In this document: positions 1 through 64,000 of the stretch, piece by piece | Position numbering within the stretch: the first letter of the stretch is position 1 | Layout: the number at the start of each line of letters is the position of its first letter | Sequence record: PV660452 | DNA length: 64,000 nucleotides | Reading direction: 5' to 3' (one strand) | From: Escherichia phage LF82-9 | The notes under the pieces: generated by a model | What the model was told of the DNA's origin: nothing | Database searches by the model: none | What the model saw: only the letters and a program-made list of their open reading frames with translations | Translations under genes and position numbers: made by a program

Positions 1-754
1 TTTGATAGTACTCAGTTTTAGTTGGTTTAAAAATTCGAATCAGCGCTTCTTCAGGATACTTATTTCTGTCGAAGCTATTATTTGGATCGGTTATATAAAG
101 CGGTTGACCTAATTGAATTGCACATTCAACCACTTGTTCAAAACGATAACATGGGTCACTAATTCGAAATGGATGAAAAATACCATCTAGATGAATAGGA
201 GCCAAATCACCTACAAGACGCTGCATGATGGAAGGACGTATAACTTTCTGAGTTACGATAATCTTATTACCATCTGCACCGGCGTTAACCAGCACTTCTT
301 TTTGACGTTCATTCAACACGGTAGTTTGAAGTGAACGATTAACTGACAACATATCGGTTTTTAAGAATTCGTCAATATAAAAACGTGGTTTATTAGGGTC
401 TGCCGTGATATTGAAATTGAATTCTACATCAAAAGCGCCGTCATATCCAGTGATATCTGTTATTAGAAAATCACAATCATAATAAGCAATTAATGAATCA
501 ACCACAAATTCATTTTCAGACCAGAAATATTTACGAGTGTTATACGCGTTATCTTTATACCATAATGGAACAAACTTAAATTCCGGGAAAAGACGTTCAC
601 ATTCTTTAATATCAGATGCATTACGTGGATATGTAATCACATCACCTGGATTAGCACGGTGCAAATGAAGTTGGAAGTTGCCATCCTTAAGGATAGCATA
701 CTGTCCAGTTTCATAAGACCGCATACTCAAGATAGGTACGCGGAAAATAGCCAT
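1..754 (-). CDS. hypothetical protein, partial (continues past window start), at the position T4 gives to beta-glucosyltransferase; candidate DNA sugar transferase
   Basis: Hand translation of minus strand is open from ATG 754..752 to position 1 (MAIFRVPILSMRSYETGQYAILKDG...), start overlaps stop of gene 42 homolog; no similarity to T4 Bgt visible by eye. Confidence 0.5.
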   Translation of the reverse strand, partial: MAIFRVPILSMRSYETGQYAILKDGNFQLHLHRANPGDVITYPRNASDIKECERLFPEFKFVPLWYKDNAYNTRKYFWSENEFVVDSLIAYYDCDFLITDITGYDGAFDVEFNFNITADPNKPRFYIDEFLKTDMLSVNRSLQTTVLNERQKEVLVNAGADGNKIIVTQKVIRPSIMQRLVGDLAPIHLDGIFHPFRISDPCYRFEQVVECAIQLGQPLYITDPNNSFDRNKYPEEALIRIFKPTKTEYYQ

Positions 755-1470
755 TAGTCAAGGAATCCTTTAACATAATCAAAATCACGTTCAAACACAT
801 GGGCACTTACCATGGTATGAGTATAATCACCAACTTCTACACCACATTCGTTAGCGATATAATGAAGTAATTTTCCTTGGAGATAAAAATCCAACTGCAT
901 AACAACAGCACAGTTCTGAGAACGCATATGACAGTGGGTATAAAGCTTACCATCGCGAATATAATAAGTCACTGAGTCAGTACATGGATATTCAAGTGTT
1001 TCGTCCGAATCAAGCAAAGCCTGATCAGAACTTTCTAGAATTTGGAACACAACTCTTCGAGAGTTAGGTTTCTCTTTAAGTTCTTTTAGAAGAGCTGGTA
1101 ATTGGGCCGCAATGCGAGGACCATAGAAAGTGTTGAAGTTCGCCGGCAAAGCGTCTGATTTAGGTTTAGAAATAAATTTAGCGACATTAGGATATGCCTT
1201 AAACGCTTCTTCTGCATCAGTACCACCAGAAATCATAAACTTCCAGAAGTCTTCGGCATATTCATAAGAGATGCGGTTAATACGTGGGTCGGTCATTTTG
1301 AATGATGATGGATTGTCAACAACTACTGTCATGGACCCGATTTCATTACAACGTCCAATACGAGAATCAGTTACGAATTCAGGATTTTCTAAAATTTCAC
1401 GATTGACTGCTTTAAATGCGGCTTGAAAATCTGCGGCTTTGATATATTTCATTGTGTTATGTTTTCCCAT
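754..1470 (-). CDS. 42: dCMP hydroxymethylase (gp42 homolog, thymidylate-synthase fold), divergent from T4
   Basis: Motif PCTDSVTYYIRDGKLYTHCHMRSQN aligns with T4 gp42 MCTNTVQYLIRDKK..MRSND (catalytic Cys; Asp at cytosine-specificity position); ATG at 1470 with GAGGT SD. Confidence 0.8.
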   Translation of the reverse strand: MGKHNTMKYIKAADFQAAFKAVNREILENPEFVTDSRIGRCNEIGSMTVVVDNPSSFKMTDPRINRISYEYAEDFWKFMISGGTDAEEAFKAYPNVAKFISKPKSDALPANFNTFYGPRIAAQLPALLKELKEKPNSRRVVFQILESSDQALLDSDETLEYPCTDSVTYYIRDGKLYTHCHMRSQNCAVVMQLDFYLQGKLLHYIANECGVEVGDYTHTMVSAHVFERDFDYVKGFLD

Positions 1471-1512
1471 GTTTACCTCAATACAATTTATTATATACTC
1501 AATTCGTAAAGC

Positions 1513-1752
1513 TTATTTGAATTTCTTGGCAATGTTGATATAACGTAAAGCTTCAGAATCTATACTTCCAAGAACACTATGAAGGAATGCATCAGTGTAG
1601 TATTCCAATTGAACAGGTTCTTTAATCACTTTAGCCGCTTTGGTTTCAAACAGGCCCATAAGGGCCTTTTTAAGAATTTGTTCGTTAGTGTTCAGTTTTA
1701 TAGTCAAAATCTCTTCATTAAGTTGGTGGTTAAAAGTTTTTCTAGAAATCAT
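1513..1752 (-). CDS. hypothetical small protein
   Basis: 79-aa ORF co-oriented between the Cys-rich ORF and gene 42. Confidence 0.4.
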   Translation of the reverse strand: MISRKTFNHQLNEEILTIKLNTNEQILKKALMGLFETKAAKVIKEPVQLEYYTDAFLHSVLGSIDSEALRYINIAKKFK

Positions 1753-2909
1753 TCCGGGTACCTCAAAGCGTCATCAGAGTTAGTTATATCAATAATAGAT
1801 ATAGAGTTTTCTGATAACCCATTTTTAGATAACTGACGTTTATAATATCTTTCACAATATGTACACGTCGTCCCGCAGATTTCATTAGCACAATCGAAAT
1901 CTGGATGTCTGAACCACCTTTTTTCTAAAAAACCGTCTAACAATGAGGTTTCAATATTTACTGTATGTGAAAACTCAGTCTCATTTTCAAGAGTGAAAAT
2001 AGTCTCTAAAGGCTTCCACAGTTCTAACAAATTACCTTCAAACTTTTCAGAAGCGTATGCTTCAAGAACTTTCAAAATGTAGTCTGTGCTACCTGTACGT
2101 CCTGAAACTTTGAATTGAGTGATACCAATATCATTATAAAGTTTCAAATCTTGAGGACGAACAAAACGAGTTCTCAACCAGTTAAATGGGTCTGTATCAC
2201 GAGCTTTAATGCAGTGTTGCATTGGATATCCATTTAAGGATTTAGCATCATCAGCTGTAACATCAGTACTATGGAAAATATAGCAAGAGTCACGATAACT
2301 ACAATGTGTTGTATACCCTTTACCAGCATTAGAACAGAACTCATTTACAAGAACTTCAAATATTATATTGTTCTTATTGCAAAACTCTGCTGCACGCTTC
2401 AGGAAAGAAACTGAACGGTTCTTATGAATTCCACAGCAGACCTTTTTGATATTGTATTGGTCATGTAAGTATTTTATTTGAGTTACAGCATCGACATGTA
2501 GAATTGTTGAAACTTCAATCTCAATGTCTTTATTGACTTCACGAACAATTTCCATAACAACAGGGTTAGCGATAGTAATACGCCATACGCCTATTGACCA
2601 AAGATACTGAACATAATCCTGAATAGCTTTCTTCTTCCACTCGACTAGTTCTCTTTTTGAACCAGGATTTATCGTGTTGAGTGTATAGTTAAAGCAAATA
2701 CCTAATTCGTTACAACGTTTAACGTAATCTTCTAACATCTTTTTGTCAACGTCAGGAAGCCTAAAATCAGGTCTGGCTGCTACAAAAGCCATTTCTCTTG
2801 TAGAGCCATATACTTCGTTTATCAAGCTATTAGGATAGGTTTTATTGAGCTCTACGATTTTATCAAGAAGAGCTAAATCAAAATTCGTTCCGATTTTAAA
2901 AGTATTCAT
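1749..2909 (-). CDS. hypothetical Cys-rich protein in the sugar cluster (C-terminal CxxxCx5CxxC cluster; possible metal/Fe-S binding; function unknown)
   Basis: 386-aa ORF, ATG at 2909; C-terminal CANEICGTTCTYC motif; weak resemblance to U32-type enzymes not verifiable by eye. Confidence 0.6.
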   Translation of the reverse strand: MNTFKIGTNFDLALLDKIVELNKTYPNSLINEVYGSTREMAFVAARPDFRLPDVDKKMLEDYVKRCNELGICFNYTLNTINPGSKRELVEWKKKAIQDYVQYLWSIGVWRITIANPVVMEIVREVNKDIEIEVSTILHVDAVTQIKYLHDQYNIKKVCCGIHKNRSVSFLKRAAEFCNKNNIIFEVLVNEFCSNAGKGYTTHCSYRDSCYIFHSTDVTADDAKSLNGYPMQHCIKARDTDPFNWLRTRFVRPQDLKLYNDIGITQFKVSGRTGSTDYILKVLEAYASEKFEGNLLELWKPLETIFTLENETEFSHTVNIETSLLDGFLEKRWFRHPDFDCANEICGTTCTYCERYYKRQLSKNGLSENSISIIDITNSDDALRYPE

Positions 2910-2965
2910 TTTTTTGCATCTCGCGTTAATTGATGCGATGGTTTTTGCAGGTCTTACTTAAATTA

Positions 2966-3367
2966 TTATAGATTTGGTTTATATGATTTAAATGTTTCGA
3001 ATTCGCCTTTATTCATAAGAGCTTTGAATTCGTCAGGACGCATAGCTTTGTCGTCGATAATCCAATCATATACTGGTTTATGTGTTAGCAAATTATGGTA
3101 CTTCAAACCAATGTTTTCCAAGTTCTGAATCAGACTTGGGAGAATGTCAATTGCTATACGACCAGGACCTACCGACTTCATACCACGGGCAGTGTAAAGC
3201 GTTATGGTATGCCCTGCATCATACAGAGCATTAATGGCAGACACCATTTCGACGTCTGGTTTGAAGTTCACGTAATCACGATTGTTATTCCACTCTGTTA
3301 TACAATCATCGACATCAAAACAAAGATTAAGCATGTTTTCTACACGGTGCATTAGATTCGTTCCCAT
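2966..3367 (-). CDS. HAD-superfamily phosphatase/phosphomutase-like protein
   Basis: N-terminal FDVDDCITEW matches HAD motif I (DxDx[T/V]); 133 aa; start uncertain (overlaps upstream gene by 16 nt). Confidence 0.6.
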   Translation of the reverse strand: MGTNLMHRVENMLNLCFDVDDCITEWNNNRDYVNFKPDVEMVSAINALYDAGHTITLYTARGMKSVGPGRIAIDILPSLIQNLENIGLKYHNLLTHKPVYDWIIDDKAMRPDEFKALMNKGEFETFKSYKPNL

Positions 3368-5037
3368 TGATGAGTGATATCGCCACCGATTGGACGATAA
3401 GAAACACCAGTTTCTTTATCAGTTAGTACCCATTTACCAGGATTTTTTGTAATCAGAGTAGCCGTTACAGGTTCTGCTACGTCATAACTAATAGAGCCGT
3501 CTTGAAGTACACGGCCCATGTTACGTAATTGCTTAGTCAGAAGTTCCATACCTTTATAATATGCGGCTACCGCTTTAAGTGGATTATTCTTGAAATAACC
3601 ACCTAATGCAATCCAGATAATTGCTACGGCCAAATGATGATACTCGTTAAACGAACTCATCTTTCCATATTTGTAAACTAATGGATTGATGTTAATAGTC
3701 ACATTACAAGTTGTTTCATCAATAGTAAACTGTCCCCAGGTCGGATTAGCATTGAATTCATCATAACCTGAAACAGCATAAAGCACTTTAGCTTCATCGT
3801 ACAATTTTGGCCCGTAAATCTTGGTTTCGCCAAAATATCCACGAGGGTCGATAAACTTGACTTCGCCGTTATCAGTAATCATAGTATTACTGAAGTTTGG
3901 GTCACCGTGAATAACAGAGTACTGTCCCTGAGAACGGTTATGATAACGAATAAGATGTTCTAAAGCTTGTTTCAACATTGGCTTCAGACGTCCAATTTTA
4001 GTGTAGTTCACGTGTGTGATTTTACCGAATGAATCAATCAATGGCTGAATGCTTTCACAACGATCAATAACTTTCGTATAGAACTCTTTAGTGAAATCAC
4101 AGCGAACAGTTTCAGGACTTACAAAATAAGTGTCCGTGCTGAATTTCAGTGCATCTAAAATTGCATCAACAATTTGTGGACGAGCAAGACTTGATTTGGA
4201 TTTAATATATTCAAATGCCGGCTTACCTTTAATACGTTCCATTTCAAAATTATTTTCATTTACCGAAACTAACTGAGGAACTGAATCTGATTTCACTTTC
4301 AAATACCATGAAATCTCATCTTTTTGAAGAGCTCGACCTTGTTCGGTTAACGCGAATTTAGTTACAGTTTCTTCGCCAATTTCAACTGCATTAAAACTAC
4401 GATTCAGTTCACGAACTTCATGAGCCTTTTCAAGTTTAGGCATATCACCTAAATCAATTAGATTCATAAGCTCTGATTTATTGAATGCACTGCCGTAAAG
4501 GAATTCTACGAAATCACGGCCTTTGCAGTATTCGTGAATTTCCTCATCAGTAGAACCCATGTAAAATTCCCAATCTTTGAACTGATAAATTCCTACAACA
4601 TTACCGCCTGTTGAACCTACGTTAGTGATATTTTCACCATCGAAATTATATCGACATTCATCACCCTTAACATAGATTGCGTTAACATTCCAAGACCATG
4701 AACCAAAATCGGGAATAATATCACACCAGTTAACAATTACATTATGGCCATCTAAATCTTTATATAATTTAGCAAGAGCATAAGCAGAACCATACGCTTC
4801 ATCAACTGTACGAATAGTCACATTGAACCCTTCTTGCTCACAATAAGCTCGAACAGTTTCAGCAAATTTTGAATGAACTACTACAATAATTTCATCTGCG
4901 CCAAGGTCAGAATAAATTGTATACAAATTGCTCAGAATAGTGTCTTGTTTATAGTTAACAAGCACCTTAGGAATATGATGCGTTATTGGATACAAACGAG
5001 TTGCCAGTCCAGCACCAAGAATAACAGCTTTTTTCAT
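3352..5037 (-). CDS. bifunctional sugar-phosphate nucleotidyltransferase (N-terminal) / sugar kinase-like (C-terminal, APH/choline-kinase fold)
   Basis: N-terminus MKKAVILGAGLATRLYPITHHIPKVLV resembles GlmU/RmlA-type NTP-transferase G-x-G-x-R motif; C-terminal HGDPNFSNTMITDNGEVKFIDPRGYFG resembles kinase catalytic loop HGDxxxxN...D. Confidence 0.75.
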   Translation of the reverse strand: MKKAVILGAGLATRLYPITHHIPKVLVNYKQDTILSNLYTIYSDLGADEIIVVVHSKFAETVRAYCEQEGFNVTIRTVDEAYGSAYALAKLYKDLDGHNVIVNWCDIIPDFGSWSWNVNAIYVKGDECRYNFDGENITNVGSTGGNVVGIYQFKDWEFYMGSTDEEIHEYCKGRDFVEFLYGSAFNKSELMNLIDLGDMPKLEKAHEVRELNRSFNAVEIGEETVTKFALTEQGRALQKDEISWYLKVKSDSVPQLVSVNENNFEMERIKGKPAFEYIKSKSSLARPQIVDAILDALKFSTDTYFVSPETVRCDFTKEFYTKVIDRCESIQPLIDSFGKITHVNYTKIGRLKPMLKQALEHLIRYHNRSQGQYSVIHGDPNFSNTMITDNGEVKFIDPRGYFGETKIYGPKLYDEAKVLYAVSGYDEFNANPTWGQFTIDETTCNVTININPLVYKYGKMSSFNEYHHLAVAIIWIALGGYFKNNPLKAVAAYYKGMELLTKQLRNMGRVLQDGSISYDVAEPVTATLITKNPGKWVLTDKETGVSYRPIGGDITHQWERI

Positions 5038-5078
5038 GTTGTGGTCCTCATTGGTAAGTAGGAGTATTGTACACTATT

Positions 5079-5222
5079 CTAGTTAAAGCATTCATACTTT
5101 GCCTGTAGACCAATCATAATCCATCCAATTACAAGTGTTGGAATCATTACTGGAGCCGTTAAGCTCCAGTAGATAGTCATGACAAGCATCAATAGTAAAA
5201 GTCCTATTGTTATTGCTTTCAT
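5079..5222 (-). CDS. small hydrophobic protein (47 aa), not in ORF track
   Basis: Hand translation MKAITIGLLLLMLVMTIYWSLTAPVMIPTLVIGWIMIGLQAKYECFN; ATG overlaps stop of SIS gene (ATGA); lies where T4 has imm. Confidence 0.4.
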   Translation of the reverse strand: MKAITIGLLLLMLVMTIYWSLTAPVMIPTLVIGWIMIGLQAKYECFN

Positions 5223-5854
5223 TGCTCGCCTCGTAACATGGCACCTAGTGCACCGCCTGGATGGAACTTAAGGAAATCATTAGAGGTAAATCCACGTTCA
5301 GACGAAAGGTTGATAGCAAAAGTATCGATAAGCGCTAACAATAATGTAGTGGACATGGTCGGAGCCAGAGAATTCTCATCAACCTCTACTGCGATGCCTG
5401 TACAGAAAGAGTAATCAAAAAGGGCTTCATTTTCTTGTGGAATGTCTGGGTTACAATGCAACAGAATCTGTTTGACGTTCGGTCGAATCATTTTAAGATG
5501 CTTAGCCACGCCTATCATTTCTTCAGTTTTACCAGAACGACTAATATGAATCAACACATCATTAGGCGCAATAAATCCTGCATCACCGTGAGAATAATGC
5601 CCAGTGTTCAAGTACATACTTGGGATACCGAGTGAAGCAAATGTCTCAGAAGCTTTAGTTGCAATATTAGCATTCTTACCAACACCTGTAATAATTACTC
5701 GGCTTTCATAATTACTAAGTCCAGGGCGTCGAAGAGTTTCTAGAATAGCATTATAACGAGCAGGGTTTTGACTAATTACTTTGGCCATAGCGGCCAAAGA
5801 AGAAGCTTGTTTTATGATTGCGTCAATAGCGATATTAATAGGAGTAGTTTTCAT
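5219..5854 (-). CDS. SIS-domain sugar-phosphate isomerase (KdsD/GutQ-like arabinose-5-phosphate isomerase candidate)
   Basis: TGVGKNANIATKASETFASLGIPSMYLNTGHYSHGDAGFIAPNDVLIHISRSGKTEEM matches KdsD-type SIS motifs (GxGKS..ASTGTPS..HGDLG..ISNSGES). Confidence 0.75.
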   Translation of the reverse strand: MKTTPINIAIDAIIKQASSLAAMAKVISQNPARYNAILETLRRPGLSNYESRVIITGVGKNANIATKASETFASLGIPSMYLNTGHYSHGDAGFIAPNDVLIHISRSGKTEEMIGVAKHLKMIRPNVKQILLHCNPDIPQENEALFDYSFCTGIAVEVDENSLAPTMSTTLLLALIDTFAINLSSERGFTSNDFLKFHPGGALGAMLRGEQ

Positions 5855-5894
5855 ATTTCTCTCATTTAATTAGTTTACCGTCCATGGCATTATA

Positions 5895-8606
5895 TCAAAA
5901 ATCGAACATATCGAAGAGAGATGCTTTCTTCTCGTAATCGAGTTTCGCTGCTGATGTGAATCCTTCAAGTGGTTTAATAAATGTCTTCTCAAGGAGAACA
6001 GTGTAGTCCATCCAATGAAGTACGTCGTCTTTAATTAAATCTGTGATTTCAGTACCAGAAGGCCATGCGATACATTTATCACCGAACGGGTTTCCTTCAC
6101 GTAAAGGCAGAACATATACTTTTTCACCTTCTACAACTTGTGGAGCATCAATATTACCTTTGATAGCTCGGTTATATGTCAGAATTCCACGAATATGGAA
6201 CGGACATTTAGGACCAGGGAATCCACCAACGTCATATTTAGCAATGTTATTCGCAGAAGATACCGACGCGATGCTAATATAATTCAATTGACGGAATTCT
6301 TTTTCAAACTCTTTAAAATATTCTTGTAATGATTCTTCACCTTCTTGAAGCATACGGCGAATACATTCTTTAAGAGCTTTCTGTACTGCTTTAGGGGTCG
6401 AAGATTTCTGTGTTTCGAGACCCATGATTTTGAGTTTAGGCTCAGCGTATCTGGTTCCTTCCATATCCCACACGTTTAATGCATAACGTTTCTTACCAGT
6501 CCAGAATCCGCCAATACCTTTAGAACCGAGTGGAGGACCAGCGATAGCTTCTCGGTCCATGAACATTAAGTGTTGTTTATTGTTCATGTATTCACACATT
6601 TCACGGAAACCTCTATCAATAGCCGGTTCCATACGTTCACGAGCGAACTTATCTAAGAAGTCTACCCAATGGTTGGTATCACGGAATTTAGATTCACCAA
6701 CCTTATCAATAATTTTATCTGCAGATACGTAAATAGAGTCTGTATCACCATAAAGAACGAAAGCTTCACCTTCTGTACCACAAACTTCGTTCAGATATTC
6801 ATTAACTTTACGTTCAATCCACTGTAAAGCCATTTGCCCGAATGTTGTGATTGCAGTAGCATTACGCAAATCATAATAACGGAACCAAACGTTTCCAAGT
6901 GCACCATAAAGTGAGTTGATGAGCAATTTACGGTTAATCTGTGCAGTCATACCTGCAACTTCAGTACGTTGAGCTCTAAACAACATTTCATTAAGAGATT
7001 TAGCAGACAACTTTTTAATCTTTTCTTTAATCTCGTCAGTGAAGTCAAAACGATAATCAACATCTAATGGTTCATCAACAGAAAGATTAGGATTATGTAA
7101 GGCTTCTTTAATTATTTCACCATTACGTTGAGCTGCAAGCATGTAACCTTTATGTTCTTTACGTTGATTAAAGACCTTAGTGATTTCAGTTGGAACTACA
7201 CCATCACGGTCTTTATAATACATCATGCCGTTAGGAGAGCAACTGTACACATCTGAAGGACGTTCAGCGATTGCGTTAATATAATCATGCAGTGGAGCTA
7301 CTTTAAACGTTCCTGCTATTGTTTCCGGGCTAATATTCACTTGGCGAATAATACTTGGATACAGGGATGTAAGGTCGAAACTCATTACATATTTGTATCG
7401 ATTTGGAATAGGTTCCTTAACAAAAGCACCGGGATAAGGTTGAACCGGGTGAGAACGACCTTGTGGAATCACCTTGCTCTGCTCTTTAAGGCTATTAAAA
7501 ATAATAGCATCCCATGTTTTAATTGGGCTAAACACAGATTGAATCTGTATCTTAGCATAATAACCCATGTCCAAACTCAAGTTGATGAACTGACGCTTAG
7601 CATCAATTTGCAATACACGATACACGTCGATAATGTTATAAGAAATATACCGTTGGTGATTGCTTTCACGAAGCTTAGAAATAGGGCCGTCATATTTCAG
7701 TTTACCAACGTTCAATTCAAATTCTGAAATGTAATCCAGAGAATACGACGGTTGATTGGTAAAAGAGAATTTTTTGTAAAGGTCGATATAATCAAGAACA
7801 GAGATACCGAACAATGTAATGATTTCACGAGAACCATACATGTTTTCGATAACTTTAACACGAGTTTTACGATGTGGTGATAAACGTTTCGCAGTAGATT
7901 CGCCAAAAATATTCTTGATTCGGTTATACACATATGGAATATCAAATGACTCAACGTTCCATCCAGTCAAAATGACAGGAGTTTTCTGTTGCCAGAAGTT
8001 GAGATATTCCATCAACAATTCTTTTTCGTTATCGAACGGCATATAAATGATTTTATCGATAATTTCAGATGGAACTTCATCACCGCCTTGTTCTTGAAGC
8101 TTAGCCGCAATTTCGATAGACCATTCTTCTACATTACCATACGGAGAATTCAATAGATCAAATACGTAGAACCTGTCGTCAATTGAGTCATAATGGGTGA
8201 TAGCATCAATCGGATGTTTTGCTTGTGACGGCTCAGGGAACCCATCCGGAGATGTTACTTCGATGTCGAAGTTAGCCACACGAATTTTTGTATGGTCGTA
8301 TTTGATTTCATAGTTATAAGTGTCAGACAAATACGCCAATTTGAAATCGTCCATGCCGAGTGCTTCAAGTCCGATATCTTCCATGCGTTTAATCCATTGG
8401 GAGGCATCACGCATATTAGCGAACAACTTACGAGTACACGGCTTACCGTAGATATCGAAATATTTCGTAGCCTGACTTTCTGGGCAATGAGCAAACAATG
8501 ATGGTTTATATTCTACTTCACGAGTACATTCACGGCCATTAGAATCGATGTAACGTTCAAAAATTGAATCACCAATCTGTTCAACCGTTAAGTAAAATTC
8601 TTTCAT
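5895..8606 (-). CDS. 43: DNA polymerase gp43
   Basis: 903 aa; matches RB69/T4 gp43 as recalled, incl. DIE exonuclease and YGDTDS polymerase motifs. Confidence 0.97.
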   Translation of the reverse strand: MKEFYLTVEQIGDSIFERYIDSNGRECTREVEYKPSLFAHCPESQATKYFDIYGKPCTRKLFANMRDASQWIKRMEDIGLEALGMDDFKLAYLSDTYNYEIKYDHTKIRVANFDIEVTSPDGFPEPSQAKHPIDAITHYDSIDDRFYVFDLLNSPYGNVEEWSIEIAAKLQEQGGDEVPSEIIDKIIYMPFDNEKELLMEYLNFWQQKTPVILTGWNVESFDIPYVYNRIKNIFGESTAKRLSPHRKTRVKVIENMYGSREIITLFGISVLDYIDLYKKFSFTNQPSYSLDYISEFELNVGKLKYDGPISKLRESNHQRYISYNIIDVYRVLQIDAKRQFINLSLDMGYYAKIQIQSVFSPIKTWDAIIFNSLKEQSKVIPQGRSHPVQPYPGAFVKEPIPNRYKYVMSFDLTSLYPSIIRQVNISPETIAGTFKVAPLHDYINAIAERPSDVYSCSPNGMMYYKDRDGVVPTEITKVFNQRKEHKGYMLAAQRNGEIIKEALHNPNLSVDEPLDVDYRFDFTDEIKEKIKKLSAKSLNEMLFRAQRTEVAGMTAQINRKLLINSLYGALGNVWFRYYDLRNATAITTFGQMALQWIERKVNEYLNEVCGTEGEAFVLYGDTDSIYVSADKIIDKVGESKFRDTNHWVDFLDKFARERMEPAIDRGFREMCEYMNNKQHLMFMDREAIAGPPLGSKGIGGFWTGKKRYALNVWDMEGTRYAEPKLKIMGLETQKSSTPKAVQKALKECIRRMLQEGEESLQEYFKEFEKEFRQLNYISIASVSSANNIAKYDVGGFPGPKCPFHIRGILTYNRAIKGNIDAPQVVEGEKVYVLPLREGNPFGDKCIAWPSGTEITDLIKDDVLHWMDYTVLLEKTFIKPLEGFTSAAKLDYEKKASLFDMFDF

Positions 8607-8618
8607 TTAATTTCCTTT

Positions 8619-8634
8619 AGACGAGTTATTGTCT
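8619..8634 (-). promoter_or_regulatory. hairpin (4-bp stem, 8-nt loop) next to the gene 43 SD; candidate gp43 translational operator
   Basis: Minus-strand AGACAATAACTCGTCT directly upstream of AAAGGAAA SD and ATG at 8606; resembles the T4 gp43 autoregulatory operator architecture. Confidence 0.4.
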
Positions 8635-8650
8635 TTTGTTTGTTGATGAA

Positions 8651-8690
8651 CTTATTATACTCCAAATGGGACCGAAGTCCCATTGCTTTA
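8651..8690 (-). promoter_or_regulatory. regA-43 intergenic hairpin (UUCG loop) followed by TATAAT; candidate promoter/processing element for gene 43
   Basis: AATGGGAC-TTCG-GTCCCATT then TTGGAGTATAATAA; the same TTGGAGTATAATAA -10 block recurs at 26331 and 27351. Confidence 0.35.
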
Positions 8691-9065
8691 ATTACCAATT
8701 GTATATTTTGCTTTCAAAGTCCAGTCATCTTTCTGTTTAAAAGAGATAACACGGAAGTTATTAGTCAGGCCAAACAGATCTTCACGAGCAGAGTCTTCAA
8801 TAACAATCAATCCCCAGTCTTCAAGCAACTGAGCAATCGAATCACGTCGCTGATAGTCTTCACCATCAATATCAACCTGACGTCCGTCCATACGCAGCAT
8901 TTCTTTAAAGTGGACGATGTAGTATTTACCTTGCTTTTGGAGGATATGACAGGACTGATAAAGGACTTTATCCTTGTTATTAGCGATGCCCATACGGGTC
9001 AGAGTCTCTTTGACTTTAAGAAAATCTTCGGGGTTCTTCAATTTAATTTCAATCATTTTTACCAT
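8688..9065 (-). CDS. regA: translational repressor RegA
   Basis: Near-identical to T4 RegA as recalled ([41 protein letters not shown]...). Confidence 0.95.
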
Positions 9066-9622
9066 TCCAATGCTAATTTTTTAAATTGTTTTTGTTCTTT
9101 CACATTTTTTGTAACTTCTTTGAGAAACTCATCAGTGACCATGGCCTTCAGTTCTTTAAGGACTATTGGCAACTTGTTATTTTTTTCAAGGAGCCGCTTA
9201 TACTCGGTAGCATCATTCATGTTGATTGTGTAATGTTTCATCAACAGTTTGATAACTAGTAACTCTGAAGTGTCTTCGACTAGTTTAGCCCATTTAGAGA
9301 ATCGACGACCACGCGGAATTGCCGCCATCATATAGTTGAAGTGCGCTTCATCACTTAATTCAGAACCGACTAAGTTCATCATGTAAACGGCTGGCATACA
9401 TTCTGGGAACTGGGATAATGAGTTCTCAACCATAAATTTTGAGTAGTCGACCTGAGCAATTGACATAGATTTCTTTTCATTAATAGCATTAATGATTTTA
9501 AAGAATTCATTCTCAGGTTTTTCTTTAAACATATCAGCACATTTTTGAATCGCATCAGCGTCATTAGACTTCCATGCAATTTGGTGCTCGTTAAGTTGGA
9601 CGTCATCATCAAATAAGTTCAT
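9059..9622 (-). CDS. 62: clamp loader small subunit gp62
   Basis: 187 aa, strong similarity to T4 gp62; position between 44 and regA. Confidence 0.95.
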
Positions 9623-9623
9623 A

Positions 9624-10586
9624 TTATTTCCAAGTCAGTTCGCAGGTCAGTTGAAGAAGCATATACATAACATGTAATTCAATATTACTTGCTAATCCAT
9701 GAAACTTATTATTTTCGCCTGCAATTTCATAAAGCGAAATAATACTTTTACCTGGTGCAACTTTGTCATAACATTCAGAAACTAATTTATCGATGAACCA
9801 TGAATAATCAGCGGCATATTTTGGAGCTAATGCACGAAGTTGTTTGATATCTTTATTTTTCATTGCTTCTATGACATCATCCACCGTGCCACGATCATTT
9901 GTTACAATCGACAAAATACCTGCATCAAGAACACCTTTAGACGAGTACTGGTCTAATTGACCAATTGTACGACGAAAGTCCGGGAAGTTCTTTTTAACCA
10001 GAGCTGCAACAACTTTCATATCAGCGATTTCGATATTTTCATTCTTACAGATTTCAACCATACGATGAATCATTTTCTTCATCATCGATATTTTATCTTC
10101 TTCGGTTGGACGTCCGAATTCGATAACTCGACAACGACTACGTAACGGTTCGATAATTCCATCGATGTTGTTGGCAGTAATAATAATAGAACAGTTACTA
10201 GAGAATTCTTCCATGAATGTACGAAGGTGCCGTTGTGATTCAGCAAGGCCACTACGGTCAAATTCATCAATAACAATAACTTTAGGCTTGCCTTCCATTG
10301 AGACTGAACGAGCGAATGCAGTTAACGGGCCACGCACAAAATCAATCTTACAATCAGAACCGTTGACGAACATCATTTCGGCATTGATATCATTACATAA
10401 TGCTTTTGCTACGGTTGTTTTACCTGTACCAGGAGAAGGAGAGTGCAAAATAATATGAGGAAGTTTTCCTTTAGATACTAAAGACTTGAATGTTTCATGG
10501 TCATACGCAGGCAGAATACATTCGTCAATGGAAGAAGGACGATATTTCTGTTCTAGAATGTGTTCTTTGGAATTGATAGTAATCAT
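9624..10586 (-). CDS. 44: clamp loader large subunit gp44 (AAA+ ATPase)
   Basis: Walker [11 protein letters not shown], Walker B VIVIDEFD; near-identical to T4 gp44. Confidence 0.96.
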
Positions 10587-10612
10587 GTAATTTTCCTCAT
10601 TATCATTAAACT

Positions 10613-10628
10613 GGAGGATTTCTCCTCC
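10613..10628 (-). promoter_or_regulatory. intercistronic hairpin between genes 45 and 44
   Basis: GGAGGA-GAAA-TCCTCC (minus strand) between gp45 stop and gp44 SD. Confidence 0.3.
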
Positions 10629-10661
10629 ATAATCGTACTACATTAAACGTAAAGCTTTGAC

Positions 10662-11363
10662 TTAGAAGTCGTGAGTAGAATCGGCTTCCATTGCAATAAC
10701 ATAACTTACTTGAGAGCTTTCAAACTTGGCTGCAACTTTATCACCAGCTCCCCACAACATTACTTTATAGTTACCTGGCTGGATTTTCATATTAGCCATA
10801 TTGATTACGAAGTTAAAGTTGTTAGAACCATCATAATCGGTAAGAGTCAAAGAATACTTAGGACGAGTTAGACCAGAATCTTCAACTTTATTATAGCCAT
10901 TGATAACAATTTTACCATCTTTATTTGTAATAGCAATTGTATCAATCTGAAGACCACGTGAAACTCGAAGCAATTGTTGAAGGTCTTCAGCTTTAATTTC
11001 AGTAATCACAGAAGCCACTGGGAATTGAATTGGCTTATTAGGAAAAACAATGGTGCTCTTGTCGGCAGCAGGCCAATAAACTGTGGAACGTGTGTCCGCA
11101 ATTTTAATATTGCCATCAGTGTGCATTGAAATTTCAGCATCGTCAGACACTAGACTCAAAATGCTTAAGAAGCTATTCAAATCATAAAGTGCTACGTCAA
11201 AATCAATTTCATCAGAGATATTTGCTTCCGCATAAGTGGTGCCATTAACTGCACGAGTCATAATAAATTTACCTTGACTCAGCAGAATGCCGGAGTTAAT
11301 AGAGGCAAAGTTTTTCAGAATAGCGATAGTATCTTTAGACAGTTTCATTTTATTTCCTTTCAA
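10662..11363 (-). CDS. 45: sliding clamp gp45
   Basis: Near-identical to T4 gp45 (MKLSKDT..ILKNFA.INSGI..). Confidence 0.97.
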   Translation of the reverse strand: MKGNKMKLSKDTIAILKNFASINSGILLSQGKFIMTRAVNGTTYAEANISDEIDFDVALYDLNSFLSILSLVSDDAEISMHTDGNIKIADTRSTVYWPAADKSTIVFPNKPIQFPVASVITEIKAEDLQQLLRVSRGLQIDTIAITNKDGKIVINGYNKVEDSGLTRPKYSLTLTDYDGSNNFNFVINMANMKIQPGNYKVMLWGAGDKVAAKFESSQVSYVIAMEADSTHDF

Positions 11364-11390
11364 GACAATTCAAAGTTTATAACAAATTTA

Positions 11391-11807
11391 TTATGCAGCA
11401 ACCATCTGCTTTTTAATAGCTTCAGGCAGTGATTCAATATATTCTGGAATTTTAGAAGCAACAATTTCGCCAGCTGCAATTAATTGTTCATCGGCATCAA
11501 CGCAGTAGAAATCTTCCAGGCGCTCAGAACCATCTTTATCAAGAACGATTTTTCCACCTGCTTCAATAGAATCTTTAAAGTGCTTACGCATCAGATGAAT
11601 CCACATATCAGATACATCGTTATCAATAAAACCATAAATCATAAAACGAGTTTCTTGTGGCAAAGATTGAAGCTTTTTAGCACTTGCGTCATCACAATGC
11701 AGGACCCATGCTTTACGAACACGATTATGGTTATGCGGGTTAGCGTCAGTACGGATAGAAGTAACTTTCAGATCAGCAGCAGTGAAACCTTTAGCAGTAG
11801 TAAACAT
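11391..11807 (-). CDS. rpbA: RNA polymerase binding protein RpbA (by synteny)
   Basis: 138-aa ORF between 45 and 46, as in T4. Confidence 0.45.
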   Translation of the reverse strand: MFTTAKGFTAADLKVTSIRTDANPHNHNRVRKAWVLHCDDASAKKLQSLPQETRFMIYGFIDNDVSDMWIHLMRKHFKDSIEAGGKIVLDKDGSERLEDFYCVDADEQLIAAGEIVASKIPEYIESLPEAIKKQMVAA

Positions 11808-11819
11808 ATTATTTCTCTC

Positions 11820-12020
11820 TTATTCGTAGAAGTCAGTAACTGTCCATGCGGAATTGCGATTAGACATTATTTTATTATACTCATCTTTAAAAGCAGATTT
11901 GAGCATTTGTTCAGTAACAATATGTTCTTCACCTGAAAACGTATTGGTCAAAACATATTTTTTAATTTCAGGGACAACAAGAAGATGTTGTCCGGTTGAA
12001 TACTCCATGTTGTTCTCCAT
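11820..12020 (-). CDS. hypothetical protein
   Basis: 66-aa ORF in minus-strand array. Confidence 0.4.
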   Translation of the reverse strand: MENNMEYSTGQHLLVVPEIKKYVLTNTFSGEEHIVTEQMLKSAFKDEYNKIMSNRNSAWTVTDFYE

Positions 12021-12062
12021 TTAATTTGATGTGGTCATTATAACCACATCGTGTTAAAGCGT

Positions 12063-13751
12063 TTATGAAACAGTCATTACAGTAAATCGTCCAACTTTAC
12101 TCATCTGAAGATGTTGTCCATAACGTTGAGGGTCATGGTCTCGATGAGAGATAATGAACACGTTAGTATTTTGTAAACTTCCAAGAATGGTATCTATAGC
12201 CTTAACAGCTTCAGAATCTACAGCGCCGTCAAAAACCTCATCAAGAATCAACGTGTTGATTTTAACACCAGAAACTTTTTCAGCAATATCTCGCCATGTA
12301 AACAACAATGCGATATCGATACGTGCCTTTTCACCTTGACTAAATGAAGCATAACTAAAATCTTCACGACCACGTGATTTTATAGATTCATTGAATTCTT
12401 CGTCAATAGAAAACACATAATCAGCTTCCATGATTTTAAGGTAATGGTTAATCTGCTTGTTGAACAGAGGCACATATTTTTTAATGATAGCACCTTTAAT
12501 ACCAGAATCTTTTAACATATCTGTTATAATACCACGATGGTATTTTTCAAGAACGTTATCCGATTTTGTTTTAATGATTTTATCAAGTTCTTTTTGAAGC
12601 AAAGCTATCTCATCGGCATGGTCGATAAATTCCGCCGAGGCTTGTTCTATTGCAGCTTTAACTTTCTTAGCTTTATCAATAGTGGCAATCATTGCTTGTT
12701 TCTTGGTACGAATATCAGATGCAAGGTCCTGTTTAGTCTTAACATTAGCTCTATATTCGTCCACTAGGACACTCAGATTATCTCTGTGACAGGTAAGTTG
12801 CTCGAATGAGTGATTACATTCATGAAGCTTATCGGTAATCTTAGAGACAATAGGATCACCCTGGTGCAACTGTGATGCACAAGTAGGACATGTGCCACCG
12901 TCATGATACATCTTAATAACTTTGTTGTATGAGTCGATTTTAGATTTAATCAAGAATGCTTCTTGTCCTATCTTGTTGAATGCCTCAGTAGGGTCTTCAT
13001 CAAGAACGATATTAAGTAGTCGCTCATTAGCTTCTTCGATTTCCGCTTTTAATGAACGAGCTTCTTTGGCTAGGTCGTCATACATATTCTGTAGACGCGC
13101 TACATTATCACCAGATAATTTCTTTTGACGTTCGATATTCTCGTTATAAATCTTAATTTGTTGGATAACACCATCTTTCTTAGCATCGAGAACTTGTCCC
13201 TGGGAATTAAGTTCTCGAACTTGAGACTTATTGATTTTATCCATTTCAGCGAGTGTGCCGACTTCTAAAAGGTCTTCGACAAGTTTTCTACGAGCAGGGG
13301 TGCTAAGAGCCATGAAAGGGGTATACCCTGCCGTCCCAAGCACAACGATCTGTTTAAAAGACGCGTATGACATTCCGATGCTACGTTCAAATTCTTCTTG
13401 GAAGTCACGACTGCTGGCAGATTCATCGAGACGAACACCGTCAACGGAGATTTCGAAAATATTGGGCTTTTGGCCTCGTTTAATGAAGTATTTTTTATCA
13501 TCGAATTCCATCCAAAGCTCAACTAAGAGCTCTTTCTTGTTCGTGCTATTAATGATTTGTCCTTTCTTAACATCACGAAATGGTTTACCGAAAAGTCCGA
13601 AAGTAATGGCTTCTAACATCGTAGATTTACCACCGCCATTTTTACCAGTGATTAATGTCTTTTGGACTTTATCTAATTGGATATCAATAGGATTCCCACC
13701 TACCGACATGATGTTTTGATAACGAACACGATTTAATTTAAATGATTTCAT
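12063..13751 (-). CDS. 46: recombination nuclease subunit gp46 (Rad50/SbcC-like ATPase)
   Basis: Walker A GKNGGGKST, coiled-coil middle, CxxC zinc hook, signature/D-loop at C-terminus. Confidence 0.92.
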   Translation of the reverse strand: MKSFKLNRVRYQNIMSVGGNPIDIQLDKVQKTLITGKNGGGKSTMLEAITFGLFGKPFRDVKKGQIINSTNKKELLVELWMEFDDKKYFIKRGQKPNIFEISVDGVRLDESASSRDFQEEFERSIGMSYASFKQIVVLGTAGYTPFMALSTPARRKLVEDLLEVGTLAEMDKINKSQVRELNSQGQVLDAKKDGVIQQIKIYNENIERQKKLSGDNVARLQNMYDDLAKEARSLKAEIEEANERLLNIVLDEDPTEAFNKIGQEAFLIKSKIDSYNKVIKMYHDGGTCPTCASQLHQGDPIVSKITDKLHECNHSFEQLTCHRDNLSVLVDEYRANVKTKQDLASDIRTKKQAMIATIDKAKKVKAAIEQASAEFIDHADEIALLQKELDKIIKTKSDNVLEKYHRGIITDMLKDSGIKGAIIKKYVPLFNKQINHYLKIMEADYVFSIDEEFNESIKSRGREDFSYASFSQGEKARIDIALLFTWRDIAEKVSGVKINTLILDEVFDGAVDSEAVKAIDTILGSLQNTNVFIISHRDHDPQRYGQHLQMSKVGRFTVMTVS

Positions 13752-14002
13752 ATGTATTCTCTTCGAATGAAGTCCTCTACATATTTTAACATGTCATCCC
13801 TATCAGCAAAATATTCATCTAGTTCTGCATACATAACAACACCTGGTGCGTACTCACAGGTAACATACATTGTTCCAAAGAAACGAGGAGTTGATTCCTC
13901 GTAATTCTCAGTCCATTCAACGATACCAATATAACCGTCACCAATACTAAATTCATGACGATGGATTTCATAATCAGTCTTCGTCATTATACGCATCCTC
14001 AA
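13748..14002 (-). CDS. hypothetical protein
   Basis: 84-aa ORF between 47 and 46. Confidence 0.45.
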   Translation of the reverse strand: MRMRIMTKTDYEIHRHEFSIGDGYIGIVEWTENYEESTPRFFGTMYVTCEYAPGVVMYAELDEYFADRDDMLKYVEDFIRREYI

Positions 14003-14231
14003 TACACGCTTCAGCCATTTTAAGAATAGAGCCAGGAGTATCGTTGTCCATTATATTAAAGCTAAATTCAACAGCCCAGTCGGTGCAGACATGAACTGCT
14101 TTAACTTCATTGCCTTCAACACGTAATGGCTCAATCCAATACTTGATAGTGTTCTCGAATCCATCATCATCTTTAACGTCTATTTCAACTTCAAGCCCGA
14201 GCCCAGCATTGTTAAATTCATCTAAAGTCAT
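13974..14231 (-). CDS. hypothetical protein
   Basis: 85-aa acidic ORF between 47 and 46. Confidence 0.45.
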   Translation of the reverse strand: MTLDEFNNAGLGLEVEIDVKDDDGFENTIKYWIEPLRVEGNEVKAVHVCTDWAVEFSFNIMDNDTPGSILKMAEACIEDAYNDED

Positions 14232-15247
14232 TGTGTTGCCTCAATATAAAGTTCGTTGGAATATTTAACCAGCGCTTCTCTGTCTTCGTTTGAGATATCT
14301 GGAATCGCGTCAATATATTCTTTAATGATATCTTGAAGTGATTTAATCTCGATTTCCTGGTCGTCATCAGATTCAACACTGTTATCAACTTTAGAAACCA
14401 TACGAAGAGAGTGAACTACTTTTTCAAGTTCAGATTCAAATTTAGTCAACTCTGAATCAATTTCTGATACTATAACACGTACGGCTAGATTAGTATAATC
14501 AGAATAATTGATTTTGCCTTTAAATGGATAAGTGATTCGTCGATGCCATGTTGTTTCATTAGGAATAAATTCCATACGTTCAACATCAGTGTCAAATACC
14601 CAGAATCCGCGAGGGTCGTTCTCGTCACCTGCAGTAAGGGTCCATGGTGTCCCAATATATTTGACGTTAGCAGCTTCAGAGATTGTGTGGAAGTGGCCAG
14701 ACCAGACTTGTTTATAGGTCTTTAAGAAATCAGGTTCAAGCCCATGAGACTTCATTCCTTTATAGAAATAAAAGCCGTTCAGTTCCCAGTGGCCAACACA
14801 ATACGCGGCAGAAGAAGTCTTGATGTGCTCTAAGATTTCACCTGTATTTTCTTCACACATCCATGGAACGATATCAATCAGACATCCGTCAAAATCTACA
14901 GTAGTTGGATGCTCGTAAATAGTAAAGTTTTCAAATTGAGTCAACAATTCAGAAACAGTGTTAGGTGTTATTGTATTCTTAAACGCCATGTCATGGTTTC
15001 CTATCGTGACATGAACGTGAATGCCTGCTTTAGAAATCATATCAACGATTTCACGATTGAATTCCATTGTACGATGTGTTATTGCTTTACGGACGTCAAA
15101 CCAATCACCGTACTGAATCCAAGTTTTAATCCCGTGTTTCTTAGAGTATTCAATTGCTTGACGAATACCATCACGTTGAATATCTTGGACCCATGGGTCG
15201 TCTTGTTTGACTCCGATATGGAAGTCGCCTAAGTGCAAAATTTTCAT
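14228..15247 (-). CDS. 47: recombination nuclease subunit gp47 (Mre11/SbcD-like phosphoesterase)
   Basis: MKILHLGDFHIG, GNHD and GHxH phosphoesterase motifs. Confidence 0.93.
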   Translation of the reverse strand: MKILHLGDFHIGVKQDDPWVQDIQRDGIRQAIEYSKKHGIKTWIQYGDWFDVRKAITHRTMEFNREIVDMISKAGIHVHVTIGNHDMAFKNTITPNTVSELLTQFENFTIYEHPTTVDFDGCLIDIVPWMCEENTGEILEHIKTSSAAYCVGHWELNGFYFYKGMKSHGLEPDFLKTYKQVWSGHFHTISEAANVKYIGTPWTLTAGDENDPRGFWVFDTDVERMEFIPNETTWHRRITYPFKGKINYSDYTNLAVRVIVSEIDSELTKFESELEKVVHSLRMVSKVDNSVESDDDQEIEIKSLQDIIKEYIDAIPDISNEDREALVKYSNELYIEATQ

Positions 15248-15292
15248 ATTATTTCCTCATTAGTTAATTCATTCTATCATCCGTTTATAAAG

Positions 15293-15320
15293 CAAAAAAG
15301 GAACTCCGAAGAGTTCCTAT
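15293..15320 (-). terminator. intrinsic terminator (UUCG hairpin + U6)
   Basis: Minus strand GGAACTC-TTCG-GAGTTCC followed by TTTTTT; overlaps stop of small ORF. Confidence 0.5.
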
Positions 15321-15490
15321 CCACATAGTACACCGTACAGAGGCTCATTTGAACTTTTAAATCGAATGGGCTTGTACGTAATAGTTCCTTCGGCTTTAGC
15401 TTTATCATAAGACTCTTTAAAACGTCTCATTCTTTCTGCTTTGCCTTTACGGATTTTATCGAAATTTTCAGAAGTCGGGATGTTCGTCAT
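15317..15490 (-). CDS. small basic protein (57 aa), not in ORF track
   Basis: Hand translation MTNIPTSENFDKIRKGKAERMRRFKESYDKAKAEGTITYKPIRFKSSNEPLYGVLCG; ATG with GAGGTG SD. Confidence 0.4.
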   Translation of the reverse strand: MTNIPTSENFDKIRKGKAERMRRFKESYDKAKAEGTITYKPIRFKSSNEPLYGVLCG

Positions 15491-15529
15491 GCATAAGCAC
15501 CTCTCAGAAAATGCCTAAATCGATTTCTC

Positions 15530-15751
15530 TCATCGTTTCCACCATTTCTTAACTTGAAATGAATCAACCCACACGAGTTGTTTTGGGTCTGCCTTTACAA
15601 TAGGCGGACAAATTTCTGTAATAGAACCGTCGTGATATTCCTTTTCGGAAATTTTAACACAAAGAGGACCTCCCAATTTAAGGGAGAACCCTGCGTTCAG
15701 CTTCAGACGTTTAAACTTTGTTTGAACTAGCGCCATTAATGATGTCCTCAA
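15530..15751 (-). CDS. hypothetical protein
   Basis: 73-aa ORF in region where T4 carries alpha-gt. Confidence 0.4.
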   Translation of the reverse strand: MRTSLMALVQTKFKRLKLNAGFSLKLGGPLCVKISEKEYHDGSITEICPPIVKADPKQLVWVDSFQVKKWWKR

Positions 15752-16034
15752 TAGCCTGACGAGTAGTAATCCACTGGATTTTAATTAACTTGTCATTGTA
15801 TGGTTGTCGTAGAATATCCCGAGATTTCTTAATAGCATATTCGTAAGCTTCGAAGTTGTTTTGAATTGCTGCTTCTTGAGCATGTGCATAAAGACGGTTT
15901 AGTTCAAAACGATTCTTTTTAAGAATCTTTTCGGATTTTTTACGTGCTTCAGCTTCATTTTTCTTTTGGATTTCTTGTAGCATTTTAGCTACTGCATCTT
16001 CTGCTTCTTTATTTTCAATAATCTCGGTAGTCAT
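15711..16034 (-). CDS. hypothetical protein
   Basis: 107-aa ORF. Confidence 0.45.
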   Translation of the reverse strand: MTTEIIENKEAEDAVAKMLQEIQKKNEAEARKKSEKILKKNRFELNRLYAHAQEAAIQNNFEAYEYAIKKSRDILRQPYNDKLIKIQWITTRQAIEDIINGASSNKV

Positions 16035-16035
16035 A

Positions 16036-16251
16036 TTATCTCATTAAATTAAAATAAAAACGTCCATCCTCTTCAATACAGAACTCGTACTCAACTGGAG
16101 TCCCATTTATTGAAAATGACACGTCATGTGGGTTCAAAGGGTCGATGTCAAAATTAATTTTAAATTCACGACCCAACAGTTTTACCAAATAAGGGATTGC
16201 TTCGTCAAAAGGTTCTTCTAAGTAGTTAGAGATGTCAATTGTCATCCTCAT
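16036..16251 (-). CDS. hypothetical protein (start placed at internal ATG)
   Basis: Track ORF 16036..16329 overlaps gp55; internal ATGs at 16251/16245. Confidence 0.4.
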
Positions 16252-16792
16252 ATAAAAAATCCAAACTAGGCGAATCGCTAACAACTTCCTTCTTTTCAGC
16301 CCCAGGAGCTTTATAAGCGGATTCTTCATAATGCGTCATTTTATCGTAGATGTCTTGAATAAACGTTTCATCTACCAACGCTACCATATCATCGTCATGA
16401 CTGTCGTAGACATTATGAACGAAGTAACTATATTTCTTTGCAACTTCCTTACGTTCTTTTTTGATACGTTGGACAAAAGCATTAAAACAAGCTCGAGTTA
16501 TGTATGCATGTGGGTTATTGTACTTAGTTTCGTCGAAATTATGAAGTCCCTTAATAGAGGCTTCAATCCCATCTGCAATCATCTCCTGCTTCCAAGACTG
16601 GGTATATCCTGAAAAGTTGAAACGTTTGGACAGGCCTTCGGCGATAAGCATAATTGCTAAACCGATGGTATCATTCTGACGAATAATTTTGTTTGGGTCT
16701 TTATTATTTAAGAGCTCCTTTTTCCACTCGATTATAGCGGCGAGAAGCTCTTTATTATTCACATAGTTATTTTTAGGTTTTTGTTCAGTCAT
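16235..16792 (-). CDS. 55: late-transcription sigma factor gp55
   Basis: [17 protein letters not shown].. near-identical to T4 gp55; ATG at 16792 (track start 16810 is TTG). Confidence 0.95.
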
Positions 16793-16812
16793 AAGTACCT
16801 CTTGGCTCAATT

Positions 16813-16849
16813 CATAGGTCTATTATATCATAATATTTAGAGACCTATC
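16813..16849 (-). promoter_or_regulatory. inverted-repeat element upstream of gene 55 (candidate promoter)
   Basis: ATAGGTCTATTATATCATAATATTTAGAGACCTAT. Confidence 0.3.
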
Positions 16850-16864
16850 TTAAAGCACGAGATA

Positions 16865-17134
16865 CTATCGGAGCAAACAATAAGCCTGGAATACTTTTTC
16901 CATTAAACGTTTGAACTCATGGATATCGATATAAAGCTCGGTTAATCCAGCTCCATAAAGAAAATCTAAAAAGTTCTCATGTGTTTCGTTATAGTCGCCT
17001 TCGTTTAATTGAGATACATGAGTTTCCCAAAAACCGACACCTTTAACAAATGGAAAATACGTAACTTTCATAAAGTTGTCGACGTAAAATTCGCCCAGCT
17101 TTTCTTCAGTTATACTGATTCGAGTTAATTTCAT
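16865..17134 (-). CDS. hypothetical protein
   Basis: 89-aa ORF. Confidence 0.45.
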   Translation of the reverse strand: MKLTRISITEEKLGEFYVDNFMKVTYFPFVKGVGFWETHVSQLNEGDYNETHENFLDFLYGAGLTELYIDIHEFKRLMEKVFQAYCLLR

Positions 17135-17358
17135 TCTAGTTCCTTTGCTGCAAATAAGGCAGCATCCAATGAATCAAATTGGTCAACGAAATCAATATTC
17201 AACGCATCGTCAACCGTAGCATATAACCACCATTGTTTGAATTCGTATTCTAGAATAAATCCAGGACCTTCAATCTGAGGAAGACCTAGGCTATTTGTAC
17301 CAACTTCGTAACCAGCTAGACGCAGGTCATTAATCAAAGTTTCTGTTAATACGCTCAT
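17131..17358 (-). CDS. hypothetical protein
   Basis: 75-aa ORF. Confidence 0.45.
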   Translation of the reverse strand: MSVLTETLINDLRLAGYEVGTNSLGLPQIEGPGFILEYEFKQWWLYATVDDALNIDFVDQFDSLDAALFAAKELE

Positions 17359-17687
17359 TTTGCCGCCTTAACAATTTTCAGGTCAACGAATTTTTTCTTA
17401 CGTTGATTTTTCATACGACGGATAGTCTTTTCAGAGATTTCATGTTTCTGATAAGCTTTAGATTCAACACCAAATGCAGCAACGTCAAATTCAGAAAGAA
17501 TATATTGTACTAGAATTTCACGAATAGAATTACGTCCAATTTTCTGGTCGTGTTTTTGCATGATTTCATAAAGACGGAATTCCCACGCGTCAAGAACTTG
17601 AGGAGTAACAATACCACCTTTTTCTAGAAGACTAACAACTTTATCGAAAGCGAAAGAGTTCACTACGTTTTTGATTTTAGTAGACAT
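17355..17687 (-). CDS. hypothetical protein (start moved to second ATG)
   Basis: First ATG lies inside the promoter -10; second ATG at 17687 has AGAGGAAAA SD. Confidence 0.5.
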   Translation of the reverse strand: MSTKIKNVVNSFAFDKVVSLLEKGGIVTPQVLDAWEFRLYEIMQKHDQKIGRNSIREILVQYILSEFDVAAFGVESKAYQKHEISEKTIRRMKNQRKKKFVDLKIVKAAK

Positions 17688-17705
17688 ATTATTTTCCTCT
17701 GTTAT

Positions 17706-17750
17706 TTTATTATCCAACGAGAGCATTATACTCTGCTCTCAAGAGTTTGT
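17706..17750 (-). promoter_or_regulatory. early promoter with -10 inside a hairpin (copy A of a 45-bp repeat)
   Basis: Minus strand ACAAACTCTTGAGAGCAGAGTATAATGCTCTCGTTGGATAATAAA; near-identical copy at 47804..47850. Confidence 0.5.
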
Positions 17751-17753
17751 GCG

Positions 17754-17993
17754 TTATTTCGTGATAAGATAATGTAAATAGTTTGCTTGACGAACACTGA
17801 TATCAACACCCATATCAAAGATACCTTTATAGAACGGGTATTTGTTTTCAGTAGAATCTAGACTAAAAGCCTTTCCGCCACAACTAACGGTAATAGCATC
17901 AGTTAAAGTGTCATATACAAACTTAATAGTTGAGCCGTTCACTACAACTTCAAGACGTTTTTTCGATGTAATAATGTCTAATTCTTGTTCCAT
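17754..17993 (-). CDS. hypothetical protein
   Basis: 79-aa ORF. Confidence 0.45.
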   Translation of the reverse strand: MEQELDIITSKKRLEVVVNGSTIKFVYDTLTDAITVSCGGKAFSLDSTENKYPFYKGIFDMGVDISVRQANYLHYLITK

Positions 17994-18048
17994 GATATTC
18001 TCCTCAAATTGGTAGGAAGAAGTGTTATCTTCCTACCATCATAAACTA

Positions 18049-18249
18049 TTAACCGAACTTTTTAGCGCCTTTCCAGCCTTCGTACATAATTGCGCAAGTC
18101 AATAGCACAGCATGTTGGCATTCTTTGTATTTGTAAATCCAGAACCAGCGTAAAAAGTCTTCATCCTCAACACCGTTGAGTTTCATATTGGCAAAGAATT
18201 CGGCACGTTCTTCACGAAGCTTTTGCGATAACATAGATTCAGGATTCAT
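18049..18249 (-). CDS. hypothetical protein (ATG start; track start is GTG)
   Basis: MNPESMLSQKLREERAEFF... Confidence 0.4.
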   Translation of the reverse strand: MNPESMLSQKLREERAEFFANMKLNGVEDEDFLRWFWIYKYKECQHAVLLTCAIMYEGWKGAKKFG

Positions 18250-18473
18250 TTTGTATTCCACGCCCCATTTTCATCGATGAACTTAATCCAGTCATTTACA
18301 GACCATTTAGTTGTATCACCCTTTGGATTAACATTTAAAGTATATAATCCTTGCTTAAAAAGCATTCGTTTGATATTCATAATTTCCTCAACTGTAACGA
18401 TAACATTCGTTAGCTTTACGTTTGGCTTCAGTATGAGAAGTATTATAATCATACTCTTCTTTACTGTAAACAT
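18246..18473 (-). CDS. hypothetical protein
   Basis: 75-aa ORF. Confidence 0.4.
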   Translation of the reverse strand: MFTVKKSMIIILLILKPNVKLTNVIVTVEEIMNIKRMLFKQGLYTLNVNPKGDTTKWSVNDWIKFIDENGAWNTK

Positions 18474-18681
18474 CTTTTTTCAACTTACGAACTTCTTTGC
18501 GGAGTTGTCGATTCATTTCATTCTTGACTTCAGAATCAACACCTTTCATACGTTTCCATTTATCTGAGCGGAAGATGTTTTCAACCATGTCTTTGTGGCT
18601 AACACCGTCAGGAGCTTTACGCTTACCAAAATAGTCGTAATCGCGAACTTTCAAATCTTTACGACGATATGTTTTACCCAT
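18388..18681 (-). CDS. hypothetical basic protein (ATG start with GAGGT SD)
   Basis: MGKTYRRKDLKVRDYDYFGKRK... Confidence 0.4.
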   Translation of the reverse strand: MGKTYRRKDLKVRDYDYFGKRKAPDGVSHKDMVENIFRSDKWKRMKGVDSEVKNEMNRQLRKEVRKLKKDVYSKEEYDYNTSHTEAKRKANECYRYS

Positions 18682-18688
18682 AAGTACC

Positions 18689-18937
18689 TCAGAGGTTGAT
18701 TGATACAATGCGTTTGATAAAATTCACTTCACTTACTGAAAGGTCTTTAAGTCCGATTGATTCTAAACGCTGAGTAAGCGTCAACATCGGGATATAGTCC
18801 CAATGAGTTTTATTTGCTTGATAAGTACGGACGCCATTAGCAATTTCAACATGTAAATCGGAAATGGTAATGAATACCGGATGCTCGTCATTAACTTTAA
18901 GGGTTAGAACAACCTTCTTTGAATCTAAACTAATCAT
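18689..18937 (-). CDS. hypothetical protein
   Basis: 82-aa ORF. Confidence 0.4.
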   Translation of the reverse strand: MISLDSKKVVLTLKVNDEHPVFITISDLHVEIANGVRTYQANKTHWDYIPMLTLTQRLESIGLKDLSVSEVNFIKRIVSINL

Positions 18938-19116
18938 GGCTTAATTTCCTTCGCAATTGAACAGAAGATACTACGGTCACAAAGCATTTCACCAATTTCT
19001 GGGTATTTGATTGAACGGTACCAAACATCCAGGCTTGAAACTCTGGTTATCTGTACTGCATTACCGTTGACAGAATAGTACTGGTCAACCTTAATTTCTT
19101 TATCTTCAATTGTCAT
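18934..19116 (-). CDS. hypothetical protein (start moved to ATG with GAGGAAAA SD)
   Basis: MTIEDKEIKVDQYYSVNGNAVQITRV... Confidence 0.4.
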   Translation of the reverse strand: MTIEDKEIKVDQYYSVNGNAVQITRVSSLDVWYRSIKYPEIGEMLCDRSIFCSIAKEIKP

Positions 19117-19264
19117 TTTGTTTTCCTCTATAGCAGATGGTTTAATCTTAACATATCTATCGAGGATGTAAACTGTTTTATGAAAATATTTTTGATTTGA
19201 GAGGGGCACAAGGAGATAGTGAAGTGAAGATTCCAATGGATTATATTAGAAATGAGATAAAGAA

Positions 19265-19283
19265 GACCAGGCGGCACCTGGTC
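19265..19283 (-). terminator. hairpin overlapping stop of the glutaredoxin-like gene (candidate terminator)
   Basis: GACCAGG-TGCCG-CCTGGTC followed by T-rich tract on minus strand. Confidence 0.3.
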
Positions 19284-19605
19284 AATCTTCTATGATATCA
19301 GAGTCGTATCCTAATGAAATCAAGGACTTTTTAAACTCTGCAATATTCTTTTGTTTCTTATCATTTAAAAATATGACAGGATAACGAATATTAAGTGAAG
19401 TGAATCCTGCACGTTTAGCAAGAGATACGATTAAAGGACGGTCATATTCAATCTTACCATTATTAGTGAGGACTTTATAAAATGTATAAGGAGCATTGAG
19501 CTCCTTTAAAAGTTTTGTAACAGTATAACATCCTGGACAACGTCCAACTTCTTCAGGGATGCCATAAATTTCAATCTTGTTCTTTAAGTTCGAGTTTTGT
19601 TCCAC
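19282..19605 (-). CDS. glutaredoxin-like protein (NrdH-like); start uncertain, possibly GTG
   Basis: CPGCY redox motif; no in-frame ATG downstream of upstream gene stop; GTG at 19605 with AAGGA SD. Confidence 0.5.
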   Translation of the reverse strand: MEQNSNLKNKIEIYGIPEEVGRCPGCYTVTKLLKELNAPYTFYKVLTNNGKIEYDRPLIVSLAKRAGFTSLNIRYPVIFLNDKKQKNIAEFKKSLISLGYDSDIIED

Positions 19606-19888
19606 GAGAAATAATTCCTTGGTAAGCCCAATAAGGAGGATTAACCGAATCCTCACCCGAGTTTTCTTCAGGAAAATAAACCTGGATAACGAAGCCGGAT
19701 TCATCAAATGTAAAATAAACTGTAGGCAGTTCACCTAACAATTCGGCACGAGCATTAATTTCTTCGAGGTCTTGTTCACGTCCAGCCCAAAAACTAGGAT
19801 TTAGATTACATTCGTAAAAATAATAGTCATTACCGAACATATCAAACCCCTTCCAACTCTCTACCACGTACCGCTCAAAACTAATCAT
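19571..19888 (-). CDS. hypothetical protein
   Basis: 105-aa ORF. Confidence 0.45.
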   Translation of the reverse strand: MISFERYVVESWKGFDMFGNDYYFYECNLNPSFWAGREQDLEEINARAELLGELPTVYFTFDESGFVIQVYFPEENSGEDSVNPPYWAYQGIISRGTKLELKEQD

Positions 19889-19890
19889 AA

Positions 19891-20106
19891 TTAAGCCTTT
19901 TTATCAAGAACAGAATTCAGTTTGTTAGTAATTTTATCCAGACGCTCATTGAACTCATTAGAAGATAAGCCCTTTTCTGGAGAAATTAAACTAATCACGA
20001 AAAATACACCAGTAAAAGGAATAAGAAAAATAGCTCCAACTGCCATAAACAGAAAGAATGTTACAGTTGTAAGAAAATCAGCTAAACCTTTACGAAATTT
20101 ATACAT
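19891..20106 (-). CDS. small membrane protein
   Basis: 71 aa with hydrophobic core. Confidence 0.45.
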   Translation of the reverse strand: MYKFRKGLADFLTTVTFFLFMAVGAIFLIPFTGVFFVISLISPEKGLSSNEFNERLDKITNKLNSVLDKKA

Positions 20107-20217
20107 ATTTACCCTTAATTAATTAACCAAGCGTTGATAAGCAAACCATATTGCGAATAAAATTCTGGGCCAAAATGAAAAATCATATCATTTATAGTAT
20201 CCATAATATAATTCAAT

Positions 20218-20688
20218 TTAATCATGTTTCCACACCCCATCGGTATTTGACCAAAGTCGCTGATTATCTGATCCTCGCCACAGCTTTTTGGTCGGAAGAT
20301 TTTTCTCATACTTCCCATCAATAATAACATCAACATATTTAAGCATTTTTAGTTGTTTAATATCTTCAAACTTATATCCTGTCCACAACCAAATGCTTTT
20401 ATTGGGATAAAGATTTTTAATAGTTTGAACCACAGAGTGAATCACATCTCGGTTATCAGGATAGAGAGGGTCACCTCCGGTTATAGTCAATCCTTCTATA
20501 TAATCATTATTCAAACATTCAATTAATTGTTCTAGTGTTTCACCAGTGAATGGAATACCATTTCTAGCATTCCATGTTGATTTATTATAACACCCTTCGC
20601 ATTTATGCAAACAACCTGTGACGAAAAGAACGACCCTACAACCAGGGCCATTCACAAAATCGCAAGGATAAAATCTATCATAATTCAT
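20218..20688 (-). CDS. nrdG: anaerobic ribonucleotide reductase activating protein NrdG (radical SAM)
   Basis: CLHKCEGC radical-SAM cysteine motif; position next to nrdD. Confidence 0.9.
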   Translation of the reverse strand: MNYDRFYPCDFVNGPGCRVVLFVTGCLHKCEGCYNKSTWNARNGIPFTGETLEQLIECLNNDYIEGLTITGGDPLYPDNRDVIHSVVQTIKNLYPNKSIWLWTGYKFEDIKQLKMLKYVDVIIDGKYEKNLPTKKLWRGSDNQRLWSNTDGVWKHD

Positions 20689-22502
20689 TGGTGTTTAACC
20701 CTATGCATGATTTCTTTATTTTTGCCGAGATTAAATCCACGTTCGTTCGGGTTCCCCAAATAACCGCACGTTCTTCTTATGGTGTTCATCTTTTTAGGAT
20801 CAGTTTCTCCACAAACTGAACAAACAAATCCATTTTCAGTAGGAGTCATCTCATGGGTACTTCCACACGTAAAACATTTATCTACTGGCATGTTAACACC
20901 AAAATAATCTAAATGTTGTGCAGCATAATCCCACACGGCCTCAAGACCTTTTAAGTTATTTTTCATATCAGGAAGTTCAACATAAGAAATGTGACCACCT
21001 GTCGCAATGAAATGATATGGCGCTTCACGAGAAATCTTTTCAAACGGAGTAATATTTTCTTCTACTGAAACATGGAAACTATTAGTGTACCAGCCTTTAT
21101 CAGTAACATCCTTTACACTTCCATATTTTTCTGTATCAAGTTTACAGAAGCGATAACAAAGGTTTTCAGCAGGAGTAGAATACAAGCTAAAAGCAAATCC
21201 GGTTCTTTCAGTCCACTGTTTAAGACGAGCATTCATTTTAGTTAAAATTTCTTGCCCAATATCACGACCGACAAGAATATTCAATTCGTGAATACCAATG
21301 TATCCTAAAGACACTGAACTTCTACCGTTTTTAAATAACTCAATTATGTCGTCATCAGGTTTAAGACGAACCCCGAATGCACCTTCTTGGTAAAGAATAG
21401 GAGCAACAGTCGCTTTAACACCCTTTAAAGAACTAATTCTACACATCAAGGCTTCAAAACACAGATCCATTCGTTCATTAAATAATTCGATAAATTTCTG
21501 TTCATTGAACTGTGTTCCAATATAAGAATCTAATGCGATACGAGGAAGATTCAGTGTTACAACACCAAGATTATTACGTCCATCAAGAATTTCATTACCA
21601 GTCGAATCTTTCCATACGCTCAAGAAACTACGGCAGCCCATTGGAGAAACTGGAACTGAAGAACCGGTAATAGCTTTATTATTCTTAACAGAAATAATGT
21701 CAGGATACATTCTTTTGCTTGCACATTCTAACGCAAGTTGTTTAATATCATAGTTCGGATCATCTTTATAAAGATTAACACCTTCTTCAACAAACATAAC
21801 AAGTTTAGGAAAAATAGGAGTTATTCCATCACGACCAAGACCTTTAATCCGATTTTTCAGAATTGCCTTCTGAATCATTCGTTCAGTCCAATCGGTTCCC
21901 GTACCAAATGTAATTGTTACAAAAGGCGTTTGTCCGTTTGAACTAAAGAGAGTATTTACTTCATATTCATAAGCTTGGAACGCATCGTATACGTCTTTTT
22001 CTGTTTTAGATTGGGCATAATTCAACGCATCAGCGATTTGCCATTTTTCTGCATCCTCAATATGTTTTGCATAGGTGCGTTTAACATAAGGAGAAAGAAC
22101 TTTATCGACATTCGCAAATGTAGTTCCGCCATACTGATGTGAAGCAACTTGTGCAGTAATTTGTGCCATAATTGCAGTAGCAACACCAATCGATTTAGGC
22201 GTTTCAATTTGAGCATTGCCTAATTTAAATCCATTCTCAAGCATCCCCTTTAAATCGACTAAACAGCAATTAGTAAATGGAAGAGCAGGAGAATAATCAA
22301 TATCATGCATATGAATGATTCCGCTTTCATGCGCATTCATAATAAAAGACGGGACCATATTTTTGGCAATGTGCTTAGACACAATACCAGCCATAAGGTC
22401 CCGTTGAGTTGGAAAAACACGAGAATCTTTATTAGCATTCTCGTTCAAAAGATCTTTATTAGTTTTATAAATTAATCCTTCAATTTCTTTTTCAATTTTC
22501 AT
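20685..22502 (-). CDS. nrdD: anaerobic ribonucleoside-triphosphate reductase NrdD, uninterrupted
   Basis: 605 aa; C-terminal glycyl-radical motif RTCGYLG and Zn-ribbon CxxC..CxxC. Confidence 0.95.
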   Translation of the reverse strand: MKIEKEIEGLIYKTNKDLLNENANKDSRVFPTQRDLMAGIVSKHIAKNMVPSFIMNAHESGIIHMHDIDYSPALPFTNCCLVDLKGMLENGFKLGNAQIETPKSIGVATAIMAQITAQVASHQYGGTTFANVDKVLSPYVKRTYAKHIEDAEKWQIADALNYAQSKTEKDVYDAFQAYEYEVNTLFSSNGQTPFVTITFGTGTDWTERMIQKAILKNRIKGLGRDGITPIFPKLVMFVEEGVNLYKDDPNYDIKQLALECASKRMYPDIISVKNNKAITGSSVPVSPMGCRSFLSVWKDSTGNEILDGRNNLGVVTLNLPRIALDSYIGTQFNEQKFIELFNERMDLCFEALMCRISSLKGVKATVAPILYQEGAFGVRLKPDDDIIELFKNGRSSVSLGYIGIHELNILVGRDIGQEILTKMNARLKQWTERTGFAFSLYSTPAENLCYRFCKLDTEKYGSVKDVTDKGWYTNSFHVSVEENITPFEKISREAPYHFIATGGHISYVELPDMKNNLKGLEAVWDYAAQHLDYFGVNMPVDKCFTCGSTHEMTPTENGFVCSVCGETDPKKMNTIRRTCGYLGNPNERGFNLGKNKEIMHRVKHQ

Positions 22503-22972
22503 TTTAAACTCTTTCTAAGCTGCTTTTTGAATGAAGCTATTAATTGTGTTTTAGTATCAGATTCATTATATTCAAATCCTCTTTGAAGCATCTCGGTCAT
22601 CATTTCCTCTTTACCTAGTCTTGAGAACTCTTTAGTTTTGTCTGGAACAAAATTAGGATGGATATTATTATCAGAATAATCTTGTTTCAAATAAGCAAGA
22701 AGAGCTTCAAGCCATTCGAGGTAGTCGACATCACGTCCTTTAAGACCGGAACGGTTGAACTTATGCTTCATTTGACCTTCTGCTGCGTTGCACAGATTAC
22801 AGAGTAATCCACGAACTCTACCGGCTTTTGGCCCGTTTAATTCATGGTCGTGGTCAAGATGGTTACCTTGAACATCAGGGTCTAATTCACGGTGGCAAAT
22901 AGGACACTTACCATTCTGTGCATCATAAAATTTTTGTTTTTCTTCTTTATATTTTGCGCCTGATAATAACAT
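22499..22972 (-). CDS. 49: endonuclease VII (gp49)
   Basis: Near-identical to T4 gp49 (..KCPICHRELDPDVQGNHLDHDHELNGPKAG..). Confidence 0.93.
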   Translation of the reverse strand: MLLSGAKYKEEKQKFYDAQNGKCPICHRELDPDVQGNHLDHDHELNGPKAGRVRGLLCNLCNAAEGQMKHKFNRSGLKGRDVDYLEWLEALLAYLKQDYSDNNIHPNFVPDKTKEFSRLGKEEMMTEMLQRGFEYNESDTKTQLIASFKKQLRKSLK

Positions 22973-23007
22973 GATAAACCCTTACCTTAAATAGATAAGG
23001 GTATTTA

Positions 23008-23433
23008 TTAACTTAAACGTCTTTCTAAATATTCAATGTATTCTGCGGCTGCTTGCATCAGGTTACCTTCATAGCCGTCGTTATTTTCTTGTCCAGCTAA
23101 TTTAGCTAATGCATAAGAAATTCGTTCACCTTCGAATTCACCAAGTTTACTACCTAGCACATCAGCAATATCAGCCGAATCAATTTCTTCGAGTTCATCT
23201 ATTGAATGGGATTCCCAGAAGCACCAAAGAGAAGTATCACGGTCATAGATGCAAAGTTTCTCACCTGTGTTCAACATCACTTCGATAATGCCATGGTCGC
23301 CATAACCATCTTCGGTAGTAGTACCAATTACCTTGAGGATTGTTCCTTTCTTTAATTCAGGAAACTTGACTTGTAGTTCTTCGTCTTCTTTAACAATCTT
23401 GAACCATTTACCGCGAGTTTCAGAAATATTCAT
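23008..23433 (-). CDS. hypothetical acidic protein (49.1/pin region); start at internal ATG
   Basis: MNISETRGKWFKIVKEDEEL... Confidence 0.45.
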   Translation of the reverse strand: MNISETRGKWFKIVKEDEELQVKFPELKKGTILKVIGTTTEDGYGDHGIIEVMLNTGEKLCIYDRDTSLWCFWESHSIDELEEIDSADIADVLGSKLGEFEGERISYALAKLAGQENNDGYEGNLMQAAAEYIEYLERRLS

Positions 23434-23434
23434 A

Positions 23435-23632
23435 TCAATATTCTCTATAAAAGTTACGATGAGAACGTTTAGCTTTGCGAAGCTGACGTTTAGTAGGACG
23501 AACTGTAAATAGTTGTCCAGAGAAAAAATTCGAATCGGTTTTAATAAGCAAATACCAATCATGCTTGCCATTTTTTAATAAACGGTACAATAATTTAACT
23601 TGCATAATAATCTCTTCCCATTTCCATATCAA
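23435..23632 (-). CDS. hypothetical basic protein
   Basis: 65-aa ORF ending 2 nt before next ATG. Confidence 0.35.
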   Translation of the reverse strand: MIWKWEEIIMQVKLLYRLLKNGKHDWYLLIKTDSNFFSGQLFTVRPTKRQLRKAKRSHRNFYREY

Positions 23633-23733
23633 TTAATTCATTTATTGAAGGTTCATCATAACATGGTTCTTCGTCGTTGTAAACCGTTTCGACGTCTGGC
23701 TCGACAGTCTCCCATCGAGCAGAATACCACGGT

Positions 23734-24069
23734 TTAACCCCGGAGTTTATTGAGCTCTTCATAATCAATCCAGGATTCTAGCCCTGACGGCAGGTCACAT
23801 TCAATGTTCCACAGAAGCTCTTCAATGGCTTGCAGGCGATTATATTCTTCAACAGTAATAGTAACCATTGTTTCAGGCTTTTTAACCATCATGTCATTCA
23901 TCAGAATGTACAGATCTTCACAAACAGCCGGGTCGTCCCATGTCCATATTTCAGCATCTCGAACCAATGAAGTCGGAATAGAATTTAAAACTTCAAGCTT
24001 AGTAGGAGCGTCAGGACCGAGAAGAGTTGCTACAAATTTATATGCTTTGGCGAAATCAATATCGTTCAT
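23734..24069 (-). CDS. hypothetical protein
   Basis: 111-aa ORF. Confidence 0.45.
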   Translation of the reverse strand: MNDIDFAKAYKFVATLLGPDAPTKLEVLNSIPTSLVRDAEIWTWDDPAVCEDLYILMNDMMVKKPETMVTITVEEYNRLQAIEELLWNIECDLPSGLESWIDYEELNKLRG

Positions 24070-24087
24070 TTAAAATATTCTCGCAGT

Positions 24088-24384
24088 TTATTGTTCTACC
24101 CAGGCACAGGAAACTTCGAAATCAGGACCACCGTATTCCCAGTGATATTCACCAACAGGAATCCAGTCACCGTGCTCGTTTTCTTCGTAGTCTTCAGGTT
24201 CAAGACCAACGAATCGCCATTGAACACCTATGATTCGATTACCCATTAATATACGAAATTCACCCCATGGATTATCGATAGCATATTGGATATCGTTCTT
24301 AGCACGAGAACACATTTCTTGATATAACAAAGCTTCTAATTCGCCCTGATCATAAGGGCCCGGGAAAGTTAAATCAATACTCAT
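24088..24384 (-). CDS. hypothetical protein
   Basis: 98-aa ORF. Confidence 0.45.
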   Translation of the reverse strand: MSIDLTFPGPYDQGELEALLYQEMCSRAKNDIQYAIDNPWGEFRILMGNRIIGVQWRFVGLEPEDYEENEHGDWIPVGEYHWEYGGPDFEVSCAWVEQ

Positions 24385-24644
24385 TTAAAATATTCTCGCA
24401 GTTGGTCAAATCCACCAATATGACTTCCATCAGGAGCAAATACTTGAGGCATAGTCAATCCAACTTGTGATTCACGTCCTAGTTTATTCAGAAGCTCGTC
24501 AATTTTTTCTTCATCAAATACACCTTTCTCTGGCATAACATTAATGAATTCGAATGGCTGTTTCTTAACAGTCAGCAATCGTTTCGCATTATCACAATAA
24601 ATGCATTTATGAATAGTAGAGTCATACCCGTACACTTTAAACAT
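24381..24644 (-). CDS. nrdC: thioredoxin/glutaredoxin NrdC
   Basis: MFKVYGYDSTIHKCIYCDNAKRLL.. near-identical to T4 NrdC. Confidence 0.9.
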   Translation of the reverse strand: MFKVYGYDSTIHKCIYCDNAKRLLTVKKQPFEFINVMPEKGVFDEEKIDELLNKLGRESQVGLTMPQVFAPDGSHIGGFDQLREYFK

Positions 24645-25050
24645 TATTTTTCCTTTCATCGATTAAATATGCAATGCCAAATACAATACATGTAATAAAA
24701 CCTGTGATACAGATAGAAACCAACAACACTGTACCAAAGAACCAAATCAAGTTATCTTTAGTAGTTTGTTTGATATCCATCTCACGAATTTCTATAGCTA
24801 TCGTATCACCTTTATTCAGAAGCGTATAAAACGACGGTGATACACGCCTGTCAAAAACTCGTCCTTGCTCATCTTTATAGACTGCAATAAATTCTAATTT
24901 AGAATATTTTCCTGTAGATTGGCCTGAGATTAATTCCACTACCTCCACAGGAATTACTTTAGTTTCCATGTAAGTATTCTGACTGTTCCAAATGAATGGA
25001 ATAACGGCAAAAACTAAAGCTGCGATAAAACAACGAAGGCTATATCTCAT
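24637..25050 (-). CDS. membrane protein
   Basis: N- and C-terminal hydrophobic segments. Confidence 0.45.
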   Translation of the reverse strand: MRYSLRCFIAALVFAVIPFIWNSQNTYMETKVIPVEVVELISGQSTGKYSKLEFIAVYKDEQGRVFDRRVSPSFYTLLNKGDTIAIEIREMDIKQTTKDNLIWFFGTVLLVSICITGFITCIVFGIAYLIDERKNNV

Positions 25051-25355
25051 TATAATATTCTCTCAAATTTGTGGAAGCATTTACGGCATTTCAATTTCAA
25101 GTTATCAGTGGTCCAGTTAACCAGTTGGACTTGGATAGTTCCACATTCCGGGCATGGATGTTTTGCTGCTGATTTGGCAGCATTTTCACGTCGTTCAACC
25201 ATTTTCATTATTTCGTTCCATGCTGGAGGAACGAACTCTTCTTCACCGTGGATTTTATCTCGCTGAACAAATTCAATCTTTGAACTATCGTCAATAAACT
25301 TAACCAAGCCATGATTAGTGCTCATATCAATATCCTCTAAAAGACGTAGTTTCAT
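25050..25355 (-). CDS. hypothetical Zn-ribbon protein
   Basis: CPECG...CRKC motif. Confidence 0.45.
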   Translation of the reverse strand: MKLRLLEDIDMSTNHGLVKFIDDSSKIEFVQRDKIHGEEEFVPPAWNEIMKMVERRENAAKSAAKHPCPECGTIQVQLVNWTTDNLKLKCRKCFHKFERIL

Positions 25356-26305
25356 TATAACACCTCAATGGCATTTCGTAAACCGTCCGCTTTCGCATTC
25401 AGAGCTTTTAACGATTTAGTCTGTTCTTTAATCTGGGCTTCGACTTCTTTCAGACGAGATTTGAGATATTCACGTTCTTCGCTCAAGTTGTCAACTTTTT
25501 CTACTTTAGGTTCTTTAATAGTCTTAAGTTTATACTCGTTAGGGTTCTTCAGCTTAATTCGGGTGCGAGAACTGTATAACATTGAACCGTTATCTTCGGA
25601 TTCGTCGAACGTTTCAACAACATCCATAGTCTCTAACAATGTAATAAGTTTATAAGACAATGAACGAACGGTTTTGTTATGCTTATTAATTTCTTCAGCT
25701 TTCATGGTACCGAGATTACGTGAGTAGTAATAAGGAACCTGGATATCAATTGATAATGATGCGTTACCATTACCGGTCGGTTTGAATACTGCAGTAACCC
25801 AATCTTTAACATGAACTTTATTTGTACGACCATCACCGCCCGTGAATAATTTACGAGAATGTTTAAAAAGCATATTCACTTGGTTATTGAATTCACAAGC
25901 AAATTTATCAGCGAATTTAGTTTCAGGAATGGTAGATAACCAATCAGCCAAATGAGTCTTTTTAACATCATTAATAATAGTGAATTCAACCAAATCAGTT
26001 TTAGATGTCACAGATTTAATAAAGCTCGGTTTCATAAAGTTTTTAATGTTATCGCGAGCTACAGTAGAAGATAATAAACGAGAACGTTTGAACCATTGAA
26101 GCAGTGTCCCTAATGAATGAGAATACGCATTCTGAGTATCTTTACAGATATGATTTTCTTGACCTGTGTATGTACCAAAATCGCGAAGAATACCACTTAC
26201 TACATCTCGGTGTGGAACATCAAATCCTAGTGCACCAACAGCGCGCTGGGCACGAACGTTAGCGATAAGACCGGCAAAGTATTCAATGTAATGTGAACGT
26301 GTCAT
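25355..26305 (-). CDS. hypothetical protein with C-terminal coiled coil
   Basis: 316-aa ORF; shared promoter cassette upstream. Confidence 0.5.
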   Translation of the reverse strand: MTRSHYIEYFAGLIANVRAQRAVGALGFDVPHRDVVSGILRDFGTYTGQENHICKDTQNAYSHSLGTLLQWFKRSRLLSSTVARDNIKNFMKPSFIKSVTSKTDLVEFTIINDVKKTHLADWLSTIPETKFADKFACEFNNQVNMLFKHSRKLFTGGDGRTNKVHVKDWVTAVFKPTGNGNASLSIDIQVPYYYSRNLGTMKAEEINKHNKTVRSLSYKLITLLETMDVVETFDESEDNGSMLYSSRTRIKLKNPNEYKLKTIKEPKVEKVDNLSEEREYLKSRLKEVEAQIKEQTKSLKALNAKADGLRNAIEVL

Positions 26306-26330
26306 AATATTTTCCTCTCGTTAAGATAGA

Positions 26331-26363
26331 TTTATTATACTCCAACCATCCTTGGTTGTAAAC
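26331..26363 (-). promoter_or_regulatory. early promoter/stem-loop cassette (GTTTACA - hairpin - TATAAT)
   Basis: Minus strand GTTTACAACCAAGGATGGTTGGAGTATAATAAA. Confidence 0.5.
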
Positions 26364-26367
26364 CGTT

Positions 26368-27327
26368 TTATGATTTTAATGCATTCATTGCATTAAAAAG
26401 TTTAGAGTACTGCAACTGGAGATTCGTTACAACACTTTGAGCATCACGAAGCTTAGCTTGTGCTTTGTCAAGTTCAACGGACAGTTGGTCTGCAGTAGCC
26501 TTGATTTGGTTGTAATGATAATCTTCGGCCGGAAGAAGGTCATTAGAAACATTTAGTTTTACTGCCGACAGTTTGCACACATTTGGCAAACCTTTAAACA
26601 TACCGGGTTGTGTCGGAGAATATGCGCTTAGAACCTCTGCATTACCGACTGGTGTTGCTGTAATATTGCCTTCAAACAATGCATTTTCCTTTTTAAGATT
26701 TTGATAGTATTCAGAGTCTTTGTGCCACCATGGCGCAGGAACCTTTTTACCAATAGATACACGAGCCTGGATAGCGATATGGCCCTTATTCTTGATAGGG
26801 TCGATAATATTAAGCTCACGAGAATAAATTGCTTTAATTTGGTGAATATTATCACCTAACACTTCCAACGCTTGGTGGAATACACGAGCAACGTTATCGT
26901 TCTTAGGTTTATATGTAAGAGTGAACTCGTTCTCACTGATAACCATGATTTCTAACTTATCGTAAGTATATTTCAAATGTTTCATGTTAATTGCTTGAGG
27001 ACGAATACGAGAAGCAATGGCCATCAGATTGTTAAGGTTATTTCGGAACTGTTTAGCGAAATATTGTCCTTCACCGCCGATACAAAAATTACGAAGTTTC
27101 TGTTTGGCTAATAAACGGCTGAACTCACCATTTTTAATGAACTCTTTAACGGGTGTGTTAGTAATGCATTCAAATTGAGTAAACATACGAGAATTAATCC
27201 CATAATATGAACAGATTTCCTCAATCTCTTCAGGAGTCTTTACAGGCATACGGATAGGATTAGGTCCTGGAGTATATGCGTTCGAGGTAAATTCTTTGAT
27301 AAGTTCTCTACGTGTAATAAAAGCCAT
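26368..27327 (-). CDS. hypothetical protein with C-terminal coiled coil
   Basis: 319-aa ORF. Confidence 0.5.
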   Translation of the reverse strand: MAFITRRELIKEFTSNAYTPGPNPIRMPVKTPEEIEEICSYYGINSRMFTQFECITNTPVKEFIKNGEFSRLLAKQKLRNFCIGGEGQYFAKQFRNNLNNLMAIASRIRPQAINMKHLKYTYDKLEIMVISENEFTLTYKPKNDNVARVFHQALEVLGDNIHQIKAIYSRELNIIDPIKNKGHIAIQARVSIGKKVPAPWWHKDSEYYQNLKKENALFEGNITATPVGNAEVLSAYSPTQPGMFKGLPNVCKLSAVKLNVSNDLLPAEDYHYNQIKATADQLSVELDKAQAKLRDAQSVVTNLQLQYSKLFNAMNALKS

Positions 27328-27350
27328 TTTATATTCCTCATGTTGAAAAA

Positions 27351-27383
27351 TTTATTATACTCCAACCATCCTTGGTTGTACAT
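27351..27383 (-). promoter_or_regulatory. early promoter/stem-loop cassette (near-identical copy of 26331..26363)
   Basis: TTTATTATACTCCAACCATCCTTGGTTGTA shared with 26331 copy. Confidence 0.5.
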
Positions 27384-28378
27384 CATTCCTTAAGAAGTTT
27401 TACTACTTGAATAAGATTAGCTCGTTCTGTTTTATTTTTACCGTTTAAGCCTGCTAATCGTGAGATTTCATCGTCAGTCTGTTGAATAGTTACATTAAGT
27501 TCGTTAATCAAAGCTTCAAAGTATTTGATTTGCTCAGCATGTTTTGATTCAAATTTCTGAACCGGAATAACGTCTTGGTTCAGTCCATCAATAAGGTCTT
27601 TAAGAGCATCTTCTTGGTTGATATCATATTCAACTTCCTTTATTTCTTCAACGAGCTCGTCTTTATATCTAACGTCTTTTAGTCCTGGTGCTGGTCCTGA
27701 AATCTCTTCTTTAAGAGTACAAACATACCCAATACGGTATCCAATGCCGTCTCGCTTGATATCAACTTCGTCGATAAATCCACAATGTTTAAGTCCAGAG
27801 CCGATTATGTCAAAATATCCTTGACGACGTCCTTCAAACGTTACACGAACTACTAAGACAGTTTTGCCACCGACCTTTTGAAGCTCACATTTATAAAAGT
27901 CCGTTGAACCTGAATAACGTGGATGAGTTTTAAAGTTCATCTGACGATCTAGGCCCATTTGTAAACGTGCTGTTACGGCCATAAAACGTGTTTGGTTCTC
28001 GTTAAGATGAGCAACAATCCATTTCAAAGGCATTTTACACTGTTCACGACCGAACAAATCAGTACGTCCTAGATTACGCAGGATGTTGTTAGAGTTAATC
28101 ATCGACAGAACGTTAAGTTTATTCAACGCGCTGAAGATTCCGTCAGCCATTGATTTTCCATAACCTTTACACGCTTTAATAAGTGCTCGCGGCAGATTAG
28201 TATAGATTTCAGACGGCATATGAAAATCAAATTTACTAGTCAGTAATTGATGAACTTGGATAGCAATTTGCTCATAATTAAGTGCTCTGCGATCGTTATG
28301 GTCTTTAAACCACACTTTAATCTGTGAAGCACATAAACCGTTAATTTCATGTTTTACCGCATCAGATGTAATGCTCAT
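27383..28378 (-). CDS. hypothetical protein with C-terminal coiled coil
   Basis: 331-aa ORF. Confidence 0.5.
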   Translation of the reverse strand: MSITSDAVKHEINGLCASQIKVWFKDHNDRRALNYEQIAIQVHQLLTSKFDFHMPSEIYTNLPRALIKACKGYGKSMADGIFSALNKLNVLSMINSNNILRNLGRTDLFGREQCKMPLKWIVAHLNENQTRFMAVTARLQMGLDRQMNFKTHPRYSGSTDFYKCELQKVGGKTVLVVRVTFEGRRQGYFDIIGSGLKHCGFIDEVDIKRDGIGYRIGYVCTLKEEISGPAPGLKDVRYKDELVEEIKEVEYDINQEDALKDLIDGLNQDVIPVQKFESKHAEQIKYFEALINELNVTIQQTDDEISRLAGLNGKNKTERANLIQVVKLLKE

Positions 28379-28440
28379 AACTATTTCCTCAGATTGAATT
28401 GGAACTCAAAACCATTATAACCCGTCCTTGGGTAAAGCGT

Positions 28441-28968
28441 TTATGCGTGAACCGTCTTTAAACGTTCTTCAAATTTCCGAAGAGTACTAATACGTTCTGC
28501 TTTCTGTTTTGTATAGTTTGCAATACGTTCTGAAGTGAGAGCGTATCGTTCGTTTACTGTTTCTTTCATGAAGTCAGGGATTTCACGAGAAGCTTTAATT
28601 TCATCAAACTTGTCGAGTACTGCCTGGTCTTCAGCGATTAAATTTTCGTACATCTCGATATCTTTCTTGATAAACTCGATATCTTCCTGGGTTACTTTGG
28701 ATAAACGAGACGCTTTATCCTTTTTGTACTGCTCGTTAGTTTCACGAGACCAGAATAATGTACGTTTTTTGTTAGTGTTTTTGTAGACTTCCACAATTCC
28801 AACTGAATCGATGATAACAATCCAATTCCAGCGAGATTTGAAAATCTGACCTCCGTCCACGGTAATCTCGTTATCATAAGCAACGTCATTAAAGAACTTG
28901 CTCTGTGCTTCAGATTTAAATTTACCGTCGTTATAATTTACCAGGTTGAAAATATCTTTAGCGTTCAT
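28441..28968 (-). CDS. hypothetical protein
   Basis: 175-aa ORF. Confidence 0.45.
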   Translation of the reverse strand: MNAKDIFNLVNYNDGKFKSEAQSKFFNDVAYDNEITVDGGQIFKSRWNWIVIIDSVGIVEVYKNTNKKRTLFWSRETNEQYKKDKASRLSKVTQEDIEFIKKDIEMYENLIAEDQAVLDKFDEIKASREIPDFMKETVNERYALTSERIANYTKQKAERISTLRKFEERLKTVHA

Positions 28969-28987
28969 GTTTTACCTCCAGTAGTTG

Positions 28988-29026
28988 ATAGGTCTATAAT
29001 AACACAACCATAGACCTTGTAAACAA
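28988..29026 (-). promoter_or_regulatory. early promoter/stem-loop cassette
   Basis: Minus strand GTTTACA N17 then -10 flanked by inverted repeat GGTCTAT/ATAGACC. Confidence 0.45.
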
Positions 29027-29314
29027 CTAAAAGAAACTTTTTTCAGTATTTTTTCCACTGAACCAAACCGACTTCGGGGTTTTCTGTAACTTTTCAGATT
29101 TAAGTTTCTCTTCCTGTTCTTTCTTATATACACTCTTGTCGTACTGGAGCATCTCTATGGCATTCTTTTGCAAACGATCTAAGGTAATTAAGGCTTTAGT
29201 TTTTCCTTTCAAGGAAGAGTCCTGGCGAACCTCCTCGCTATATTGCATTGTAGAACTAACCATACGATGAGCATAGAGTTCGACTGCGGCTTTAATTTTT
29301 TGCATAAAATCCAT
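29027..29314 (-). CDS. hypothetical protein
   Basis: 95-aa ORF. Confidence 0.35.
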   Translation of the reverse strand: MDFMQKIKAAVELYAHRMVSSTMQYSEEVRQDSSLKGKTKALITLDRLQKNAIEMLQYDKSVYKKEQEEKLKSEKLQKTPKSVWFSGKNTEKSFF

Positions 29315-29452
29315 AACATATCCTCTTTGATTTGTACATCATTATTTTTAAATATTTCTATGCCCTCAGTAGGTTCCTGGTGTCCTTCTTTGAGGTAAGC
29401 CATATGATTATTCATCTTTATGGCTTTTGTTACCTCAGGACTTCCTGTAAGC

Positions 29453-30433
29453 TTATTTCAGTAAAGTTACTTCAGAGATTTCCTCCCAACCATCTTTATC
29501 AGTTGAAATAAAATCTGCCACATAAAGAGCCGTACGTAATGATACATTGCGAAGACGAGACACGTTAGCCTTCATCCAGGACAATGCTTTGTACGTTTCA
29601 GCATTAGTCAAGCCACGTTTCTGCATCATGTCAGTAGATAATATTACATCTTCAACTCGAACCATAATCTCTTCATTAGAGTGTACTCCAAGGTCGAGAT
29701 ACACTGAACGAGATACTAAAGCTTGAAGGTGCGGAGCAAGTTTCGAACCGCGTTCTAACTCTTTATCGATATCAACGTTTGTAATGAAAACAATAGTACC
29801 TTCAAACTCAAATTCTTTATCGATACCCTTATCATCAAGATAAGATGATGCAGTGCTCCAGCAAACTTTGCGTTTATCATCAGTATCTAATGCTGCTTTA
29901 AGAAGGTTCAAGATATCTATATCCGAGAATACATCAACATCGTCGATTAAGAGAACGCTGTCTGCATCACGGTTGAGCCAAAGTTGTTCGTAAAGGCCAA
30001 TACCAGAGATTTTACCATTAATGCTTTTGTATTTGATGAAACCATTATCATTAGCATTATTAAGCGCTTTATCCAGAGAATACGTCTTACCAATACCAGC
30101 TGCACCTGAAATAATGAGTGAACGAATTTTGCCATCGATAATGCCATTCGTCATCATGTTCATTACTTTAAAGCGTTTGTTGATACGAGTTTTCATATCT
30201 TCAGTGCTTTCAACAACTGCAACTGGTGTCGTCTCAACTCCTTCCATTACGATGTCTGATTTGAAGACCCATACTCCACGTTCAGAACCATCAATCATAA
30301 CGAAAATTTTACCGTCACCTAAGTGGGAACATTCAGGATTAAGCTTTGCTGGGAACCATGTCTTTGTGGCAACATAAGAACCGGAGATTTCATTATTACG
30401 ATAGATACCTTTTTTGATTTGAACGTTGAACAT
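29453..30433 (-). CDS. P-loop ATPase (AAA-like)
   Basis: Walker A SGAAGIGKT, Walker B LLIDDVD; ATG at 30433 with GGAGAATAAA SD (track start is TTG). Confidence 0.6.
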   Translation of the reverse strand: MFNVQIKKGIYRNNEISGSYVATKTWFPAKLNPECSHLGDGKIFVMIDGSERGVWVFKSDIVMEGVETTPVAVVESTEDMKTRINKRFKVMNMMTNGIIDGKIRSLIISGAAGIGKTYSLDKALNNANDNGFIKYKSINGKISGIGLYEQLWLNRDADSVLLIDDVDVFSDIDILNLLKAALDTDDKRKVCWSTASSYLDDKGIDKEFEFEGTIVFITNVDIDKELERGSKLAPHLQALVSRSVYLDLGVHSNEEIMVRVEDVILSTDMMQKRGLTNAETYKALSWMKANVSRLRNVSLRTALYVADFISTDKDGWEEISEVTLLK

Positions 30434-30463
30434 TTTATTCTCCAAATTTACTCATTTCGTTTT

Positions 30464-30501
30464 GATAGGTCTATAATAACATATCCTAAAAACATGTACA
30501 C
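30464..30501 (-). promoter_or_regulatory. early promoter/stem-loop cassette
   Basis: GATAGGTCTATAATAACATATCC...TGTACA. Confidence 0.4.
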
Positions 30502-30529
30502 TACTTTTTAAAAATATTTTGACCCCCTA

Positions 30530-30547
30530 AAGGGCCCGAAGGCCCTT
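30530..30547 (-). terminator. hairpin just after stop of the nucleotidyltransferase-like gene
   Basis: AAGGGCC-CGAA-GGCCCTT; short T-run. Confidence 0.35.
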
Positions 30548-30548
30548 A

Positions 30549-31538
30549 TCATTTATAGTATGAATTGTGGTTTTCTAAGTAGACTTGCTCAAGGAAGTCA
30601 TCCCAGAAACTCATATCTACTTTTTGCTGCATACCATTCTTGGCAGCTTGTTCTGACGCATGTTCAACTTGGTCAACGATATCTTCTAGGAATTCTTGTA
30701 CAGTTTTAAACGTATGTTTACCAAGCTTAACATCGAGAATAAATGGAGCATCCTGAAGCGGGTAAACCAGGTCGCCGGTTTTGTAAATTTCTAAGAGCTG
30801 AAGTCCACCACGGCATGCGTGACTCAATGCTTTCCAATCAATGCCTTCATTGGCTTCTGCCTTACGAGCACGTTCACCGTAGTTCTCTTCAAGTTTAACC
30901 AGGATGGCATTGAACTCTTTGTTAGTTAACGTATCTTGGAATTTACGGTCTAACAGACTATAGAATGTTTGCTTACCTGTTTTCTCGTTTTCAGTTTCAA
31001 CCCATGAAGCAAATTCACCTATAGGCAAAACATTCTTCATATGTGATAAACGAATTACTGCACCGTTATCAAAGTATTGTCCCCATTCATTAGAACGTTT
31101 AAGGGCTTGACGAAGAACAGCCAGCCGAGAACCCTTGACACCGTATTTAGAAGCTTGCTTACGGACATACCCTAAATAAGATTTCATGTTAGTGGTATAG
31201 AAACGAGACCTGTTATCTTGAATATACTTCCATACATCAGGCAAATCAGATTTAACTACTAGACTTTGTGGAGTGTGAAGCATATCTAATGCGACGGTTT
31301 CACCATCCGCAGCTAGTTTAAAGAAATATTTGAGACTATATAACTCATGGTCTACGTCGTCTTTTGTGTTCTTAGAAGATGTGTTATTCGTGTTCTTGCT
31401 CATATGTTCTTTAACGTTACCGGTCAAGATATCACGAGCATGAGGGACATAAATTTCTTTAAAATCGACGTCAGACTCAGGAGTAGACGTTCCATAAAGG
31501 TGGCTACCAAAGTAGCCTTTCATAATTGTTTTCATCAT
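30549..31538 (-). CDS. nucleotidyltransferase-fold protein (Pol-beta superfamily motif)
   Basis: N-terminal GSHLYGTSTPESDVDF fits G[GS]x9-13DxD nucleotidyltransferase motif; helical C-terminus. Confidence 0.5.
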   Translation of the reverse strand: MMKTIMKGYFGSHLYGTSTPESDVDFKEIYVPHARDILTGNVKEHMSKNTNNTSSKNTKDDVDHELYSLKYFFKLAADGETVALDMLHTPQSLVVKSDLPDVWKYIQDNRSRFYTTNMKSYLGYVRKQASKYGVKGSRLAVLRQALKRSNEWGQYFDNGAVIRLSHMKNVLPIGEFASWVETENEKTGKQTFYSLLDRKFQDTLTNKEFNAILVKLEENYGERARKAEANEGIDWKALSHACRGGLQLLEIYKTGDLVYPLQDAPFILDVKLGKHTFKTVQEFLEDIVDQVEHASEQAAKNGMQQKVDMSFWDDFLEQVYLENHNSYYK

Positions 31539-32008
31539 TTAGCCTTATATTCAAGAGTAGGACAGACTTTTTCTTTATGAGCTTTAAGGTATTCACCTAT
31601 TAATGATTTCTTACGTTCAATAGGCTCAAGTCCATTTTTAATTCGTTCTTGGTTTTGTGCAATGAGCTCAATTTCTTTATAATATTTTCTGTCGTTATAT
31701 TTGTCTAACAACCAAGACGGACCAATTACCAACCCGGTAGCAATAAAAGCCATGACTGCTACAATTAAAATGCCTACACCAATTGAGGCTGGAACTAATG
31801 TCCATAGACTGCTAAAAACAAAGAATTTAGTTAAAATTTCCTGGCCAATGATTGTGACTGCTGCTAAAATCGCAAATCCAATAATTGAAGCAGCCAATAC
31901 CGGGATTAACGTTTTCCAAAAATAAGCACACAACGTTTTAGGACGATTCCATGTACTATTGAATGCAGCATAAATTTTATAGTGCCAAGAGTTTTCATTG
32001 ATAATCAT
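31535..32008 (-). CDS. membrane protein
   Basis: Several hydrophobic helices. Confidence 0.5.
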   Translation of the reverse strand: MIINENSWHYKIYAAFNSTWNRPKTLCAYFWKTLIPVLAASIIGFAILAAVTIIGQEILTKFFVFSSLWTLVPASIGVGILIVAVMAFIATGLVIGPSWLLDKYNDRKYYKEIELIAQNQERIKNGLEPIERKKSLIGEYLKAHKEKVCPTLEYKAK

Positions 32009-32017
32009 AATAATTCC

Positions 32018-32554
32018 TTATTTCAAAGTCGGGATAATAGAATCAAGATAAGCTTTAAGAGCAACTGCTTCGTCTTTGGTAAACGTAGTAATATGTGAAC
32101 GTAAATCATCAATTTGACGAATAGTTACGACATCACCATCTTCATAAGAATTCCGTACATCCAACGTCGTGGTATAGTTTAGAGCTACCGGATTAATAAT
32201 AAAAGCACCACGTCCTTTACCCCATTGAAGTTTAGCCTTTTCGGGTGTTTCAGGTGTTTCAGAATTCAAGAATTCTTTAACCTTATCAACGAATGTTTTC
32301 CAATTATCAATAGAAAGACACATATCTTCAGTTTCGATATTAGCACCACGTTCCCCACGATAAAAACGAACTTGTAGCTCATTGCCAATACTAGTTACGC
32401 TATTAAATCCTGAAGGAGCATAAGATAAAATCTCTTCCAATTCCATAGGAAGAATAGTAATACTATCATCTTCTTGAGTGAAAAGATAGGTATTACCGAG
32501 TTTTTCGATAGTCAAGTCACCGAACATTTCAGTTGTTTCAATTACAGTTTTCAT
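32018..32554 (-). CDS. hypothetical protein (ATG start)
   Basis: MKTVIETTEMF...; track start is alternative codon. Confidence 0.5.
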   Translation of the reverse strand: MKTVIETTEMFGDLTIEKLGNTYLFTQEDDSITILPMELEEILSYAPSGFNSVTSIGNELQVRFYRGERGANIETEDMCLSIDNWKTFVDKVKEFLNSETPETPEKAKLQWGKGRGAFIINPVALNYTTTLDVRNSYEDGDVVTIRQIDDLRSHITTFTKDEAVALKAYLDSIIPTLK

Positions 32555-32555
32555 A

Positions 32556-32735
32556 TTATTCACCAATTAAAGTTTCAACAAAATTCACCAAATCATTCTG
32601 ACGAGCATCAACTTGCTTTTCATAGAAGTCTCCGCTATCATTTACTGCGTGATAAGCTACATCATTTAAATCAGTATCGGCTTCACGCAAGTCATGGATA
32701 AGGTCCATCAATTTATTAGCTTGTTCACGGGTCAT
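32556..32735 (-). CDS. small acidic protein (59 aa), not in ORF track
   Basis: Hand translation MTREQANKLMDLIHDLREADTDLNDVAYHAVNDSGDFYEKQVDARQNDLVNFVETLIGE; stop then ATG of next gene (TAATATG). Confidence 0.4.
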   Translation of the reverse strand: MTREQANKLMDLIHDLREADTDLNDVAYHAVNDSGDFYEKQVDARQNDLVNFVETLIGE

Positions 32736-32861
32736 TTTACCATACTCGTTTCAATAAGATTCACTATGCCGTTTACCATGTTATAAGTAAACATCGGATA
32801 ATTGTATTGTACTACAACATAAGCGATAAGCAAAAGTTTCATTTTGTTCTCCGTTCGTTTT

Positions 32862-32900
32862 GGTAGGACTACTATAACATAGTCCTACCAAGATGTAAAC
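32862..32900 (-). promoter_or_regulatory. early promoter/stem-loop cassette
   Basis: GTTTACA N17 TATAGT with inverted repeat GGTAGGACTA/TAGTCCTACC. Confidence 0.45.
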
Positions 32901-33133
32901 TACCGATTGTGTTTTAAATGTTGATAAAGTTCTTCAACTTGTTTAGGGTCCAAAACAATTAGGTCATTTTCTTGGCGAAGATAAAGCCATCCCTTATCCC
33001 CAGGACCATTTTTACAAAACATCGCCACCATATCATCATCTTCAGCGCTTTCAGGTAAAAGTTCAAGCACACCGTCTTCAGATTTTCCAGTATAATCGTA
33101 AAGCATAATATCCTCACATAATCTCGTTAACAT
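32900..33133 (-). CDS. hypothetical protein
   Basis: 77-aa ORF. Confidence 0.4.
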   Translation of the reverse strand: MLTRLCEDIMLYDYTGKSEDGVLELLPESAEDDDMVAMFCKNGPGDKGWLYLRQENDLIVLDPKQVEELYQHLKHNR

Positions 33134-33293
33134 ACATTTGCAATTCGGTGTGAGCGTCGGCCATCTTTTTCATAGCTCTGTTAATGTCGATGTCTCCATC
33201 TTCGCAACCATGAGCATTTTCCCAATCAGATACCGCATTAGCGTACTCTTCAATCAAAAACATCAACTTAGAAATCTTTTCTTTACGTGTCAT
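33114..33293 (-). CDS. hypothetical protein (ATG with AGGAG SD)
   Basis: MTRKEKISKLMFLIEEYANAVSDWEN... Confidence 0.4.
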   Translation of the reverse strand: MTRKEKISKLMFLIEEYANAVSDWENAHGCEDGDIDINRAMKKMADAHTELQMYVNEIM

Positions 33294-33313
33294 AACGTTC
33301 TCCTCTAGTAAGT

Positions 33314-33349
33314 AAGGTCTACTATAACACAACCTGAGGAGAAGTAAAC
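33314..33349 (-). promoter_or_regulatory. early promoter/stem-loop cassette
   Basis: GTTTACT N16-17 TATAGT. Confidence 0.4.
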
Positions 33350-33360
33350 TGCTAAATGCA

Positions 33361-33390
33361 AAAAAGCCCCAACCTTTCGGAAGGGGCTTT
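33361..33390 (-). terminator. conserved terminator hairpin, copy 1 of 4
   Basis: AGCCCC..CCGAAAGG..GGGGCT then T6 on minus strand. Confidence 0.5.
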
Positions 33391-33392
33391 GA

Positions 33393-33950
33393 TTAGTTTT
33401 TGTAATATCGTAAAGGGTTGATATGGAATGAAAGCATTGCGCGTGGAATAGGACGTCTCAAAAGACTCTTAAGTTTCCAACCACAGTAAACACGCAGATA
33501 AAATGTAATACCACCAACCTTAAGATAAGGTATAGCAGCGAATAATCCCCATGCAGACTCGTTCCAAACTAAAAGATATCCATGATGTGCTGGGTCAGGA
33601 GATCCTGATTTAGTTTCGGCGTTGCCTTTATAGTGCCATTTTGATGAAGCTTCGCGACCTAAAACATGATACGAAAAATTATATGCTTTGTTGCGCCATA
33701 ACCAAGCTACGCGTTGAGCATATTTACCTATAACAGGAATTTTACGTATTTTAGACCAACGTTCAACATGGCCACGGTCACCATCGATAGGATTATCGTA
33801 AGTCATCATCCAGTCAAAGCCATAAGGTAGTTTACCGGTTTTTTCACTATGGAATGGAACTACAAATGGTGCTAGAATAATTGCTAAAATCGCTGCGATC
33901 CAATCTATAGGAACAAGAACAACCCAACTTACATATTTTAAAAATTTCAT
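33393..33950 (-). CDS. membrane protein
   Basis: N-terminal hydrophobic helix; 185 aa. Confidence 0.5.
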   Translation of the reverse strand: MKFLKYVSWVVLVPIDWIAAILAIILAPFVVPFHSEKTGKLPYGFDWMMTYDNPIDGDRGHVERWSKIRKIPVIGKYAQRVAWLWRNKAYNFSYHVLGREASSKWHYKGNAETKSGSPDPAHHGYLLVWNESAWGLFAAIPYLKVGGITFYLRVYCGWKLKSLLRRPIPRAMLSFHINPLRYYKN

Positions 33951-33974
33951 ATATCCTCTCTTAGTTTACAAGGA

Positions 33975-33982
33975 TATTTATA
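33975..33982 (-). promoter_or_regulatory. late promoter TATAAATA
   Basis: Exact TATAAATA on minus strand about 25 nt upstream of ATG at 33950. Confidence 0.45.
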
Positions 33983-33987
33983 CAAAA

Positions 33988-34011
33988 AGCCCCAACCTTT
34001 CGGAAGGGGCT
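33988..34011 (-). terminator. conserved terminator hairpin, copy 2 of 4
   Basis: Same hairpin sequence as 33365..33388. Confidence 0.45.
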
Positions 34012-34017
34012 AGTAAA

Positions 34018-34320
34018 TTAGATAGATGTAGGCTCTAATTTTATTTTCATGAACTCGGCAAATTGTCTGGCGGTTTTTATGCCTTGTTCATGACATTCAA
34101 ATGCATCATCACAGGGGCTATTTTTGTAATGCTTTGCCATATACTTATAGAATTTTTCAGAGTTCTCGACATTTTGAATTTCAAACAAAGTATATACGTT
34201 TTTAATCCCTGATTCCATAAAGTTATCAAAGTATGGGTCAATATGTGCAGTACCAACGATAGGAGTTGTTGCTGCAAAAAACCCCAGCATCGCCATGACA
34301 GCTATCGCTCTTAAGGCCAT
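34018..34320 (-). CDS. secreted/periplasmic protein (signal peptide)
   Basis: MALRAIAVMAMLGFFAATTPIVGTA signal-like N-terminus. Confidence 0.5.
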   Translation of the reverse strand: MALRAIAVMAMLGFFAATTPIVGTAHIDPYFDNFMESGIKNVYTLFEIQNVENSEKFYKYMAKHYKNSPCDDAFECHEQGIKTARQFAEFMKIKLEPTSI

Positions 34321-34332
34321 ATAGGCCTCCTG

Positions 34333-34545
34333 TTAATTTTGGCCAGTATTTATTTTTCGCCTTTGGACGGCCTTAACATCTGTGAGGTATTTTTCCAGCT
34401 TGCGCTTGCGTGTATAATCAGCTTTAGAACCAGTTTGACGGATATCCTCGTTTAAATGAGAAATAGAATGTCCTAATTCTCTTCGGATTTCATCCAATTG
34501 GGTTACAGTAAGATTACGAAGTTGTCTTTCGTTTAATTGCTGCAT
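34333..34545 (-). CDS. hypothetical protein
   Basis: 70-aa ORF. Confidence 0.4.
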
Positions 34546-34572
34546 ATATACCTCTTGGTTAGATATTAGTAT

Positions 34573-35154
34573 TTATAACAACCCTGTCAAATCATTCCAA
34601 TGCTTCCGGCATAATGACACATATCTATCGGTATCACCAATTTCAATTTGACTGCCATCTGTAATTGGAAGTCCGTCTTCCGTGACTCTAGCTACCATTG
34701 TGGCCTTTTTACCACAATGACAGACACCTTTAAGTTCAACAAGCTTATCGGCAATAGCCATTAATGCTTGAGAACCTTCAAATAGATTACCTTTAAAATC
34801 TGTTCGTAGTCCATATGCCATTACCGGCACATTGTATACGTCAACAATACGACTAAGTTGATACACCTTTTCAGTAGTTAAGAACTGAGCTTCGTCAACA
34901 AATACGCAGTGAATATCCTTTTGTGCTGCAGCCCATTTATAGAATTCAAAGATATCCATGTCTTTTGTAATTATATTGGCATCCTGACGAATACCAATAC
35001 GAGAGACTATTTCACCTTTTGAATTACGAGTATCAATAGCCGGTTTAAGAACTAATACACCCATGCCACGTTCTTTATAGTTATGTGCGGCAGTAAGTAA
35101 TGAAGCAGACTTACCAGCGTTCATAGCGGCATAGGTAAAAATTAAACTAGCCAT
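34573..35154 (-). CDS. tk: thymidine kinase
   Basis: P-loop AMNAGKS, Zn-binding CHCGK..C; 193 aa as T4 Tk. Confidence 0.92.
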   Translation of the reverse strand: MASLIFTYAAMNAGKSASLLTAAHNYKERGMGVLVLKPAIDTRNSKGEIVSRIGIRQDANIITKDMDIFEFYKWAAAQKDIHCVFVDEAQFLTTEKVYQLSRIVDVYNVPVMAYGLRTDFKGNLFEGSQALMAIADKLVELKGVCHCGKKATMVARVTEDGLPITDGSQIEIGDTDRYVSLCRKHWNDLTGLL

Positions 35155-35344
35155 AAGAGTCCTTAGTTAAATTTTCTAAATATGTTTCTAAATCATTTTC
35201 AGCTTTATTGATAGATTTTACTAATTCGTAGTATGTTTCGGCATCTCCATATTCAGAAGATATTTCAAAAGACAAATCCTTTTCTAAACTAATAATTTCA
35301 CCAACTAAAAATAATATTTCGTTCTTTTGTTCGCGAGTAATCAT
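35147..35344 (-). CDS. hypothetical protein
   Basis: 65-aa ORF. Confidence 0.4.
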   Translation of the reverse strand: MITREQKNEILFLVGEIISLEKDLSFEISSEYGDAETYYELVKSINKAENDLETYLENLTKDSYG

Positions 35345-35532
35345 AATGAATTTATATAATCAATAAGTTCTTGCTCTTTATCGTCAAAATCTTTACACAG
35401 TTCTTCGTATTCGTCAGTATTAAAAGGACCGCATTCATTACAAACTTTTTCCAATTCGCTATTTTTATCCATAACTTCGTGGATAAGAGAAAAGAGTTTG
35501 TCTTTTTGTTCTTTACTTAAACTCATAACCAT
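35341..35532 (-). CDS. hypothetical protein
   Basis: 63-aa ORF. Confidence 0.4.
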   Translation of the reverse strand: MVMSLSKEQKDKLFSLIHEVMDKNSELEKVCNECGPFNTDEYEELCKDFDDKEQELIDYINSL

Positions 35533-35750
35533 GTCACCTTTAAACAGTATTCTTCTACATGCTGTTTACGACCTTTCTTATCAATAAAGGTATATTCAAC
35601 GAATGTTCCAATGTAGTCTTTATCGACATCATGTGGACTATTAATTGGACATTTAGTACGACAAATGCGTTCCCATTGACGAATAATTACTGCTTTATTT
35701 TTAGGATCAAACGGATGTGGGTAATGCACATTCATAATAATGGTTCCCAA
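35523..35750 (-). CDS. hypothetical protein
   Basis: 75-aa ORF. Confidence 0.4.
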   Translation of the reverse strand: MGTIIMNVHYPHPFDPKNKAVIIRQWERICRTKCPINSPHDVDKDYIGTFVEYTFIDKKGRKQHVEEYCLKVTWL

Positions 35751-36229
35751 TCAACAATCACAATTTCTAGTTTAGTGGAATATGTATCAAGAATTTCTTC
35801 AATGATATCCCAGTTTCCACCACCTATACCTGCACCAATTCTTGGCATGTAAATCACAGGCTTTGCTATCTTATTCTTTCCGAATTTATTTAATTCTATT
35901 ATACAATTCATTAAAGCAGAGTACTCAAAATTAGGTCCGGGCTCAAACTGTGTATAAAGATTAAAGCAATAAGCTTTATGGGTCTTAAAATATTTTTCAT
36001 AAACCGAATAGGAACCGAGTTTAGACTCGTCTCCGAATTCGGTTTGAAGTTTATCGGCTTCTAAAATTTTTGGATAAGCCTTTGCTAATTGTCCTGCTAC
36101 ACCAGCGCCCATTGTATGAAAACAATTGCACCCATGAGCAATATTATTACCTTTAGAAAACAGGGCGACAATATCGCCCTTGATATAGTTTTTAATCACT
36201 TGCTGCAAGTCCTCTAGTATAAGAGTCAA
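35732..36229 (-). CDS. macro-domain-like protein (ADP-ribose binding/processing); start uncertain (TTG at 36229 or GTG at 36199)
   Basis: IAHGCNCFHTMGAGVAGQLAKAYP and PRIGAGIGGGNW resemble macro-domain motifs. Confidence 0.5.
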   Translation of the reverse strand: MTLILEDLQQVIKNYIKGDIVALFSKGNNIAHGCNCFHTMGAGVAGQLAKAYPKILEADKLQTEFGDESKLGSYSVYEKYFKTHKAYCFNLYTQFEPGPNFEYSALMNCIIELNKFGKNKIAKPVIYMPRIGAGIGGGNWDIIEEILDTYSTKLEIVIVDWEPLL

Positions 36230-36539
36230 CTAGACGGTCCACCATAGAATTGCATGCTGCCTTATCTTTAGGTTCCGCCACCGAGCATTCTAATATTTGC
36301 CATTTTTTATAGTATCTTTTAATTAAGGTAGACGCCTTGAACCTACTAGACGCCCCATCTTTTTCTCCGTCTTTATATGCATATAACAATTTTTGTGAAA
36401 AATCTACTTTACACTCTTGACTTTTACCACAATAATCAGACGCCGTTCTGTTTGTATACTCCGTTACATCAGTATATGTAGTATTAGCAAGAGCGTTAAA
36501 TGAAACCAAGCCAACTATTAAAGCCAACATTTTGGTCAT
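36192..36539 (-). CDS. periplasmic protein (signal peptide)
   Basis: MTKMLALIVGLVSFNALA signal peptide. Confidence 0.5.
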   Translation of the reverse strand: MTKMLALIVGLVSFNALANTTYTDVTEYTNRTASDYCGKSQECKVDFSQKLLYAYKDGEKDGASSRFKASTLIKRYYKKWQILECSVAEPKDKAACNSMVDRLVDSYTRGLAASD

Positions 36540-37078
36540 TCTTTTATTTCCAGTAGTTTATTTGATTTAAGGTAATTAGCCTTTTCTAGGACTTCAGAAG
36601 CATATTTACTTCCAGCACTTGTCTTCCATCCAGCATTATATGAGGATATGGCTTTCCTTATATCCCCGTTATGTATATTTAACCAATAAGAAAATTCGAT
36701 ATAAGCCCATCTTGCTGAATTAGACCGCTTAGATAGCATTTTCTTAATTTGGGCATCAGTCATATTATAACCAAGCTGGTTAATTCTTGCCCTCATTGTT
36801 GGTAGATAATTTTGGAACATTCCATACGCATGGTGACCTTTCTTATCTTTAAGATTAATACCGGCAGATGATTCCTGCCATAGTATTGCGGCCATTATGT
36901 ATCCAAGTCCTTTCTTATGCATATTTTCATGCGTTTTAAATTTTCCATCCTTAGAAAACTGTTCCCCAAACTGATAAGCATAATTCAAGTTATCGAGTTG
37001 GACATTACTAAAAGTATGCTCGGAGCTATGTGCTGATAACGAAAGAGCAAATAGACCAGCGAGTAGTGCTTTTCTCAT
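36536..37078 (-). CDS. secreted lytic transglycosylase-like protein
   Basis: Signal peptide plus WQESSAG...GMFQ resembling family 1 lytic transglycosylase catalytic motif. Confidence 0.55.
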   Translation of the reverse strand: MRKALLAGLFALSLSAHSSEHTFSNVQLDNLNYAYQFGEQFSKDGKFKTHENMHKKGLGYIMAAILWQESSAGINLKDKKGHHAYGMFQNYLPTMRARINQLGYNMTDAQIKKMLSKRSNSARWAYIEFSYWLNIHNGDIRKAISSYNAGWKTSAGSKYASEVLEKANYLKSNKLLEIKE

Positions 37079-37086
37079 GTTTACCT

Positions 37087-37545
37087 CTAGATTTTAATCA
37101 CTGCTTTAGAAGCTTTTCCTGGTAGTCGTTTACTGTTAATAATAGCCATTCTGCATTGAAGAGTCTTCATTTTGAATGCTGGATTTTCGCGACAAACTGT
37201 AAGTCCTAACCAAAGATTTCCATCAGTTATTTCTAAACGGCCTGGGCGATATTCGACACCTTCGACAAAATCTTCATCAACATCTGGACGTGCCGGCATT
37301 GATAAAAATTCTGCAACTTCTTTAGCATGATTTTTTACTTTATGAAATAATTCAAAAACGTAATTCTCATCTATTTCTCTCTGGATGGCACGATCTAAGA
37401 GATGTTGAGAATACTTGATATGAAAGCCTGGTAGTCCAAGAGACTTTGCAGCATCTTTTATACCGGCATTTATTTTGCGGAACTCCGTTTCAAAGATTCG
37501 ACGGAGTTTATTACGGCGGATAAAAACTTCCGAATTGATAGTCAT
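37087..37545 (-). CDS. regB: endoribonuclease RegB
   Basis: MTINSEVFIRRNKLRR.. close to T4 RegB; ATG at 37545 with GAGGAG SD. Confidence 0.9.
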   Translation of the reverse strand: MTINSEVFIRRNKLRRIFETEFRKINAGIKDAAKSLGLPGFHIKYSQHLLDRAIQREIDENYVFELFHKVKNHAKEVAEFLSMPARPDVDEDFVEGVEYRPGRLEITDGNLWLGLTVCRENPAFKMKTLQCRMAIINSKRLPGKASKAVIKI

Positions 37546-37564
37546 TTTGATTTCTCCTCTAGTT

Positions 37565-37602
37565 GACAAGTCTATAGTAACACAACTAGAGGAGAAGTAA
37601 AC
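37565..37602 (-). promoter_or_regulatory. early promoter/stem-loop cassette upstream of regB
   Basis: GTTTACT N17 then -10 region with inverted repeat. Confidence 0.4.
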
Positions 37603-37901
37603 TACTCTTTGAAAGGAATTAACTTTTTAACTGCTTTAGATACTTCGTCACGAACCTGATGGAAGTTCTTGAGCTGTTCAAGGCGTTGTTCGTAATACGC
37701 AATCTCATCTTCTTCAAGACAATCGTCAGCGTCTTCTTTCAGATATGCCTTGTACTCATTAAAGAGGGCCCATAGGCGGTTCTCAAAGTCATCAAGGCTT
37801 TGAATTTTCTTGTGCTTCGGAACAAGGCCAAAAGGATTGCTTTCAGTTATGCGTCTAGATGCTTCATAATGAGTTCCAAAGCCTGATAGGATTTGAGCCA
37901 T
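37602..37901 (-). CDS. hypothetical protein (vs region)
   Basis: 99-aa ORF. Confidence 0.45.
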
Positions 37902-38167
37902 TAGTATTTTTCCTCAGGTCGAAATACTGCACGACAGGCCCACATGCTGGCTTCTTTTAGATGTTGCTTAGCATACTTAAGAGCCTGTACTGCATCCATA
38001 TCTTCTTTGGTTTGTTGCTCTGTTTCATTTTCTTTCAAGATATATGCTTCTTCAATCAGAGCATCAAACAACAATCCAAGACGGACTTCTGCATCTTTAA
38101 TAGCGTTCACTTTACCGATTTTATCGTCGGTATGCGGCTTGTAGCCTTTGATGTCTTCAATCGACAT
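37901..38167 (-). CDS. hypothetical protein (vs region), ATG with GAGGAAA SD
   Basis: [20 protein letters not shown]... Confidence 0.4.
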
Positions 38168-38381
38168 AAGGAATTTCCTCATCGGTGACAAGGTCATATT
38201 CGACCAATTGGATAGGCTCGTTAATACCATATCCACGTACAGTGATATCGGTTGTCGGATATTTTCCAGTAATATCACCCATTCTAAATGCTTCAGTGAA
38301 TGATTGCTCACCTGAGCAACTAAACCAGGCGGCAAAACATTTTAAAACATCTTCAGACCCTTCTATAATCAATTTAGCCAT
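38157..38381 (-). CDS. hypothetical protein
   Basis: 74-aa ORF; ATG overlaps stop of GrcA-like gene. Confidence 0.45.
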   Translation of the reverse strand: MAKLIIEGSEDVLKCFAAWFSCSGEQSFTEAFRMGDITGKYPTTDITVRGYGINEPIQLVEYDLVTDEEIPYVD

Positions 38382-38743
38382 TATAGACTCTCAGTAAAGG
38401 TACGAGCGATAACGTCGCGCTGCTGTTCCGGAGTCAGAGAGTTAAAGCGAACTGCATAACCGGATACACGAATGGTCAGCTGAGGATATTTTTCCGGATG
38501 CTTAACTGCATCTTCCAGAGTTTCACGACGCAGAACGTTAACGTTCAGGTGTTGACCACCTTCAATTTTAACTTTAGGTTGATGTTCAATTTCAATTTCA
38601 CGGGCATGTAAACCGTAGAAAATTTCCGGGTCTACAATAGCGTCTTCTTTAAAAGTCTTAGAGACGATAATCCGGGCTTGAGTACCATCTTCAAAATAAA
38701 TAGTGCCTTTATGTACACCTTCAAGAATTTGATATGCTTTCAT
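38381..38743 (-). CDS. autonomous glycyl radical cofactor (GrcA/YfiD-like; T4 Y06I-like)
   Basis: C-terminal half near-identical to E. coli GrcA incl. glycyl-radical motif RVSGYAV. Confidence 0.85.
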
Positions 38744-38749
38744 ATAACC

Positions 38750-39058
38750 TCAATTAGAAAATAAATTTATCCAAGTTTTTTCTTTAATCAAAAATGGGTC
38801 GGAATTAAACGCCATTAAACTTTGAGTGATTAATCCCTTAAACGGCCCATCAATAAATTCCATTTTGAAATGCGGAATACTAGTCATCAACCGTGCATTA
38901 GGAGCAGTACAAAGAACCTGCTGCCCCGCGAAAGGACCTTTAGTCAAACTGTATCGTTTAGGTTTAAAATGGTAAATCTCATAATTTTCTACAAGAGCCC
39001 TTTTATTGCATACTGGGCTGTTATAACAATATTCAAAAACTTCAATAGTGGTCATCAT
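38750..39058 (-). CDS. hypothetical protein
   Basis: 102-aa ORF. Confidence 0.45.
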   Translation of the reverse strand: MMTTIEVFEYCYNSPVCNKRALVENYEIYHFKPKRYSLTKGPFAGQQVLCTAPNARLMTSIPHFKMEFIDGPFKGLITQSLMAFNSDPFLIKEKTWINLFSN

Positions 39059-39595
39059 TGCATTCCAATCACAAAAAATTGAGGACGAGCATTACCGCCG
39101 ATGCAATATTTGCTTTTGCAACAGTGTTGGACTGTTTTAATATGGACATTGTAAATCTTATCCATATCAGGAGCTTTAATAGGCTCGTCAATTATGTACA
39201 GAATACGAGAAAGCGTTAATCCACGGAATTTAGAACCTTCATTGCCAATAAAACTACGGACAGAATCGGTAAATAAACGGAATCGAATATCATCGCTAGA
39301 ATAACGAGAAAATTCTTTTTTTAATGTTGCCAGCAGAAATTTTAGCATAGGCTGAAGTATTAGAAAGAACAATAACTGTTCCACCATCATACAGCCAATT
39401 AGCAGCAAAGTTAGTCACAGCAATTGATTTACCTGATTGTCGGCCGCCGTCTAAACGAAGTGTACAGTACTGCTTGAGTACGTCTTCAAACGGTGGGATA
39501 TAACCGTTCTTACAAATTTCTTCTACTCTAGCATCAGAATGGTGTGTAAAAGCATTCATCAGGGATAGATAAGGTCCAGTTAAAAATGTTCTCAT
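39055..39595 (-). pseudogene. P-loop NTPase gene split by a frameshift at a T7 homopolymer (39316..39322)
   Basis: N-part carries Walker A GGRQSGKS, C-part Walker B LYIIDEP; removing one T fuses both frames (..AGNIKK|EFSRYSSDD..). Confidence 0.55.
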
Positions 39596-39672
39596 TTAGT
39601 TTCTCTTTTAGGTTGGGCCATTCCGTGGCGCATGAATTGTCCATTTCTGTATTTACCCCTCTAAGTAATTAT

Positions 39673-39706
39673 GAATATACTATCACAATTCTAGGAGAAA
39701 GTAAAC
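39673..39706 (-). promoter_or_regulatory. early promoter/stem-loop cassette
   Basis: GTTTACT N17 TAGTAT. Confidence 0.4.
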
Positions 39707-39708
39707 TG

Positions 39709-40011
39709 TTATTTACCTTTAATTACTTTAGCTGCTTCGATAGCCGCTTGCTGAAGGTCATCCATAGACATACCGAATTTAGAAGCAAAGTTATCAATTT
39801 TCTTTTCGACAGCATTCAAAGGCTTGGCCTGTTTACCTTCATTAGCGCCAGGAAGAGCGAGAATACGCTCTTTGTCAATATAAAGGCTTACAAGTTTCTT
39901 ACGGTCTTTATCGGACAAATCATGAAATGAATGGGCCTTTTTATTTATAGCGGCTTCTAATTTACCTGCACTCACTCGCGCTTCAGTAATAAATTCTTGA
40001 TATGTTTTCAT
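39709..40011 (-). CDS. internal protein (IP) with capsid-targeting N-terminus
   Basis: N-terminus MKTYQEFITEA as in T4 IPI/II/III. Confidence 0.7.
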   Translation of the reverse strand: MKTYQEFITEARVSAGKLEAAINKKAHSFHDLSDKDRKKLVSLYIDKERILALPGANEGKQAKPLNAVEKKIDNFASKFGMSMDDLQQAAIEAAKVIKGK

Positions 40012-40075
40012 TTTTTGTTTCCTTGTTTGTTTTGATAGAGTAATTATACCATATTAATACTTAAGCGTAAACAAT

Positions 40076-40336
40076 TTAAGCTTTACCGCCAGAAATAATT
40101 CCGAAGTTGTTAAAATCGTATCCAATATCGTCAACATCTACTTTAGGATTTACTACAACATAAGCAATTTCACTACGTTTTGCATAGGTGTTGATTTCTT
40201 TACCATCGCCACCTAAGAAAGAATACCCATTACGTTTTAATGAGCCAAAGTCTTCGGCATCACCAATGAAAGCTTTAACTTTAAATTTAGGACCTTTGGC
40301 ATCTGCTTCAATGATAAATTCTTGATACATTTTCAT
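40076..40336 (-). CDS. internal protein-like with capsid-targeting N-terminus
   Basis: N-terminus MKMYQEFIIEA. Confidence 0.65.
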   Translation of the reverse strand: MKMYQEFIIEADAKGPKFKVKAFIGDAEDFGSLKRNGYSFLGGDGKEINTYAKRSEIAYVVVNPKVDVDDIGYDFNNFGIISGGKA

Positions 40337-40342
40337 TTTTCC

Positions 40343-40756
40343 TTAGTAAATTGATTTACCATAGTATTTGTACCAAGTAGGACGTTGAGCAATTTTTTCA
40401 TCTAAGCGTGCTTGACTTATCGCAACGGACGCTTCGGACGGGACATAATTATTACGAAATTCGGCAGGGATGTCGGAAATATCCTGGACTGTCGTGTCCT
40501 TGATTTTGAAACCACGTTTCAAGCATTCAGCGATTAGCTCGATTTGTCGTAAACGTAAAAATTCAAGTTTGTCGTAAAAGAATGTTACGTGACCTGTGCC
40601 TAAGATAAATGTTGGAGAGATTTTAAAATCCTTTACACGTTTACCGTTTTGGACATGTTTACGGACTGCACTAAATACGCGTGGTAATTCACGATACTCA
40701 GCCATAAGATGTTGATCGGTCAGTTCAGAAACAAGTGTTAAATTGATACGAGTCAT
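40343..40756 (-). CDS. denV: endonuclease V (pyrimidine dimer glycosylase DenV)
   Basis: [27 protein letters not shown].. near-identical to T4 DenV. Confidence 0.93.
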
Positions 40757-40774
40757 AATTTCCTCCAAGTAGTT

Positions 40775-40813
40775 GATGAATGTATAGTATCAAAACCCTT
40801 GGAGGAAGTAAAC
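40775..40813 (-). promoter_or_regulatory. early promoter/stem-loop cassette upstream of denV
   Basis: GTTTACT followed by hairpin and TA-rich -10. Confidence 0.4.
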
Positions 40814-40814
40814 A

Positions 40815-41096
40815 CTATTTTTCTGAAGCGCCTGAAATATATTTTTCAAGACGTTGTTTCATCAGCGAGCCGTTCTTAGCGATTTCTTCCGGTTTATCGC
40901 ACATACGTAACAAGGCTTCAAGCTTAGCGATATCGCTGGTACGTTCAAATTTGCGAGTATCTATCTTACTAGCAAGTTCAGAAATACGTGCTAATAGACT
41001 TTCGGCTTCAACCAAAGCTGCACCTAGCTTAGTTGCAAATGTGTCAGTAGCTTCGTTAAGAATAGATTCTGATAAAAATTCACTATATGTTTTCAT
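40815..41096 (-). CDS. internal protein-like with capsid-targeting N-terminus
   Basis: [11 protein letters not shown]... Confidence 0.55.
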
Positions 41097-41581
41097 ATAT
41101 ACGCTTTCCAAGTTCCTGTTTTAAATGTTGAGATTACGCGTTTCGCGCGATTAGGTGTCTGACGATACCATTTAGATTGGGCGAGATTTACTGCCGCTTC
41201 ATCCCAACGTTTCTGTTGAAGCATACGAAGAGAATTAGTAAAACCAGCAACGCCTGCTACACCCATTTGGAAGACCATATTGACCAATGCACACCGACGA
41301 ACTGCATCTAAAGAATCATATACCGGTTTAAGTTTAGCATTACCCAAGATTCCGCGAACGGCTTTATCGACGTCTTCATTAAATAGCTTTTCAGCCTCAT
41401 CAAGGGTAATTGTACCGTTGCATTTACGACCGATCATTCTGTCAAGTTCAGCTTTAGCTACGGCTAAAGACGGGTTCTTTGTTACCAAGTGGCCTATGCC
41501 AATCGTCCAAAAGCCTTCAGTGTCTTTGTATAAAGTCAGTCTAAGACCTTCGTCATTACGAAGCATTTCAAATATATTCAT
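41093..41581 (-). CDS. e: lysozyme (gene e)
   Basis: [29 protein letters not shown] near-identical to T4 lysozyme. Confidence 0.97.
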
Positions 41582-41609
41582 AATACCTCCCACGTTTATA
41601 GGAGGTATT
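41582..41609 (-). promoter_or_regulatory. RBS-sequestering hairpin with late-promoter-like TATAAAC in the loop, upstream of gene e
   Basis: Minus strand AATACCTCC-TATAAACGTG-GGAGGTATT then ATG; SD GGAGG paired with ACCTCC. Confidence 0.5.
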
Positions 41610-41615
41610 TATTAC

Positions 41616-42074
41616 TTATAGGATGGTAGTGAGCACCTTATATAATGATTTGCCCATTACATATTCCCATTGAGAAGGTTTAATTAAAGCGAATGCATCA
41701 AATTCAGGAATCTGTCGTCCGTCCTGGAATGTATGATATGAATTACAAACACTGTTTCTGAATTGCTCGTGCTCTACAGGGATGGTATATAGGAACAGAT
41801 GAATATTCTTATTGTCTGAGTAATGATGTTCACCTAGGTCTTTCAGGAAGGCAGGGTCATATTGTGTAAACCCAGTTTCTTCTTCGCATTCACGAATAGC
41901 GGCTTCGATAGGAGATTCGCCAGGTTCGACACGGCCTTTAGGAATATCCCACCGATGAGCTAATGCACCTTTAGGACGAGAACCAGTTACACGACCCATG
42001 AATAATTCTTTATCTTTTGTCATGAAGATAATACCGGCTGATAGTTCTTTCACTTTATTTTTCTTACTCATCAT
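41616..42074 (-). CDS. nudE: Nudix hydrolase NudE
   Basis: Nudix box GRVEPGESPIEAAIRECEEETG. Confidence 0.88.
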   Translation of the reverse strand: MMSKKNKVKELSAGIIFMTKDKELFMGRVTGSRPKGALAHRWDIPKGRVEPGESPIEAAIRECEEETGFTQYDPAFLKDLGEHHYSDNKNIHLFLYTIPVEHEQFRNSVCNSYHTFQDGRQIPEFDAFALIKPSQWEYVMGKSLYKVLTTIL

Positions 42075-42315
42075 CTCGGTCCCATGATTTGGCCATTAAT
42101 TCGGACATAAATTCTTCAATACGCGTTTCTTTAGATGGACTTTCACTATTAGAGACCGCAAGTTTGTAATCTGCAATAGGACTGAACAAATCAAGGTCCG
42201 TATTAAGGTCGTCTTTGATTTTTTCTTCTGACACATCTTTATCATATGTGTACAGATAACTATCACATGATTCTGATTTAATGTAAATTGCTATACTCAT
42301 CTCAAATTCCTGCAT
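42064..42315 (-). CDS. hypothetical acidic protein
   Basis: 83-aa ORF. Confidence 0.4.
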   Translation of the reverse strand: MQEFEMSIAIYIKSESCDSYLYTYDKDVSEEKIKDDLNTDLDLFSPIADYKLAVSNSESPSKETRIEEFMSELMAKSWDRDDE

Positions 42316-42680
42316 TCGGTAATAAAACGTTCAACTTCGTTATTCTTGGCCTTTATCTTGTCTTTACGTTCCTGTAAACTACTTTTAACAAGATTAATAA
42401 TGATGCCTATAGTACCTCCACCAATTATACCACCAATTATACTTACGATAGTAGATGCCAATAAGATAGCGATAATATCTGGTATGGCAAAGGCACTTAC
42501 TTTAGTACTAAAAAACCATACCGACGGTACAAATATAATCCATCCTGTTATCCATTGGCACTTATTGAAAAACTTTTCAAGATCAGCTTGAGTTGTTCGT
42601 ATTACTTCATCGATAGGTTGATATCCATTAATGTATCTGTTCACGATAATACCTTCGTTGCCATCGTCTATATTAACCAA
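42297..42680 (-). CDS. membrane protein
   Basis: Gly-rich hydrophobic segment IVSIIGGIIGGGTIGIIINL. Confidence 0.45.
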   Translation of the reverse strand: MVNIDDGNEGIIVNRYINGYQPIDEVIRTTQADLEKFFNKCQWITGWIIFVPSVWFFSTKVSAFAIPDIIAILLASTIVSIIGGIIGGGTIGIIINLVKSSLQERKDKIKAKNNEVERFITECRNLR

Positions 42681-42696
42681 TATGTTTTGTTAATCA

Positions 42697-43383
42697 TTAC
42701 CAGCCTTCCATAGGGAATTCCAGATAAACTTGGGCATTGACGCGAATTTCATTGGTAATCTTTTTAACTCGGTCTGTATTACGAGATACACGTCCGAACC
42801 AACGCCATCCATTACTAATTGCACGAGAACCAGTGTGCCATGTTTGCCAATCAAACTGAAGAAGAGTACGGTCTGGAGCTTCCCATTTCTCTAGTTCACC
42901 TTTTTCAATTTTTTCGAGGACTTCTTTGTGCCATTGGCGATAGATAAGTTCGCCATCAGGAATCTGACTGAACTCTGCAGTTCCTGTTGCAAAATGAGTA
43001 GGACACACGTCAGCGTTAACAAGACCAAGAATATGTTCAGACAAATAGCGAGGATTGTCATAGTCAGGTTGTCCTGCAGTAATAAAATGTTGACCAACCG
43101 GAATATCCGGGCGTGGTACATCATCATGGTGATAACCTGGGATAGCAGGGTACCAACCAGGCATCAGCATGTGGACTCGTGAATCAAATACAACCTGGTC
43201 GGTGTTCCAATCATCCGGCAAGTTCATGATGAAGCTGCGAGTAATAGGACCGCCGTTATTATAAGCAAATTCTAAACTACAGTTGAAGAACATAGGCTCG
43301 TTCTTGATTTTATCATTAGAAATACCGCCGGCAAAACCACCTACTGCACGAGCTTGACTATTAAACACTTTAGAACTATTCAT
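42697..43383 (-). CDS. hypothetical protein
   Basis: 228-aa ORF. Confidence 0.5.
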   Translation of the reverse strand: MNSSKVFNSQARAVGGFAGGISNDKIKNEPMFFNCSLEFAYNNGGPITRSFIMNLPDDWNTDQVVFDSRVHMLMPGWYPAIPGYHHDDVPRPDIPVGQHFITAGQPDYDNPRYLSEHILGLVNADVCPTHFATGTAEFSQIPDGELIYRQWHKEVLEKIEKGELEKWEAPDRTLLQFDWQTWHTGSRAISNGWRWFGRVSRNTDRVKKITNEIRVNAQVYLEFPMEGW

Positions 43384-43384
43384 A

Positions 43385-43690
43385 TTATTTTCCTCGACAT
43401 TCTTTAATGAAATTTTCTAGATTGGTAGATTCAATAGCTTTTTTACGAGCTTCTGCATGTTCTTCTTCAGACAATTTACATTTATAATTAACCCAGACGT
43501 TATGGTCAAAACTAGTCGTGGCATATAATAACAAAGCCCCGACGAATAATAAAAATGGCGATAAGAATACAAAACCAGGAACACCATCCATATCGTAAGC
43601 CTTTTGTAATACTGCAACAGAAAGAGCTGCGTAAAAAAGTGATACAAATATTGTTAAAAGACCAATTCGGTTGGTTTCTGTTAATTTCAT
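43385..43690 (-). CDS. membrane protein
   Basis: Two hydrophobic helices. Confidence 0.45.
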   Translation of the reverse strand: MKLTETNRIGLLTIFVSLFYAALSVAVLQKAYDMDGVPGFVFLSPFLLFVGALLLYATTSFDHNVWVNYKCKLSEEEHAEARKKAIESTNLENFIKECRGK

Positions 43691-43710
43691 AATATTCTCC
43701 TCATGTTTTA

Positions 43711-43748
43711 ATAGGACTACTATAACATAGTCCTATAATTGTGTAAAC
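43711..43748 (-). promoter_or_regulatory. early promoter/stem-loop cassette
   Basis: GTTTACA N17 TATAGT with inverted repeat ATAGGACTA/TAGTCCTAT. Confidence 0.45.
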
Positions 43749-43760
43749 AGTTTTGTGAAA

Positions 43761-44717
43761 TTATTTGAAAGGTTTTACCATATGAAAGTTTTGTTTGAAA
43801 CGCTTGACGTAATCGTCGTGTCCTAAGCTTTGGTACATACTTACTACTTTGCTATAATTTTCCCAAGCGAACTCACGGAACCATCCTGATGTGATTGATG
43901 TACAGACCTTTTCAAGGGCCATCATAAAACTATCACGTGGATGGATTTCAAAGTTATTAGGAATCTGAGAACGTTCTAACGCTAGTACACATGATTCTTC
44001 GTATACGCCGGCCAATTTGACCATTTCTGGTAATGATTCGAACTTCTCGCGTGAGGTCATGACTTCAGAACCATCTTTCATATAAAATGTATACGCTGGA
44101 CGGTCCGTTAGTGCAATGGCTTCGTGAATAGTATCATGGTCATACGTATAGATGTCATCTTTAAAGAATGCGCTTTTAGAAGTGTCAAGAACTGGGTGAG
44201 CATAGTTCAAGGTTTCTTTCTGGCGTTTCAGCATAATTTCATTAAGTTCATCGTTCAGTGTAACACCTTTACCACGAAGATACTGAATATGGTTCATAGT
44301 CTTTAAAAAGAATGGATTATTTTTCTTGAAACGATGGGACATCTTAATTGCAAGGCACATCTCAGGAGTTGCCCAGTAAAACCCGTTCAAACGGTCTTTA
44401 GTCAAATTTTTCTTGGCGTATTTTAAAAGGTCATAAGAAGACGTGAAATCTTCAGGAGTGAGTTCACCGACTAATTCACGGACATTAGTGATTGCCGGAA
44501 CAATATATGCTTCAAAATGAGTTTCGCGCCCATTATGGAAGCATTTGAAAACTTGGACATCAGGGTTATCTTGGTGAACATATACACCCATCATTTGATT
44601 TTTGAATGCATTCCAAGAACCTTGGTCCGCAATAAAGTCCCAATCACTATTTTTAATAGCGCTAGAATCAATAAGACCGTGATAGTGAAGTGCACGAGAA
44701 CCAATAACTAACATCAT
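43761..44717 (-). CDS. hypothetical protein
   Basis: 318-aa ORF. Confidence 0.5.
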   Translation of the reverse strand: MMLVIGSRALHYHGLIDSSAIKNSDWDFIADQGSWNAFKNQMMGVYVHQDNPDVQVFKCFHNGRETHFEAYIVPAITNVRELVGELTPEDFTSSYDLLKYAKKNLTKDRLNGFYWATPEMCLAIKMSHRFKKNNPFFLKTMNHIQYLRGKGVTLNDELNEIMLKRQKETLNYAHPVLDTSKSAFFKDDIYTYDHDTIHEAIALTDRPAYTFYMKDGSEVMTSREKFESLPEMVKLAGVYEESCVLALERSQIPNNFEIHPRDSFMMALEKVCTSITSGWFREFAWENYSKVVSMYQSLGHDDYVKRFKQNFHMVKPFK

Positions 44718-44745
44718 AATATTTTCCTCGGATTAATTCATTAAC

Positions 44746-44997
44746 TTAAATTTCACGACATGCGATATTATATTCATCCCAGAGGTCATCATGTGAAGCC
44801 TCTACCAATGGAACGATTGTACCGTTTATGTCTTCATTATAAGGGCAAATTGTACAGTGCGCATCTTCGAATCGGATGCCTTTGTGTTCAGATTTTTTAT
44901 AACGCATATCGAATATCTTTGCAAACTTTTCACGAGTAATGGTTTTACCAACCACTTTGGTTCCGATACTTTCGTAATAAATCATTGTGGACTCCAT
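44746..44997 (-). CDS. hypothetical protein
   Basis: 83-aa ORF. Confidence 0.45.
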   Translation of the reverse strand: MESTMIYYESIGTKVVGKTITREKFAKIFDMRYKKSEHKGIRFEDAHCTICPYNEDINGTIVPLVEASHDDLWDEYNIACREI

Positions 44998-45004
44998 TTG
45001 TTTT

Positions 45005-45043
45005 GATAGGACTACTATAACATAGCCCTATCTTGTTGTAAAC
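45005..45043 (-). promoter_or_regulatory. early promoter/stem-loop cassette
   Basis: GTTTACA N17 TATAGT, sequence nearly identical to 43711 cassette. Confidence 0.45.
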
Positions 45044-45047
45044 TGTT

Positions 45048-45245
45048 TTAGCAAGAATAACTAGATGATACCCAGCCTTGAACAGTGATACTATTGTGGG
45101 ATAATGAGATCGCGTCCTGGAGATTCAGACCTGCGTTATCTTCAATCCATAATGTAACTTCTTCGCGTTCTTCTGTTGCAATTTGGAACAGGTTTTCCAG
45201 AGCAGCTACTGCCGTACGTACAGCACAATCTAATTCACGAGACAT
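45048..45245 (-). CDS. small protein, member of tandem paralog triplet (C-terminal WVSSSxxC)
   Basis: Ends QGWVSSSYSC; identical TAAGGAATCAT-ATG junction to neighbours. Confidence 0.5.
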   Translation of the reverse strand: MSRELDCAVRTAVAALENLFQIATEEREEVTLWIEDNAGLNLQDAISLSHNSITVQGWVSSSYSC

Positions 45246-45254
45246 ATGATTTCC

Positions 45255-45527
45255 TTAGCATTCCATAGAAGATGCAACCCAACCACCTGATTCGAGGCTG
45301 GTGTAATATGAGTGTTGGTTGACAGTGGCCCAATTCGGATTGCCTTGTTCGGTATAATGCTCAAGTTCTTTTTTCAAGAATCCAGGAGAATAATACGTTC
45401 CACCCATACCATAAGCTGGATACAAGTCGAATGTTGTGTTTTGTTTATCAGCAATTTCTTTGGCAGCCTCAATAGCTGCATAGATTTTTGCTACAGCTTC
45501 AGCCAGTTCGGTTTGTTCTTTAGACAT
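45255..45527 (-). CDS. small protein, member of tandem paralog triplet
   Basis: Ends GGWVASSMEC. Confidence 0.5.
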   Translation of the reverse strand: MSKEQTELAEAVAKIYAAIEAAKEIADKQNTTFDLYPAYGMGGTYYSPGFLKKELEHYTEQGNPNWATVNQHSYYTSLESGGWVASSMEC

Positions 45528-45536
45528 AATGATTCC

Positions 45537-45842
45537 TTAGCACAACGCAGAAGACGAAACCCAAGCACCTTCAGTAATAACGTAACCATTACCTTCACGC
45601 TTAACATCGCCACCATTATTTTCAATTTCATCTTTCATCCACTGGGATACGATTTCACCCTTAGGATAATAAGTACGACCGCTACCATAATCACCTACAG
45701 AAAACGATACAGCGTATTGGTCTGCAATCTTTGTAGCTTCTTCTTCGATACGTTCAGCTTGATTCAGAAGTTTATAAATTGCATCTGAAGCGGATTTGGC
45801 ATCATTAAACTCTGGTACTTTAATTTCAATAATCTTACTCAT
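45537..45842 (-). CDS. small protein, member of tandem paralog triplet
   Basis: Ends GAWVSSSALC. Confidence 0.5.
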   Translation of the reverse strand: MSKIIEIKVPEFNDAKSASDAIYKLLNQAERIEEEATKIADQYAVSFSVGDYGSGRTYYPKGEIVSQWMKDEIENNGGDVKREGNGYVITEGAWVSSSALC

Positions 45843-46198
45843 TTTCTACATTCCTTAATAAAGTTTTCTATTGTTTCATTTTCACGTCTAGCTAGGAGTT
45901 CATTATAACTAATCATTTGAGAAGCGTAAACCTTTTTATTTTTCTTGTTATGGTTTATAAAATCGTAGTAAAAATAGACTACAGTACAAAATGATGCGAT
46001 GGATGCAAAGGCTTGAGTATATCGTAAGTCCTGCCATTGGTCTGTGAATCCACCGGTGTTCCCTATAAATCCTAACACAACTCCGTCAATAAGAAATCCA
46101 ACTAATCCAAAGGCAAATCCCATGCCAATACTCATAATAAAAATTAGAATGTTCTCACCGAGAGAAGGCCGTACGGTTAAGAGTTGAGGCTTTTGCAT
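45839..46198 (-). CDS. membrane protein
   Basis: Hydrophobic helices. Confidence 0.45.
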   Translation of the reverse strand: MQKPQLLTVRPSLGENILIFIMSIGMGFAFGLVGFLIDGVVLGFIGNTGGFTDQWQDLRYTQAFASIASFCTVVYFYYDFINHNKKNKKVYASQMISYNELLARRENETIENFIKECRK

Positions 46199-46572
46199 CT
46201 TATTTCCTTAACGAATTCCATAGCTTCTTCATATTCATACTTTTTAACAGCTTCAACATACTGAGCTTGGGCTTTTGCGCACTGAACTTTCCACTCGCGA
46301 ACTCGAGCTCTGTGATGACGGCCTTGGTGCCAATATCCTGCCCAATTAATAGGCATTAATAAAAACGGTACAATAAGTGGTGCGACGAACATTAATGAAA
46401 ACGCTGCATCAGACGTTATAACTTTATTGGAATCTAAAATAGCTCCTATAATCATAAAGATTAAAAATGCTAAAGCTAAAATAGGGCCAAATAGTACTTC
46501 GTTTGGGATTAATTTACGTTTGTATTCGTATGCCCAGGGCTTAATTGGCATGTACAGGGTTGGCTTTGACAT
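46177..46572 (-). CDS. membrane protein (start uncertain)
   Basis: Hydrophobic helices; internal ATGs at 46572/46551. Confidence 0.4.
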   Translation of the reverse strand: MSKPTLYMPIKPWAYEYKRKLIPNEVLFGPILALAFLIFMIIGAILDSNKVITSDAAFSLMFVAPLIVPFLLMPINWAGYWHQGRHHRARVREWKVQCAKAQAQYVEAVKKYEYEEAMEFVKEIRCKSLNS

Positions 46573-47137
46573 ATTCTCTACATTCCATAATAAATTGCTC
46601 AAGGATTAAATTGTTAGTGAAATTAGGACTAACAACCATAGTTTCATAAAGCGCATCAATAGCACTTAAAGCATCAACTCTTTTAAGCAAAGGCTTGCCT
46701 TCATACATAGTTTCAGAATCGATGATTAACGTAAAGTAATATTTTTTATTATCGACTAGAACTTCTGTATCGATATAAAACATATTAGACCTCAGAAGCT
46801 TATCTCTAAAACCATAATAATCTTCTGAACGTTCGCTGATATATTCCCATTCAGTGTTTAAACAACAAACAGACCATGTAGGAGCAACGAAATCAGTGAA
46901 TCTAATATCATGGTCTGCAACTAGTTTAGCAATAGCTCCGATATCATGAATCATAATACCTGGGGCTAATAAAGATTTTCGGCGATTTGCGTATTCAGTT
47001 GTCTCATAAGAAGCTGACCAGTACCATTTACGTCCAGTTGCAACATATCGTAATGAATCAACTAAAGACGTAGGTGGATTTACCTTATCTCGGAACTCTT
47101 CGAACATTGAGTCAATATCATTATTTTGGTTTCGCAT
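46541..47137 (-). CDS. hypothetical protein (ATG with AAAGGAG SD)
   Basis: MRNQNNDIDSMFEEF...; track start is TTG. Confidence 0.5.
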   Translation of the reverse strand: MRNQNNDIDSMFEEFRDKVNPPTSLVDSLRYVATGRKWYWSASYETTEYANRRKSLLAPGIMIHDIGAIAKLVADHDIRFTDFVAPTWSVCCLNTEWEYISERSEDYYGFRDKLLRSNMFYIDTEVLVDNKKYYFTLIIDSETMYEGKPLLKRVDALSAIDALYETMVVSPNFTNNLILEQFIMECREYVKANPVHAN

Positions 47138-47160
47138 GTTAACTCCTTTATTATCCAAAA

Positions 47161-47178
47161 GGAGGACCGGAGTCCTCC
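47161..47178 (-). terminator. intrinsic terminator hairpin
   Basis: GGAGGAC-TCCG-GTCCTCC followed by TTTT on minus strand. Confidence 0.45.
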
Positions 47179-47186
47179 GTATTATT

Positions 47187-47780
47187 TTATTTCAAAGAGT
47201 TAATATATTCTTGTACATCAGCAGAAGTGGTTTCGACACCGGCTGGAGTACCATTGAACGTTTCAACACGAGTCAGAGTGTCTTCGATATCAACCTTAGT
47301 CAGTGCAGCGATTTCAATTACATCATCGGCCGTAGAGATACCAAGGGCATTGGCTGCTCGAGTTTCACGAATGTATTCGAGTTTGATTGCCAGGTTCTGA
47401 CGAGCATCGTCAAGTTCAACCACCTTACGAGCAATTTCAATTCGCATAGCGGCATACCCGTCAGCTTTTGTATTAAGTTGTTCGGCAGTTCGACGATACA
47501 GAAGACCAAGCTTAGCATGCATGGTAACATCTTGTCCTTCAGCCAGGAGCTTACGAATTTCACGTTCCTTAGAAGCGGCTTGCTTGTTCTTTTCATTAAC
47601 AAGTTCGCGAATACGTTTTTCTTCATTAATAGATTTAACAGAAGCCGTTTTTAGTTCTTTGATCTGGGTAATCAACTTATCTGCAGCTGCGTTATACTGT
47701 TCTTCGACAGTCAGATTTTTAGCCATAGCAGTACCCAGTTTAGTGCGGATAAATTCAACAAGTTTCTTCAGTGTGTTCAT
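47187..47780 (-). CDS. coiled-coil protein (PspA-like appearance, unverified)
   Basis: [10 protein letters not shown]...; long heptad-like helical sequence. Confidence 0.5.
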
Positions 47781-47803
47781 ATTATTACCTTTCAATTGGT
47801 GGT

Positions 47804-47850
47804 TTATTATCCAATGAGAGCATTATACTCTGCTCTCAAGAGTTTGTAAA
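47804..47850 (-). promoter_or_regulatory. early promoter with -10 inside a hairpin (copy B of 45-bp repeat)
   Basis: TTTACAAACTCTTGAGAGCAGAGTATAATGCTCTCATTGGATAATAAA. Confidence 0.5.
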
Positions 47851-48078
47851 TTATTTTTTAATCAAATTGACATAAAACTTGGCGTCTTCGGGGTGCATGC
47901 CTTCGCAGTATTCTTCAACCATGAAATTCTTAACAGCTTCATAAGGACCACTCAGATTAAGCTCAGTTGTCCAAAACTTGGAATCTTGGACTGAATCGAT
48001 ACGAACTTCAGGATGACGATTGCGAATAACTTCTTCGGTGTATTCATAATCAACGACATCAATACTAACTTTAGCCAT
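47851..48078 (-). CDS. hypothetical protein
   Basis: 75-aa ORF. Confidence 0.45.
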   Translation of the reverse strand: MAKVSIDVVDYEYTEEVIRNRHPEVRIDSVQDSKFWTTELNLSGPYEAVKNFMVEEYCEGMHPEDAKFYVNLIKK

Positions 48079-48103
48079 TTTGTTTCTCCTCTTGATTTGA
48101 TGT

Positions 48104-48137
48104 GATTACTATAACATAAACGTACTTAGATGTAAAT
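48104..48137 (-). promoter_or_regulatory. early promoter cassette
   Basis: ATTTACA N17 TATAGT. Confidence 0.4.
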
Positions 48138-48290
48138 TATTTCAACGTCACCTTTAGCGGCTTTATAACCTTCAGCCCAAGATACAACAGAGTTTTTATC
48201 TGAGGATTCAAATTCAGGCATTGGACTTTCACCAATATTCACACAGTATGTTTCTTCATTTTCATCGAACCAAATAATTAAAGTAGTCAT
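48126..48290 (-). CDS. small acidic protein (54 aa), not in ORF track
   Basis: Hand translation MTTLIIWFDENEETYCVNIGESPMPEFESSDKNSVVSWAEGYKAAKGDVEIIYI; GGAGTAAACAAA SD. Confidence 0.4.
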   Translation of the reverse strand: MTTLIIWFDENEETYCVNIGESPMPEFESSDKNSVVSWAEGYKAAKGDVEIIYI

Positions 48291-48311
48291 TTTGTTTACT
48301 CCTTTGTAGTT

Positions 48312-48350
48312 GATAAGTCTATAGTATCACCATCCTTGGTGCTTGTACAC
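48312..48350 (-). promoter_or_regulatory. early promoter/stem-loop cassette
   Basis: TGTACA-type -35 with hairpin CACCAAGGATGGTG and -10 TACTAT. Confidence 0.35.
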
Positions 48351-48352
48351 AA

Positions 48353-48616
48353 TTATTTCATATTATTGAAATATTCTTCTGCGATTTCGTCGTTATCATG
48401 GTAAACTTTAGAAGACAGTTTAACATAACCTTCTGCCGTGAACATGTTAATCACAACCTTTACAGTATACCACTGACCGTCTTCATTACCCATTACTGCG
48501 TAAGTTTCAAACATCGGATGATCAGGACCAATAACTTTAATATCATTCACTGTACGACCGAAATCTTCTGAAACACATTTCATAAAGAAGTTGAACAGTT
48601 CGCCGTAATTATCCAT
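48353..48616 (-). CDS. hypothetical protein (ATG with GGAG SD)
   Basis: MDNYGELFNFFMKCV... Confidence 0.45.
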   Translation of the reverse strand: MDNYGELFNFFMKCVSEDFGRTVNDIKVIGPDHPMFETYAVMGNEDGQWYTVKVVINMFTAEGYVKLSSKVYHDNDEIAEEYFNNMK

Positions 48617-48650
48617 TTCATTCTCCAAATTGTTTTCTGTATCAGTAGTT

Positions 48651-48689
48651 GATAGTTGTATAGTACCATGGAAGAACAGGGATGTAAAC
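48651..48689 (-). promoter_or_regulatory. early promoter/stem-loop cassette
   Basis: GTTTACA N17 TACTAT. Confidence 0.45.
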
Positions 48690-48827
48690 AGTTTTGTGAA
48701 AAAATTTTTTAAAAAGTTTTAGGGAATTCTAGGGTCAGGAGGGACAATTAAAAGGTAGGATAATATATTATAAAGGGTATAAACTAAATGATGCCCAGAG
48801 AGGCCCGGAAAGGCCTAGATACCAAAA

Positions 48828-48851
48828 AGCCCCAACCTTTCGGCTGGGGCT
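48828..48851 (-). terminator. conserved terminator hairpin, copy 3 of 4
   Basis: AGCCCCAGCC-GAAA-GGTTGGGGCT then T5. Confidence 0.5.
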
Positions 48852-48858
48852 AAGAATG

Positions 48859-49332
48859 TTATATGATTTGTTTAGCAGACCAAATGCGGTCTTTAATAAT
48901 TTTTTGGATGTCTTCAACATATTCAAGAGAGTGAACATGTGGGTTATCTTTGAAACTATAAGCACGAGCTAGCTTTTGGCCTTCAGTTTTGATTATCAAA
49001 AGTTCTTTAAGAATTGCTTCATACCTAGAGATAATTCCTTTAGCAATATTTTTTTCTTGTGCTGCTTTAGGGTCAGCCTTAGGAGCAGGTTTACCTGAAG
49101 CCTTTGCAAAAGCAGCTCCAGTAGCAACTAAACTTTTCCAAGCCATACTAACTGCATTCCCTGTAAATCCTTCGGCTTTCATATCACGAGCAAATTGGAA
49201 TCGTGATTCATCGGAAGCATCTTTATAGGAATATTTACCCGCGGCAATGGCAGCTTTTGCAACAGCTTGAATTTCAGTGCTAGATGCTTCATTTAACACC
49301 GCTTCATTTAAAAATTGAGCATATGATTTCAT
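48859..49332 (-). CDS. internal protein-like with capsid-targeting N-terminus
   Basis: N-terminus MKSYAQFLNEA; Ala/Lys-rich. Confidence 0.55.
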   Translation of the reverse strand: MKSYAQFLNEAVLNEASSTEIQAVAKAAIAAGKYSYKDASDESRFQFARDMKAEGFTGNAVSMAWKSLVATGAAFAKASGKPAPKADPKAAQEKNIAKGIISRYEAILKELLIIKTEGQKLARAYSFKDNPHVHSLEYVEDIQKIIKDRIWSAKQII

Positions 49333-49368
49333 CTTATTTCCTGTTTTAATTCGTGGTTTTAATATACT

Positions 49369-49376
49369 TATTTATA
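49369..49376 (-). promoter_or_regulatory. late promoter TATAAATA
   Basis: Exact TATAAATA on minus strand 37 nt upstream of ATG at 49332. Confidence 0.45.
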
Positions 49377-49382
49377 CTAAAA

Positions 49383-49406
49383 AGCCCCAACCTTTCGGTC
49401 GGGGCT
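49383..49406 (-). terminator. conserved terminator hairpin, copy 4 of 4
   Basis: AGCCCCGACC-GAAA-GGTTGGGGCT then T5. Confidence 0.5.
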
Positions 49407-49458
49407 AAGCCTTGCGGCAACCTTGTCGGGGTTCCACCTGCTAAGGCAAGTGTTTGTA

Positions 49459-49549
49459 CGAAACGCCGGGATTCGAACCCGGTTATTAAGCAGTTGACGC
49501 TACTCAATATTTTTAAAAGGCCATATCTCGACCATATCCGAACGTTCCG
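49459..49549 (-). ncRNA. tRNA-like element / candidate small stable RNA (not a canonical tRNA)
   Basis: Perfect T-arm CCGGG-TTCGAAT-CCCGG and a 7-bp acceptor-like pairing 49543..49549 with 49459..49465, but 91 nt long and no canonical D/anticodon arms. Confidence 0.3.
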
Positions 49550-49693
49550 TCAAAAACGCTACTCGGCTTACGGCAAAGATATTTCCTCGAATCGATAATT
49601 CGGTGCGCCGTTTCTGCTGTGATGTAAGAGGGCATCAATAAACGCAAAGATTATTAACGCAATTCCTTACTCAGGGAACATCAGTCCGACGAC

Positions 49694-50248
49694 TTACCGG
49701 TAGCGACCCGGTTTCTCATTTGGTATTTCAAATTGTGTAGATTTAGTATCTAATTTTTTAACTATGGAACTTATGTCATGAAAGAAAAACCATTCACCAT
49801 TTATATGGTCCTGATTATAAATGCTGTGCATATATTTTTCAAGTTCTACTGCATCCTGGGAATATCTAAATGATACTATTTTAAAACTTTTAAACGGTGA
49901 AAATGTATTTGCTGTTATAACTCTAACATCAGGTTCTATACTTCTTCCTATTTTATAATAATTAGGATTTGTAGTATCTACCATTATGTATACGAAAGCC
50001 TGTCGATAGCTTTTTTCTATATCAAATTCATCTTTAAATTTCAAAAGATTTAGGGCGGCAGTCCTACAAAATACTTTCCATTTTGACAAGCGTTTGGCTT
50101 CAGTCATAGAAAAGAATTTTTTCTTATCTGTTATTTTAAGAAAAGCAACATTTTCAATTAGTTCTTGTGTTATTTCAAAATTACCATGGTATATTAATCC
50201 AGCTTTTATAGCCAAATTAATTTGGTCCCAGTCTACATCACTTCTCAT
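49694..50248 (-). CDS. T5orf172/GIY-YIG-like domain protein inside the tRNA region (candidate homing-endonuclease-like gene)
   Basis: Motif FVYIMVDTTNPNYYKIGRSIEPDVRV resembles VYxL..N...YKIG.T....R core; AT-rich ORF; sits where T4 has segB. Confidence 0.4.
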   Translation of the reverse strand: MRSDVDWDQINLAIKAGLIYHGNFEITQELIENVAFLKITDKKKFFSMTEAKRLSKWKVFCRTAALNLLKFKDEFDIEKSYRQAFVYIMVDTTNPNYYKIGRSIEPDVRVITANTFSPFKSFKIVSFRYSQDAVELEKYMHSIYNQDHINGEWFFFHDISSIVKKLDTKSTQFEIPNEKPGRYR

Positions 50249-50269
50249 AATATTATTCTCTCAATAATT

Positions 50270-50346
50270 TGGTCAGGGTGAAAGGATTCTAACCTTTAAC
50301 CTGCGGTTTAGAGGACCGCTACTCTATACAATTGAGTTACACCCCG
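50270..50346 (-). tRNA. tRNA-Arg (anticodon UCU)
   Basis: Hand-folded cloverleaf; T-loop TTAGAAT; anticodon loop CCTCTAA (C at position 33 atypical); CCA encoded. Confidence 0.6.
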
Positions 50347-50472
50347 TAATTAGTTCACAGCAATACCTACTCCAACAATCAAGATGTCTTCACACGAAAT
50401 TAAGAGAAGTGTGATCAGTTCAACCCCTATAATCGCGTCAAGTAGATATTAATGTGACAGTTGTCACAAGTT

Positions 50473-50547
50473 TGGCGGACATGCATGGATTCGAACCATG
50501 GACCAATTGATTAACAGTCAACTGCTCTACCACTGAGCTACACATCC
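50473..50547 (-). tRNA. tRNA-Asn (anticodon GUU)
   Basis: Cloverleaf with D-arm GCTCAGTGGTAGAGC, anticodon loop CTGTTAA, T-arm CATGGTTCGAATCCATG, CCA encoded. Confidence 0.7.
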
Positions 50548-50551
50548 AAAT

Positions 50552-50638
50552 TGGTGGGGAGTGGTGGAGTCGAACCACCCGAGTCGCAATGACAATGAAT
50601 TTACAGTCCACACCGCTACCTCTACGGGATAACTCCCC
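50552..50638 (-). tRNA. tRNA-Tyr (anticodon GUA), long variable arm
   Basis: Acceptor GGGGAGT/ACTCCCC, anticodon loop CTGTAAA, T-arm GGTGGTTCGACTCCACC. Confidence 0.6.
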
Positions 50639-50644
50639 TTAATT

Positions 50645-50719
50645 TGGTGGCCCTGGGTGGAATTGAACCACCATCTGGCGATTATGAGTCGCTTGCTTGA
50701 ACCTTCCAGCTACAGGGCC
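50645..50719 (-). tRNA. tRNA with CAU anticodon (Met or lysidine-modified Ile)
   Basis: Acceptor GGCCCTG/CAGGGCC, anticodon loop CTCATAA, T-loop TTCAATT. Confidence 0.6.
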
Positions 50720-50720
50720 T

Positions 50721-50796
50721 TGGTGCTGATTAACGGAATCGAACCGCCGACCTTCTCATTACAAGTGAGTTGCTCTACCTACTGAGCTAAATCAGC
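50721..50796 (-). tRNA. tRNA-Thr (anticodon UGU)
   Basis: Acceptor GCTGATT/AATCAGC, D-arm GCTCAGTAGGTAGAGC, anticodon loop CTTGTAA. Confidence 0.7.
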
Positions 50797-50801
50797 AAAA
50801 C

Positions 50802-50891
50802 TGGCGGAGGCGATAGGATTTGAACCTATGAGTCGCCGGAGCGACTGCCGGTTTTCAAGACCGGTGCATTAAACCACTCTGCCACGCCTCC
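50802..50891 (-). tRNA. tRNA-Ser (anticodon UGA), long variable arm
   Basis: Acceptor GGAGGCG/CGCCTCC, anticodon stem-loop CCGGT-CTTGAAA-ACCGG. Confidence 0.7.
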
Positions 50892-50893
50892 AG

Positions 50894-50967
50894 TCTCCAT
50901 ACAAGGATTTGAACCTTGGACCTCCTGATCCCAAATCAGGCGCTCTACCAAACTGAGCTACACGGAG
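50894..50967 (-). tRNA. tRNA-Pro (anticodon UGG)
   Basis: Acceptor CTCCGTG/TATGGAG, anticodon loop TTTGGGA, T-arm CAAGGTTCAAATCCTTG; CCA not encoded. Confidence 0.7.
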
Positions 50968-50977
50968 TAAATTAAAT

Positions 50978-51051
<74 letters not shown>

Positions 51052-51056
51052 AAATT

Positions 51057-51143
51057 TGGTGCGAGAAGTGGGACTCGAACCCACAAGGAAATCATTCCGC
51101 AGCATTTTAAGTGCTGTGCCTTTACCAATTTGACCATTCTCGC
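51057..51143 (-). tRNA. tRNA-Leu (anticodon UAA), long variable arm
   Basis: Acceptor GCGAGAA, anticodon loop CTTAAAA, T-arm GTGGGTTCGAGTCCCAC, CCA encoded. Confidence 0.75.
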
Positions 51144-51144
51144 G

Positions 51145-51217
51145 CTGGGAATAAAGGACTCGAACCTTTGCATCCTGGAATCAAAATCCAGTGCCTTACC
51201 AACTTGGCTAATTCCCA
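51145..51217 (-). tRNA. tRNA-Gln (anticodon UUG)
   Basis: Acceptor TGGGAAT/ATTCCCA, anticodon loop TTTTGAT, abuts tRNA-Leu with 1-nt spacer as in T4 Gln-Leu dimer. Confidence 0.75.
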
Positions 51218-51303
51218 ATTATTAACAAAGGCTCTCAAACAAGAACCCTTGATGATAGAGGGTATTAATCAGTGCGGTATAAGTTAATAATAACAAATAA
51301 TTC

Positions 51304-51819
51304 TTAAAGCAAATTAAACATCTTAACGGTCGGCAAAACAATTTCTTCTTCTATATAAGAGTATTTAACACTCTCAACTACACGCAAAAAATCATAATCA
51401 TAATACTCAGAAGCATTACCTAAAATATTAATAAGTCCTTCAAGCACTTTATTACCATTCACAAAGAATAAGTCAAATACACGTTCTTCATCTTCTTCAG
51501 ATTTATTACCAAGGTCAACTTCTATATCAAAGACCTTTTTAATGAATTCTGGATAAAGTTGGTCTGAGAACAGTCCTTCAACCAAGTATTCATAGATAAA
51601 AAGCGATTGCTCACTGAACGAAGCATTACCACAATAGTGATCAACTTTTGTGCTAGAATGACGGCTTTTAAACTTCTTTAAAAGATATTGGAATTGTAAG
51701 ATTTCATGCTCTTCTACACCAAACAATGTTTTGGTTTTATAGTTGTCACCGTCATTTTCCCATGTAGTTACATCAATCACATAACCCTGCGGAATTGTAG
51801 TACCTAAACAAATATTCAT
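51304..51819 (-). CDS. hypothetical protein
   Basis: 171-aa ORF. Confidence 0.5.
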   Translation of the reverse strand: MNICLGTTIPQGYVIDVTTWENDGDNYKTKTLFGVEEHEILQFQYLLKKFKSRHSSTKVDHYCGNASFSEQSLFIYEYLVEGLFSDQLYPEFIKKVFDIEVDLGNKSEEDEERVFDLFFVNGNKVLEGLINILGNASEYYDYDFLRVVESVKYSYIEEEIVLPTVKMFNLL

Positions 51820-52109
51820 TTGCTCACCATATTAATGTAAGTATATTCAATACATTCAAGACCCAAAGGATTCTTGAAAATATCATATTCAAGAGGACCT
51901 TTTTCCGTTTCAATAAAGAAATCAAAATTTACTGTATTAAATTTACGGTCTTCCTTCACTAATTTAACTTGAGAAGATGAACGGTCAACATAAACCTTTT
52001 CAACTTCAAAACACGTTAAAACGCCATAATCATCAATCAAGGCTTTAGCTGCTTCTTGATCATATTTATATCCATTTTCAATGGATGATACTTTTGCATA
52101 AAGAATCAT
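51816..52109 (-). CDS. hypothetical protein
   Basis: 97-aa ORF. Confidence 0.45.
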   Translation of the reverse strand: MILYAKVSSIENGYKYDQEAAKALIDDYGVLTCFEVEKVYVDRSSSQVKLVKEDRKFNTVNFDFFIETEKGPLEYDIFKNPLGLECIEYTYINMVSK

Positions 52110-52111
52110 TG

Positions 52112-52522
52112 TCAGCCTCTATCAACGATAGCATGAGTATGGGCATTTACGATTTGCCACCAGTCGAAACGATTGGAACCATAATCTGGTTTATTTTCAT
52201 TTTCTTTAATGATATCACGCAGCTTATCTTCTGTTTCAGCATACGCAATTAAATCATCATATCCACCGCAAGGATAATAATTATCACCTGCGAATAAAAG
52301 AAAATTTACCTTAGATGGATTTACGTAATAATGGTCTTTAGGATATTTAGTTCCTCTCCAATCAGTTACTTCAACATAACGGTAAGAAAATCCATTTTTA
52401 CTTTCAATCCAACTCCACGCTTCAAAAGGAGTATTAAAAACTTTATCAGGTATTAAATTACCTTCAAAATGAGAAGGATTTGCATAATCCCCAGCATAAA
52501 CATAATATTCGTTAATACTCAT
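52112..52522 (-). CDS. hypothetical protein
   Basis: 136-aa ORF. Confidence 0.5.
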   Translation of the reverse strand: MSINEYYVYAGDYANPSHFEGNLIPDKVFNTPFEAWSWIESKNGFSYRYVEVTDWRGTKYPKDHYYVNPSKVNFLLFAGDNYYPCGGYDDLIAYAETEDKLRDIIKENENKPDYGSNRFDWWQIVNAHTHAIVDRG

Positions 52523-52708
52523 TTATTCACCTTTAGAAATTTTATCCATAACGATAGTGATTAAACCAATTAAAAATGCTACTACAAGTGAAAAAACATT
52601 TTCTGCTGTAGTTAATAATCCGCATATAAATCCAACAAACATTGAAAAACTAAAAGCAGAAGCAGAAATTGCAATAGCAACATTTCGAATTAATTCACAG
52701 CGTTTCAT
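52523..52708 (-). CDS. small membrane protein
   Basis: 61 aa, hydrophobic. Confidence 0.45.
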   Translation of the reverse strand: MKRCELIRNVAIAISASAFSFSMFVGFICGLLTTAENVFSLVVAFLIGLITIVMDKISKGE

Positions 52709-52727
52709 TTTATTCTCCTCAGTAGTT

Positions 52728-52766
52728 GATAGGGTAATAGTATCACAACTAAAACCCTATGTAAAC
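52728..52766 (-). promoter_or_regulatory. early promoter/stem-loop cassette
   Basis: GTTTACA N17 with inverted repeat TAGGGT/ACCCTA around -10. Confidence 0.45.
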
Positions 52767-52784
52767 AACTTTGTGAAAAATTTA

Positions 52785-53072
52785 TTACAAAAGATTTTTA
52801 GCAATAATTTTAAGCTGAGCTACTGAAATATGCTTGGCTTTAAACAAAGCAGTTTCTTCAGCAGGGGAGATAACGATTGTAGCACCATCTTTCTTAGCGG
52901 ACCATCCATCACCAAGGTAAACAGTACCTTTGACTTCTTCTCCATCAACCAGGCTAATCATCGGTTTACCTTCACGTCCTTTGTTTGCTTTAATAACTTC
53001 GGAAGTAAGGGTCGCTTCGGTCAGAGTAGAAACGTTAGCATCAGGTGATATAAATTCTTTATAGGTTTTCAT
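52785..53072 (-). CDS. internal protein I-like (capsid-targeting N-terminus)
   Basis: N-terminus MKTYKEFIS; 95 aa; position upstream of 57B as T4 ipI. Confidence 0.6.
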   Translation of the reverse strand: MKTYKEFISPDANVSTLTEATLTSEVIKANKGREGKPMISLVDGEEVKGTVYLGDGWSAKKDGATIVISPAEETALFKAKHISVAQLKIIAKNLL

Positions 53073-53098
53073 TTTATTTCCTTGAGGTTGTTTATTTT

Positions 53099-53136
53099 AT
53101 AGGATGATAGTAACACACCATCATCCTTATGTAAAC
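53099..53136 (-). promoter_or_regulatory. early promoter/stem-loop cassette
   Basis: GTTTACA TAAGGATGATGGTGTGT TACTAT with inverted repeat GGATGAT/ATCATCC. Confidence 0.45.
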
Positions 53137-53149
53137 TGTTTTGTGAAAA

Positions 53150-53835
<686 letters not shown>

Positions 53836-53839
53836 TTTA

Positions 53840-54574
53840 TTACCTTAAGATTTTTTCAATTTTAGAATAAAGCTCTTCTAACGAGCCGTCGTTTGTAATA
53901 ACTAAGTCGCCTTCTTCAATAGGCAACCCAGCTTCTGTAATATGTTTATCAGTGGATTCCGTACCAGAGCGAACCACATGAATAACTGTAGCACCCATCG
54001 CTCTAGCGGTTTCCATTTCATGGACTTGTCGTGTATCGGTCACAACGTAGTAATCGAAATCACTTCCAATATAATCCATATAGTTTAATGCAAAAAGCTT
54101 AACCCAATACATACGGTCAAATAAATTAACGACAACATCCGTACCGAGGGCTTGCATAAGACGGCGGATCGACCATGTGTCGTTGATATTATTTATAGCT
54201 TCACGCAGGGCTTCATATGGTTTAATATCTAGATATGAATATCCACCTTCTAACGATGATAATACTTTAACATTATTAATTGGTAAATATTGACTTTGCA
54301 AATAAATTAGCGCTTCTTCCAATAATTCAATAACATCCAACTTATTGAGATTTAATGGTGTTTCACGGTCGTATCCAATGCCTTCAAAGTATTCGTATTT
54401 CAACTCTGTGAATACATCAGGATTTTCAGCATGTCTACGTCCCCAGGCTATTGCTAGAGCGTCTTTAATTGGATATGCTAATTGGTATTTTACGGATTTA
54501 AAGTTTGAATTGATGTAATCAGCAGTAGTGTCTTTACCACTACGTTTGATGCCACTTAAAAAGATTAGCTCCAT
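53840..54574 (-). CDS. 1: deoxynucleoside monophosphate kinase gp1
   Basis: MELIFLSGIKRSGKDTTADYI.. close to T4 gp1 P-loop. Confidence 0.93.
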   Translation of the reverse strand: MELIFLSGIKRSGKDTTADYINSNFKSVKYQLAYPIKDALAIAWGRRHAENPDVFTELKYEYFEGIGYDRETPLNLNKLDVIELLEEALIYLQSQYLPINNVKVLSSLEGGYSYLDIKPYEALREAINNINDTWSIRRLMQALGTDVVVNLFDRMYWVKLFALNYMDYIGSDFDYYVVTDTRQVHEMETARAMGATVIHVVRSGTESTDKHITEAGLPIEEGDLVITNDGSLEELYSKIEKILR

Positions 54575-54627
54575 AGGTTTTCCTCATATAATTTATAAGT
54601 GATTATAACATACGGAGCTAGAAGCGA

Positions 54628-55212
54628 TTAACGCAAGGAAGGGTGTCTAGAAATGGATTTAGATTCGGCTGCTTGACGAGGCTGTTGAGATACAATGACT
54701 TCGCCGTCTTTTTCTATCGTCATATACGCGTAGTGAATAGTTGCTACGCACGTAACGGCAGGATCAGAATCTTCAGTGTAACTAAATTCAATTTCGCTCA
54801 AATCAGAAATCCATGGTTTATAGAAATTTGCCGTCAAAACGACTTCAGTCTTATTGTTGTTTAAAATGTGCAAAGTAACAAACTCAGGACCATCGGCATG
54901 GGCTGTATTATGACCGGTTATATAGTTATTAGTGCTGAGCATCCATTTATACATGTTCATCCAGGACGTCATGTCTTCATCAACTATAAATCGTACAATA
55001 AAAGGGTCATATTCAAATGTAGTGCCTGCGCGCATTGCACGTCCTAACCCCATTGTGCCTGTCACAGTTTCAACAACAGGAATTCTCACACCTGGCAATG
55101 GTGCCGTTTGGGCATTGAGCACAAAACCTGAAGTTCGTGTACTATCTGGGATATCCACAACAAAGTTTGTTATATTTGTTTGGTTAAAAATCTGTCTCGT
55201 TGGACGAGTCAT
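54628..55212 (-). CDS. 3: tail completion/sheath stabiliser gp3
   Basis: MTRPTRQIFNQTNITNFVVDIPDSTRTSGFVLNAQTAPLPG similar to T4 gp3; ATG at 55212 with GAGGTG SD. Confidence 0.85.
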   Translation of the reverse strand: MTRPTRQIFNQTNITNFVVDIPDSTRTSGFVLNAQTAPLPGVRIPVVETVTGTMGLGRAMRAGTTFEYDPFIVRFIVDEDMTSWMNMYKWMLSTNNYITGHNTAHADGPEFVTLHILNNNKTEVVLTANFYKPWISDLSEIEFSYTEDSDPAVTCVATIHYAYMTIEKDGEVIVSQQPRQAAESKSISRHPSLR

Positions 55213-55314
55213 AAGCACCTCAAAAACGCTTTAATAAAAATACAGTATAATGGTTTTAGGTCTCTTCCATTAATCCGGTTCAACAGAATATCAGAAGAAC
55301 GGAAGAGAATAGAA

Positions 55315-56136
55315 TTAAGATTTCCAAACAGTATTCGCAGAGAAACGTTTTCCTTTTGACATAAATTGCTGAGTAGGTAACATGATTATGTTAGCCCAGT
55401 CTTTAGGAGCGATTTCTGTTATTGTTCCTCTAATGTGGCCTGGCAGGTATGCTTTAATCATTTTGTCAGCACCTTGAAATCCTTTCACCTTGCTCCAGTC
55501 TATCTTCAACTTTGTGTTATTAGTAATAGTAGTTGTGCTAGCATATTGCTTCAGCAATTCTTCAAGAAACTGTTGACGTGCTTTAGGTGGGATATAGTGC
55601 AAGTTTAACCCGTACATCAAATTATGTTTACCTAATCCTAAATAAATAATCAAAGGATATCGGTCCCAGTATGGCAGAGTATCTTTATGTTTAGCATCAT
55701 ACACGTAAGTATAAATTTTGCCTGGTGTAGGCTTGACTACTTTGTGACCTTTTACACTTTTCTTAATTGTTTCAACAAACCACTTAGATGATTTGTTGTT
55801 TACTGCTGCGCCTTCATTTCTAATCTTTTCTCGTATTGAACTGCGAAACGAGTTTATCATCAGAAGTTGTCGTTCTTGCTTATTGAGTTTATTTTTAGGT
55901 TTGGATTCAAGCGTTTCAATTTTCTGTGCAGTCTTAATAGATGATGCATATCTAGACATTGCAGATGTAAACGACGAGTATTTTATTCCTTTTGATTCTG
56001 CAAATGCTTTTGCAGTGATTCCTTTCTCTTTAGCTTTCTTGTATTCTAATCCTATCTCAATCCATTTTCTTTCATTCATAGACTGAGCAATCTTAGGGGC
56101 TTGTACGCCTTCAGATATAATTTGGAATATGCTCAT
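55315..56136 (-). CDS. 2: DNA end protector gp2
   Basis: 273 aa; synteny 3-2-4. Confidence 0.85.
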
Positions 56137-56138
56137 AA

Positions 56139-56588
56139 TTACCCCTTGTATCCGAGTTTCCTAAGTCCGTCTTCGGTTAGAACTCGAAATTTTATATTTC
56201 TCTTTTCTGCGACAGCAGAAGCAGCTTTCCATTTGTCGCAGTTCACAGACCAGGTGTATATTTCATTCATATAACGTTTCTTTGCTGCGGTCGTAAGATT
56301 TGCAGGCTTAATAGGTGGTTGAGTTTCTTTCTTTGGTTTTATTTCTACAAAGAACTCTTGACCTGATGCATCTTTCATCCATATGTCCATATAGTATCGA
56401 CGTTTCTTACCTTCAGCATTACAAAAATATGGAATTACGGCTGTTTCACTACCCCATGCAATAATTTCCGGATTTTTATCCAACCATTCGAAAAAGAATT
56501 TTTCCCAGTTTGAACGATACGTTATTTTGGTATGGTCTCCACGGTATTTTTTTAAATTTTTTGGGACCCATTTACCAGAGTAGGCCAT
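56139..56588 (-). CDS. 4: head completion protein gp4
   Basis: 149 aa; synteny. Confidence 0.85.
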
Positions 56589-56599
56589 GTTGTCCTCCT

Positions 56600-56607
56600 T
56601 ATAAATA
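56600..56607 (+). promoter_or_regulatory. late promoter TATAAATA for genes 53-5-6
   Basis: Exact TATAAATA on plus strand about 43 nt upstream of gene 53 start. Confidence 0.5.
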
Positions 56608-56614
56608 GTATTAT

Positions 56615-56622
56615 TATTTATA
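56615..56622 (-). promoter_or_regulatory. late promoter TATAAATA for gene 4 (divergent)
   Basis: Exact TATAAATA on minus strand about 27 nt upstream of gene 4 ATG. Confidence 0.5.
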
Positions 56623-56649
56623 CCAATTTAATATTGGAAGGAGACTATT

Positions 56650-57225
56650 TTGTTATTTACATTCTTCGACCCAATAGGATATAGTGCTAAAACAGTTGAT
56701 AAGAATGCACCTACTATTCCTATGACAGACATATTTCGTAACTATAAAGAGTACTTTAAACGTGTTGCTGCCAATTATAGATTACGTTCTTATTACATTA
56801 AAGGCTCTCCACGTCCTGAAGAACTAGCAAACATAATTTATGGCAACCCTCAATTATACTGGGTCCTTTTGATGTGTAATGATAACTATGATCCGTATTA
56901 TGGTTGGATTACATCTCAGGAAGCAGCGTATCAAGCGTCTATTCAGAAATATGCAAATGCTGGCGGAGACCAAATTCTTTACCATATTAACGAGAATCGT
57001 GAGAAATTTTACAATTTAGTTTCATACCCAGACGAGCCTTTAGTGTGGTATGATAAAGGTGATGAAGCTCGTAAGTATCCGCAATATAAAGGACCTTTAG
57101 CTGCAGTAGATACTTATGAAGCGGCAATATTAGATAATGAAAAACTTCGTAAAATAAAAATTGTTGCAAAAGAAGATATAAACTCGTTTATTACTGATTT
57201 GATTCGTGAGATGGAGATTGCATAA
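56650..57225 (+). CDS. 53: baseplate wedge protein gp53 (TTG start)
   Basis: MLFTFFDPIGYSAKTVDKNAPTIPMTDIFRNYK.. near-identical to T4 gp53; GGAAGGAG SD 6 nt before TTG. Confidence 0.93.
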   Translation: MLFTFFDPIGYSAKTVDKNAPTIPMTDIFRNYKEYFKRVAANYRLRSYYIKGSPRPEELANIIYGNPQLYWVLLMCNDNYDPYYGWITSQEAAYQASIQKYANAGGDQILYHINENREKFYNLVSYPDEPLVWYDKGDEARKYPQYKGPLAAVDTYEAAILDNEKLRKIKIVAKEDINSFITDLIREMEIA

Positions 57226-58958
57226 TGGAAATGATTAGCAGTAGCCTTAATTGGTTCGTGGGTGTTGTTGAGGACAGAATGGACCCATTAAAACAAGGGC
57301 GAGTTCGAGTTCGAGTCGTTGGTCTTCATCCAGCACAGAGAGCACAAGGTGATGTACAAGGTATTCCTACAGAAAAACTTCCGTGGATGACTGTTATTCA
57401 ACCTATTACGTCTGCATCAATTTCAGGTATTGGTGGTTCTGTTACAGGTCCTGTTGAAGGAACTCGAGTATATGGTCATTTCTTAGACAAATGGAAAACA
57501 AACGGGATTGTACTTGGTACATACGGCGGAATCGTACGTGAAAAGCCTAATAGACTTGAAGGTTTTTCAGACCCGACTGGCCAATATCCGCGACGTTTAG
57601 GTAATGATACGAACGTATTAAACCAAGGTGGTGAAGCTGGTTATTATTCAAACTCTAACGTAATTCAAGATAACAACTTGGATTATGGTATAAACCCAGA
57701 TGATACAGATTTGGCAAATATTCCAGAAGATGATGACCCTAATTTTACAATAACAGAAATGTTACGTCGTGACGAAGGACTTCGTGATAAAGTGTATTGG
57801 GACCATCTAGGGTATCCTACAGTAGGTATTGGACACCTTATCGTAATGGAAAAGACCCGAGATATGTCTCGAATTAATAAATTGTTATCTGACCAAGTAG
57901 GGCGTGAAGTAACAGGAAATCCAGGGACTATTACATTAGAAGAAGCAACAGCGTTATTTGAGAAAGACCTTGCTAAGATGCAGAAAGATATTCGTTCTAA
58001 TTCTAAAGTAGGTCCTGTTTATGCCAAAATGAATAGGTCTCGCCAAATGGCATTAGAAAACATGTGCTTCCAAATGGGTGTTGGCGGTGTAGCAAAATTC
58101 AATACTATGCTTAAAGCAATGGCCGCAGGCGATTGGAAAACTGCATACAAATCTGGGCGTGATTCGTTATGGTTCCAACAGACTAAAGGACGTGCTTCAC
58201 GCGTAACAACAATTATTTTAACTGGTAACATGGAATCATACGGTGTTCCTGTTAAAACACCACCTTCGCCTGGTGTTGGTGCCGATTTAGTTACTAGAAA
58301 TACAGATCCAGAAGATCCGGCTAGTCCTCCTGTTCCATTAGATTCACGTATCCTTTTTAAAGAACCGGAATCAAGTTATCGTGGTGAATACCCGTATGTT
58401 CATGCTATGGAAACAGAAAGCGGACATATCCAAGAGTTTGACGACACTCCAGGTAATGAACGTTATCGCTTAGTTCATCCGACAGGGTCATATGAGGAAG
58501 TTTCTCCATCCGGTCGTCGTACTCGTAAAACTGTAGAAGACCTTTTTGACATCACTAATGGCGATGGGAACTTCTTGATTTCTGGTGATAAACTTGTTAA
58601 CGTTGGTGCTAATGAAATATATTATAACATGGCAGACCGCCTCCATCAAATAGATGGCAGCGACACAATCTTTATTCGTGGTAACCAAACTAAAACTGTT
58701 GAAGGCGATGGAACTCTTTACGTTAAGGGCAATATCAAAATAGTTGTTGACGGAAATGCAGATATTCTTGTTAAAGGTGATGCTAAGACTCAAGTTGAAG
58801 GGAATCATGACTATACTGTCAATGGTAATGTTAAATGGACTGTCAATGGTAATGTTGATATGACTGTTGCTGGCAATTGGTCTGAGACAATGACTACAAT
58901 GAGCTCAATAGCTTCAGGACAATATACTGTTGACGGATCTCGTATTGATATTGGGTAA
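57225..58958 (+). CDS. 5: baseplate hub / tail-associated lysozyme gp5
   Basis: MEMISSSLNWFVGVVED.., OB-fold, lysozyme domain (GLRDKVYWDHLGYPTVGIGHL), C-terminal VxGxxxxx beta-helix repeats. Confidence 0.96.
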   Translation: MEMISSSLNWFVGVVEDRMDPLKQGRVRVRVVGLHPAQRAQGDVQGIPTEKLPWMTVIQPITSASISGIGGSVTGPVEGTRVYGHFLDKWKTNGIVLGTYGGIVREKPNRLEGFSDPTGQYPRRLGNDTNVLNQGGEAGYYSNSNVIQDNNLDYGINPDDTDLANIPEDDDPNFTITEMLRRDEGLRDKVYWDHLGYPTVGIGHLIVMEKTRDMSRINKLLSDQVGREVTGNPGTITLEEATALFEKDLAKMQKDIRSNSKVGPVYAKMNRSRQMALENMCFQMGVGGVAKFNTMLKAMAAGDWKTAYKSGRDSLWFQQTKGRASRVTTIILTGNMESYGVPVKTPPSPGVGADLVTRNTDPEDPASPPVPLDSRILFKEPESSYRGEYPYVHAMETESGHIQEFDDTPGNERYRLVHPTGSYEEVSPSGRRTRKTVEDLFDITNGDGNFLISGDKLVNVGANEIYYNMADRLHQIDGSDTIFIRGNQTKTVEGDGTLYVKGNIKIVVDGNADILVKGDAKTQVEGNHDYTVNGNVKWTVNGNVDMTVAGNWSETMTTMSSIASGQYTVDGSRIDIG

Positions 58959-58961
58959 TAT

Positions 58962-59477
58962 ATGGCACAAATACTTCCTTTAAATACCGACTTAGGAGAA
59001 GACATGGAAGTGGCGTCTATTGACGTCCTTTTTACTCCTCAGCTAGAAACGTCCGAAACTTTAGTGTCAATAAATATAACAGATTATGAACCGACACAAG
59101 GCATTACGGTAGATGGTAATCGTTTATATGGAACATATGAAAGTGTGTTTAGCTTTTCTTCGGATGCATTGAAATATCGATTAAATGATGATTTTAAAAC
59201 TGCATCTTCATGGGATGATTTACCGAAAGATGAATCCGCACAGTTATATTTGTGGAGAGCTCCTCAGAATCTTCGTAAAGTGTTTAGTTATACGGTTGAA
59301 ATGATTTATAACTACCAAGAAGAAAGTTCATCAGGCGGCACAAGAAGTGACTCTGGTGCAGAACCTCCACCGGCTCCAGTACAAAAAACTCTTACTAAGG
59401 TTTATACAAAAACTATAGTAGGAAATTGGAGCAAATGGGCACAACAATTACGAAACTATGTTTATATGAGGCCATAA
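58962..59477 (+). CDS. gp5.1-like hypothetical protein
   Basis: 171-aa ORF between 5 and 5.4. Confidence 0.6.
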
Positions 59478-59479
59478 AA

Positions 59480-59773
59480 ATGTCTGGCTTAAGTTACGAC
59501 CAGTGCGTTACAACAGGTCATGAAGCATGGCCTCCTACGGTAATTAACGCTTCTCAATCTAAAGTATTCACCGGTGGTATTCCTGTTCTTGTAGCAGGAG
59601 ACCAAATAACACCTCATACAGAAATTAAAAAACCATACGAGACTCATGGTGGTGTTACTGAACCTCGTACATCTAAAGTATATGTCACCGGTAAAAAGGC
59701 CGTTCAAATGGCTGACCCAATTTCATGCGGGGATACTGTTTCTCAGGCCTCGTCAAAAGTCTTTATCAAATAG
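59480..59773 (+). CDS. 5.4: PAAR-repeat spike tip protein gp5.4
   Basis: 97 aa, ATG at 59480; size/position as T4 gp5.4. Confidence 0.75.
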
Positions 59774-59781
59774 GAATTAAA

Positions 59782-61752
59782 ATGGCAAACACTCCTGTAA
59801 ATTATCAATTAACCCGAACAGCGAATGCTATTCCCGAGATTTTTATCGGGGGCACATTTGCCGAAATCAAACAAAACATTATCGAATGGCTCAATGGACA
59901 GAACGAATTTCTTGATTATGATTTTGAAGGTTCGCGTTTAAACGTATTGTGCGACCTTTTAGCATATAATACTCTTTATATCCAACAGTTCAGTAATAGT
60001 GCGGTGTATGAAAGCTTTATGCGCACTGCAAACTTGCGTAGCTCTGTTGTACAAGCGGCTCAAGATAACGGATACCTGCCTGCATCTAAATCGGCAGCAC
60101 AAACAGAAATTATGCTCACATGTACGGATGCGTTAAATAGAAACTATATCACTATTCCGCGTGGTACTCGTTTCCTGGCGTATGCTAAAGGTACTTCTGT
60201 TAACCCGTATAACTTTGTTTCCACCGAAGACGTCATTGTAGTTAAAGACAAAAATAATCAATATTTCCCACGTCTTAGGTTAGCTCAGGGACGTATTGTT
60301 CGTACTGAATTAACATTTGATAAATTAAAACCTATCATTATTCGTGATAAGAACATTGACCGTAATTTGGTTAAATTGTATGTTGACGGAGCAGAATGGA
60401 TTAACTGGACTCGCAAATCGATGGTTCATGCTGGTTCTACTTCAACCATTTATTATATGCGAGAAACTGTTGACGGGAACACTGAATTTTATTTTGGTGA
60501 AGGTGAAATCTCTATTAACACATCAGAAGGTGCTTTAACATCTAACTACGTTGGCGGCCTTAAACCTGTCCAGGGTTCTAAAATCGTAATTGAATATATT
60601 TCTACTAATGGTGCTGAAGCAAATGGTGCAGTAGGATTCTCTTATGCTGATACATTAGCTAATATCACAGTTATTGGAATTAATGAAAACCCAAGTAATA
60701 ACCCTGACTTCGTTGGTGCGGATGGCGGTGGCGACCCTGAAGATATTGAACGTATCCGTGAATTAGGTACAATTAAACGCGAAACTCAACAACGATGTGT
60801 GACTGCGACAGATTACGACACATTCGTCTCTGAACGATTTGGTTCTATTATTCAAGCGGTTCAGACATTTACGGATTCATCTAAGCCTGGGTACGCATTT
60901 ATTGCTGCTAAACCTAAGTCTGGGTTATATTTGACTTCCGTCCAACGAGACGATATTAAAAATTATCTTAATGAGTATAACTTAGGGACGATAACTCCTG
61001 TTGTTATTTCTCCTGATTATTTGTTTATTAAAATGAATATTCGCGTTACGTATGCATTGAACAAATTACAGGAATCTGAACAATGGTTAGAAGGCCAAAT
61101 TATTAATAAAATCGACCGGTATTATATTGAAGACGTGGAAATTTTTAACTCGTCATTCGCAAAATCTAAAATGCTAACGTATGTCGATGACGCAGATATT
61201 TCTATCATTGGTTCGTCTGCGACTATTCAAATGGTTCGCGAGGTACAGAACTTCTACAAAACACCTGAAACAGGTATTAAATACAATAACCAGATTAAAG
61301 ATAGAACATTAGAATCTAACGTGTTTTCATTTGATAGTTTACGCGTTGACCCTGAAACGGAAGCTACTATTAAATACGACGTTCGCATTGTAGGTTCAGA
61401 TAGAAATGACCGTGGCATTGGACAAGTTATCATTGGCCCGTTTGCAGATGGCGACGTTATAGAAAATGCTTATATTCAACCATATACTGGTGACGATTTT
61501 AATAAACTTCATGTTACGGACGGAAGAAACAAATATTACTCTATAGGTGAAGTAAATTATCCTGCTGATTCAATTTATTGGAATATAGCTAAAATTGATT
61601 TAACTTCTGATAGGTTTGAAGTTCAAACTATTGAACTCTATTCAGACCCAGCTGATGATGTTATCTTTACTAAAGACGGGTCATTAATTGTATTTGAAAA
61701 TGACTTACGTCCGCAATATTTAACCATAGATTTGGAGCCTATTTCACAATGA
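59782..61752 (+). CDS. 6: baseplate wedge protein gp6
   Basis: MANTPVNYQLTRTANAIPEIF.. near-identical to T4 gp6; track ORF start is upstream alternative codon. Confidence 0.95.
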   Translation: MANTPVNYQLTRTANAIPEIFIGGTFAEIKQNIIEWLNGQNEFLDYDFEGSRLNVLCDLLAYNTLYIQQFSNSAVYESFMRTANLRSSVVQAAQDNGYLPASKSAAQTEIMLTCTDALNRNYITIPRGTRFLAYAKGTSVNPYNFVSTEDVIVVKDKNNQYFPRLRLAQGRIVRTELTFDKLKPIIIRDKNIDRNLVKLYVDGAEWINWTRKSMVHAGSTSTIYYMRETVDGNTEFYFGEGEISINTSEGALTSNYVGGLKPVQGSKIVIEYISTNGAEANGAVGFSYADTLANITVIGINENPSNNPDFVGADGGGDPEDIERIRELGTIKRETQQRCVTATDYDTFVSERFGSIIQAVQTFTDSSKPGYAFIAAKPKSGLYLTSVQRDDIKNYLNEYNLGTITPVVISPDYLFIKMNIRVTYALNKLQESEQWLEGQIINKIDRYYIEDVEIFNSSFAKSKMLTYVDDADISIIGSSATIQMVREVQNFYKTPETGIKYNNQIKDRTLESNVFSFDSLRVDPETEATIKYDVRIVGSDRNDRGIGQVIIGPFADGDVIENAYIQPYTGDDFNKLHVTDGRNKYYSIGEVNYPADSIYWNIAKIDLTSDRFEVQTIELYSDPADDVIFTKDGSLIVFENDLRPQYLTIDLEPISQ

Positions 61753-64000
61753 CAGTAAAAGCGCCAGCAGTCACGAGTCTCAGATTATCTAAATTGTCCG
61801 CAAACCAAGTTCAAATTCGCTGGGATGAGGTTGGCGCTAATTTCTACTATTTTGTGGAAATAGCTGAGACCAAAACAGCTAACGGGGAAGCAATTCCCCG
61901 TAATAGCTATAGATGGACTAATTTAGGATATACCGCTGATAACAATTTCTTTGAGTCTGGTTTAAATTCATTAACAACATATATGATGCGTGTGGCTACA
62001 GCAGCGGAGGGATTTGAGCAGTCTGATTGGAGATACACCGAAGAGTTTGAAACATTTGAAATAAACGCTTACACATTCCAACATATGATTGAAATGCAAT
62101 TAGCTAACGAGTTTATTTCTGAAAAATTTACAAAAAATAATACAAACTACGTTGATTTTAATAATGACACGATCATGGCAGCACTGATGAGCGAGTCGTT
62201 CCAATTTAGTCCTGCATACACCGATGTGTCATCGATTAGAAATTTTATAATTGGTGAAAATCAGTATCATGAAATCCAGGGGCATATCCAGGATGTATGT
62301 AAAGATATAAATCGAGTATATCTAATGGAATCTGAAGGAATTCTTTACCTTTTTGAAAGATTCCAACCTATTGTAAAAGTGTCTAATGATAAAGGCCAAA
62401 CATGGAAAGCGGTTAAATTGCTTAATGACCGTGTAGGATATCCACTTTCACGAACCGTATATTACCAATCAGAATATACGACGTATTTGCTCGGCTATGA
62501 TAAGATTTTTTACGGGCGTAAATCATCCGATATTCGTTGGTCTGCTGATGATGTTCGTTTCAGTTCACAAGACGTAACATTTGCTAAAATCGGGGACCAA
62601 TTAAATTTAGGTTTTGATGTAGAGATTTTCGGTACATACGCGTCATTGCCAGGAAACGTATCACGTATTGCAGAAGCTATTACTTGTAATGATGACTATG
62701 TTTATATTGCGGCCAGAGATAAAGTTCGCTTCGTTAAAACCAGTAACGCTCCTATTGATTCAGATCCATTATCTCCGACCTATTCCGAACGGTTGTTTGA
62801 ACCTGAGATGTTTACAATAACAGGCAACCCTAAAGCAGTTTGTTATAAAATGGATTCTGTTGGTGGAAGAATATTCGCTCTTATTATTGGTGAAGTCGAA
62901 AACGTTAATGACGACCCAAGAACAAAGCCTATTTTGGATTCTGTTGATAAAGGTGTATACGTTTTAGACCATGACGCTGGAACATTTAAAAGGATATTTG
63001 GTAATACTGAAGAAGAACGCCGTCGTATAGAACCGGCTTTCACCAATATGTCTACTGACGGTGTTGAGCTTTATATCTCTTCTAGTAATTTTAAATTTTT
63101 AGAATCTGATATTGTTGACGACCCGGAAACGCAATCTAAGTATGGACTTTTAGGAGCGGTTAAGTATGAATATCCTAGAGAATGGCTCGCAGATAAACAT
63201 TACCATATGATGATTTTCGCATCAAACGAAGAAAGTAATTGGGAAACTTTTTCACCAACTCCTATGCAGTATTATGCAGAACCTTTCTTTAGTTATTCTA
63301 GAAAATCAGGCACACGTTCTTGGATTAATAACTCTGATAGAGCGGTAGTGATTTATTCTGATTTGCTTTACACAAAGGTAGTGGAAAGCTACCCTAGCAC
63401 TTCACCTGATCGTAAAGTTCACGAATACTGGAATGATGGCGATTGTAAGATTGTTATGCCGAATATAGAATTCACTGGATTTAAAAAATACGCGTCTGGT
63501 ATGTTGTTTTATAAATCATCAGGTGAAATAATTTCATATTATGATTTTAGTTATCGTGTTAGAGATAACGTTTCTATAATTTGGAAGCCCACTAACGTAT
63601 TTTTGACCGCCTCATTACAAAACCAAGAAAAAGAAACTTCTTGGGTTCCTGTTGAAGAGACAGGTCTAGCTGACCCGGATTTACGCCCATTACTCACTAC
63701 AATGATGCCAGAGTCTTATCTGTTGGATAATACAAACTTTGAAGCATTTTGTGAAGCGTATATTCAATATCTTTCTGATGGATATGGGACTCATTATAAT
63801 AACTTATTGAATTTGATTAAAAATAAATACCCGCGAGAAGAACACGCATGGGAATATCTTTGGTCTGAAATTTATAAACGGAACATTTATTTGAATGCTG
63901 AGAAACGTGATTTAGTTTCTAGGTTCTTTGAGTCCAGAAGTTATGATTTTTATTCTACTAAAGGAACTGAAGCATCGTATAAGTTTTTGTTTAAAGTTCT
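61749..64000 (+). CDS. 7: baseplate wedge protein gp7, N-terminal ~750 aa (continues past window end)
   Basis: ATG at 61749 overlapping gp6 stop; MTVKAPAVTSLRLSKLSANQVQIRWDEVGANFYYFVEIAETK.. matches T4 gp7; no stop in window. Confidence 0.92.
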   Translation, partial: MTVKAPAVTSLRLSKLSANQVQIRWDEVGANFYYFVEIAETKTANGEAIPRNSYRWTNLGYTADNNFFESGLNSLTTYMMRVATAAEGFEQSDWRYTEEFETFEINAYTFQHMIEMQLANEFISEKFTKNNTNYVDFNNDTIMAALMSESFQFSPAYTDVSSIRNFIIGENQYHEIQGHIQDVCKDINRVYLMESEGILYLFERFQPIVKVSNDKGQTWKAVKLLNDRVGYPLSRTVYYQSEYTTYLLGYDKIFYGRKSSDIRWSADDVRFSSQDVTFAKIGDQLNLGFDVEIFGTYASLPGNVSRIAEAITCNDDYVYIAARDKVRFVKTSNAPIDSDPLSPTYSERLFEPEMFTITGNPKAVCYKMDSVGGRIFALIIGEVENVNDDPRTKPILDSVDKGVYVLDHDAGTFKRIFGNTEEERRRIEPAFTNMSTDGVELYISSSNFKFLESDIVDDPETQSKYGLLGAVKYEYPREWLADKHYHMMIFASNEESNWETFSPTPMQYYAEPFFSYSRKSGTRSWINNSDRAVVIYSDLLYTKVVESYPSTSPDRKVHEYWNDGDCKIVMPNIEFTGFKKYASGMLFYKSSGEIISYYDFSYRVRDNVSIIWKPTNVFLTASLQNQEKETSWVPVEETGLADPDLRPLLTTMMPESYLLDNTNFEAFCEAYIQYLSDGYGTHYNNLLNLIKNKYPREEHAWEYLWSEIYKRNIYLNAEKRDLVSRFFESRSYDFYSTKGTEASYKFLFKV

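Follow-up and report, generated by a model that had tools for sequence, protein, structure and literature searches.

The 64,000-nucleotide stretch of Escherichia phage LF82-9 analyzed here (PV660452; the window) contains a complete 120-aa open reading frame (ORF) at positions 38381..38743 on the minus strand. As read from the sequence, it runs from an ATG (38743-38741) to a TAA (38383-38381). A sequence-only reading had assigned this frame to a phage-encoded GrcA/YfiD-like glycyl radical cofactor; its boundaries and strand prove exact, and the C-terminal string that it quoted is found in the translation. The ORF itself, its domain content, and its identity to a T4 protein mark it as the phage GrcA, ortholog of T4 vs.6 (Y06I). 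The gene consists of two halves. Codons 1 to 60 (38564..38743) encode a phage-type N-terminal half, which is diverged from bacterial grcA and shows purifying selection. Codons 61 to 120 (38384..38563) encode the glycyl-radical domain, equivalent to residues 68 to 127 of Escherichia coli GrcA and corresponding to residues ~700 to 759 of pyruvate formate-lyase (PFL). The codon of the predicted radical glycine, Gly95, was placed at 38459..38461 by alignment and by counting along the translation. Base-by-base alignment with E. coli grcA also delimits a host-like DNA tract at gene nucleotides 178 to 353 (38391..38566). All of these features lie on the minus strand.

The gene is tightly packed between its neighbors. 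A Shine-Dalgarno-like GAGG (38748..38751, minus strand), located 4 nt 5' of the ATG, overlaps the TGA stop codon of the vs.7-like ORF that precedes the gene (38750-39058). At the 3' end of the gene, in the sequence TAATG (38379-38383), the grcA stop codon overlaps the ATG of the downstream vs.5-like ORF (38157-38381). With these overlaps at both ends, grcA belongs to a tightly packed series of early-region genes on the minus strand whose translation is coupled. Scans for promoters and terminators around grcA give counts at or near the shuffle expectation, with nothing convincing adjoining the gene, so that no claim of independent local regulation is made.

The neighborhood follows the T4 gene order, from lysozyme e (41093-41593) through the internal protein genes, denV (40343-40768), the vs.7-like ORF, grcA, the vs.5-like ORF, an ORF at the vs.4 position, a vs.3-like ORF, and regB (37087-37569) to tk (34573-35154). 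The ORF at the vs.4 position (37901-38335, minus strand), two genes downstream of grcA, contains the Acb2/Tad1 hairpin domain (PF24729; E = 1.5e-17) and probably encodes an anti-CBASS/Thoeris nucleotide sponge. The shorter annotation in HX01 makes an internal ATG the probable start of this ORF. At 35732-36229 on the minus strand, where T4 has tk.4 ("A1pp phosphatase"), lies an ORF that contains a Macro domain (PF01661). Plasmid sequences matched the query somewhere at 214 places; the one listed is an 88.4% match between ~50549-50642 and the tRNA-Tyr on a single E. coli plasmid record, and this stretch is probably part of the tRNA cluster of the phage.

Domain composition

The sole Pfam match of the phage protein is the Gly_radical domain (PF01228; E = 2.1e-18), with residues 60 to 101 aligned to profile positions 65 to 106. 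Among NCBIfam models, TIGR04365 (autonomous glycyl radical cofactor GrcA) scores best, with 158.6 bits over residues 18 to 120. This falls below the equivalog cutoff of 170 bits because the N-terminal half is diverged. In searches against the PDB, the best match is E. coli GrcA (6OWR; E = 1.9e-42), with residues 21 to 120 aligned to 27 to 127. PFL chains come next (E = 3e-26), with a 64-residue alignment of positions 57 to 120 to PFL 696 to 759. The GrcA matches are far above chance.

Codon-level alignment shows that residues 61 to 120 are identical to residues 68 to 127 of E. coli GrcA at all 60 positions, as the sequence-only reading had claimed for the C-terminal ~60 residues. At least 50 of the 64 aligned residues of this half are also identical in PFL. 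The radical motif R92-V-S-G95-Y-A-V98 is intact, and G95 aligns with Gly102 of GrcA and Gly734 of PFL; the alignment thus shows neither loss of the radical glycine nor low identity. The identity to the corresponding half of 6OWR and the alignment to PFL 696 to 759 place the C-terminal half of the phage protein with the structured part of GrcA, a duplicate of PFL ~693 to 759. Together with a 94% identity to T4 vs.6, the Gly_radical, TIGR04365, and 6OWR matches support the view that the ORF encodes an autonomous glycyl radical cofactor of the GrcA/YfiD type, homologous to Y06I.

The phage protein differs from E. coli GrcA (YfiD) in being 7 residues shorter and in its N-terminal half, which is only ~30% identical; homology is detectable from residue ~18 to 21 on. 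The presumed partners, PFL and PFL-AE, are common to both. In E. coli, grcA adjoins ung, whereas the phage gene lies in a run of early-region genes. In the glycyl radical domain of PflB (PDB 1H16 and 2PFL), the aligned residues 696 to 759 are the part that the phage protein is thought to replace. At 120 aa, phage GrcA is a small stand-alone protein of the ~14-kDa class that, unlike PflB, has the glycyl-radical domain without the PFL catalytic barrel and cannot be an enzyme alone.

Orthologs and phyletic distribution

LF82-9 is a Mosigvirus. Over its 363 nt, the gene is 100% identical to that of Escherichia phage LF82-1 and sister isolates, where it is annotated as a "hypothetical protein." It is ~98% identical to the genes of Mosigvirus genomes such as HX01, where RefSeq names the product "autonomous glycyl radical cofactor GrcA." The T4 equivalent (NC_000866) is vs.6 (63557-63919; NP_049730), likewise named GrcA in RefSeq. 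Both proteins are 120 aa long and share 113 residues (94%). Since vs.6 is Y06I and has the same neighbors, the T4 homolog that had been proposed from the sequence is confirmed. The order denV ... vs.7-vs.6-vs.5-vs.4-vs.3-regB is the same in LF82-9, T4, and HX01, and the gene falls into the vs.6 orthologous group. T4 vs.6 has the same mosaic build, with a phage-type N-terminal half and an E. coli-type C-terminal half, and lies in the same place, with denV upstream and regB downstream. The seven differing residues comprise six in the N-terminal half (54/60 identical) and position 73, which is His in T4 and Arg in LF82-9. Accordingly, the C-terminal half matches E. coli GrcA at 60/60 positions in LF82-9 and at 59/60 in T4.

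Related copies are found in 1,523 phage records, 925 of which match at least 80% of the gene length. The length of 363 nt is constant in Tequatrovirus, Mosigvirus, Jiaodavirus, Slopekvirus, and Pseudotevenvirus. T5 (T5.056), Krischvirus, Slopekvirus, and Pseudotevenvirus likewise encode small stand-alone Gly_radical proteins, and those of T5, Slopekvirus, and Pseudotevenvirus have a similar phage-type N terminus that opens with MKAYQ or MKAFQ; the MKAYQ opening of the T5 protein is shared with the T4-like proteins. The 3' halves of the T5-like, Krischvirus, Slopekvirus, and Pseudotevenvirus genes are 72 to 85% identical at the nucleotide level to any enterobacterial grcA tested and have no recent host-like tract. 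The proteins of T5 (AY543070.1, piece L089, 420-788) and Krischvirus MIZ2 (piece L090, 367-783) consist of 122 and 138 aa, respectively, and their C-terminal halves are more diverged, with 47 to 57 of 60 residues identical to bacterial GrcA.

Many of the phage copies are already annotated as GrcA, and T4 Y06I was reportedly characterized in 2001. The identification of the gene is therefore not new: the LF82-9 protein is ordinary and belongs with T4 vs.6/Y06I in a group that is already widely annotated.

Mosaic structure of the gene

The two halves of the gene differ sharply in their relation to E. coli grcA. Codons 1 to 60 are 45 to 62% identical to it at the nucleotide level and about 30% at the amino acid level (17 to 18 of 60 residues), with a GC content of 0.34. 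Codons 61 to 120 are 97.2% identical (98.3% in T4), with a GC content of 0.48. From nucleotide 178 to nucleotide 353 of the gene there are only 2 mismatches in 176 positions, and the similarity drops abruptly on both sides; the residual differences in the 3' half cluster in the last three codons. A megablast match at 38373/38376-38565 falls on grcA in each of 5,426 E. coli genomes. Within the 24 kb from 27000 to 51000 of the window, no DNA other than the grcA tract matches all 5,426 E. coli chromosomes.

The N-terminal half shares only 12 to 19 of its 60 residues with 81 bacterial GrcA N termini. The bacterial pattern MITGIQIT...NSFWLLD...EARC is absent, and only a (Q/E)ARxIVxK..F.ED core is kept. 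Between LF82-9 and T4, this half shows a dN of 0.055 and a dS of 0.44 (dN/dS, ~0.13), indicating purifying selection.

The amino acid sequence of the C-terminal half hardly varies among Enterobacterales and Pasteurellaceae, so that protein identity alone means little here. The DNA is more telling. The phage tract is 96 to 98% identical to Escherichia grcA and at most 91% identical to that of the next-best bacterial genus. Whereas the last 60 codons of grcA from E. coli and Klebsiella pneumoniae differ at 12% of positions (dS, 0.56), the same codons of E. coli phages and E. coli show a dS of only 0.05 to 0.12. Amino acid or codon constraint alone was rejected as the cause of the 3' identity on the basis of these dS values; it is also contradicted by the phage states, which follow the host at host-informative sites (see below). 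Comparison of the two phages reveals the same break: the identity between LF82-9 and T4 is 77.6% across 5.6 kb around the gene and rises to 89% in the 5' half of grcA and to 96.7% in the 3' half.

Host-specific variation of the 3' half

In the last 60 codons, grcA of K. pneumoniae (taken from a chromosome filed as a plasmid) differs from that of E. coli at 21 sites. At these sites, the LF82-9 gene has the E. coli state 20 times and the K. pneumoniae state once, as do HX01 (Mosigvirus) and a Tequatrovirus isolated on Yersinia; T4 has the E. coli state at all 21 sites and the K. pneumoniae state at none. The Klebsiella Jiaodaviruses show the opposite pattern, with 3 E. coli and 15 K. pneumoniae states in KP01 and 2 and 15, respectively, in PKO111. 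Tracts of E. coli Tequatrovirus and Mosigvirus are 97 to 99% identical to E. coli grcA at the nucleotide level. A search of phages with the K. pneumoniae tract finds 106 records at 95 to 99% identity, and those listed are almost all Klebsiella phages, with one Salmonella phage. In Klebsiella T4-like phages, the tract is 97 to 98% identical to K. pneumoniae grcA; that of KPV15 is 98.2% identical to it over 168 nt. The 5' halves of the E. coli-phage and Klebsiella-phage genes are homologous to each other, with 72 to 75% nucleotide identity.

The simplest reading of these data is a single old phage gene whose radical half has been replaced or homogenized by host grcA independently in different lineages, the high DNA similarity of the conserved tract making exchange between host and phage possible. 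Phage grcA would then be a maintained chimera, in which a vertically inherited phage N-terminal "adaptor" is joined to a radical half that is repeatedly overwritten, by gene conversion from host to phage, with grcA of the current host; we favor this view, with some reserve. Part of the mosaic pattern may reflect one recent capture and subsequent transfer among phages, or selection at synonymous sites, but both leave unexplained why the tract follows the host genus.

Host tracking was also considered for Slopekvirus, Pseudotevenvirus, Krischvirus, and T5-like phages and found no support there: their genes show mixed states and the 72 to 85% identity to the bacterial grcA tested that is given above.

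In Yersinia phage PYps14T (MT526905.1, piece L091, 601-963), a Tequatrovirus whose isolation host was Yersinia pseudotuberculosis, the tract is of the E. coli type, with 97.2% identity to E. coli grcA and 82% to that of Y. artesiana, the one Yersinia species compared. This suggests that the usual or recent host of PYps14T is Escherichia, and it implies that the listed isolation host is not always the donor.

Some of the database copies are irregular. In KPV15 (NC_055715.1, piece L094, 422-783), a 1-nt deletion in a T run splits the RefSeq grcA into two coding sequences; the frameshift may be either genuine or an error in sequencing. In K. aerogenes NCTC10006, grcA is likewise frameshifted. CP125156.1 and LR134122.1 are chromosome-sized or chromosomal pieces labeled as plasmids, including a 5.37-Mb K. 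pneumoniae "plasmid."

Predicted function

According to a 2021 paper (PMC8683613) that cites Wagner et al. 2001 (PMID 11444864), only YfiD (GrcA) and T4 Y06I have been validated as "spare part" proteins: PFL-AE puts a glycyl radical on either of them, and the complex of the activated protein with oxygen-cleaved PFL regains activity. In GrcA, residues 61 to 127 are structured, duplicate PFL residues 693 to 759, and insert into PFL, whereas residues 1 to 60 are disordered and dispensable for catalysis but matter for binding of cleaved PFL and for radical installation (PMC8683613). The 94% identity to Y06I and the identity of the C-terminal half to GrcA make the same repair of host PFL the most likely function, and we consider it very likely that the ORF is the Mosigvirus ortholog of vs.6/Y06I and serves as an autonomous glycyl radical spare part for the PFL of the host. 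Seen directly are the sequence identity, the intact motif, the orthology and synteny with T4 vs.6, and the purifying selection on the phage-specific half; the biochemical activity of the T4 protein is taken from the literature, and we infer the PFL repair activity of the LF82-9 protein and its benefit to the phage.

The proposed mechanism is as follows. Oxygen would cut activated host PFL at Gly734, and phage GrcA would bind the cleaved enzyme, its C-terminal 60 residues, the same as in host GrcA, standing in for the lost glycyl-radical loop and C-terminal helix. Host PFL-AE would install the radical on Gly95, and conversion of pyruvate to acetyl-CoA and formate would resume. With host gene expression shut off by a T4-type phage, a phage-borne copy might keep fermentative energy and acetyl-CoA production going in a microaerobic gut host. 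The literature consulted describes no phenotype for a phage vs.6 mutant, and searches for phage GrcA in an auxiliary-gene role yielded no relevant paper.

It is unlikely that the protein is a spare part chiefly for another glycyl radical enzyme, such as the phage NrdD or the host TdcE or other PFL-like enzymes. Spare parts for further glycyl radical enzymes have been the subject of speculation (PMC8683613), and the nucleotide similarity of E. coli tdcE to the radical domain makes rescue of TdcE conceivable. The same phage encodes NrdD (20685-22502, minus strand; NRDD and oxygen-sensitive Gly_radical domains) and the radical SAM protein NrdG (20218-20688, minus strand), both identified by domain search. 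However, the C-terminal half is identical to that of GrcA and shares more than three-quarters of its aligned residues with PFL, and the activase of NrdD is NrdG rather than PFL-AE. The sequence-only reading had phage grcA sitting with nrdD and nrdG in an anaerobic toolkit. Both genes are indeed present in the window, but they lie 15.9 kb downstream of grcA and do not adjoin it; in T4, vs.6 and the nrd locus are 40 annotated genes apart (T4p117 versus T4p076). BLASTP of phage GrcA against phage NrdD gives no significant similarity (E = 2.4), with the radical loops unaligned. Neither linkage nor sequence affinity thus assigns grcA to the nrdD-nrdG module. Given this distance and the lack of a meaningful BLASTP alignment, the "anaerobic toolkit" link is thematic at most, not physical, and the idea of a co-located toolkit or an NrdD spare part was rejected. 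The shared theme is that NrdD/NrdG and grcA are both oxygen-sensitive glycyl-radical systems, and the sequence ties the protein to PFL. In LF82-9, nrdD forms one continuous ORF of 605 aa, with a 4-nt overlap with nrdG (20218-22502, minus strand), whereas in T4 an intron with I-TevII interrupts nrdD and mobC separates it from nrdG.

The divergence of the N-terminal half, together with the role of its counterpart in the binding of cleaved PFL by E. coli GrcA (PMC8683613), means that the binding behavior of the phage protein could differ. A decoy or regulator, in which this half redirects the radical domain, e.g., titrating PFL-AE or blocking host PFL and so remodeling fermentation, would draw on the same two points: without the bacterial NSFWLLD...EARC pattern, the half is nonetheless subject to purifying selection among phages, and in E. 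coli the corresponding half governs binding. Nevertheless, the T4 ortholog, with an N terminus identical at 54 of 60 positions, is reported in PMC8683613 to restore PFL activity, and such a role is slightly less probable still than service to another enzyme. Least probable of all is a functionless passenger, a host fragment gained by recombination and merely tolerated: although the 3' half is nearly host DNA and some database copies, such as KPV15, carry frameshifts, the LF82-9 gene has an intact frame preceded by a ribosome-binding site and is closely coupled to the adjacent genes, its length is constant across the five genera listed above, and dN/dS is well under 1 in the phage-specific half.

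Implications

The identification is of value because it corrects the annotation of the 100%-identical gene in the records of LF82 phages, which carry "hypothetical protein," and because the gene exemplifies a metabolic helper that a phage brings along for low-oxygen gut life. The host-tracking 3' half is a modest, testable evolutionary observation. A literature search of incomplete coverage found no earlier description of this mosaic, which may exist elsewhere. The mosaic suggests that, at a single short and highly conserved locus, strictly lytic T4-like phages continue to receive DNA from the chromosome of the host. At grcA, this flow from host to phage would be directly measurable and could mark the recent host genus of a phage. 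If true, this would represent a naturally recurring and easily measured instance in which a virulent phage copies chromosomal host DNA and thereby keeps the host-interacting part of a protein matched to its host.

Follow-up and report, generated by a model that had tools for sequence, protein, structure and literature searches.

In phage T4, runs of 5–6 A are classical hotspots of spontaneous frameshift mutation, accounted for by the Streisinger model and shown genetically in rII and in the lysozyme gene. Overlapping ORFs joined at an A/T homopolymer are also known from genes expressed by transcriptional slippage, such as Thermus dnaX (A9), IS elements with A9 runs, Shigella mxiE and Citrobacter tssM, in which the runs are at least 9 bases long and homologs share the out-of-frame layout (PMC1088944). 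The locus analyzed here is vs.8 of a T4-like (Mosigvirus-type) phage, an already known and conserved accessory gene of unknown role, for which our literature search found no functional study. It shares with the slippage genes the overlap of two ORFs at such a homopolymer, but its run has 7 bases and its out-of-frame layout occurs in 2 of about 640 relatives, as judged from the records sampled. With the T4 frameshifts it shares a one-base gain in a six-A run, the T4-type genome and independent recurrence of the gain; it differs in that the change in vs.8 is known from assembled sequence alone and could be a miscall.

The original prediction for the window, which is the whole 64,000-nt stretch of the Escherichia phage LF82-9 record that was analyzed, was that two minus-strand ORFs, one with a Walker A and the other with a Walker B motif, overlap in different frames and represent a P-loop NTPase gene broken at a run of seven T. 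The coordinates of both ORFs were confirmed. The plus strand reads TTTTTTT at the point where the frame switches, the Walker B ORF lies in the +1 frame with respect to the Walker A ORF, and removing one T gives one ORF of 179 aa, in agreement with the continuous protein of about 180 aa that had been expected. The features of the locus, read from the sequence except for the insertion site, which comes from comparison with relatives, are as follows.

39055..39595, minus strand: interrupted ortholog of T4 vs.8 (541 nt here, 540 nt when intact; 179 aa when repaired)
39296..39595, minus strand: ORF1, the N-terminal fragment with the Walker A motif, 99 aa
39316..39322, minus strand: homopolymer, T7 on the plus strand and A7 in the mRNA; site of the one-base insertion
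39055..39315, minus strand: C-terminal part of vs.8, residues 94–179, in the +1 frame, ending with TGA at 39055–39057
39425..39448, minus strand: Walker A motif GGRQSGKS, residues 50–57
39184..39201, minus strand: Walker B motif LYIIDE, residues 132–137
39677..39706, minus strand: T4 early-promoter-like element (GTTTAC, 14 nt, gtgaTAgtaT)
39055..39058, minus strand: ATGA overlap of the vs.8 stop codon (TGA, 39055–39057) with the vs.7 start codon (ATG, 39056–39058)

Residues 1–93 of ORF1 are authentic and are followed by six out-of-frame residues, RIFSLF, and a TAG stop codon at 39296–39298. The second ORF, as called mechanically, runs from a TTG at 39408 to 39055 on the minus strand (117 aa, with the Walker B motif), and its portion upstream of the run is out-of-frame vs.8 sequence. 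Because an upstream ATG at 39644 is out of frame both in the window and in the related phage LF82-1, we placed the conserved start of the gene at 39595, where the protein begins with MRTFL; some homologs start 13–16 codons earlier (195 aa), and the T4 annotation of vs.8 adds 40 aa at the N-terminus (219 aa). At the position of the run, intact relatives read either A6 (ATT AAA AAA GAA) or AAAAAG. Homopolymers of 7 bases are found at only five places in the 64-kb window (2909, 9180, 39316, 49049 and 56547), all of them T on the plus strand, and there is no A7 run on the plus strand and no G or C run of at least 6 bases.

The repaired 179-aa product is identical over its whole length to XUL00425.1 of LF82-1, the closest relative, in which vs.8 is a single 540-nt CDS. 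It matched PHROG 1488, the T4 vs.8 family, whose function is unknown, over residues 3–179 (E 1.7e-78), and is about 90% identical to the Tequatrovirus orthologs, with which it has in common the Walker A and B motifs and a C-terminal FFVIGMQ. A tblastn search with the repaired protein matched 1009 GenBank phage records, some of them labelled vs.8 (the label is used for RB14, RB51, RB69, ime09 and mar005P1), and in 1007 of these at least 80% of the protein was found in one place; the two ORFs of the window are therefore no chance pair. T4 vs.8 (NP_049732.1) occupies the same slot: in both phages the gene lies upstream of vs.7, vs.6 (GrcA-like), vs.4 (Acb2) and regB, within the early region, with e, denV and the ip genes close by. 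The differences from T4 concern the run, where T4 reads AAAAAG and the window has gone from A6 to a frame-breaking A7, the longer N-terminus annotated in T4, and the upstream neighbor, which is denV in T4 and ipII in the window. Members of the family are single uninterrupted ORFs of about 173–196 aa, and the relatives compared with the window have one intact gene of 179–180 aa rather than two separate conserved genes, the arrangement that would have spoken for two cistrons; the window instead has A7 and two overlapping ORFs. The window copy is thus a disrupted member of the T4 vs.8 family. Searching bacterial and archaeal genome contigs with the locus pattern gave no match, PADLOC returned nothing significant (E 0.041), and the family profile had no significant match among the sequences of solved structures (best E 0.13). 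A collection of 15 billion proteins contains no exact copy of the 99-aa, 117-aa or 111-aa products of the window or of the repaired 179-aa protein.

The proposal that vs.8 encodes a P-loop NTPase was borne out at the level of motifs and of the modelled fold. In an alignment of 20 homologs reaching down to 39% identity, D49-G50-G51-R52-Q53-S54-G55-K56 were invariant, giving the GxxxxGK[ST] signature of the ASCE/RecA-like division. In the Walker B motif L132 and I134 were invariant and Y133 variable, I135-D136 were conserved in at least 90% of the sequences and E137-P138 were invariant; the motif has the hhhhDE form and lies on a predicted strand (131–136) of the same sheet. R113 and R124 were also invariant, and the Lys-Lys pair encoded by the run fell within a variable segment of the protein. 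The model has an alpha/beta RecA-like fold, and these data support the view that the intact product would be a single RecA-like P-loop ATPase domain. No Pfam family scored above its cut-off; AAA_14, Terminase_6N and AAA_30 appeared at E 0.05–0.3. Compared with the ATPase domains of SF2 helicases and with phage large terminases, such as the N-terminal domain of T4 gp17, vs.8 encodes one domain of 179 aa only, with neither a second RecA domain nor a nuclease domain, and its matches lie below the family cut-offs (Terminase_6N 13.5 bits against 22; AAA_14 14.1 bits against 27).

The size of the protein, its single domain and the sub-threshold Terminase_6N score led us to reject the terminase large subunit label, which is carried by the vs.8 homolog in Klebsiella phage records. 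The RegB label was likewise rejected, as no RegB family was among the Pfam hits to vs.8 at E up to 1. In many records, including CAU_ECP01, mogra, HY01 and slur11, vs.8, vs.7 and vs.3 are called "endoribonuclease (RegB)" through VOG-based propagation. The real regB ortholog is probably a separate ORF at 37087–37569 with a presumably T4 RegB-like product, lying where LF82-1, CAU_ECP01, mogra and T4 have a CDS annotated as regB/endoribonuclease. Both labels on vs.8 are propagated misannotations and are unsupported.

Positions 1–45931 of the window are colinear with LF82-1 at 99.80% identity, with 90 substitutions and exactly one gap, the additional A of vs.8 (A7 instead of A6), which is also the single difference between the two copies of the gene. 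This 45,931-nt block contains 44 homopolymers of at least 6 bases, and the other 43 are equal in length in both genomes. Considering that these 43 runs are unchanged and that the extra A is the sole indel, the assembly does not appear to have a general homopolymer-miscall problem. Since the repaired protein is 100% identical to that of LF82-1, the frameshift must be very recent, or artefactual. With genomes only 0.2% apart, a stretch of 541 nt would not be expected to show secondary decay, the absence of which is therefore uninformative either way. Beyond this block, between 45932 and 52784, the window is mosaic or divergent relative to LF82-1 (80–97% identity or no alignment), with flanks that are 99.8% identical. 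Ten tRNA genes are clustered at 50270–51217; in the LF82-1 record, tRNA-Arg and tRNA-Met are the only ones annotated for the corresponding region.

We surveyed run length among relatives using a 61-nt query across the run (blastn, word size 11), which matched 639 GenBank phage records, and examined the best 60 of these together with 60 evenly spaced ones. Among the rows sampled, CAU_ECP01 was the only exact A7 match, ECCR664 was the sole A5, two bases shorter than the window and with the gene unannotated, and about 117 other records had one base fewer than the window and were in frame. The gene was intact in all six IMG/VR loci, and a gapped pattern allowing A5, A6, A7 or AAAAAG recovered 7 metagenome and 5 viral contigs, all 12 in frame. 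T4 and part of the Tequatrovirus group read AAAAAG, showing that the A6 tract itself is not conserved. A metagenome phage from ENA/Logan (SUZU22) carries vs.8 with A5 plus a second shift. In SV76 (OM339528.1, locus 1295–1830) vs.8 is split over three frames, with breaks near residues 32/33 and 114/115, and the region adjacent upstream is called as fragments of 33 and 35 aa, which suggests regional decay or a low-quality record.

In CAU_ECP01, where automatic annotation placed two CDSs at vs.8, the A7 run sits in a different background. Within 2.3 kb on each side of the gene, the window is of the LF82-1 type and CAU_ECP01 of the CCU7 type at 55 of 55 discriminating sites, and no real character unites the two other than the extra A; another flagged column, right where the alignment ends, is an end-of-extraction offset. 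CAU_ECP01 and CCU7 show no other indel in the conserved 20 kb around vs.8. The presence of A7 on different haplotypes points to two or more separate gains of a base at the run, whether in vivo or in sequencing. Shared descent of both A7 alleles was rejected, as it would need a conversion patch of less than 435 nt between the flanking discriminating SNPs; the simpler reading of the haplotypes is that the A7 of CAU_ECP01 would have arisen independently.

The original prediction had offered a pseudogene, a sequencing error or a slippage site as explanations. That a single gene is broken holds, whereas slippage as a means of expression is disfavored. Programmed recoding, in which omission of an A by RNA polymerase or a +1 ribosomal shift at AAA-AAA-AGA would let A7 yield both a truncated and a full-length protein, has some features in its favor: a +1 shift of the P-site tRNA-Lys from AAA onto the overlapping AAA would re-pair perfectly and restore the wild-type IKKEFSRY, and AGA, the next zero-frame codon, is rare in E. 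coli. The frame is restored only if the mRNA lacks one A or the ribosome shifts by +1. However, the phage encodes a tRNA-Arg(UCU) that reads AGA. The out-of-frame layout, moreover, is not conserved as in a programmed frameshift or slippage gene, because LF82-1, at 99.8% identity, and almost every other relative have the gene in frame. A classical −1 shift on A_AAA_AAA was discarded as a variant, since it leads into the third frame, which is also the frame of the A5 variants, and not into that of the vs.8 C-terminus. No stimulatory RNA structure was detected, the 105 nt spanning and following the run folding no better than shuffled sequences (z = −0.33). T4-type phages transcribe with the host RNA polymerase, and the A7 run is below the length of about 8–9 A or more at which that enzyme would be expected to slip. 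In reporter assays with E. coli RNA polymerase, runs shorter than 7 T or 8 A gave no detectable slippage, and none of the poly(A) runs assayed showed deletion-type rescue (PMC6260861); genome statistics give evidence of selection against such runs from about 9 nt (PMC1088944). In E. coli, suppression of frameshifts of a non-programmed kind has been documented at the per-cent level (PMC10861913), and a low-level incidental +1 leak at A7 is plausible, as a by-product and not a design; we consider a programmed event very improbable. The view that ORF1 and ORF2 are independent cistrons making two polypeptides has the automatic annotation of CAU_ECP01 on its side, but relatives have one continuous gene, the upstream part of ORF2 is out-of-frame sequence of that same gene, and Walker A and Walker B must share one domain, so that this view is barely credible. 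Independent initiation of ORF2 was also considered and rejected, because the ATGs in its frame upstream of the run lack Shine–Dalgarno pairing (dG −1.6 to +1.2 kcal/mol). Programmed recoding and two separate genes are effectively excluded.

What the window contains is a non-programmed one-base homopolymer insertion in vs.8, either a real mutation or a miscall, and not a new mechanism. It is quite possible, if short of an even chance, that the phage truly has A6 and an intact vs.8 and that the consensus over-called the run by one base during sequencing or assembly. Such an artefact would fit the fact that the window differs from LF82-1 in vs.8 by one homopolymer base and nothing else, the otherwise clear conservation of the gene, and the sporadic variation in length of this run among unrelated records (CAU_ECP01 has A7, ECCR664 and the SUZU22/Logan phage A5), some of which have further frameshifts suggestive of poor sequence. 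By contrast, a sole indel in 45.9 kb, with the other 43 runs of at least 6 bases unaffected, does not resemble the output of a homopolymer-error-prone platform, and CAU_ECP01 is likewise clean around vs.8. Illumina assemblies seldom have consensus errors at 7-mers, and nanopore sequencing under-calls more often than it over-calls, which also counts against an artefact. Because the assembly shows no other indel, a second clean genome has the same gain and vs.8 is evidently dispensable, we favor over a miscall a genuine recent insertion by replication slippage, which would make this copy of a dispensable accessory gene a very young pseudogene; we hold this to be probable, though only slightly better than even. 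Breakage of vs.8 in viable isolates (at two other sites in SV76, and by A5 in ECCR664 and the ENA/Logan phage) fits a dispensable gene. Against a real mutation, recurrence at the same run is expected of sequencing artefacts as well as of slippage, and ECCR664, the SUZU22 metagenome and SV76 carry extra frameshifts and may be low-quality sequence. In addition, vs.8 is intact in about 98% or more of relatives, pointing to purifying selection and making a fixed knockout uncommon a priori. A further reading, which we regard as improbable, is that the A6 tract acts as a recurrent on/off mutational switch, loss of Vs.8 through A7 or A5 being repeatedly selected on particular hosts, for example as an escape from a defense system that senses Vs.8 or is triggered by it; this would account for two independent A7 gains in clean genomes plus the A5 variants, and the locus lies among counter-defense and accessory genes (Acb2/vs.4, internal proteins).

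If the favored slippage mutation is real, the A6 tract formed by codons Lys92-Lys93 (AAA AAA) would have gained one A by Streisinger-type replication slippage, and translation would leave the authentic frame after residue 93 and stop six codons later. The truncated ORF1 product would keep Walker A and lose Walker B and the conserved arginines. According to the model, it would retain helix 1, strand 1, the P-loop, strand 2 and part of the next helix; since the Walker B strand and R113/R124 would be missing, it should not hydrolyse NTP and should be catalytically dead. The downstream 86 codons have neither a start nor a ribosome-binding site of their own, and both fragments of vs.8 are probably inactive. 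The 4-nt overlap of vs.8 with vs.7, also annotated in LF82-1 and mogra, is an arrangement typical of translational coupling. If vs.8 and vs.7 are indeed coupled, as the overlap suggests, the translation of vs.7 may be reduced by a stop codon lying 240 nt upstream. The promoter-like element at 39677–39706 lies just downstream of the ipII stop codon and upstream of vs.8, and the homologous position in phage SA79RD is annotated as a T4 early promoter; we consider it a putative early promoter here as well.

The early genes of the region are on the minus strand, in an arrangement that agrees with how relatives are annotated at the homologous positions. From their ORF translations we take 41093–41593 to be lysozyme e, 40343–40768 denV, 39709–40011 ipII and 37087–37569 regB. 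When the order at 39709–41111 (minus strand) was compared with that of T4, ipII was directly upstream of vs.8 and denV further up, between two small internal-protein-like genes. Downstream of vs.8, the vs.6 ortholog (38381–38743, minus strand) is a GrcA/YfiD-like autonomous glycyl-radical cofactor (Pfam Gly_radical, E 2.1e-18). The vs.4 ortholog (37901–38167, minus strand) matched Pfam Acb2_Tad1_hairpin (E 4.4e-18), an anti-CBASS/Thoeris nucleotide-sponge fold, indicating that the region downstream of vs.8 carries counter-defense cargo.

For annotation, ORF1 and ORF2 should be recorded as one disrupted vs.8 (a pseudogene or frameshifted CDS) and not as two hypothetical proteins or "endoribonucleases". 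Because length variants recur at the run, its length should be checked whenever a T4-like genome is assembled. Should the insertion be real, the phage is a natural vs.8 knockout, in which case the small ATPase would be dispensable for plaque formation, and together with LF82-type phages it would provide a ready-made isogenic comparison for finding the function of vs.8.

Follow-up and report, generated by a model that had tools for sequence, protein, structure and literature searches.

The lysozyme gene e in the window, by which we mean the whole 64-kb stretch of phage LF82-9 DNA analyzed here, is preceded by an RNA hairpin that covers its ribosome binding site, and we consider it very probable that the arrangement is the Mosigvirus (RB69-type) ortholog of the translational control of T4 gene e. 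The T4 gene is a textbook case of translational control by mRNA structure, in which a hairpin that sequesters the Shine-Dalgarno (SD) sequence reportedly has late promoters inside it. The switch is already known, being the published T4 gene e control (credited to McPheeters et al. 1986, NAR 14:5813, in the review PMC3014915, which also treats relatives) in an RB69-type genome, and it is nothing new in principle. The element would keep lysozyme off early in infection although the gene sits in an early transcription unit. The analysis also has a use in annotation, because the hairpin is labeled as a terminator in two Mosigvirus records, RB69 e is annotated from Met6, and the RB69 late-promoter list is without an e site.

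Both the hairpin and gene e lie on the minus strand, a point on which the sequence-only reading of this DNA had been silent. Gene e (41093..41581, minus strand, with its ATG at 41581..41579, from the list of open reading frames) encodes a T4-type soluble lysozyme of 162 amino acids, which is 83% identical to T4 gpe over 161 residues and matches the Pfam family PF00959 (Phage_lysozyme) at 7.5e-14. The annotation of Escherichia phage LF82-1 has an e coding sequence with the identical start. Read along the minus strand from 41621 down to 41576, the sequence is CTATAAGTAATAAATACCTCCTATAAACGTGGGAGGTATTATGAAT, and the segment 41609..41579 within it reads AATACCTCC TATAAACGTG GGAGGTATT ATG. Upstream of e lies nudE, which encodes a Nudix hydrolase (41616..42074, minus strand; Pfam PF00293, 5e-16) and whose stop codon at 41618..41616 stands 6 nt ahead of the 5' arm of the hairpin; this nudE-e gene order is the same in the window, T4, and RB69. 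Over 1.1 kb around e, identity to the window is 100% for LF82-1 and 98% for members of Mosigvirus that include JS09 and Shf125875, and the e leader, from the last nudE codons to the first e codons, is identical to that of RB69, the type species of Mosigvirus. Judged by sequence, the window belongs to Mosigvirus, the RB69-type phages.

Two other readings of the frames at this locus were considered and rejected. A GTG at 41593 would give an alternative start for e (a 166-amino acid frame), yet it is without an SD, and the T4 and LF82-1 proteins begin MNIFEML. A plus-strand frame at 41280..41621, antisense to e, found no support. At the far end of e, its stop codon and the start of the following gene, which encodes an internal head protein, lie in an overlap of 4 bases at about 41096..41093 (minus strand; LF82-1 coding sequence coordinates), suggesting translational coupling between the two genes, whereas in T4 a gap of 87 nt separates e from ipIII. 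Public records are not uniform over this locus: the RefSeq RB69 e coding sequence (L059 5201..5674) is annotated from Met6 rather than Met1, several records name e "baseplate hub subunit and tail lysozyme," and in MT782071.1 (JN02) features at the e locus carry the label "sulfurtransferase | hydrolase."

The sequence-only reading had proposed that the transcript folds just upstream of the e start codon and buries the SD, and folding with RNAfold bore this out, giving a hairpin with perfectly complementary arms and a minimum free energy of -16.3 kcal/mol. The 5' arm (41598..41609, minus strand) has as its core the anti-SD sequence AAUACCUCC at 41609..41601, extended by UAU at 41600..41598, and the 3' arm (41582..41593, minus strand) has the core GGAGGUAUU at 41590..41582, with GUG at 41593..41591 supplying three weaker pairs. 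The two cores are perfect complements over 9 bp, and the three additional pairs beyond them (U-G, A-U, and U-G) leave a 4-nt loop, AAAC (41594..41597, minus strand), in the minimum-energy fold; with the 9-bp stem alone, the loop consists of 41600..41591. The motif TATAAAC, which the same reading had placed in the loop, is likewise there, as TATAAAC(G) at 41600..41593 between the 9-bp arms. The SD itself, GGAGG at 41590..41586, lies within the 3' arm, which stops one base short of the AUG at 41581..41579. Compared with shuffled sequence the fold has a z-score of -3.08 on 71 nt, with 2 of 200 shuffles equally stable, and of -5.01 on 46 nt, with none of 200 equally stable.

We expressed the burial of a start site as the free energy required to force positions -14..+3 into a single-stranded state. 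This metric took over from the SD pairing probability, which exceeded 0.9 at 15% of the 94 start sites in the window and was therefore a poor discriminator. Opening the region at e costs 16.5 kcal/mol and ranks second among the 94 sites in the window that combine an SD, an ATG, and an open reading frame (median 4.9, standard deviation 3.1). The repeat as such is less distinctive. Perfect 9-bp inverted repeats with loops of 3-12 nt occur at six loci in the 64-kb window (11 overlapping 9-mer windows), and shuffled sequence yields 4.6 +/- 2.6 such 9-mer windows, so that a 9-bp repeat alone is not rare. As such repeats are common, the case for the e hairpin rests on its position and its conservation. 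A scan of 40500..42500 with the Rfam covariance models returned no relevant family, the sole match being a chance hit to a lncRNA (17.4 bits, E 0.96) located elsewhere.

To follow the leader through T4-type phages, we scanned IMG/VR with the lysozyme protein and obtained 54 loci which, together with T4 and the window, gave 17 distinct leaders with a recognizable homologous upstream region. Among phage sequence records, roughly 900 have a match to the leader of the window. A hairpin over the SD was found in all 16 of the distinct leaders that were folded singly (of the 17 aligned), with z-scores from -2.2 to -5.7. The GG.GG of the SD is invariant or nearly so across the 17 leaders, and ATAAATAC is invariant in 17 of 17, including those in which AAUA is unpaired. 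The stem itself does change: in one leader (L023) CCCC/GGGG replaces CCUCC/GGAGG, and in a group of others (L012-L021) the stem is without its outer AAUA/UAUU pairs, GUCCU standing on the 3' side, and has four new pairs, CUCCUAUC/GAUAGGAG, toward the loop. The more distant lysozyme loci (L026 onward) are without such a hairpin, in agreement with a remark in the gene e passage of a review that Aeh1, 44RR, 25, and 31 are without the e hairpin (PMC3014915).

Covariation counted on fixed columns of the 17-leader alignment gave 76% of cells paired as against 75.2% after shuffling; the CCUCC/GGAGG core barely varies, and the flanks shift register. The covariation score of 0.150, against 0.133 for shuffled alignments, was reached by 27-37 of 500 shuffles and is not significant, with three pairs having two-sided changes. 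Two alignments were used for the counts, one from MAFFT and one fitted to the model; in the latter the covariance model left the flanking pairs un-re-registered. Under the family covariance model the window and T4 score 58.3 and 58.0 bits, respectively, both sequences being part of its seed alignment. What was observed directly is the hairpin, where it lies, and that it is conserved; its exact placement and its conservation exceed what chance provides, and its strength is unusual as well. At this base composition some 4-5 perfect 9-bp inverted repeats are to be expected per 64 kb, which is the argument for a chance repeat that has no function, but that explanation is extremely improbable for a hairpin that falls precisely over the e SD and AUG, has the second highest of 94 opening costs, and has orthologous hairpins in 16 distinct leaders, all with z <= -2.2.

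In public annotation the same structure has been taken for a terminator. The hairpin at 66756..66779 of MK327934.1 (L058 694..717) is annotated as "putative transcriptional terminator, -12.00," and a terminator feature lies under the same match in MK373784. A stable stem standing directly past the nudE stop codon could indeed be an intrinsic terminator that closes the nudE operon. We regard this as very improbable, however, because the stem is followed by AUGAAUAU (8 nt) and not by a U-tract, and a scan for minus-strand terminators was empty at this position. Moreover, the SD of e constitutes the 3' arm, which runs as far as the AUG, and 16 leaders keep this arrangement despite changes in the stem sequence. 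In T4, according to the gene e passage of the review, early transcripts demonstrably reach into e (PMC3014915), which likewise speaks against this reading.

The likely late promoter of e, as judged from its sequence and its setting, is AATAAATA at 41613..41606 (minus strand), a candidate gp55-type late promoter that is the A(-13) variant of TATAAATA and shares 4 nt with the outer part of the 5' arm. If the box occupies -13..-6, the predicted +1 falls at about 41600/41599, directly 3' of the 9-nt arm, and the predicted late leader would be 21-22 nt long with its SD free. The cost of opening the e start site would accordingly drop from 16.5 kcal/mol in read-through RNA to 3.3 kcal/mol in the predicted AATAAATA transcript. 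Across the 17 leaders the corresponding values are 8-18.7 kcal/mol for read-through RNA versus 1.2-8.3 kcal/mol for the predicted late RNA, taken to start 6 nt past (N)ATAAATA. The position of AATAAATA matches that of the upstream e late promoter of T4, and its distance to the ATG of 25 nt equals that of the canonical TATAAATA boxes at 33975 and 34570. The window has three AATAAATA sites on the minus strand, each of them 25-30 nt ahead of an ATG. Because ATAAATAC is kept even where it is unpaired, its constraint appears to be that of a promoter and not that of a stem.

An A at -13 is acceptable by the record of other late promoters. Of 50 T4 late-promoter sites on a published list, 9 have it, and no accepted variant is commoner (PMC2988020); in RB69, among others, T(-13) shows little conservation (PMC1524935). 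When we read the 21 published RB69 late-promoter predictions from the genome, 17 were TATAAATA, three were AATAAATA, one was TATAAAGA, and none resembled the loop motif TATAAACG. The same exchange is visible at an orthologous site. Gene 49, encoding endonuclease VII (22972..22499, minus strand), is preceded by AATAAATA at 23009..23002 and then by a hairpin, CCCUUAUC/GGUAAGGG, over its SD, a site that takes 13.8 kcal/mol to open, the third highest of the 94 values. The gene 49 leader of the window is the same as that of T4, with AATAAATA, and RB69 has TATAAATA there, at a site predicted as the late promoter Pl:47792 by Nolan et al.; T and A thus interchange at -13 of an orthologous late promoter.

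Some features of the e box are less typical. The CCTCC that follows AATAAATA is G+C-rich, unlike most late promoters, in which an A+T-rich stretch downstream of the box is usual (PMC2988020). The RB69 list of Nolan et al., which came from an HMM scan and includes the gene 49 site, holds no e site, its nearest minus-strand entries being 58753 and 78258. Another box one mismatch from the consensus, TATAAGTA at 41620..41613, was considered and set aside as the late promoter. It overlaps the nudE stop codon, and RNA started from it would still contain most of the 5' arm and need 14.1 kcal/mol to open, so that the box could yield silent RNA only. A literature search for modern mapping of T4 start sites found nothing directly usable. 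If AATAAATA is the promoter, changing it to AACAAATA would abolish late lysozyme synthesis and delay lysis.

The sequence-only reading had looked for the late promoter in the loop instead, at TATAAACG (41593..41600, minus strand). This late-promoter-like motif, TATAAAC(G), does sit at the position of the second e late promoter of T4, where the T4 loop has TATAAATA, and it keeps six of the eight consensus bases. That it works as a late promoter, alone or together with AATAAATA, is nevertheless unlikely. It departs from TATAAATA at both -7 and -6, and more than one departure is found in just 2 of the 50 listed T4 sites; among the 21 RB69 predictions, none has C or G at those positions. The motif also stands 2 nt nearer to the SD than in T4, which puts its predicted +1 at 41587, within the SD, and would leave the leader GGUAUU without one. 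In the aligned leaders, the loops of other genera are without a late-promoter motif, and a loop copy of TATAAATA is present in T4-genus leaders only. The shorter motif TATAAACN is common in the window, with 23 matches that lie mostly within coding sequence. The loop motif was therefore probably wrongly identified as a late promoter, and TATAAACG is most likely a non-functional, decayed counterpart of the second (loop) late promoter of T4; if it is such a remnant, changing it to TACAAACG would have no effect. By the evidence of the aligned sequences, only the promoter that overlaps the 5' arm is conserved across genera, and the loop promoter is peculiar to the genus of T4.

The broader likeness to T4 that had been drawn from the sequence fared better than its loop box. 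Early transcripts that are silent and late transcripts that start inside the hairpin are both supported by orthology, which extends to the gene, its synteny with nudE, and the leader. A start from AATAAATA would fall on the first base of the loop, which is still inside the hairpin, so that the mechanism survives with a different promoter, one that lies in part outside the segment to which the sequence-only reading had drawn attention.

For e itself we infer promoter use, read-through, and the translational effect from T4, and the sequence of events would be as follows. Before replication, transcripts from upstream early or middle promoters would pass through nudE into e and carry both arms. 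On these long transcripts the anti-SD AAUACCUCC would pair with GGAGGUAUU, making the region from the SD through to the AUG double-stranded, so that binding of the 30S subunit would be blocked and no early lysozyme made. Late in infection, RNA polymerase with gp55, gp33, and the gp45 clamp would initiate at AATAAATA, where the 5' arm is encoded, and starting some six bases beyond the box (at about 41600/41599) would produce a late mRNA with the 5' end 5'-UAUAAACGUGGGAGGUAUUAUG. Such an mRNA is without the 5' arm and would hence form no hairpin and be translated. A possible source of the early read-through is a sigma-70-type (T4-early-like) promoter candidate at 43719..43747 (minus strand), a TTTACA-17-TATAGT sequence with an extended TG that scored 10 of 12 in a consensus scan. 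It is the nearest strong upstream candidate. The minus-strand frames are closely packed from there to e, and a terminator scan between this promoter and e gave no minus-strand terminator-like site.

The hairpin might also silence e on long RNAs as described and yet be relieved in a different way late in infection, by endonucleolytic cleavage between the arms or by translational coupling to the nudE stop. The local promoter is, after all, a variant followed by G+C-rich sequence and was not called in the published RB69 scan, and the nudE stop is just 6 nt before the 5' arm. We think it quite unlikely that release occurs by such a route. ATAAATAC is held at a fixed distance from the arm in 17 of 17 leaders, even where it is unpaired, and in T4, where the spacing to the nudE stop is equal, the gene e passage of the review gives about 100-fold less lysozyme from the longer transcripts (PMC3014915). 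By inference, the part of the stem within reach of a ribosome at the nudE stop would be confined to a few outer pairs. Neither RNA processing nor nudE coupling is needed to account for release, and both fit poorly with an invariant ATAAATAC. A related and similarly doubtful proposition is that in RB69-type phages both e late promoters are degraded, the one being AATAAATA with its G+C-rich stretch and the other TATAAACG, and that these phages have either a form of release undescribed for T4 or a weak single promoter. Were this so, one would look to RNase cleavage, to opening coupled to ribosomes on nudE, or to an unusually weak promoter that sets a lower dose of lysozyme. Initiation at AATAAATA remains our preferred reading.

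Several other sites in the window have a switch-like appearance. The frame at 34320..34018 (minus strand) is a homolog of the antiholin gene rI (Pfam PF24205, 3e-24) and has AATAAATA 27 nt before its ATG (34354..34318); part of its SD, GGAGG, is taken up in GGCC/GGCC pairing, and opening the site costs 11.3 kcal/mol, the sixth highest of the 94 values. rI may therefore be a second lysis-timing gene with the late-promoter and ribosome-site hairpin arrangement. The start sites at 37545, 40756 (denV), 54574, and 33293 (minus strand) have SD opening costs of 10.7-16.8 kcal/mol when 60 nt of upstream sequence is included, and a -10-like box (e.g. TACTATAGAC) stands some 20-25 nt ahead of each. RNA started at such an adjacent promoter might escape the SD structure, as at e. 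Near-identical palindromes, TAGGACTATGTTATAGTAGTCCTA, occur at 32861..32890 and 43711..43736 (minus strand), just past GTTTACA, with a sigma-70-like -10 box, TATAGT, in the loop and a GGAG ribosome binding site and an ATG shortly after; the impression is of an early-promoter cassette that is repeated and contains a hairpin. At 18010..18038 there is a third hairpin, GGTAGGAAGA/TCTTCCTACC. Finally, two perfect TATAAATA boxes stand back to back at 56600..56607 (plus strand) and 56615..56622 (minus strand), 8 bp apart and each followed by a ribosome binding site and a start codon, and this divergent pair matches the RB69 late promoters Pl:80613 and Pl:80684 between genes 4 and 53.

The T4 system offers the closest comparison for gene e. 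In its gene e passage, the review by Uzan and Miller (2010) describes T4 transcripts from either of two late promoters as being without the 5' part of the structure and well translated, and the mapped T4 e 5' ends marked in its Figure 5 come from the upstream box (PMC3014915). By the same passage, comparable structures are found in close T4-type relatives, and in each of these phages the DNA for the 5' strand includes a late promoter (PMC3014915). The RB69 e leader appears to be among those drawn in Fig. 5A of that review, as RB69 is absent from the lists in the legend of phages that lack the structure or e (PMC3014915), and between the RB69 leader and that of the window there is no sequence difference.

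The T4 e leader, TATAAATACCTTCTATAAATACTTAGGAGGTATTATG, has two perfect late-promoter boxes. T4 and the window share a homologous leader of the form ATAAATACCT.C...GGAGGTATTATG, with the invariant ATAAATAC and a conserved GGAGG and ATG, ahead of orthologous lysozymes (83% identity) and with nudE as the upstream neighbor. The stability of the hairpin is similar, -16.3 kcal/mol in the window versus -14.9 to -16 kcal/mol in T4, and in both cases (A/T)ATAAATA overlaps the 5' arm so that the predicted start falls just past it. The differences lie in the boxes and in the shape of the stem. Whereas T4 has two perfect TATAAATA boxes, one over the 5' arm and one in the loop, the window has AATAAATA and then the decayed TATAAACG, 2 nt nearer to the SD, and the window stem of 9 perfect bp plus three pairs closes a 4-nt loop, whereas the T4 stem contains a U-G pair and closes an 8-nt loop. 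The late-promoter and ribosome-site hairpin switches of T4 gene 49, soc, and I-TevI share their logic with that of e, but their genes and stems are unrelated to it, making these systems analogous and not homologous to the switch at gene e.

Follow-up and report, generated by a model that had tools for sequence, protein, structure and literature searches.

Small acidic genes at the e.2-e.3 locus

The DNA examined, referred to here as the window, is a stretch of 64,000 nucleotides from Escherichia phage LF82-9 (PV660452), a Mosigvirus, i.e., an RB69-like T4-type coliphage. The region 44700-46300 is 95-96% identical to phages PhAPEC2, SA79RD, APCEc01 and others. Three adjacent small ORFs lie on the minus strand in the plastic region between e.2/RB69ORF134c and e.3. 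In annotated relatives they are hypothetical proteins, orthologs of RB69ORF136c to ORF139c. The features of the locus are as follows.

45902..45930, minus strand: promoter-like site (TTTACG-17-TATAAT) inside e.3, upstream of the three genes
45537..45842, minus strand: 101-aa acidic protein (pI 4.6), an RB69ORF139c ortholog in PHROG 899, predicted to have an N-terminal long helix, a DYGSGRTYYP hairpin, a variable segment and the tail GAWVSSSALC
45540..45569, minus strand: tail codons of the 101-aa gene (G-A-W-V-S-S-S-A-L-C)
45525..45542, minus strand: junction TGCTAAGGAATCATTATG, with the Cys codon, stop, Shine-Dalgarno sequence and start of the 90-aa gene
45255..45527, minus strand: 90-aa acidic protein (pI 4.7) in PHROG 899, a paralog of the 101-aa protein, with the AYGMGGTYYSP motif and the tail GGWVASSMEC
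45258..45287, minus strand: tail codons of the 90-aa gene (G-G-W-V-A-S-S-M-E-C)
45243..45260, minus strand: junction TGCTAAGGAAATCATATG, with the Cys codon, stop, Shine-Dalgarno sequence and start of the 65-aa gene
45048..45245, minus strand: 65-aa acidic protein (pI 4.2), an RB69ORF136c ortholog in PHROG 4882, consisting of a helix, a strand and the tail QGWVSSSYSC
45051..45080, minus strand: tail codons of the 65-aa gene (Q-G-W-V-S-S-S-Y-S-C)
45014..45042, minus strand: early-promoter-like site (TTTACA-17-TATAGT) within a hairpin just after the 65-aa gene
44746..44997, minus strand: 83-aa gene (PHROG 3723) between the three small genes and the partner gene, present only in T4-like loci and not part of the conserved core
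43761..44717, minus strand: 318-aa partner protein and putative enzyme (Pfam DUF7277 + DUF7275; PHROG 2141; RB69ORF134c ortholog)

The stop codon of e.3 overlaps the start of the 101-aa gene (ATGA). The next two junctions, TGC-TAA-GGAATCATT-ATG and TGC-TAA-GGAAATCAT-ATG, are nearly but not exactly identical, and each has a 9-nt spacer containing a Shine-Dalgarno AAGGA. The degenerate pattern occurs only at these two places in the window, against 0 expected. Promoter-like sites lie inside e.3 and again after the 65-aa gene, where a hairpin annotated as a terminator in a relative separates the transcription unit of the three small genes from that of the 83-aa and 318-aa genes. Expression is expected to be early or middle.

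Of 548 six-frame ORFs of 30 aa or more in the window, only these three end in SS..C or W..SS..C. The Ser codons of the tails differ between copies (TCG, TCT, TCA, AGT, and GCA for Ala), so conservation acts on the protein and is not a recent DNA repeat. DNA similarity between copies is limited to the tail/junction (49 nt, 76%) and the YGxGxTYY motif (28 nt, 79%). These are therefore old copies kept similar by selection on the protein.

The original prediction described a tandem triplet of paralogs joined by the same junction, made by tandem duplication and sharing a conserved C-terminal tail. The observation itself is confirmed, since the three ORFs exist exactly as described, but on the minus strand. 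Paralogy, however, can be demonstrated only for the 101- and 90-aa proteins, for which profile-profile alignment with hhalign gave a probability of 98.6%, and still 97% after the last nine residues were removed. The 65-aa protein aligns to them only over the last 14 residues (E about 1e-4), and with the tail removed the probability falls below 2%. It also belongs to a different PHROG. The profile matches were significant for the 101- and 90-aa proteins to PHROG 899 (E = 1.3e-22 and 7.3e-19) and for the 65-aa protein to PHROG 4882 (E = 7.7e-37). Both PHROGs are annotated as of unknown function. The triplet is thus two paralogs plus a third protein that shares the tag.

Distribution and conservation of the tail

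Word-indexed searches revealed orthologs in Escherichia, Shigella, Klebsiella, Enterobacter, Edwardsiella and Aeromonas phages and in 360-370 kb contigs, all of which end in G-W-x-[S/A]-S-S-x-x-C. The 101-aa type was found by tblastn in 484 phage records. An exhaustive profile search found 526 clusters at 50% identity with E<=1e-3. The consensus is an N-terminal amphipathic helix (…AExIADExGxxFxF), followed by AYGMGGTYYP, a variable and very acidic linker, and the tail. Among the best 146 representatives, 134 end exactly in Cys and 9 in Cys plus one residue. Within those 134, W(-7) is present in 132, S(-4) in 134, S(-3) in 131 and C(0) in 134. The median pI is 4.56. About 18% carry extra upstream W-x-S-S units, a few with their own Cys; examples are WESSSEGWESSSEGWVSSSSQC and three W-x-S-S-x-x-x-C units in the family representative P0152. 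Truncated copies exist in RB69 (71 aa) and in mar005P1 (75 aa), which shows that single members are dispensable.

The tail is carried by several unrelated N-terminal parts. In addition to the 65-aa family, families of 52-59, 106-110 and 139-159 aa that do not match the profiles have the same tail at the same place. Low-complexity coincidence with no homologs elsewhere, which had been named beforehand as the outcome that would overturn the original prediction, is clearly excluded by these data.

An AF2 model of the 101-aa protein built with the family alignment is confident (pLDDT 91). It predicts a long helix at residues 15-43, a hairpin carrying DYGSGRTYY, a short helix and a three-stranded sheet. 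The tail forms the last strand and a terminal helical turn of this compact fold, although the last residues are less confident.

Searches of PDB, Pfam, NCBIfam and PADLOC with the small proteins gave only noise. The single match among the defence and anti-defence families of PADLOC-DB was a chance-level hit of 12.5 bits. The combination of a beta-grasp fold and a C-terminal Gly-Gly, expected of ThiS/MoaD-type sulfur-carrier or ubiquitin-like proteins, was not found. Two labels in the databases were also ruled out. One phage carries the label inhibitor of prohead protease on a homolog, but hhalign against T4 Inh gave a probability of 0.1%, and T4 Inh has no such tail. The label sulfurtransferase in related phages sits on the e.3 homolog, not on the three small genes.

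Linkage to a DUF7277-DUF7275 gene

In a distant 92-kb contig, a tail protein lies two genes upstream of a DUF7277+DUF7275 protein. The window has the same architecture, with the 318-aa ORF at 43761-44717 lying two genes downstream of the triplet. This gene was not part of the original prediction, as it lies outside the coordinates given there. In every fetched locus with sufficient flank, a homolog of the 318-aa protein was found 0-1.5 kb downstream of the small proteins on the same strand, including in non-T4 contigs such as the 92-kb contig and in 358-kb and 371-kb jumbo phages. This also held for further representatives looked up individually.

The converse test began from the enzyme-like gene. 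Of 80 diverse viral loci anchored on the 318-aa family, 73 have at least one ORF ending in the tail pattern upstream on the same strand, and two more have tails one residue shorter (SSWVQSSC and NWDSSTC), giving 75 of 80. Loci carry from one to six tail ORFs. Five of the 80 loci have no tail ORF within 5 kb. The tail pattern hits 158 of 1747 upstream same-strand ORFs, 0 of 1731 downstream same-strand ORFs and 0 of 3509 opposite-strand ORFs. In the 50 most diverse loci the small-protein cluster is present in 45, and no other gene family is present in more than 15, so the linkage is not general synteny. No third conserved component was found in these loci; a metallophosphatase-like gene follows the enzyme gene in only 15 of 50.

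The enzyme family is found in 733 phage records. The module is essentially restricted to phages, since a scan of 185,579 species genomes gave six hits, all on MAG contigs. Distant, shorter members of the enzyme family in Streptomyces, Gordonia and Vibrio phages keep the G-S…D-x-D motif, but lack tail ORFs altogether and instead neighbor a different protein of 97-112 aa.

The putative enzyme

The 318-aa protein matches DUF7277 and DUF7275 with 97.2 and 266 bits against a gathering cut-off of 27, and all 33 diverse homologs examined match both domains. In the alignment of these 33 sequences, with a mean column identity of 34%, about 45 residues are invariant. Across 33-73 homologs, the invariant residues include G6-S7, D25-x-D27 and E69, in the order and spacing of the pol-beta nucleotidyltransferase signature, together with those of a His/Asp/Glu/Cys-rich C-terminal domain, and comprise K125, H128, R129, H174-P175, H194-D195, H198, E240-E241, E248-R249 and K270-V-C-T-S-I-T-S-G-W-F-R281. 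Among 73 homologs, G6 and S7 are present in 72, D25 and D27 in 72, and E69 in 68, which at the level of the motif fits hG[GS]-x(9-20)-D-x-[DE] plus a third acidic residue on a later strand. This is the conservation pattern of an enzyme, but the nucleotidyltransferase assignment rests on a short motif only. The H…(20)…HD…E arrangement in an apparently all-helical C-terminal part is reminiscent of HD phosphohydrolases, although neither a Pfam HD hit nor a PDB hit was obtained. No clean pattern of covariation was seen between W279 of the enzyme and the presence of a tail.

Attempts to relate the protein to a family of known function gave nothing informative. PDB profile searches with the full-length protein and with the N-terminal domain returned no hit at E<=10. 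Pfam scans of 12 and 33 homologs gave nothing beyond the two DUFs except one member against DUF6036 at E=0.25 and one weak ENCP4 hit in one member at E=0.09, which is noise. NCBIfam gave nothing. A profile-profile comparison with a real pol-beta family (RlaP) gave a probability of 0.1%, and a single-sequence AF2 model had a pLDDT of 36.8 and was unusable. One depositor independently labelled an Acinetobacter phage homolog as a putative nucleotidyltransferase, and that phage also has tail ORFs just upstream.

Interpretation

The most economical reading is that the three ORFs belong to a large, phage-restricted set of small acidic proteins defined by a C-terminal tag, (D/E)-G-G-W-x-[S/A/P]-S-S-x-x-Cys-COOH, and that the tag is the handle through which they work with the co-encoded DUF7277-DUF7275 protein. 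The interpretation offered in the original prediction is thus partly supported: a shared interaction or modification tag is favored by comparative genomics, whereas tandem duplication holds only for the 101- and 90-aa genes. What the analysis itself establishes is that the tag is nearly invariant and modular, that genes bearing it are almost always found in one to six copies directly upstream of, and co-oriented with, a DUF7277-DUF7275 gene in otherwise unrelated phage genomes, and that the partner has the conservation pattern of an enzyme. The remainder is inference. In this view, the N-terminal helix-strand part of each small protein would dock on the enzyme and the tail would enter its active site. 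The enzyme would then covalently modify the tail, the Ser-Ser next to Trp being the likeliest acceptor, for example by O-nucleotidylation given the G-S…D-x-D…E motif, with the terminal Cys as an anchor or a second reactant. The modified acidic proteins would act early in infection on host or defense targets.

That the small proteins and the putative enzyme are functional partners is likely. Covalent modification of the tail is more tentative, at somewhat less than even, and nucleotidylation as the chemistry is doubtful. The explanation as a whole is about as likely as not, an overall judgment placed between the first two of these levels. There are no experimental data. The folded tail in the AF2 model is less expected for a flexible substrate peptide, and both the five enzyme loci without a tail ORF and the distant homologs in actinophages and Vibrio phages count against the explanation, as do the promoter/terminator-like element and the unrelated 83-aa gene between the triplet and the enzyme gene in this phage.

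A second possibility, unlikely but not excluded, is that the small proteins are regulators of the enzyme rather than its substrates. As inhibitors, activators or specificity subunits, they would insert the tail into the active site, for example with the Cys thiolate or carboxylate binding a catalytic metal, and different paralogs would redirect or gate the activity of the enzyme on some other target such as a nucleic acid or a host protein. The gene linkage fits this reading as well as the substrate reading, and the predicted compact domain is unlike a peptide-like precursor. The different small neighbor of the distant enzyme homologs suggests that the enzyme family generally works with a small partner. 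On the other hand, the precursor-first gene order, the multiplicity of up to six tagged genes per enzyme, tags on unrelated N-terminal domains, internal repeats of the W-x-S-S unit and invariant nucleophiles (Ser, Ser, Cys) favor substrates over stoichiometric regulators. Intact enzyme genes without any nearby tail ORF (loci L055, L080 and L105 of the enzyme-anchored set) indicate that the enzyme is not obligatorily neutralized by a tail protein.

It is still less likely that the tail works independently of the neighboring enzyme, as a thiol- or metal-dependent oligomerization site, a docking motif for a host protein or a stability signal, with the adjacency reflecting co-regulation or co-inheritance within an accessory-gene cassette. 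In this phage the triplet and the enzyme gene are in adjacent rather than identical transcription units, and single members are dispensable, as the truncated copies show. In two contigs, L121 and L126, a tail protein follows a different gene, encoding an RlaP-family protein, and no DUF7275 gene is visible in the short flank. RlaP was therefore considered as an alternative partner, but 26 of 28 RlaP loci elsewhere have no tail ORFs, the two that do also carry the DUF7275 gene, and there is no RlaP-DUF7277 profile similarity. Moreover, the association with DUF7275 holds, with strict order and strand and with no other family co-conserved, across T4-like, jumbo, rV5-like and Pseudomonas phages and uncultured phage contigs with otherwise different neighborhoods.

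A chance or low-complexity resemblance, or a by-product of the overlapping ribosome-binding site, might be suspected because Ser-rich stretches are common and the Cys codon abuts TAAGGA at two junctions, but it is refuted by the third copy, which has the same tail without a downstream Shine-Dalgarno sequence, by the differing Ser codons, by the conservation of the motif in hundreds of distant homologs with other junctions, and by zero tail hits among about 5,200 control ORFs.

Comparison with known systems

By analogy only, the arrangement recalls RiPP or lanthipeptide-type precursor-plus-enzyme clusters, including AviCys-forming systems such as epidermin. In these, one or several small precursor genes lie directly upstream of a modifying-enzyme gene, and there is a conserved N-terminal recognition part, a variable middle and a Ser/Ser/Cys-containing C-terminal segment. 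A terminal Cys with Ser at -3 is the arrangement used for AviCys rings, and S…C units are repeated in some members of the present family. However, although the S-S-x-x-C-COOH core-like motif is present, no LanB, LanM, LanKC, LanC, LanD, YcaO or radical-SAM homolog was seen in the Pfam hits obtained for the partner, the immediately flanking window genes and the called genes of several related loci (L003 and L127 among them), a scan that did not cover every gene of every locus. The partner is an unrelated DUF7277-DUF7275 protein, the small protein is predicted to be a stable folded domain, there is no evidence of cleavage or export, and the system occurs only in virulent phages.

Reversible protein nucleotidylation of the GlnD-PII type likewise pairs a two-domain enzyme, with an N-terminal G-S…D-x-D…E motif and a C-terminal all-helical domain with H…HD…E-type invariant residues, with a small protein partner. 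There is no sequence similarity to GlnD, to HD domains or to PII, and the candidate acceptor would be Ser or Cys in a C-terminal tail rather than Tyr in a loop; both the nucleotidyltransferase and the HD folds are putative here, and the all-helical C-terminal part of the partner is only apparent. C-terminal cargo or targeting tags, such as encapsulin cargo-loading peptides encoded upstream of the shell gene, are also short conserved peptides shared by otherwise unrelated small proteins encoded next to the protein that recognizes them. In the present case the partner shows enzyme-like invariant polar residues and no similarity to shell proteins, and the tail contains nucleophiles rather than a hydrophobic docking motif.

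The proteins of the window are clear members of PHROG 899, PHROG 4882 and Pfam DUF7277 and DUF7275, but these families are known only as uncharacterized entries, and those returned here describe neither the tail motif nor the linkage between the families. Literature searches in the library consulted found no paper on the RB69 ORFs, the DUFs, the PHROGs, the motifs or their association. With no sequence, fold or system-level match, the module does not fit any described kind of system and is regarded as categorically new, with the caveat that its function is inferred from comparative genomics alone.

A more far-reaching reading, which is unlikely on present evidence but is not ruled out, is a phage-specific protein-tagging system. 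The DUF7277-DUF7275 enzyme would recognize the W-x-S-S-x-x-Cys tail on a changeable set of small acidic effector proteins and install a covalent modification needed for their early-infection function. Candidates are Ser O-nucleotidylation, or dehydration followed by attack of the terminal Cys to give a lanthionine- or AviCys-like ring, made by an enzyme unrelated to all known RiPP machinery.

If the tail is a substrate tag for the DUF7277-DUF7275 protein, this would be a previously unrecognized post-translational modification or partner system, found in at least 733 sequenced phage records for the enzyme family and 526 protein clusters for the tail family, spanning T4-like, jumbo, rV5-like and Pseudomonas phages and essentially absent from bacterial genomes. 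It would assign a first function to two Pfam DUFs and two PHROGs, and it would explain a recurrent cassette in the hyperplastic e.2-e.3 region of T4-type genomes. It might also reveal a new enzyme chemistry acting on Ser/Cys tails.

A second C-terminal motif and neighboring genes

The Cys-terminated tail is not the only recurrent C-terminal sequence in this part of the genome. Five small ORFs, mostly predicted membrane proteins and including the homologs of e.3, e.4 and e.5, end in a second recurrent motif, (E)NFI-x-E-C-R-(G)-K, FVKEIRCK or FIMECRE:

42297-42680, minus strand, small ORF with the second C-terminal motif
43385-43690, minus strand, small ORF with the second C-terminal motif
45839-46198, minus strand, small ORF with the second C-terminal motif
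46177-46602, minus strand, small ORF with the second C-terminal motif
46541-47158, minus strand, small ORF with the second C-terminal motif

At the junction between e.3 and the gene for the 101-aa protein, the Lys-Glu codons AAGGAA double as the Shine-Dalgarno sequence of the next gene. The same tails recur in other T4-like loci, such as locus L055. Between the triplet and the putative enzyme gene (44746-44997, minus strand) there is an 83-aa protein with a C-x-x-C pair (…AHCTICPYNE…), which belongs to PHROG 3723 and is conserved only in T4-like loci.

The number of tail-bearing genes varies among phages. In the Dhakavirus/JS98-like loci (L036-L046) a fourth such gene, encoding 69-75 aa, follows the gene for the 65-aa protein, again with 9-nt junctions, for example at L038:3874-4095. 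Two further loci, L099 and L106, carry five to six tail ORFs. On the other side of the DUF7275 gene, a protein of about 247 aa with a metallophosphatase-type GDVHGN motif is encoded immediately downstream in 15 of 50 diverse loci, as at L084:2428-3291. In two short metagenomic contigs (L121:94-1062 and L126:1-678) the tail protein directly follows a gene for an RlaP-family (PF10127) nucleotidyltransferase, with start and stop overlapping. This arrangement is not general, since 26 of 28 RlaP loci have no tail ORF, and the two that do also carry the DUF7275 gene.

Distant homologs, annotation and loss of individual members

Distant, shorter DUF7275 homologs were found at loci in Streptomyces phage Beuffert (the pair gp203/gp204), Gordonia phage Lozinak (gp16/gp17) and Vibrio phage ValKK3 (ORF224/ORF225). 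These keep the N-terminal G-S…D-x-D motif, but have no Cys-tailed neighbours. Instead, a protein of 97-112 aa with a shared '…Y(F/K)xTGYYDS…VEV.P' segment lies next to them, and this may be a different small partner.

Two public annotations, in phage F31 (OP870147.1, F31_0135) and phage ESCO10 (OM386655.1), look doubtful. The label 'sulfurtransferase' sits on the homolog of the e.3 membrane protein, and the label 'inhibitor of prohead protease' sits on a homolog of the 101-aa protein, and T4 Inh shows no similarity to this family. The RB69 copy of the gene for the 101-aa protein (RB69ORF139c, 71 aa) and the mar005P1 copy of the gene for the 90-aa protein (75 aa) are truncated before the tail. 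Individual members of the set are therefore lost in some isolates.
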